A stretch of 11,115 bases of DNA. Source: an archaeon. Lineage in GTDB: Archaea; Nanobdellota; Nanobdellia; Pacearchaeales; GW2011-AR1. Of this stretch, positions 1 through 11,115 are shown piece after piece. The notes under the pieces were generated by a model. The model was given only the letters and a program-made list of their open reading frames with translations, was not told where the DNA came from and did not search any database. Within the stretch, counting starts at the first letter, position 1. Each line of letters begins with the position of its first letter. The position numbers and the translations under genes are program-made. The DNA lies in the NCBI GenBank assembly GCA_018694115.1, contig JABHNB010000009.1, positions 1 through 11,115 of the forward strand, read 5' to 3'.

Positions 1-81
1 CCACAAAAATACGTTATTTAAGTCTTGTCGACCACCTACTGGTGACATATCAATTGTAGATATTTTTTGTTTTGTATTCAT
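1..81 (-). CDS. Possible 5' end of a minus-strand gene running off the left edge. ATG at 81..79; the in-window translation is MNTKQKISTIDMSPVGGRQDLNNVFLW. Product unknown.
   Basis: Manual reverse-complement translation of 1-81 gives an open frame from an ATG to the window edge. It is not in the ORF track because it is partial. No TATA-like box lies at the expected -25 position (that DNA is GC-rich), so the call is weak. Confidence 0.2.
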   Translation of the reverse strand, partial: MNTKQKISTIDMSPVGGRQDLNNVFLW

Positions 82-100
82 AGCTTTTTCTAAAAAAAAT

Positions 101-190
101 CTGTCCCCGCGATTGGTCAAAAGGGTGCTACGCTCCCGCCGAGCAGGCGCATGTTTTGTCTAACTTGCGGGGTGCGATTCCCGTTTAGTT
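101..190 (+). ncRNA. GC-rich structured element, roughly 60% GC against about 35% background. Candidate small structured RNA or attachment-site-like element. It does not fold as a canonical tRNA.
   Basis: A 7-bp stem, ccccgcg (105-111) pairing with tgcgggg (166-172), includes a G-U pair that only works on the + strand. An internal hairpin cgcc-gagca-ggcg sits at 137-149. The word gcgatt is duplicated at 109-114 and 174-179. T54-loop and acceptor-stem searches failed on both strands. Confidence 0.25.
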
Positions 191-245
191 AGTCTTATGT
201 TTTATCGAGGCTGTTTGAGTTTATATAGTTTTTGTATTGGGGTTG

Positions 246-992
246 TCACTTCTTGGCAACCCTCCAAATAACTTCAAAATAATCTTTATAGTTTTCAGTA
301 ATCTCTTTACTTTCTATTGAAATAGCTAAGGGAAATTCCAAATTCCAGAGCGTAATCAAAACTTTATCACCATAAATAATAGTGCCACTGGGAGAGTGAT
401 GTGGAGCTGGGAAAAATTTAATCTCAGACAACTTTAATGAGGGGCCTTCTTCCACTCGTTCCTTTGATTCTGCACTCTGATTATATATGACCTTCATCTT
501 CATCTTTTGCTTAATTCTTTGCTTGTGCCAATGTTCTAAATAAAATGGAAGAAGTTTATATCCTACTCCCGAAGAGCCATAAACAAAAAACTCTTGAGGA
601 TTATCCTTTAGGATCCTAGACATTACGGTCTTCATTCCCTCTTTTCCCTCAAAGATCTCTATCTTAGCCTTCTTATCGGACAACCCTTGAATTTTTGAAA
701 GTTCGGGGATCAACTTTTTTATAGCTTCTTCCTCGTTGACTTTTTGCTCTTTAAACTTCTCTAATATTTTATCTGGTTCAATTGCCTGAAAGTATTTTTT
801 CCCATTCTTGATGGCATAGTTTACTAAGCCCTTCTCTATTAGGGCATCCATGTAATCATAGATTGAGGTTCTAAGTATACTTGTATGCTTCGCTAATTGA
901 TTCGCTAGACTTGGACCTTCTTTTAGAAGTGCGATATAAATTGCCGCTTCTCTTTCTCGTATACCAATCTTTTCTAAGTCTTTTAATTCCAT
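246..992 (-). CDS. TrmB-family transcriptional regulator, 248 aa.
   Basis: The N-terminus MELKDLEKIGIREREAAIYIALLKEGPSLANQLAKHTSILRTSIYDYMDALIEKGLVNYA matches the TrmB winged-HTH pattern (L..LGL...EA.VY..LL..G..TA.ELA....V.RS.VY..L..L..KGLV). It is a paralog of the ORF at 4623..5390; both end in ...AKK. Confidence 0.85.
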   Translation of the reverse strand: MELKDLEKIGIREREAAIYIALLKEGPSLANQLAKHTSILRTSIYDYMDALIEKGLVNYAIKNGKKYFQAIEPDKILEKFKEQKVNEEEAIKKLIPELSKIQGLSDKKAKIEIFEGKEGMKTVMSRILKDNPQEFFVYGSSGVGYKLLPFYLEHWHKQRIKQKMKMKVIYNQSAESKERVEEGPSLKLSEIKFFPAPHHSPSGTIIYGDKVLITLWNLEFPLAISIESKEITENYKDYFEVIWRVAKK

Positions 993-1008
993 ATTTAATT
1001 GAGGGGGA

Positions 1009-1070
1009 ATAACCTTATAAGTGTTGTGCTCTGGTCCACGACATAATTTTAAGTAGCTATTTTATCGAGC
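1009..1070. promoter_or_regulatory. Divergent promoter region with two TATA-like boxes. ttataag at 1015-1021 would serve the minus-strand TrmB gene (start 992). tattttat at 1058-1065 would serve the +strand operon (ATG 1086).
   Basis: Both boxes lie about 21-24 bp from their start codons, which fits archaeal TATA spacing (-26/-27) with short or absent leaders. Confidence 0.35.
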
Positions 1071-1085
1071 ATTATTAAGGACAAA

Positions 1086-1922
1086 ATGGAAAAACAGGAA
1101 AAAACGATGAAGTTCAAGGTTGGGGGAGCAGAGTTAATTGCAGAACTATCCAATGCGCGTGGATCTAGATCCTTTGTAATTCCTAAACAAACAATCCAGA
1201 GAGCCTCATATAGATTTTTGAACGACTCCGTGCATGCAAGATATTTAAATCACGTAATAGAAAACTATGATAATCCTCTTGCAAAGCAACATCTTATGGG
1301 GCTTAGTTCAGAGGATGGGGAAATTAGTTATACTACGCCATTTAGACTAATTGCACTTCAGGAATCTGGTTTATTAGGGGAAGAAAGATTGGCTACTGAA
1401 GGAGATTTATCTAACGTGGGAAGATATTTTCCGCCAGGTATTAGTAAAGAGAGGATAGATTCTGGAATCCTCTTGCGTGATTTTGATGGGCACTATACTC
1501 AAGATCAACAATCTGCAAAAATTTCTGCAAAAAACTTGATTACGCAGTTACGAGATCTTAATATAGATTTTAAGACAACTGAGCCCGGAAAAAGGCCAGG
1601 GTTCTGGAGAACTAGCCATTATAGATTTCTACCGTATAGAGTCTTAACACAAGAAGAGAATACAAATTCTCCGACAGGATTAATATTATCATTAAAAGAG
1701 GGAGTTTCAAAGGAAGAGTTGAGCGAGATTTCTCATCCGCAATTTCTCTATTGTGGACCGCAGACTGAAAGAAAGTTTGGATTACCTAGGACTGCAAGAT
1801 TAGAATATCATACAGATTTTGGGAAATTTTATCAAAATGCACTTGGAGATTTTTCTGATTCTGATTCATGTTCTAGAGTATTAGTTGTCTCTAATGGGGA
1901 ACTCACGAATAAGGCAAAATAA
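1086..1922 (+). CDS. Hypothetical protein, 278 aa. First gene of a coupled two-gene cassette. No family recognised.
   Basis: Long ORF with hydrophilic, protein-like composition. An alternative start at ATG 1107 (MKFKVGG...) is preceded by agga at 1096-1099. Stop TAA at 1920-1922. Confidence 0.7.
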   Translation: MEKQEKTMKFKVGGAELIAELSNARGSRSFVIPKQTIQRASYRFLNDSVHARYLNHVIENYDNPLAKQHLMGLSSEDGEISYTTPFRLIALQESGLLGEERLATEGDLSNVGRYFPPGISKERIDSGILLRDFDGHYTQDQQSAKISAKNLITQLRDLNIDFKTTEPGKRPGFWRTSHYRFLPYRVLTQEENTNSPTGLILSLKEGVSKEELSEISHPQFLYCGPQTERKFGLPRTARLEYHTDFGKFYQNALGDFSDSDSCSRVLVVSNGELTNKAK

Positions 1923-1923
1923 A

Positions 1924-2406
1924 ATGGAAACAAAAAAATCACTCACAAAACATCTGGGTGGCGAGTTAGAGTTAGATATTTCTACAATGGTTATCAAACT
2001 TGTCCGACAGTCTTGCGAAAAGGACGGAGAAGAAGATATCTATATAGAGAATAAAGAAGATTTGAAAGCAATTTTAAACTCTTATAGAGACCCTCTGGGA
2101 GAACTCACACTTAGGCAAAAAGGTTCTCGTCCGAAGAAAGCGGAAAGCTTGTTATGTGTCAAGACAAGTAAAAGACTTTTACCTTTGCGTTATGTTGGGG
2201 GTTCTTGGGACCCTGCCCAGTATATTGCAAGAATAGATCGTTTAAACTACGCAAACTGGGCTTCTGGATCTTTAGAAGATCCTACCGTAAGTCTATCATA
2301 TAAAGAATTTGTCCGATTGGATAGACCTCACTCTCTATATATTCAAGATATAAGAAAAATTTCCGTGGAAAGAAGCGAAGATAGGAAAAGAATTAGAAAG
2401 AATTAA
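1924..2406 (+). CDS. Hypothetical protein, 161 aa. Second gene of the coupled pair. The true start is probably ATG 1924 (METKKSL...) rather than the track start at 1885.
   Basis: ATG 1924-1926 lies 1 nt after the upstream TAA. That tight spacing implies an operon and translational coupling. The track's earlier start overlaps the upstream gene by 38 nt. Confidence 0.7.
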   Translation: METKKSLTKHLGGELELDISTMVIKLVRQSCEKDGEEDIYIENKEDLKAILNSYRDPLGELTLRQKGSRPKKAESLLCVKTSKRLLPLRYVGGSWDPAQYIARIDRLNYANWASGSLEDPTVSLSYKEFVRLDRPHSLYIQDIRKISVERSEDRKRIRKN

Positions 2407-2422
2407 TAGCTTTTAAGAAACC

Positions 2423-2767
2423 CTAATCCTTATACATCCACAACACTAAAGGCATAACCGCCTCACTCTTCAACCCCTTAACCATCTTCATTAAATCCTC
2501 GTGGCTTCTACAGAACATCAATCTATATGAAAACGAAGATCTTTTTTCTTTCAGTATTGGGAATTCTTCTACAATTTCTCTTTTTAATCTTAGCATATTC
2601 CATGATTGAAAACTCTCTGCATAAGATATTTTACCCTCGATATCTATTACCGTTTTTGGTGTCAGTGGTTTTCTTTCCATAATGGATTCCCACCACCTCT
2701 TCGTTAATAGTATTAAGATACAGTTTTTATTAAATGCTCGCGTGGTGATTCTTTGACTATAGTGCAA
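2423..2767 (-). CDS. Small hypothetical protein, 114 aa as tracked. A more plausible start is ATG 2680..2678 (MERKPLTPKTVIDIEGK..., about 85 aa).
   Basis: It is the only long ORF in an otherwise gene-free 390-bp interval. The first 29 codons run into the Lrp promoter/TATA region, which favours the internal start. No family recognised. Confidence 0.4.
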   Translation of the reverse strand: MHYSQRITTRAFNKNCILILLTKRWWESIMERKPLTPKTVIDIEGKISYAESFQSWNMLRLKREIVEEFPILKEKRSSFSYRLMFCRSHEDLMKMVKGLKSEAVMPLVLWMYKD

Positions 2768-2770
2768 AGA

Positions 2771-2778
2771 TTTAAAAG
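2771..2778 (+). promoter_or_regulatory. TATA-like box tttaaaag for the Lrp-like gene, preceded by purine-rich aaaga (BRE-like).
   Basis: The box ends 22 bp before ATG 2800, consistent with a leaderless or short-leader archaeal promoter. Confidence 0.4.
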
Positions 2779-2799
2779 ATAGTCCCGTTTTTGTCTTAA

Positions 2800-3792
2800 A
2801 TGAAAGATTTTGCGGAATCCAACCTTTCTTTGAGGGAAAGGAAAGTGTTGAAGGAACTTGATGTGAATGCTCGGCAGGGTATTTCTTCGATTGGGAGTAA
2901 GTTGAAGATTTCGAAGCAGGCGGTTAATTATCATATTGAGAAGATGATTCGGAAGGGTTTTATTAAGGAGTTTATTACTTATTTTGATACGAATAAGTTG
3001 GGGTATACGTTTTATAATATTGTGATTAAGTTGAAGTATACGACGAAGGAAGATCGGAAAAAAATTGTTGATAAATTGAAGGGGATTTCTAATGTGGTTT
3101 GGGTTGCTTCTTTTAGGGGCGAGTATCAGATGATTGTTTCGATTTTGGCTAAGGATGTTGGAGAGTTTAGTTTTTATCTCGAGGAGGTTTTGCATTCGTT
3201 AAAGGGGAAGCTGTTGGATTATAATTTCTTTATTGTGATTAGTGCTTCGCAGTTGGGTTATAAGAAAATTCATAGTGGGACTAAGAGTAAATATAATTAT
3301 GATGCTATGATTGGGCACAAGGACTTGGCTCGTCTTTCGGGGAATGATTTGAAGGTGTTGAAGATTATTGCAAATAATGCGAAGATGTCGATTGTTGATA
3401 TTGCGAAGAGGACTGGGTTGACTATTGAGAAGGCGAGGTATTCTTTGAAGAAGATGGAAAAGGAGAAGATTATTCAGGGATATAAGCCGTTGGTGGATGT
3501 TGCTCGGTTGGGTTATCTTTGGCATGTTATGTTTTTGAGATTGAAGTCTTCTAGTGCGGCGGAGAAGGAGAAGATGATTAGTTTTTTGAAGAGTTTCCCC
3601 GAGGTTTTTTATGTTGTTAGGGGAGTTGGTAATTGTAATTTGATGGTTGAGTTTCAGACGAAGACTTTGGATGAGTTTGAGAGGGTTAAGGATAAGGTTT
3701 CTAATGAGTTTAGTGGATTGATTGCCGACGAGAAGACAGTACAGTTGATTGAGGAGCATAAGTGTACTTATTTTCCCGGGAGTTTGGGGTAG
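2800..3792 (+). CDS. Lrp/AsnC-family regulator with two tandem HTH+RAM modules in one 330-aa chain.
   Basis: Module 1: LRERKVLKELDVNARQGISSIGSKLKISKQAVNYHIEKMIRKGFIKEF. Module 2: LSGNDLKVLKIIANNAKMSIVDIAKRTGLTIEKARYSLKKMEKEKIIQGY. Each is followed by a roughly 80-aa RAM-like segment. The coding strand has a strong G>C skew. Confidence 0.8.
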   Translation: MKDFAESNLSLRERKVLKELDVNARQGISSIGSKLKISKQAVNYHIEKMIRKGFIKEFITYFDTNKLGYTFYNIVIKLKYTTKEDRKKIVDKLKGISNVVWVASFRGEYQMIVSILAKDVGEFSFYLEEVLHSLKGKLLDYNFFIVISASQLGYKKIHSGTKSKYNYDAMIGHKDLARLSGNDLKVLKIIANNAKMSIVDIAKRTGLTIEKARYSLKKMEKEKIIQGYKPLVDVARLGYLWHVMFLRLKSSSAAEKEKMISFLKSFPEVFYVVRGVGNCNLMVEFQTKTLDEFERVKDKVSNEFSGLIADEKTVQLIEEHKCTYFPGSLG

Positions 3793-3852
3793 GGTTATTT
3801 ATATGATTAAATTTGTTGGTGCGATTAGTTAGTAATATTTTATATCTCCATT

Positions 3853-4530
3853 TTACGGCCTGTTATGACAATGCGGTCGGTGGTGATGGTCTATTTGTTT
3901 CAAATGCCCTGCACTCCATTGGTAATTGTTTCCGTCTGGGGATTGGACATAGATTTTATCAAGATCAGCTTCTCTGATGTTTTTTGCTCCCCGAAGATCT
4001 GTATTAACAAGTCTCGCCCATTGAAACTCGGCCCCGTCAAGATTAGCCCCTCTAAGATCGGCCCCGTCAAGATTCGTACCCAAAAATAGCGCATATTTAA
4101 GATTTGCATTTCTAAGATTTGCATCTCTAAGGTTTGCGTCATAAAAATGTGTCTTTGTAAGATTTGCTTTGTAAAAGTTTGCTCCCCTAAGGTTTGCGGC
4201 AAAAAAGTCTGCCCCATAAAGATTTGCTCCCCTAAAGTTTGCTTCTTCAATGCTTGCGTTTCTAAATTTTGTATTATTGTAGCTTACATCCGGATCCTTA
4301 CAGTCTGTTGGTTCTAGGTTTGCAAAGGAAAAATTAGCTCCATTTAGATTTGCTCCCCAAAAATTTTTTGTAAAGTTTTTCTTTTCAAAGTTTGCTCCTT
4401 CGAGATTTGCTCCCCTAAAGTTTGTCCCTGTAAGCTCAATATCATTTACCTTTCTGAAATCTGTTCCTCGAAGATCAGCTCCTTCAAGATTTGAACGGGG
4501 TTCAATTTTGTATGTTTTTTTTATTTCCAT
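3853..4530 (-). CDS. Pentapeptide-repeat protein, 225 aa.
   Basis: Repeated A(N/D)L(x)x units throughout (ANLEGANFEKKNF, GANLNGANFSFANL, ANLRDANLRNANLKYALFLGTNLDGADLRGANLDGAEF). The C-terminus is His/Cys-rich (HHHRPHCH). Confidence 0.85.
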   Translation of the reverse strand: MEIKKTYKIEPRSNLEGADLRGTDFRKVNDIELTGTNFRGANLEGANFEKKNFTKNFWGANLNGANFSFANLEPTDCKDPDVSYNNTKFRNASIEEANFRGANLYGADFFAANLRGANFYKANLTKTHFYDANLRDANLRNANLKYALFLGTNLDGADLRGANLDGAEFQWARLVNTDLRGAKNIREADLDKIYVQSPDGNNYQWSAGHLKQIDHHHRPHCHNRP

Positions 4531-4588
4531 TTTTTTATTTTAAGCAGTTATTTGTAACTACTTCTTAATAGTCATACATAAATAACAA

Positions 4589-4621
4589 TACTTAAGTACT
4601 CTCTACTATACAATATAGTAG
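4589..4621. promoter_or_regulatory. Two palindromes in the divergent promoter, ending 1 nt before the TrmB-like ATG (4623). TACTTAAGTA is at 4589-4598. CTACTATA-caa-TATAGTAG is at 4603-4621. Candidate TrmB operator sites.
   Basis: Both are perfect inverted repeats, each built on TACT...AGTA half-sites. The second overlaps the expected TATA/TSS for the 4623 gene. Confidence 0.4.
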
Positions 4622-4622
4622 T

Positions 4623-5390
4623 ATGGAAGAAAGATTTGAGGAAATTTTGACAAAAATTGGTTTAACGGTTCCGGAATCACGAACGTATCTTGGGTTGTTG
4701 AAATTAAAAGAAAGTCAGACTGGGCAACTTTGTAAGTTAACGGGAATAGCGTCTTCGAATATTTATAAGGTTCTTGATAGTTTAGTTGAGAGGGGTCTTG
4801 CTGGTTACAAGTTGAAGAATAATGTTAAGGTGTTTATGGCGTCGCCTCCTGAAATTTTAAAGGAGCTTTTTGTGGAACGTGAGAGGAAGTTGAGAGAAGA
4901 AGAAAAAGAGGTTGCTGATATGATTAAAAATTTGAAGAAGCCAAATGATGCTCCAGCGCCTTATGCTAATTACAAGTATTTTGAGGGGATTTCTGGGGCG
5001 AAGGCGATGTGGCTTGAATTTGCGGATTATGATTCTAAGGATGATTATGCTGTGGCGAAGATTTATAGTCAGAAGAAAGAGGCGTATGGAGCTATTGTCG
5101 GGTTTTATGATGAGTGTCATAAGGTTTATGGGAAATTGGGGCGCCGATATAAAATAATTCTTCCGTTTGAGGACGAGGCTCTAGGGAAGAAGAGAAAAAA
5201 GGTCGGTAAGGGGTTTGAGATTAAATATGCTGATTTTAAAAATGAGGCTGAGTGGGGTGTGAGGGGTGATAAACTTTATATTCAGACAACTACTGGAAAG
5301 TTGCCCGTTTCTTTCTTAATCAATAATGCGAAAATTGCTAAGACGTTTGAGCAGGTTTTTGATGATGCTTGGAGGCATGCCAAGAAGTGA
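4623..5390 (+). CDS. TrmB-family transcriptional regulator, 255 aa.
   Basis: N-terminus MEERFEEILTKIGLTVPESRTYLGLLKLKESQTGQLCKLTGIASSNIYKVLDSLVERGLAGY matches the TrmB winged-HTH. The C-terminal half aligns with the paralog at 246..992. Confidence 0.85.
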   Translation: MEERFEEILTKIGLTVPESRTYLGLLKLKESQTGQLCKLTGIASSNIYKVLDSLVERGLAGYKLKNNVKVFMASPPEILKELFVERERKLREEEKEVADMIKNLKKPNDAPAPYANYKYFEGISGAKAMWLEFADYDSKDDYAVAKIYSQKKEAYGAIVGFYDECHKVYGKLGRRYKIILPFEDEALGKKRKKVGKGFEIKYADFKNEAEWGVRGDKLYIQTTTGKLPVSFLINNAKIAKTFEQVFDDAWRHAKK

Positions 5391-5409
5391 TCTTTAATCA
5401 ACAACCTTC
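5388..5409. repeat. Left copy of a roughly 23-bp direct repeat (tgatctttAATCAACAACCTTC). It overlaps the convergent stop codons of the TrmB gene and the cupin gene.
   Basis: An identical 14-mer AATCAACAACCTTC occurs at 5396-5409 and 6303-6316. Flanking similarity (tgatcttt versus tgattattc) gives about 20/23 identity with one indel. Confidence 0.4.
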
Positions 5410-5735
5410 TGTTGTTCGGGCGTCCACTTCGGAGCGTTAATCAAGGACAATAATAACTTATCACCCTTAATATAATATTTCTCTCCTTGTTTTAAAGAAT
5501 ATGAATCGCCCTCGTTGATTTGGAAGTCGCCTTTTTCGGAGTGAATTGTTCCTGAGCCTGAAATTACGAAGAACATTCCTTCGCATTCTGTGTTTACTAC
5601 TCTTTTTTCTGTTGGGTAGCGTCCGTCAATTGATGTTGTTGCGTAGCTTAGTCTGTTCGTTGGGTGGTCGTGTTCGTATACTGTGCAATCCTTGGAGCCT
5701 TCGTGAACTCTTGCGTTTTGTTTTTTGATTAGCAT
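5394..5735 (-). CDS. Small cupin-fold protein, 113 aa.
   Basis: The sequence has a double-strand beta-helix pattern: YEHDHP...GRYPTEKRVVNTECEGMFFVISGSGTIHSEKGDFQINEGDSYSLKQGEKYYI. This is the G(X)5HXH...E...G...G...H cupin-like spacing. A TATA-like ttaaataa sits at 5756-5765 on the minus strand, 21-30 bp upstream. Confidence 0.6.
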   Translation of the reverse strand: MLIKKQNARVHEGSKDCTVYEHDHPTNRLSYATTSIDGRYPTEKRVVNTECEGMFFVISGSGTIHSEKGDFQINEGDSYSLKQGEKYYIKGDKLLLSLINAPKWTPEQQKVVD

Positions 5736-5868
5736 TGGATTATATGGATTAGGAATTATTTAAGGATTGTGGGGGTATGCTTCATGAGGTTGATAGTATG
5801 ATTAGTTAGGGTTGCGGGAGCTTCAGATAGGAGATTGGGTGGGTTGGGAAGTATGAGTTTTTGAAAGT

Positions 5869-6213
5869 TTAAGCTACGCGTTTTCTAAGTTCTTTTAGCC
5901 TAGAAGCATGTGGTTCTGGAATGTGCGGAGAAGACCCCTCTCCGTTGACATATCCATTAAGAACTGTTATTCTGGCAGCCATTCTTTCTTTGTAGTCTTC
6001 CTCTCCTGCTTGCTCATAGTGATCTTTTGCCTTGGTCATTATTGGGATTAATGTTCCTTGAACCCATTCTGGCGATGGATTATTGTCCCAAACTTTCATA
6101 TGGGCCATGCTTGCAATTTGACTTAAATCTTCATCACTTTTTACTCCTATTGATTCATCTAATAATTGTGCTAATTCTTCTACGTTTTTGTATGCTGTCT
6201 CTGAGTGTCTCAT
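5869..6213 (-). CDS. Hypothetical protein, 114 aa, acidic and hydrophilic.
   Basis: Protein-like composition (MRHSETAYKNVEELAQLLDESIG...). A TATA-like ttatataatttt at 6231-6243 sits about 24 bp upstream. The overlapping +ORF 6027..6296 looks spurious. Confidence 0.55.
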   Translation of the reverse strand: MRHSETAYKNVEELAQLLDESIGVKSDEDLSQIASMAHMKVWDNNPSPEWVQGTLIPIMTKAKDHYEQAGEEDYKERMAARITVLNGYVNGEGSSPHIPEPHASRLKELRKRVA

Positions 6214-6293
6214 GTGTTGAATTAAATAGAGAGGCTTATATAATTTTGGGTGGATGTTATAATTGTTATGGTTTTGTGTATATGAAGACTGGT

Positions 6294-6316
6294 TGATTAT
6301 TCAATCAACAACCTTC
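6294..6316. repeat. Right copy of the roughly 23-bp direct repeat (tgattattcAATCAACAACCTTC).
   Basis: See 5388..5409. This copy encodes ...KVVD* on the minus strand, exactly as the cupin gene does. Confidence 0.4.
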
Positions 6317-6357
6317 CATTTCTCCACTAATTTTATAAGCCCATTCTCTTTATCTTA
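6301..6357 (-). pseudogene. Probable severed 3' fragment of a second cupin-like gene. It encodes DKENGLIKLVEKWKVVD* and is bounded upstream by an in-frame TAA at 6355-6357.
   Basis: Manual minus-strand translation. It aligns to the C-terminus of the cupin at 5394..5735 (GDKLLLSLINAPKW...KVVD*) with conserved DK, an L/I pattern, KW and an identical KVVD-stop. DNA identity is 14/14 at the stop-proximal end. Confidence 0.3.
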
Positions 6358-6432
6358 ATCATGCCAAAATTACTAACAAAATCCAACTATCTTTTGGGAA
6401 TTAATTAGAAATAATAATAGTCTGTCCTCCAC

Positions 6433-6469
6433 GTCACCTACCCCATATATACATATTATATAGGGTGAC
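6433..6469. other. Imperfect inverted repeat flanking an alternating-AT core: GTCACCtaCCCC-ATATATACATATTATATA-GGGTGAC.
   Basis: gtcacc (6433-6438) is the reverse complement of ggtgac (6464-6469). cccc and ggg flank an 18-bp (AT)n-like core. It lies in the 320-bp non-coding gap between the ATPase 3' end and the cupin-remnant boundary. Confidence 0.35.
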
Positions 6470-6510
6470 TCTTTTGCTATTTCCCAGAATTTTATCGACG
6501 ACGAACACAG

Positions 6511-6530
6511 AAAAATGCCCCAAAAAGCCA
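6511..6530 (-). terminator. T-run terminator candidate for the minus-strand operon (minus-strand ggcTTTTTggggcaTTTTTct).
   Basis: Two T5 runs on the transcribed strand begin 4 nt after the ATPase stop (TAG at 6536..6534). Archaeal termination typically uses oligo-T tracts. Confidence 0.35.
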
Positions 6531-6533
6531 TGT

Positions 6534-9473
6534 CTATTTTTGGGCGTTTTTAGCGAATTTTACAACTCTGCCTAATTTCGCTCTAAGATATCTTGGATCA
6601 ATTGCGACACCAAAATTCTTGTATTTTTTTATCTTATTTCTATTAGTCACCACAAAAAACCACTTCTCATAATTCTTATTTAGAGACCCTACCTTTTCTC
6701 TCAATTGATTGGGAGATTTCTCCAAAACAGTCCCCGTCTCAATCTCAATTGCATACTCCTTGCCCGCAATCTTGAAAACAACGTCTGGCTTTTTAGTTGT
6801 ATACAGTTGTGTCTCAATTCCGTTCTTCTCTAAAAACTCTGAGATATTATGGGTCATAAAAAGGTGCATCAAACTTTCATTGTGTCTTGGTTGCAAAAGA
6901 AAGTCCTCCATCTTATCTGTCAGTAAACTTTTGTATTTCATAATTTTATATCCTTCGCCTAAAAGAAGCTCAACTTCATCCTTTTTCAAATCTTTCTTGT
7001 GAAAAAATCTTTTGTTTGGATTAATTCTTATGTCAACTTTTTTCTGTGGCTTTTTATTTTTCTTAATTATATTTAACTCATCAGGATTAGTTGTAATTAA
7101 TTTGTGTTCTGCAGGCGATGCAATAACTTTCAATTCTGAATGGTCATCTTCCATCATCAATAGGCCCTCTCCAATATTCGAAGTTAACAGATGGACTCTT
7201 TCTCCTTCGCTTAGATGAAAGGTCTTGCAAATATTATCAATGACTGCGGGCTTTTGTTTCATTAGAACTGTATATGCAGAATTTGCAAGGACCGATTTCC
7301 CGGCTTTAGAATCCAATAGCCCTTCAACTTCTTGATTGATTAAGAGAAGTCCAAGATTAAACTTTCTACAAGTTTTTACAATCTCAAAAATATATCCTGC
7401 TTCTTCTGTTTTGGAAAGTAGAGACCAGGCTTCATCAATTAATAATATCTTTCTGTCTAGATTAGATTTCATTTTCATATAGATATAATCTAAGACTAGA
7501 AACATGACTGAGGGTTTAACTTGTGAAGGGAGATTTCCTATGTCAAAGCAAACTAAGTTATTATCGAAATCTAAATTAGTTTGTCTATTCATGAAGCTAA
7601 ATACTCCGTTGACATACATCTCAAGACGGCTAGATAGACTACTAATTGTGGCTTGCTCTAATTTCGGTGAGCCAACTCTCATTTCCATTAAACTTTGCAT
7701 TAAATCCCCTAAGATTGGGGGCTTATTGTTCCAGCTATCTGGGTTGTTTGTAATTCCCTTTAATTTATAGGTTCTACTTATTGCTTTATCGATTAAGGCT
7801 CGCTGAATGTCAGTTAAATCCCCGAGCATGACCTTCATGAGGTCTATTAGAGATAATCGCTTCTCTATGTAGTCGTGGCCCATCAAATCTAGCGGATTGA
7901 TGATTGTCTCGGAATCTCTGGAAAGATCGATTCTCTGCCCTTTAAAATGCGACACAAGGCTACCATATTCCCCCTGTGGGTCGATTACCATAACCTTTGT
8001 ACCGTTGAGTAGATACCTTGTTATTAGTAGCTTACAAAAATATGATTTACCTCCACCCGATTGGGCCAGAACTATCCCGTTTGGGTTTGATAAATTAAAT
8101 ATGTCTTTTATGATTGGAATGTTGTTCTTGTTTAGTCCAAGCCACACCCCAGTTTCATCAAATTTTGAGAAGGATGAAGTGAATGGAAAGAAGGCAGAAA
8201 GAGCAGGAGTTGTTATATTCCTATTTATTCCTAGAAAGTTTTTTGCCAATGGTAGACACGACTTGAGTCCTTCCAGCATTCTGAAAATTGGCTTTCTTGG
8301 GATTATCAACAAGGAGTTTAATTCGGATTCTATTTTTCTTGTTAGTAGGTTCAGTTCTTTTAGGCTGTCTGCTCGGCAGTTGATGTATAAACTAACATCA
8401 AATAATTTTTCGTTTCCTTTTTGCAAGTTGGACAGGATCGCTCTTGTATCCTGATATTTGATTTCTAGGCTTGGATTAAGTTGGTTCTTTAGTTTTGCTG
8501 CGTATAGATCTGCTCTTTGTTTTTGTAATTCTCGATTTAGAAGAATTAGGGTTTGTTCTATTTGATGAGGGTTAATGTGTAATGAAAAATCAAAATCTCC
8601 AGAACAGCTTACAAGTTTGTCAAGAAATCCATTTTCAACTGATCTAGGATAACCGTAAGCATAGATTATTTTGTGGAATTTCCCATCGATGTCTAGGAAA
8701 TCTGGAGAGTTTTTTATTTTGTCGGGATAAATATCTGATTTTTTATTATTGAATATTTTAATGAAGATTCTTTTTAGTTTATTATTGTGTAATCTAGAAG
8801 TCTTGAGATTCAAGCTATGGAGTCTATCTTCGCATAGTTTTATCTGAATATTTATGTCGCTTGTTTCGGGAATGACCACGTAGAAATTTCGATTCATTGC
8901 ACTATTGTCTTCAACTAAACTTTTCATATGATTTTTATAAGAGTCAAACATTTCCACATGTTCATCTTTGACCATCTTATCTTTTAGGATGTTCAAATAA
9001 GAATTCAAATTGAGAGTTTCGGTTGTCATTAAAATTTGAACTGGAAAATCTATTGAGTTGAGAAACTTTTGGAAAGCATAGCCTATGGCTTCTTTTTCCT
9101 TTAAGGTTTTAATAGAAAAATTTATTGATTCTACTTTCACAACTGCAATCCTTTTTTTATTATGATGAATTAAATTATCTTTGATTTCTCCCAAGACTAG
9201 AGCCTTTTCTAACTTTTCTTTTGTATCTAGATTTCTAGTTTTTAACCAGGTATACCAGTTTTTCAGATGAGTTGATAGATCAAAAAACATAAATCCTACC
9301 GCTAGAACAGATGGAATTGATGCGAGAAAAATACGAACTACGAGGCTTGCCTGTATTTTAAACAATAAAGGAAAAATAATTGGAAAGAATATCATGGCAT
9401 AAGCTATTTGTCCGAATGTAAGTCCAAAAACAATTTTCTCTTTATATTCTAATTGCTGGGGTATCTCATACAT
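6534..9473 (-). CDS. Membrane-anchored VirB4/TrbE/CedB-like DNA-transfer ATPase with an extra C-terminal nuclease-fold-like domain, 979 aa.
   Basis: N-terminal hydrophobic helices (aa 14-65, IVFGLTFGQIAYAMIFFPIIFPLLF...VLAVGFMFF). Walker A VLAQSGGGKSYF (aa 468-479, nt about 8040-8070). Walker B ILLIDEAWSLL (aa 676-686, nt about 7420-7450) with the VirB4-type DEAW. C-terminal aa about 835-979 (nt 6537-6971) carry FLEKNGI...KPDVVF...GKEYAIEIE, resembling Hjc / PD-(D/E)xK motif spacing. Confidence 0.85.
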   Translation of the reverse strand: MYEIPQQLEYKEKIVFGLTFGQIAYAMIFFPIIFPLLFKIQASLVVRIFLASIPSVLAVGFMFFDLSTHLKNWYTWLKTRNLDTKEKLEKALVLGEIKDNLIHHNKKRIAVVKVESINFSIKTLKEKEAIGYAFQKFLNSIDFPVQILMTTETLNLNSYLNILKDKMVKDEHVEMFDSYKNHMKSLVEDNSAMNRNFYVVIPETSDINIQIKLCEDRLHSLNLKTSRLHNNKLKRIFIKIFNNKKSDIYPDKIKNSPDFLDIDGKFHKIIYAYGYPRSVENGFLDKLVSCSGDFDFSLHINPHQIEQTLILLNRELQKQRADLYAAKLKNQLNPSLEIKYQDTRAILSNLQKGNEKLFDVSLYINCRADSLKELNLLTRKIESELNSLLIIPRKPIFRMLEGLKSCLPLAKNFLGINRNITTPALSAFFPFTSSFSKFDETGVWLGLNKNNIPIIKDIFNLSNPNGIVLAQSGGGKSYFCKLLITRYLLNGTKVMVIDPQGEYGSLVSHFKGQRIDLSRDSETIINPLDLMGHDYIEKRLSLIDLMKVMLGDLTDIQRALIDKAISRTYKLKGITNNPDSWNNKPPILGDLMQSLMEMRVGSPKLEQATISSLSSRLEMYVNGVFSFMNRQTNLDFDNNLVCFDIGNLPSQVKPSVMFLVLDYIYMKMKSNLDRKILLIDEAWSLLSKTEEAGYIFEIVKTCRKFNLGLLLINQEVEGLLDSKAGKSVLANSAYTVLMKQKPAVIDNICKTFHLSEGERVHLLTSNIGEGLLMMEDDHSELKVIASPAEHKLITTNPDELNIIKKNKKPQKKVDIRINPNKRFFHKKDLKKDEVELLLGEGYKIMKYKSLLTDKMEDFLLQPRHNESLMHLFMTHNISEFLEKNGIETQLYTTKKPDVVFKIAGKEYAIEIETGTVLEKSPNQLREKVGSLNKNYEKWFFVVTNRNKIKKYKNFGVAIDPRYLRAKLGRVVKFAKNAQK

Positions 9474-9474
9474 C

Positions 9475-10290
9475 TTACGACATCACTCCTGCAACTTGCT
9501 TAACACTAGCGACAGTGTTCGCCGCCTTGAATATGACGAATAGGATTAGAAATAAAGTTCCTAAATTGGCTAATGTAAAGGCCCCGATCATGACTACAAT
9601 TTTCATATTACTAAAAACTTCCAACTCTACGAATTTTGATGAGGCTAGAAATACGATTGCATAAAAGAACGGTAGGGCCATCACGACGAATAGATAATTC
9701 ATGATTAGTTTTCCGTATTGATTTAGTGGGTCGATGAAGTAGAAGAAAATTCCTAGGGCAAAAAAGACGACCCCCATCCCTACACAAAGATATCTAAGGA
9801 CTAGAAAAATTAGGGTGACAACTAGGGTTAATATGTATGGTATAATCAAAACTAATTCTAATCCGATGTTGCTAACGCCATCCATTGTTACCAGGAAGAA
9901 CTCGTCTCCAATCATGTTGAAAATTACTGTCGTTACCGATGATATTACTTCGAGGATTAGCTTGTATAAGAAAAAACTTGTTTGGATTAATACCATCATG
10001 AGGATCGTATTTGCCAAACTTCTCTTTGCCTTTTCTCTTTGTTCCGGGGAATGTCCTGCCAATAAGAATCTGAATCCTACAATTAAGAGAAGTATACCAT
10101 AAAATAAAGATAAGATGTAAACTATAATTGACCAGACCCCTGCGAAGATTTCGACGTTGACTGGTTGAGTCAATAGGTTGTCGATCATGCTAAGCAGGGG
10201 CCTAACTGGCAGATTTAAAATATAAATTACAAACTCAAAAAACTTCTCAACAAGACAGGCTCCGAGATTGGTTATTCCGCAAGAACTCAT
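9475..10290 (-). CDS. Polytopic integral membrane protein, 271 aa with about 7 predicted TM helices. VirB6/TrbL/CedA-like channel-component candidate.
   Basis: Hydrophobic throughout, with short polar loops. The stop lies 1 nt before the ATPase ATG (9473). The start overlaps the upstream stop (ATGA at 10287-10290). The assignment is by topology and operon context, not by motif. Confidence 0.65.
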   Translation of the reverse strand: MSSCGITNLGACLVEKFFEFVIYILNLPVRPLLSMIDNLLTQPVNVEIFAGVWSIIVYILSLFYGILLLIVGFRFLLAGHSPEQREKAKRSLANTILMMVLIQTSFFLYKLILEVISSVTTVIFNMIGDEFFLVTMDGVSNIGLELVLIIPYILTLVVTLIFLVLRYLCVGMGVVFFALGIFFYFIDPLNQYGKLIMNYLFVVMALPFFYAIVFLASSKFVELEVFSNMKIVVMIGAFTLANLGTLFLILFVIFKAANTVASVKQVAGVMS

Positions 10291-11115
10291 AGTAAACTAA
10301 ATGAAAGATAATATTTCTTCAGGAAGCTGTAGATTATGTATCCGAAGAAACTAATAGATGAAAGTTCTTTTAGGAATACCTCGTTTTTCTCGTCGGTGAC
10401 ACTAATAAATTTCTTTACCTTTCTTGTATTTAGTTGGGCCTCAATTCTGTTCTCGTCTTTTACTGCTTTGAATTCTGCGAAATCCTCTGCTAAGATATTT
10501 TTTCCTGCATAAGTTAAGTTTAGCTCTATGCCTTTTGGGAAAATCTCAATTAGGATAGTTTCATTTTCGTAATAATACAGTTGATCTGCTTCAATTTCAA
10601 AATCAACTTTGCTATAACTTAAATCGCAACCCCTTGAGATGCTTCCGAAGTGATTAAAGAGTTTTATTTTGCAGTTTGAAGCGTCTTTTACGACGAACTC
10701 GAATTTGTTTGCGGATTCATCAACATGAATATTTTGGACTTTTGTATTTTCAATTCTTTCCGCTTGGAGTGTTAGAATGTAGTGAGGCAAAGTGTAGTTG
10801 AGTTTGTAGATGTAATTTGTTCTTTGGTATAATGAGTTGGTGAAGCTTAGCTCTAATGCGCTGACATTATTTGTTTTTAGATATCCTTCTATGTTATCGC
10901 TGTATTGATTTATTATTTTGAAAGAACTTTCTGTGCTTGAATTATGTAGCTTTGCGTTAACAGTGTCTGAAATTTTTACTGTGTGGGTTACGTAGTCTCG
11001 ATAGTCATATCTACATCTGCTTTCTCTCCATCGATAATGTTCTACTTTATACCTAACTTTAATTTCTAATTCTGCTGTTAGAACTACATCTTCGCTGTTT
11101 GCTACGAAACTTGTT
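10287..11115 (-). CDS. Partial CDS (5' end beyond the window) for a non-globular, beta-rich protein with a C-terminal hydrophobic anchor (ISFFGYIIYSFLKKYYLSFSLL). First gene of the transfer operon within the window.
   Basis: The ORF-track entry 10287..10790 begins at a TTG. Manual translation shows the same frame stays open with no stop up to 11114 (...TSFVANSEDVVLTAELEIKVRYKVEHYRWRESRCRYDYRDYVTHTVKISD...), so the gene continues off the window. Confidence 0.6.
   Translation of the reverse strand, partial: TSFVANSEDVVLTAELEIKVRYKVEHYRWRESRCRYDYRDYVTHTVKISDTVNAKLHNSSTESSFKIINQYSDNIEGYLKTNNVSALELSFTNSLYQRTNYIYKLNYTLPHYILTLQAERIENTKVQNIHVDESANKFEFVVKDASNCKIKLFNHFGSISRGCDLSYSKVDFEIEADQLYYYENETILIEIFPKGIELNLTYAGKNILAEDFAEFKAVKDENRIEAQLNTRKVKKFISVTDEKNEVFLKELSSISFFGYIIYSFLKKYYLSFSLL

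Follow-up and report, generated by a model that had tools for sequence, protein, structure and literature searches.

Does a compact minus-strand gene cluster from a Pacearchaeales archaeon encode a machine for moving DNA between cells, and if so, of which kind and in which direction? The window analysed here, 11,115 nucleotides of contig JABHNB010000009.1, carries at its right end what an earlier note, made from the letters and their translations, took for a three-gene conjugation or Ced-like module. Ced (Sulfolobales, Aeropyrum) and Ted (Thermoproteales) are archaeal DNA-import systems built on a triad of components (PMC9905601, PMC11868833, PMC11823120). We found no published account of the present cluster in the literature.

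Results

The cluster is a five-gene operon that runs beyond the window

Three minus-strand ORFs are present as the earlier note described them, at 6534..9473 (979 aa), 9475..10290 (271 aa) and 10287..>11115, the last open at the window end. The surface-protein and 271-aa ORFs share a 4-nt ATGA overlap (10290-10287, 'ctATGAgt'), a 1-nt spacer at 9474 ('TAA g ATG') separates the 271-aa from the 979-aa ORF, and the GGGKS and DEAW motifs are in place. Database searches return at least 773 homologues of the ATPase and 276 of the 271-aa protein, numbers that identify these as genuine genes rather than chance ORFs. The unit does not end with these three genes, as had been supposed. On the longer contig the operon continues past 11115 through the rest of the surface-protein gene, a VirB2 pilin gene and a small zinc-ribbon gene, giving the order small zinc-ribbon, VirB2/TrbC pilin, variable anchored surface protein, VirB6-like protein, VirB3-VirB4-nuclease fusion; the window holds the distal part. 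The features are as follows.

6534..9473, minus strand: VirB3-like membrane hairpin, VirB4 ATPase and PD-(D/E)xK-fold domain in one 979-aa protein (NF045971, P-loop_TraG, DUF87, 4AG5)
9204..9473, minus strand: VirB3/PrgI-like N-terminal module, aa 1-90, two TM helices (PrgI profile, hydropathy, split relatives)
8043..8066, minus strand: Walker A AQSGGGKS, aa 470-477 (translation; G473, G475, K476 and S477 invariant in 12 diverse homologues)
7425..7445, minus strand: Walker B LLIDEAW, aa 677-683 (translation; D680, E681 and W683 invariant in 12 diverse homologues)
6537..7031, minus strand: restriction-endonuclease-fold PD-(D/E)xK domain, aa 815-979 of the ATPase (fold and invariant residues E866 at 6876-6878, H870, D897 at 6783-6785, E910 at 6744-6746 and E912 at 6738-6740)
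9475..10290, minus strand: VirB6-like polytopic membrane protein, 271 aa, ~6 TM (hydropathy and model match)
10287..11115, minus strand: secreted beta-rich surface protein, C-terminal 275 aa of 453 (full ORF L001 7826-9187)
L001 7524-7862, outside the window: VirB2/TrbC pilin with leader peptide and two hydrophobic helices (PF18895, 53.9 bits; PF04956, 39.3 bits; both over cutoff)

The cluster is AT-richer than the region to its left, as the earlier note had judged by eye (GC 34.6% for 6534-11115 vs 37.3% for 1-6533), but this is no anomaly: GC is 35.1% for the complete cluster and 35.3% for the whole 22.9-kb locus, and since the cluster equals the contig mean, foreign origin is not indicated. 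The hint of foreign origin is further weakened by the downstream genes. A cupin-like gene lies downstream of the cluster here, in L008 (VirB4 57% identical) and in L009, and a double-AsnC regulator is likewise common to L008.

The module was found in at least 169 loci of Pacearchaeota and Woesearchaeota genomes; these relatives come from species-representative genomes, and the best 80 of the 169 were fetched. With few exceptions they carry the label of Pace-, Woese- or Nanoarchaeota or of an unclassified archaeon. Gene order is kept down to 46% VirB4 identity over a conserved stretch of only ~6 kb, contigs bearing the module reach 1.56 Mb, and two to three divergent copies are often found per genome. 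IMG/VR viral contigs gave no matches to the module. Rosetta-stone fusions are seen among the loci: the surface protein and the VirB6-like protein are joined in seven, and whether VirB3 and VirB4 form one protein or two varies with the locus.

The ATPase is a VirB4 with fused VirB3 and nuclease-fold domains

Similarity of the 979-aa protein to VirB4 or CedB ATPases was one of two points on which the earlier proposal turned, and it is strong. The NCBIfam model NF045971 (VirB4-like, CD1110 family) scores 327.8 bits (cutoff 325) over aa 243-775, NF045975 scores 304.9 bits over aa 22-793 (under its own cutoff), Pfam P-loop_TraG (PF19044) matches with 85.4 bits (4e-24) and DUF87 with 6e-14, and the VirB4 C-terminal domain of known structure (PDB 4AG5) matches at 1.2e-30. 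SGGGKS occupies aa 472-477. Full-length homologues at 57-100% identity occur in Pacearchaeota and Nanoarchaeota. On these matches the protein is a genuine VirB4. The best plasmid matches (24-34% identity over aa ~100-800) come from Firmicutes, Actinobacteria and Spiroplasma, and together with the best profiles they suggest that its clade is nearest to monoderm (FATA-type) systems. Of the 'VirB4/HerA-clade' assignment made earlier, then, the VirB4 half stands and the HerA/CedB half does not, and both fused domains had been overlooked.

The N-terminus carries the membrane anchor that the earlier note had proposed, with hydropathy peaks at aa 14-62 (TM segments at aa ~16-64). Pfam PrgI covers aa 4-80 with 24.7 bits, under the cutoff of 27, but in ~10 relatives the VirB3 module is a separate ORF, which in L089 reaches 30 bits, over cutoff. 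Two N-terminal TM helices place the remainder of the ATPase in the cytoplasm.

The C-terminal domain has the alpha-beta-beta-beta-alpha-beta core of the PD-(D/E)xK superfamily. Set against the signature of that superfamily (E in helix 1, D in strand 2, (D/E)xK in strand 3), E866, D897 and E910-x-E912 are invariant, with Glu in the place of Lys; K927 is nearly invariant among homologues. In BamHI a Glu likewise stands in for the Lys of the catalytic signature. We regard the domain as a nuclease fold of the DNA-cutting type with putative activity. Every module copy in DPANN loci carries this fusion, and in the plasmid search it was found in none of the VirB4 relatives.

Channel, pilin and surface components

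The presence of TM helices in the 271-aa protein was the other such point, and it too came out in favour: the protein is polytopic, with ~6 rather than the ~7 TM segments first counted. Sequence profiles and predicted structure give different answers on its identity. None of 57 family members matches the Pfam VirB6/TrbL models at E<=0.01, and a PDB sequence search found no match, although PF19590 TrbL_3 is among the precomputed annotations of a few database homologues; the lone strong structural match of the model is VirB6/TrwI, in line with the earlier suggestion. The first TM hairpin is similar to a VirB2-type pilin. As modelled, the protein is probably a VirB6-like channel protein.

The VirB2-like pilin found no sequence match among solved pilin structures, and its profile missed the CedA1 and TedC chains. 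The 453-aa surface protein has a signal peptide at its N-terminus; it is beta-rich, and the hydrophobic anchor expected from the earlier reading lies at its C-terminus. Pfam has no family for it. Homologues occur in 58 of 88 loci, and the protein may be long (410-470 aa), short (120-140 aa, consisting of the N-terminal Cys motif and the anchor) or missing; in some loci it forms the N-terminal part of a ~675-aa fusion with the VirB6-like protein. A surface component is thus encoded as had been claimed but is an accessory, variable part of the module, the true pilin lying outside the window.

Genes around the module

Upstream on the longer contig lies a divergent operon with an RHH gene and DNA-methylase or restriction-modification (R-M) genes. 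A methylase or R-M gene is the nearest upstream gene in ~31 of 53 loci; a common ~215-aa N6/N4 methylase, 67-79% identical, recurs in at least 14, and in L026 a homologue of this methylase sits inside the operon, between virB6 and virB4. In 26 loci the first gene of the divergent operon is the conserved RHH gene. This R-M richness could mark merely a variable genomic island.

The window contains no relaxase, VirD4 or integrase, as the earlier note had remarked, and none was found within 10 kb on the longer contig either. Among the families listed in the flank censuses (nearest neighbours; flanking proteins >=330 aa; flanks of 7-10 kb on either side), none is a relaxase or coupling protein. Either could be encoded elsewhere in the genome, by analogy with CedD in Sulfolobales. 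A PrgL/VirB8-like protein, a cell-wall hydrolase and a T4CP were not found in the conserved cluster.

Discussion

Comparison with known systems

The minimal Ced/Ted-type architecture recognized by the earlier note is borne out: a VirB4, a VirB6-like channel and a pilin or surface component are encoded, and neither a relaxase nor a coupling protein accompanies them in the flanks searched. Like Ced and Ted, the module is chromosomal, lacks a relaxase, serves an archaeal monoderm envelope and combines a VirB2-like pilin, a VirB6-like polytopic protein and a membrane-anchored VirB4-type ATPase, a likeness at the level of architecture. There are also differences. Ced and Ted belong to Thermoproteota and the present module to DPANN Nanoarchaeota; CedB is HerA-like, whereas here a full VirB4 lies nearest to FATA-type profiles; no CedD/TedD-like second ATPase is present nearby; VirB4 carries VirB3 at its N-terminus and a PD-(D/E)xK domain at its C-terminus; zinc-ribbon and surface-protein genes are added; and linkage is to methylase and R-M genes instead of DNA-damage regulon genes.

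Patescibacteria (CPR), also an ultrasmall episymbiont lineage, depend for epibiotic growth on a widespread chromosomal, relaxase-less type IV secretion system (T4SS) that has VirB2-like pilins (PMC12102498, PMC12857230). MPF-FATA-related VirB4, VirB2-like pilins, VirB3/PrgI and VirB6 are shared with our module. The relaxase is mostly missing in CPR, from which a non-conjugative role was inferred (PMC12102498). These bacterial loci also hold TrsD, VirB8, VirB1-like and often T4CP genes, which the present module does not; the CPR study has no VirB3-VirB4 fusions (PMC12102498), whereas most DPANN members are fused, and no nuclease fusion is reported for CPR T4SS. Monoderm FATA-type conjugative systems (CD1110-family and Mbov_0397-family VirB4, PrgI, PrgH) give the best profile and plasmid matches and share the PrgI-type VirB3, but the relaxase, T4CP, PrgL/VirB8 and cell-wall hydrolase of such systems are not found near the module, and its VirB2 pilin is unusual among monoderm systems. 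The nanohaloarchaeal SPEARE, from another DPANN lineage, also links a VirB4/TraG-like ATPase to a surface or adhesion function and has been proposed to belong to a T4SS directed at the host (PMC10266531). SPEARE is, on re-analysis, one giant protein that bears ~75 Ig-like domains and lacks a nuclease domain (PMC10266531), in contrast to the compact operon with pilin, VirB6 and nuclease-fold fusion described here.

What the module may do

We interpret the cluster as a minimal monoderm, conjugation-derived (T4SS-like) apparatus, a conserved chromosomal feature of Pacearchaeota/Woesearchaeota DPANN that translocates DNA and has a channel-tethered nuclease, and give this reading a probability of about 55%. 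A DNA-cutting-type domain fused to a motor ATPase makes movement and processing of DNA between cells the most likely function. The substrate (probably DNA) and the direction we infer solely from sequence relationships, the fused nuclease-type domain and the R-M genes nearby. Import is favoured, either as Ced/Ted-like uptake or as the scavenging of foreign DNA by cells whose biosynthesis is reduced. A membrane-anchored VirB4 hexamer would power extraction of VirB2 pilin and its polymerization on a VirB6 platform, and the resulting pilus or conduit would extend to a host or partner cell, with the variable surface protein providing adhesion or specificity. What crosses the VirB6 channel would be nucleic acid, most likely DNA. 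At the cytoplasmic face it would meet the PD-(D/E)xK domains, tethered there to the VirB4 ring, which may cut or process it; self DNA would be marked and protected by the adjacent RHH and DNA-methylase/R-M operon.

The same genes could instead be the mating-pair-formation core of integrated conjugative or mobilizable DPANN elements that export their own DNA, with the VirB4-fused nuclease nicking or cutting the DNA in place of the missing relaxase, and the methylases and R-M genes as cargo or anti-restriction functions. This is possible, though we consider it doubtful. Its VirB4 is closest to the conjugative monoderm CD1110 and Mbov_0397 ICE families and to plasmids, ICEs typically carry R-M and defence genes as cargo, and the RHH gene bears a weak resemblance to a relaxosome accessory protein of the NikA type (E 0.05). 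In no archaeal conjugative element is a relaxase recognizable (PMC9905601, PMC12857230), so a different nuclease would be expected. Integrases are uncommon near the module, but tyrosine recombinases lie within 7 kb at ~15 of ~80 loci (15 integrase matches over the flank censuses), and copies with such recombinases nearby include L007 and L089 (two in the latter); these and the two to three divergent copies per genome are also compatible with mobile elements. Against export by an element stand the absence of integrase, tRNA and flanking direct repeats from this 22.9-kb stretch, flanks in which neither coupling ATPase nor replication genes recur, the unremarkable GC and the shortness of the conserved part. 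Moreover, the downstream housekeeping and regulator genes are syntenic in distant relatives, with R-M genes inserted between, which resembles a stable locus beside an insertion hotspot.

A pilus or secretion system for host interaction, handling protein effectors or non-DNA nutrients (RNA, metabolites) with a nuclease-like domain that is regulatory, RNA-directed or inactive, seems unlikely. Pace- and Woesearchaeota are, like the Patescibacteria with their T4SS, ultrasmall putative episymbionts, the surface-protein ectodomain is as variable as host recognition would predict, and for one Patescibacteria representative, feeding on host RNA via putative T4SS pili has been reported (bioRxiv 10.64898/2026.06.21.733656). 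Yet the invariant metal-binding-type residues in a DNA-nuclease fold and the tight methylase linkage, in one case within the operon, point to DNA, and no effector-like genes are conserved in the cluster. Least probable is a membrane-associated defence that destroys incoming invader DNA on the MADS or HerA-nuclease logic (HerA/VirB4-type ATPase, nuclease and methylase). The ATPase domain does match PADLOC mad8 (methylation-associated defence) at 2.4e-15, and a translocase fused to PD-(D/E)xK recalls type I/III restriction enzymes, but the mad8 match is confined to the P-loop domain and its 54.8 bits compare with 327.8 for the VirB4 profile, other defence models matched no component, and no known cytoplasmic defence system gives a role to a VirB2 pilin, a VirB6-fold channel or a VirB3 anchor.

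Returning to DNA import, a bolder and decidedly tentative extension is that a conjugation-type pilus is run in reverse as an organ of feeding and gene acquisition: DNA from a host or neighbour would pass through VirB2 pilus and VirB6 channel to the VirB4 ring, which would thread it directly into a ring of attached PD-(D/E)xK nucleases, with the divergent, RHH-controlled methylase/R-M genes marking self DNA. If this is true, these archaea would have a restriction enzyme built onto a DNA-import gate. In archaea the module would then correspond to the essential T4SS of Patescibacteria, and its nuclease-fold domain would be the first candidate for an enzyme that processes DNA where archaeal DNA transfer runs without a relaxase.

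Organization of the operon and its continuation beyond the window

Translation of the window yields three consecutive minus-strand ORFs at exactly the coordinates proposed in the earlier note:

6534..9473, minus strand, ATPase, 979 aa
9475..10290, minus strand, VirB6-like protein, 271 aa
from 10287, minus strand, surface protein, ORF open at the window end

Both predicted junctions are read in the sequence, one as an ATGA overlap of 4 nt and the other as a TAA stop and an ATG start separated by a single G. The operon is not limited to these three genes, however, and continues upstream past the window end. The identical 979-aa protein sequence is found on 11 public contigs, of which the longest stretch read is L001 [GCA_018674515.1, JABGZY010000014.1, an ‘archaeon’ MAG; window position x corresponds to L001 position 19474-x]. 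On L001 the surface protein is complete (453 aa, bearing a signal peptide and anchored at its C-terminus) and is preceded by a 113-aa VirB2/TrbC pilin (PF18895, 53.9 bits; PF04956, 39.3 bits). One further ORF lies directly upstream of the pilin gene and overlaps it:

L001 7405-7566, plus strand, zinc-ribbon ORF (CxxC...CxxC), 53 aa

This ORF is conserved in about 40 loci, so the operon probably starts with it. Within 10 kb on L001 there is no relaxase, VirD4-type protein, integrase or tRNA.

Region 6534-11115 is indeed AT-richer than the rest of the window (34.6% GC against 37.3%), as had been suspected by eye. The hint of foreign origin drawn from this is rejected; the complete cluster, at 35.1% GC, is in line with the mean of 35.3% for the 22.9-kb stretch of the source contig, and its composition is therefore not anomalous. 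A scan for sigma-70 promoters and intrinsic terminators, models that do not apply to archaea, gave nothing above shuffled sequence.

Downstream of virB4, ORFs of 114 and 113 aa were considered as module members and rejected, because they are separated from virB4 by a 320-nt gap and do not co-occur with it. A 52-aa ORF (window 6373..6531, minus strand) located 2 bases past virB4 is probably not a gene, since it has no homologues outside the identical contigs and overlaps a 42-nt repeat.

The ATPase is a VirB3–VirB4 fusion

The assignment of the 979-aa protein to the VirB4 ATPases is borne out. It matches the NCBIfam VirB4-like CD1110 family over aa 243-775 (327.8 bits, cutoff 325) and a Mycoplasma ICE VirB4 model over aa 22-793, with lower-scoring profile matches to TraC and VirB4_CagE and Pfam matches to P-loop_TraG and DUF87. 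The closest solved structure is the C-terminal domain of Thermoanaerobacter VirB4 (4AG5, 1e-30). The nucleotide-binding motifs recognized earlier as GGGKS and DEAW are present as SGGGKS and LLIDEAW, and both are invariant among diverse homologues. At the N-terminus, aa 4-80 are a weak match to PrgI (VirB3) and provide two TM helices, which leaves the rest of the protein in the cytoplasm. The VirB3 module is a separate ORF in about ten relatives, and that of one of them (locus L089) passes the PrgI threshold. Plasmid-borne VirB4 relatives from Firmicutes, Actinobacteria and Spiroplasma are 24-34% identical, and their similarity never extends past residue 800.

A nuclease-fold domain at the C-terminus of VirB4

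The segment from aa ~800 to 979 has no profile match other than a weak one to CoiA_nuc. An alignment of 33 diverse homologues identifies E866, H870, D897, E910, E912 and G914 as invariant. The AlphaFold model of the domain (pLDDT 94.4) shows the core known from restriction-endonuclease-like enzymes (alpha-beta-beta-beta-alpha-beta), and in it the invariant residues lie on helix 1 and on strands 2 and 3. ExE replaces ExK, an arrangement that may resemble BamHI-type sites. The domain family comprises 740 sequence clusters, mostly proteins of 150-390 aa, and fusion to VirB4 was not seen outside the module’s group. Profiles of the nuclease domain, the pilin family and the VirB6-like family found no meaningful match among PDB sequences.

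A paralogue of the domain is encoded 7.7 kb away on the same contig, beyond window position 1:

L001 20666-21541, plus strand, membrane-anchored nuclease-fold paralogue, 291 aa

It combines two TM helices at the N-terminus with an acidic linker and a copy of the nuclease-fold domain of VirB4. The gene that precedes it (L001 19470-20672, plus strand, 400 aa) has homologues near the cluster in 14 other loci. About 60 nt past the virB4 stop lies a 42-nt sequence with a GTCACC...GGTGAC palindrome (window 6433-6474, L001 13000-13041), which recurs with 88% identity at L001 21603-21644, ~60 nt past the stop of the 291-aa paralogue. This recurrence indicates that the 3′ end of virB4 was duplicated together with the sequence downstream of it. 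The repeat folds no better than its shuffles and is lineage-specific.

The surface protein is variable

The surface protein has no family match in Pfam, NCBIfam or PADLOC, and a precomputed ‘DUF8186’ tag was not reproduced. Four states occur across loci. The protein may be missing altogether, it may be the N-terminal part of a fusion of about 675 aa with the VirB6-like protein, or it may be a separate protein in a long (410-470 aa) or a short (120-140 aa) version. The short version is made up of an N-terminal signal, a two-Cys motif and a C-terminal anchor; the long version has a central beta-rich insert of about 340 aa. These four states agree with an accessory ectodomain that evolves fast and is joined to the channel, and that may serve, for example, as an adhesin or specificity factor.

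Distribution, gene order and copy number

A scan of one genome per GTDB species identified 169 relatives, of which the best 80 (46-84% identity) were fetched. Nearly all relatives carry the label Pacearchaeota, Woesearchaeota, Nanoarchaeota or just archaeon, and their contigs reach 1.56 Mb; a scan of IMG/VR viral contigs found none. Some module contigs belong to bins labelled Methanosarcinales, ‘bacterium’, Babeliales, Cloacimonadota, Bacteroides, Gammaproteobacteria or Patescibacteria (oddly labelled bins include L031, L039, L040, L048, L057, L077, L082 and L090). These non-DPANN bins are likely mis-binned or mislabelled; the genomic context of the ‘Patescibacteria’ contig holds no taxonomic clue. 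One might speculate that the same cause underlies the 37 ‘Patescibacteria’ VirB4s that cluster with archaeal homologues (PMC12102498).

Mapping of ORFs and HMM matches gives one gene order throughout: zinc ribbon, pilin, optional surface protein, VirB6-like protein, VirB3–VirB4–nuclease. In some relatives (L025, L050, L051, L055, L058 and L078) 1-3.4 kb of extra genes lie between the VirB6-like gene and virB4 and break their otherwise tight coupling. Several small genomes carry two or three copies of the whole module, in some cases no more than ~40-50 kb apart:

JAIORZ010000011.1, loci L011 and L014
CAZETU010000003.1, loci L023 and L033
JAHWHZ010000001.1, loci L050 and L067
JAAOYJ01, loci L009, L070 and L072
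965-kb Pacearchaeota contig, genes J4226_01670, _01815 and _01925

Between such copies VirB4 identity is no higher than 51-76%, a divergence that speaks for old paralogy or repeated acquisition, not recent duplication.

Association with DNA methylation genes

The module is associated with genes for DNA methylation. Its upstream neighbour is a DNA methylase or restriction-modification (R-M) gene in about 31 of 53 loci, and at least 14 loci share a ~215-aa N6/N4 methylase with 67-79% identity. In locus L026 a methylase homologue (6323-6994, plus strand) lies inside the operon, between virB6 and virB4. A ribbon-helix-helix (RHH) gene divergent from the pilin operon heads the methylase or R-M operon in 26 loci, including L001; this operon usually carries the ~215-aa methylase, whereas the lineage of the window has a type I R-M system instead:

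L001 7033-7209, minus strand, RHH gene, 58 aa, divergent from the pilin operon, beyond window position 11115
L001 4254-6998, minus strand, type I R-M part of the RHH-headed operon, beyond window position 11115
L007 7685-8504 and L008 7718-8540, RHH-headed operon in relatives

R-M and defence genes also abound among the downstream neighbours and the larger flanking proteins, and downstream synteny is kept in relatives with variable R-M genes inserted between. L008 and L009 both have the cupin-like 113-aa gene, and the double AsnC regulator recurs in L008. Tyrosine recombinases are occasional in the flanks (15 matches); no relaxase or coupling-protein family is among the families listed by each flank census.

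In the window at 2750-3800, GC skew is very strong (+0.49 to +0.57) over a 330-aa double AsnC/Lrp regulator gene (2800..3792, plus strand) that, with the adjoining small gene (2423..2767), recurs near the cluster in other loci; a 186-aa antisense ORF (3199..3759) without a family match is probably spurious. A 225-aa HetL- and Qnr-like pentapeptide-repeat protein is encoded at 3853-4530 (minus strand; Pfam 5e-40). Its DNA repeats with the 15-nt period expected of such a protein, and the related loci have no homologue of it.

Discussion

The cluster is a compact T4SS-like module of VirB2, VirB6-fold and VirB3–VirB4 parts, with a nuclease-fold domain close to the channel. In Pace- and Woesearchaeal DPANN the module is conserved and, for the most part, chromosomal. 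With these corrections, the earlier interpretation as a DNA-transfer operon is upheld. The module would build a pilus or conduit through which DNA is translocated, to be processed by the tethered nuclease.

Import is the favoured direction, by analogy with Ced/Ted and because these organisms are nutritionally dependent. Export by integrated conjugative elements, in which the nuclease would substitute for a relaxase, is a serious rival that we nevertheless consider rather improbable. A role in host interaction or secretion is less likely still, and a role in defence is highly improbable; PADLOC matched only the P-loop domain (to mad8, 54.8 bits).

We found no earlier description of the module in the literature searched, which excludes most subscription journals. 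Neither it nor the VirB4–nuclease fusion appears in the Ced/Ted papers (PMC9905601, PMC11868833, PMC11823120), the Patescibacteria T4SS survey (PMC12102498), a 2025 T4SS review (PMC12857230) or the nanohaloarchaeal SPEARE re-analysis (PMC10266531); other DPANN papers mention ‘type II or IV secretion genes’ only in passing (PMC10936187). Genes now annotated ‘DUF87’ or ‘hypothetical’ gain names from this analysis.

DNA moves between archaeal cells without a recognizable relaxase (PMC9905601, PMC12857230), and the invariant nuclease-fold domain on the VirB4 motor offers a concrete, testable candidate for the DNA-processing step that is missing from such transfer. The tight link of the module to DNA methylases suggests methylation-aware handling of translocated DNA. 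To live on a host, Patescibacteria need their chromosomal T4SS, which has no relaxase; the DPANN module is leaner and is present in at least 169 loci, often as several copies in genomes of roughly 1 Mb, which suggests an independent reliance on conjugation-derived machines in the two ultrasmall radiations.

Follow-up and report, generated by a model that had tools for sequence, protein, structure and literature searches.

VirB4-type motors are found in archaeal conjugative plasmids, in the integrative-conjugative elements of thaumarchaea and in the Ced/Ted systems, and the enzyme that prepares DNA for these motors has not been identified (PMC12857230, PMC9905601, PMC6563490); for the plasmids and the thaumarchaeal elements no relaxase has been identified (PMC12857230 section 23; PMC9905601; PMC6563490). 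The minimal VirB4 systems of archaea and Patescibacteria have no recognisable relaxase (PMC9905601, PMC12102498, PMC6563490), and a nuclease domain on VirB4 goes unreported in these same three papers. Patescibacteria showed no VirB3–VirB4 fusions (PMC12102498), whereas the protein described here has a VirB3-like N-terminus as well as a C-terminal tail.

This protein is encoded in the window, by which we mean the whole 11,115-nt stretch of DNA that was analysed. Because its VirB4 ends in a conserved, restriction-enzyme-shaped domain, the tail may be the DNA-cutting activity that seems to be missing from archaeal conjugation systems. The initial annotation had suspected that such a fusion was undescribed and, indeed, the literature searched yielded no VirB4 that carries a PD-(D/E)xK domain in cis.

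Layout of the gene and predicted fold of the tail

The gene, its domains and the operon genes upstream of it are as follows.

6534..9473, minus strand: entire gene, VirB3/PrgI-like anchor, VirB4 ATPase and nuclease-like tail (979 aa plus stop codon)
9234..9473, minus strand: VirB3/PrgI-like N-terminus with two transmembrane helices, aa 1-80 (Pfam PrgI, model, hydropathy)
8154..9191, minus strand: VirB4 N-terminal domain, aa 95-440 (NCBIfam VirB4 profiles; model)
7089..8105, minus strand: VirB4 P-loop ATPase domain, aa 457-795 (Pfam P-loop_TraG)
8040-8066, minus strand: Walker A, AQSGGGKSY, in the ATPase domain
7038..7088, minus strand: linker NPDELNIIKKNKKPQKK, aa 796-812, basic and poorly conserved
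6894..7037, minus strand: small beta-alpha-beta-beta lobe, aa 813-860, always N-terminal to the nuclease core
6537..6893, minus strand: PD-(D/E)xK-type core (alpha-beta-beta-beta-alpha-beta-alpha) and long C-terminal helix, aa 861-979
9475..10290, minus strand: polytopic membrane protein with T4SS-pilin-like domain, in the usual VirB6 position; upstream operon gene
10287..11114, minus strand: DUF8186 gene, 3' part, running past the right end of the window (corresponds to 7991-9187 of locus L007; PF26589 DUF8186, weak)

By its family profiles the host protein is a VirB4/TraC conjugal-transfer ATPase, scoring over the curated family cutoff: NCBIfam conju_CD1110 gives 327.8 bits (cutoff 325), Pfam P-loop_TraG covers aa 461-766 at 85.4 bits (cutoff 25.8; E 4e-24), Pfam DUF87 is a further match, and both a Walker A (GGGKS) and a Walker B (LLIDEAW) motif are found. 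The initial annotation had called the ATPase Ced-type; the CD1110 match places it with the bacterial monoderm VirB4 type instead. The source annotation for the N-terminal domain is PF26593 (TraC-like), and the only annotation that proteins of this kind now bear is 'DUF87 domain-containing' or 'TraC'. The protein sequence, which is identical to P0073, occurs on 11 contigs. Its N-terminus (aa 4-80) scores 24.7 bits with Pfam PrgI, short of the cutoff of 27, and the full-length model has transmembrane helices at aa 20-38 and 44-63, with which hydropathy is concordant.

The known bacterial VirB4 profiles do not extend into the tail – conju_CD1110 runs to aa 775, P-loop_TraG to aa 766 and TraC-F-type to aa 806 – leaving the 170-180 or so residues beyond the ATPase core that had been noticed from the sequence. 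The peptide quoted at that time, NESLMHLFMTHNISEFLEKNGIETQLYTTKKPDVVFKIAGKEYAIEIETG, lies in the 979-aa frame (6534..9473, minus strand), and the numbering of D897, E910 and E912 is right. The interval then given to the domain, 6537-6971, does correspond to aa 835-979; the conserved module, however, begins earlier, at about aa 813 (window position 7037, minus strand). Between ATPase and tail, the linker (aa 796-812) differs in length and sequence among orthologues and, across aa 804-812, has a pLDDT below 50 in the full-length model.

Modelled alone (AF2), the tail reaches a pLDDT of 93 and a pTM of 0.87, with its elements in the order alpha-beta-beta-beta-alpha-beta-alpha. In the numbering of this model the N-terminal lobe consists of E2-4, H10-18, E22-27 and E34-39, and the core of H47-62, E67-69, E77-81, E84-91, H100-113 and E116-121: the alpha-beta-beta-beta-alpha-beta core with mixed central sheet that is the hallmark of PD-(D/E)xK enzymes. 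The same elements recur after the linker in the full-length model at pLDDT 82-92. On the strength of these models the last 167 residues fold separately, as a domain of the PD-(D/E)xK superfamily, an assignment that the initial annotation had made by eye and that Foldseek supports: matches in the PDB include Cdn1, OkrAI, XisH, Hjc and the R2 endonuclease domain, and those in a viral library carry names such as endonuclease, restriction enzyme, competence protein and VRR-NUC. The tail matches no known non-nuclease C-terminal extension of VirB4. Against Pfam, NCBIfam, PHROG and PADLOC models nothing scored above threshold; the tail family is not described by any of the four profile libraries searched, and is new to each of them. 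CoiA_nuc (PF06054) is the only Pfam nuclease family that recurs weakly, in 22 of 30 members (best E 0.0012); the match covers the catalytic first third of the profile, and all members fall below the gathering cutoff (15.2 bits against 20.3 for the tail in the window).

Candidate active site

Four short stretches of the tail make up the candidate active site.

6864..6878, minus strand: E866 (6876-6878) and H870 (6864-6866), start of helix 1
6783..6791, minus strand: K895-P896-D897, the 'PD' motif, start of strand 2
6732..6746, minus strand: E910-I-E912-T913-G914, BamHI-type 'ExETG' replacing (D/E)xK, end of strand 3
6693..6695, minus strand: K927, helix 2, a candidate relocated catalytic lysine

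The motif positions proposed from the sequence – an acidic residue where helix 1 begins, PD where strand 2 begins and (D/E)-x-X on strand 3 – are those occupied in the model. Conservation was scored in 191 sequences from protein searches and in 77 complete tail domains from genome loci (268 together), among which pairwise identities fall as low as about 23%. D897, E910, E912 and G914 are present in all 191 protein-search sequences, H870 in 188, P896 in 186 and K895 in 184, and E866 in 189 of the 189 that are ungapped at this position. Among the 77 genome-locus domains D897, H870, E910, E912 and G914 are invariant, the exception being E866 (73 of 77; four differ). Position 927 is lysine in 178 and arginine in 12 of the 191, and lysine in 70 and arginine in seven of the 77.

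While D897 and E910 are correctly placed, the third motif position is an invariant glutamate (E912) and not the canonical lysine, which the initial annotation took as a possible sign of inactivity. Because E-x-E is a known variant (E111-x-E113 of BamHI), it is not grounds against membership of the PD-(D/E)xK superfamily. Moreover, E910, E912, T913 and G914 show little or no variation, and the E-I-E-T-G strand matches the motif of the BamHI/OkrAI catalytic strand; read from the sequence, it does not suggest an inactive site. The E-x-E of BamHI is catalytically competent.

The likeness to BamHI and OkrAI (PDB 1bam and 3odh, the source of the sequences compared) extends from the common PD-(D/E)xK fold to the catalytic strand – GMEFETGN in BamHI, ALEWETGN in OkrAI, AIEIETGT in the tail – and to a P-x-D or P-D lying 13-17 residues upstream of ExETG, with a further acidic residue on the preceding helix. 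As aligned, the acidic site of the tail (E866/H870, K-P-D897, E910-x-E912-T-G, K927) resembles that of BamHI: relative to the catalytic set E77/D94/E111/E113, P-D and ExETG are in register, and the counterpart of E77 is either E866 or a residue at about aa 882. In the profile alignment E77 falls near the variable E882 and not at E866, which counts against the role proposed below. The likeness is limited to some 60 residues: hhalign of the tail against a BamHI+OkrAI profile spans 59 columns (E 0.0014 for this single comparison; probability 18%), and Foldseek aligns 86 columns of OkrAI (probability 0.94, E 1.4e-2), with BamHI itself outside the top structural matches.

Two further readings bear on this site. 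A nuclease fold may be kept only for DNA binding, oligomerisation or docking, as in ERCC1 and FAAP24, and the absence of the canonical lysine of (D/E)xK is consistent with such a history; that E-x-E works catalytically in BamHI, and that four acidic residues, a histidine and a lysine hardly vary, if at all, over 268 sequences at the metal-binding positions of the fold, make this very unlikely. The other, which stems from the initial annotation, is that the tail is an Hjc-type Holliday-junction resolvase that resolves recombination intermediates of the transferred DNA. Hjc is likewise small, shares the superfamily fold and has acidic residues on the same three elements (helix 1, strands 2 and 3), and the spacing of E866 and D897 (31 residues) is similar to the 30 that separate E12 from D42 in Sulfolobus solfataricus Hjc. 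The alignment with Hjc did not survive profile comparison, however: against Pyrococcus furiosus Hjc hhalign returns an out-of-register match of 21 residues (E 0.11) that aligns no motifs, Pfam scans recover no Hjc family even at E<=10, and there is no similarity at the profile level. Many other nuclease families outscore Hjc, which ranks structurally under several restriction and CRISPR-ancillary nucleases; the tail has E-x-E-T-G where E-x-K is expected and the Hjc fold is not known to include either its N-terminal lobe or its long C-terminal helix. An Hjc-type activity is thus extremely improbable.

Distribution and gene neighbourhood

Among 1.84 billion proteins the tail profile matches 735 clusters (50% identity) at E<=1e-3 and 172 at E<=1e-30. 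Orthologues carry the tail as well: it is present on 119 of the 120 closest VirB4 clusters, the lone exception being a truncated entry of 753 aa, and fusion of VirB4 and tail is the rule in this clade. In genome representatives fusions account for 55 of 80 loci, the remaining copies being stand-alone; 72,556 plasmids and 50,697 phages gave no match. The beta-alpha-beta-beta lobe is kept in fused and stand-alone tails alike. Because 13 of 24 stand-alone copies carry unrelated N-terminal membrane helices and a charged linker, placement at the membrane has apparently been selected.

Fusion loci have a conserved order, (tRNA)–integrase–methylase–pilin–DUF8186–membrane protein–VirB4::tail, and the succession tRNA gene, integrase, transfer operon occurs in at least seven loci. 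The only families in at least 17 of the 55 fusion loci are VirB4, the pilin/membrane protein (one BLAST family including the pilin, 42 loci), DNA methylase (27), DUF8186 (24) and integrase; no relaxase or VirD4 family is among the neighbours conserved across these loci. In most complete loci the end of the membrane-protein homologue and the start of VirB4 are no more than about 25 nt apart, and in the window its product (9475..10290) matches Pfam T4SS_pilin at 27.5 bits (cutoff 26.6).

The methylase neighbours raise the prospect that the tail is a BamHI-like, sequence-specific nuclease that cuts unmethylated incoming DNA while the neighbouring methylase shields the cell's own, with possible uses in entry exclusion, competition between elements or the fragmentation of imported host DNA for salvage. 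In 19 loci a divergently oriented gene for an N4/N6 DNA methylase of about 210 aa (315-498 bits) lies upstream of the pilin gene, and four more have a weaker methylase match upstream of the operon, on its own strand; type I restriction-modification genes occur 3' of VirB4 in 13 of the 55 fusion loci and upstream of the operon on the window's own contig. This context, together with the ExETG motif and the match to OkrAI, fits a restriction enzyme, and the conserved methylase and frequent restriction genes suit a restriction-type role as well as they suit the role proposed below. Nevertheless the N4/N6 methylase is missing at the locus of the window itself and at 23 of 24 stand-alone-tail loci, and the tail has no match among PADLOC defence models. 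Conjugative elements often carry orphan methylases and restriction cargo that have no link to transfer genes. Furthermore, tails vary little between genomes (mean pairwise identity about 41-45%), whereas restriction specificities usually diversify fast. We consider restriction unlikely; were it true, a restriction-like nuclease on a DNA conduit would likewise be a new arrangement.

A different neighbour stands beside the stand-alone copies. A tRNA-targeting tyrosine integrase (about 390 aa, same strand) lies no more than 400 nt upstream of 14 of the 21 complete stand-alone genome-locus domains, and the tail copies of loci L001-L004 and L007 are similarly placed; two of these integrases, compared across unrelated surroundings, are 58% identical (phrog_1 integrase match, E 3e-16), and L021 and L040 have tRNA–integrase–tail layouts. 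This adjacency might come from a role in recombination or from decay of the elements. If the former, the tail would assist or control excision and integration in the manner of XisH and the fdxN element, fusion to VirB4 coupling excision to transfer, and Foldseek matches to the XisH-family structures 2inb and 2okf are in keeping with this. It is distinctly unlikely all the same: fusion to VirB4 dominates, and there the integrase is 1-3.5 kb distant or missing from the locus; a membrane tether is hard to reconcile with a recombination cofactor; fused and stand-alone tails intermingle in a distance tree; and deletions from the integrase to the 3' end of virB4 can produce some of the adjacency, and there are relics that retain VirB4 C-terminal residues (P0021, P0193, P0201, P0210).

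Proposed role and relation to known systems

From the fold, its conservation, the tether and the gene context we infer catalysis, substrate and role: with a probability of roughly one half, the tail is an active endonuclease tethered to the motor, which processes transferred DNA and stands in for a relaxase. The fused VirB3-like segment anchors the ATPase in the membrane, and the flexible basic linker of about 17 residues joins the tail to its cytoplasmic end; in a VirB4 hexamer six copies would encircle the cytoplasmic mouth of the channel. There the tail, dependent on metal, would cut or nick DNA presented to the motor, and the free end so produced would be threaded – out or in – through a minimal apparatus of pilin, DUF8186 protein, VirB6-position membrane protein and VirB3–VirB4. 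Integrase-bearing mobile elements of Woese-/Pacearchaeota-type DPANN archaea carry this apparatus, in which the tail would replace the relaxase missing from these systems.

A nuclease-fold domain with an invariant signature, fused to a motor in hundreds of DPANN lineages, is a testable candidate for the missing step. It also suggests that Woese-/Pacearchaeota-type genomes harbour a population of integrated and probably transferable elements that has so far escaped description. For these organisms exchange with hosts is a central part of their biology. More tentatively, and at rather less than even odds, the tail family could be the long-sought DNA-processing enzyme of an archaeal conjugation system, a PD-(D/E)xK nickase or cutter that is built into VirB4 and also anchored in the membrane beside the integrases of small hitch-hiking elements; DPANN archaea would then have integrative conjugative and integrative mobilisable elements that move DNA with neither relaxase nor coupling protein.

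The tail differs from BamHI and OkrAI in its smaller size, in the N-terminal lobe and long C-terminal helix of its own, in its fusion to an ATPase or membrane anchor and in the lack of a constant cognate methylase. CoiA is a competence protein, and a viral 'competence protein' is among the tail's Foldseek neighbours; CoiA acts in the cytoplasm on DNA imported by a transport machine, but is not itself fused to a motor. The reduced set of VirB2-type pilin, VirB6-type membrane protein and VirB4 is common to the Ted/Ced systems, the type IV secretion systems of Patescibacteria, the thaumarchaeal elements and the window; the related Patescibacteria systems, like that of the window, are putative DNA-transfer systems. 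In the giant SPEARE/VirB4-like proteins of Nanohaloarchaeota a claimed 'restriction endonuclease' was later rejected (PMC10266531).

Pumping ATPases of the FtsK–HerA type that work with nucleases (HerA–NurA and, more broadly, phage terminase large subunits) couple a DNA-moving ring ATPase to an end-preparing nuclease, as is proposed here, and HerA–NurA has been considered in the context of archaeal Ted and Ced (PMC9905601); NurA and the terminase nucleases, however, have an RNase H fold and are separate subunits or other fusions. Scans of the tail with Pfam and NCBIfam return no relaxase family, yet the MOBC relaxases (TraX of pAD1, MobC of CloDF13) are PD-(D/E)xK enzymes (PMC12857230) and, in a likeness of fold class only, share with the tail this type of nuclease and a place in a monoderm-world conjugation system. 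TraX has an additional N-terminal DNA-binding domain, and no covalent DNA intermediate has been observed for MOBC (PMC12857230 section 17). While MOBC relaxases are free-standing and work with a coupling protein, and the tail is built into VirB4 or anchored in the membrane, we propose that these relaxases are its functional analogue.

The C-terminal module of VirB4 and its predicted fold

The longest gene of the window encodes a VirB4 protein whose C-terminal module (aa 813-979, here called the tail) lies behind a linker (aa 796-812).

6534-9473, minus strand: VirB4 gene (979 aa), with the tail as its 3' end
9234-9473, minus strand: VirB3/PrgI-like two-helix membrane segment fused at the VirB4 N-terminus (sub-threshold PrgI match, aa 4-80)

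The protein is recognized as a VirB4-type conjugal-transfer ATPase by the NCBIfam model conju_CD1110 (327.8 bits against a cutoff of 325), is matched by Pfam P-loop_TraG (aa 461-766) and DUF87, and carries two membrane helices at its N-terminus. In seven of the 55 genome loci with a VirB4-tail fusion the N-terminal part of VirB4 is a gene of its own, located upstream, while in five further fusion loci (L024, L068, L077, L079 and L086) the PrgI/VirB3-like segment alone is a separate small gene; a study of Patescibacteria type IV secretion systems (T4SS) reports no VirB3-VirB4 fusions for its dataset (PMC12102498). Known VirB4 profiles all stop between aa 766 and 806, which leaves some 170-180 residues beyond the ATPase core, in agreement with the initial annotation. 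The peptide it quoted is present in the 979-aa protein and its numbering of D897, E910 and E912 is right; its interval for the tail (6537-6971, or aa 835-979) does cover the end of the gene, but begins too late, a modelled lobe preceding the nuclease core.

AlphaFold2, run on aa 822-979 with 30 homologues, gave a model with a mean pLDDT of 93 and a pTM of 0.87. The order of elements is a beta-alpha-beta-beta lobe, a helix, three strands, a helix, a strand, a helix and a long terminal helix: as modelled, the run from the first of these helices through three strands, helix and strand to the next helix makes up the PD-(D/E)xK core. When full-length VirB4 is modelled (58 sequences, mean pLDDT 74.5), the elements of the tail reappear at pLDDT 82-92 behind a stretch (aa 804-812) with values below 50, and the tail is thus best regarded as a separate unit joined to the ATPase by a flexible, basic linker. 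Foldseek matches comprise Cdn1, VC1899, a splicing endonuclease, OkrAI, XisH, the R2 endonuclease domain and Hjc; named neighbours in a viral library are endonucleases, restriction enzymes, a competence protein and VRR-NUC proteins. Because the structural scores are moderate, with unrelated three-layer folds (CheY, TIR, vWA) only slightly lower, the assignment rests on the whole pattern and on no single match; core order and nuclease neighbours together uphold the nuclease-like fold proposed initially. CoiA_nuc is the sole recurrent Pfam family, always under threshold, and no model in NCBIfam, PHROGs or PADLOC matches the tail. Searches of PDB sequences with the tail and with its profile returned chance matches only (an alpha/beta hydrolase and an mRNA capping enzyme). 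PF26593 is listed for all orthologues but is a 'TraC-like' family that does not model the tail, and was dropped.

An all-acidic candidate active site

Conservation was assessed in an alignment of 191 tails (119 taken from VirB4 proteins, 72 found by the first search with the tail). E866, D897, E910, E912 and G914 are invariant; H870, T893, K895, P896, T913, W938 and F940 are conserved in at least 96% of sequences; position 927 is K or R throughout. The same pattern holds in the 77 complete domains of the genome-locus set (76 from a genome scan plus the window's copy; E866 in 73 of 77), among which pairwise identity falls to about 23%. In the tail model E866 and H870 open helix 1, K-P-D897 begins strand 2 and E910-I-E912 ends strand 3, so placed that E866/H870, D897 and E910/E912 fall, by the model, at the superfamily's catalytic positions. 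A further acidic residue of helix 1, E879, varies (E/N/D/K) and was rejected as a catalytic candidate. That the tail is a non-catalytic module for DNA binding or docking is quite improbable given the invariance of the acidic residues.

The initial annotation saw possible inactivity in the replacement of E-x-K by E-I-E. BamHI is a counter-example: its motifs (checked against PDB 1bam) read G-P-I-D94 ... G-M-E111-F-E113-T-G-N, those of its relative OkrAI G-P-L-D ... A-L-E-W-E-T-G-N, and the equivalent stretch of the tail K-P-D ... A-I-E-I-E-T-G-T. All three thus share a strand motif E-x-E-T-G with P-x-D or P-D upstream, and E910 and E912 of the tail never vary. Comparison of the tail-family profile with BamHI plus OkrAI places both motifs in register (E 0.0014 for a single comparison, probability 18%), although the same alignment puts BamHI E77 near the variable E882 and not near E866. 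On the strength of these aligned motifs we read the site as a putative BamHI-type all-acidic variant, in which a positive charge may come from K927 or K895. The alignment to Hjc, by contrast, did not survive: a profile comparison with Pyrococcus furiosus Hjc gives no motif alignment, and the initial reading of the tail as an Hjc resolvase, failing both sequence and motif tests, is very improbable.

Distribution, neighbours and mobile-element setting

The 120 closest clusters in a whole-protein search (753-1082 aa, 56-100% identity) bear such names as Pacearchaeota, Nanoarchaeota and 'archaeon'. The tail is found in 119 of them (118 complete), the exception being a truncated entry: orthologous VirB4 proteins of related genomes carry the same tail. 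The tail profile, searched against 1.84 billion representatives, gave 735 clusters at E≤1e-3, many of the mid-length representatives being VirB4 fragments off short contigs. Scanning a single genome for each species yielded 80 loci, whose names are almost all Woesearchaeota, Pacearchaeota or Nanoarchaeota, with one Iainarchaeum; these comprise 55 VirB4 fusions (59 tail-bearing ORFs), 24 stand-alone copies and one locus without a tail ORF. The first tail search returned only proteins of up to 304 aa, and the notion that the tail is mainly stand-alone was discarded as an effect of that search, since fusions predominate in the search with the full-length protein and in the scan of genomes alike. 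In bacteria, the known VirB4 families stop short of the tail, and tblastn gave no match to it in 72,556 plasmids or 50,697 phages. Some fusion-bearing contigs (L015, L025, L054, L088 and that of protein P0176) are labelled as bacterial (Babeliales, Bdellovibrionales, Maribellus, 'bacterium', Patescibacteria); binning errors seem the likeliest explanation, and inter-domain transfer may be an alternative.

In thirteen of the 24 stand-alone copies the N-terminus is a membrane helix, after which come basic residues and a charged linker; these N-termini show no sequence relationship to one another. By the positive-inside rule the anchored tail should face the cytoplasm, and fused and anchored forms alike would therefore hold the tail at the inner face of the membrane. 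Mean tail identity is 41% between fused and stand-alone classes and 41% and 45% within them, and the two intermix in a distance tree.

Both forms occur on the window's own contig, L007 (window position = 19474 - L007 position):

L007: transfer operon of TrbC-type pilin, DUF8186 protein, pilin-domain membrane protein and VirB4 with tail
L007 39-6998: type I restriction-modification genes upstream of the operon (HsdM, HsdS, HsdR and an AAA_13 ATPase), just past the window's right end
L007 19485-21541: integrase and tail paralogue, 6.5 kb downstream of the operon, just left of window position 1
Window 246-992 (minus), 2800-3792 (plus), 4623-5390 (plus) and 3853-4530 (minus): two TrmB-family regulators, a duplicated HTH_24/AsnC regulator and a 225-aa pentapeptide-repeat protein, between VirB4 and integrase
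Window 1086-1922 and 1885-2406: two proteins without a family match, between VirB4 and integrase

Behind the 395-aa tyrosine integrase, at a distance of 17 nt, lies the gene of a 283-aa protein made up of one membrane helix, an acidic linker and the tail paralogue; this paralogue and the VirB4 tail share 62% identity across 170 aligned positions. The same integrase/anchored-paralogue pair stands in unrelated surroundings in L001, L003, L013 and other loci. Opposite 2800-3792, which encodes a double winged-helix Lrp/AsnC-type regulator and where GC skew is very high (0.37-0.48), lie two long antisense ORFs of 160 and 186 aa (2713-3195 and 3199-3759, minus strand), probably artefacts of strand composition; similar antisense ORFs occur within virB4 at many loci. 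Rfam gave no match in the window.

Five fusion loci (L012, L014, L024, L042 and L057) show a tRNA-Asp gene, an integrase within 200 nt and the operon 1-3.5 kb later, all on one strand; L045 (tRNA-Glu) and L073 (tRNA-Gly) repeat this order, which is the usual layout of an element integrated in a tRNA gene. No fewer than 14 genome loci, together with L001-L004 and L007, have a stand-alone tail directly behind an integrase of this family, with a tRNA gene ahead in L021 and L040. No distal copy of the tRNA 3' end that could mark the element's terminus was found within 10 kb on either side at four loci. In L024 a 40-nt stretch starting in the last 12 nt of tRNA-Asp (992-1031) is repeated 94 nt downstream (1086-1125) at 90% identity, just before the integrase gene, and may be an attachment-site scar. 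The Pacearchaeota contig JAGVXH010000003.1 (L012, L077, L079) holds three fusion operons in a span of 70 kb, an integrase lying close to each, and JAIORZ010000011.1 (L009, L011) two within 60 kb, which suggests several related elements in one genome.

Four short genes – P0021 (L005 2672-3319), P0193, P0201 and P0210 – retain only the last VirB4 ATPase residues plus the tail. In P0210 Pfam finds an integrase N-terminal SAM-like domain below threshold (23.9 bits, cutoff 27); the N-terminus of P0201 resembles it by eye only. Since integrase and operon lie on one strand, the integrase first, deletions could join the integrase to the 3' end of virB4, and these genes look like products of such deletions: adjacency of integrase and tail may thus be partly decay and not function. 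The diverse membrane-anchored forms look like maintained genes. By analogy with XisH, itself a Foldseek neighbour, the tail might be an accessory factor of the integrase; we consider this improbable.

Neighbour families were counted over the 55 fusion loci, leaving out three groups of antisense ORFs in virB4, and their representatives annotated. Most loci share VirB4 (55) and the pilin/membrane protein (42); a small N4/N6 DNA methylase occurs in 27, DUF8186 in 24, the integrase in 17, and type I HsdM and HsdS in 13 each. Neither a relaxase nor a VirD4-like family belongs to these conserved families, though a rare or highly divergent one may be present. Type I restriction-modification genes flank the operon in 13 of the 55 (for example L014 10712-13446 and L007 39-6998). 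The methylase is typified by the following gene:

L014 3895-4536, minus strand: N4/N6 DNA methyltransferase of about 210 aa, divergent, upstream of the pilin gene

It is so placed in 19 fusion loci, and weaker matches lie upstream of the operon on the same strand in four more; it could be paired with the nuclease-like tail as its cognate methylase, or be a common methylase that counters restriction. A rival reading is a restriction-type nuclease paired with this methylase, which lies near the operon in 19-23 loci; the enzyme is absent from the window's own locus and from 23 of the 24 stand-alone loci, and we hold such a pairing to be possible but unlikely.

A proposed role at the transfer channel

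The reading we prefer, at a probability of about one half, is that the tail is a metal-dependent endonuclease sitting where a minimal transfer channel opens to the cytoplasm. Tethered there, the predicted nuclease would cut or nick the DNA to be moved – its proposed cargo – and would thereby take the place of the missing relaxase. In its favour are a putative catalytic signature that does not vary, a fusion found throughout this VirB4 clade, the tethering of free forms to the membrane, the mobile-element setting and the fact that the conserved neighbours offer no other DNA-processing candidate; the reading also has a precedent in the MOBC relaxases.

The nuclease superfamily and the VirB4 motor are well known. 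The tail family, an E-x-E-T-G site outside restriction enzymes, the VirB4 fusion and the integrase pairing appear undescribed. A nuclease domain on VirB4 is described neither in papers on Ted/Ced, on Patescibacteria T4SS and on thaumarchaeal elements nor in a T4SS review of 2025, and full-text searches on VirB4 with nuclease, DPANN and archaeal conjugation gave no description of the fusion, in agreement with what the initial annotation supposed. For VirB4-like SPEARE proteins of Nanohaloarchaeota, a 'restriction endonuclease' proposal was later rejected (PMC10266531). Archaeal systems are stated to be without a recognizable relaxase (PMC12857230, PMC9905601, PMC6563490), and the interest of the tail is that, through it, an outstanding question about archaeal gene transfer becomes directly testable. 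The comparison at hand is with the MOBC relaxases TraX and MobC, which are PD-(D/E)xK enzymes (PMC12857230): by its predicted fold, the tail is of that superfamily too.
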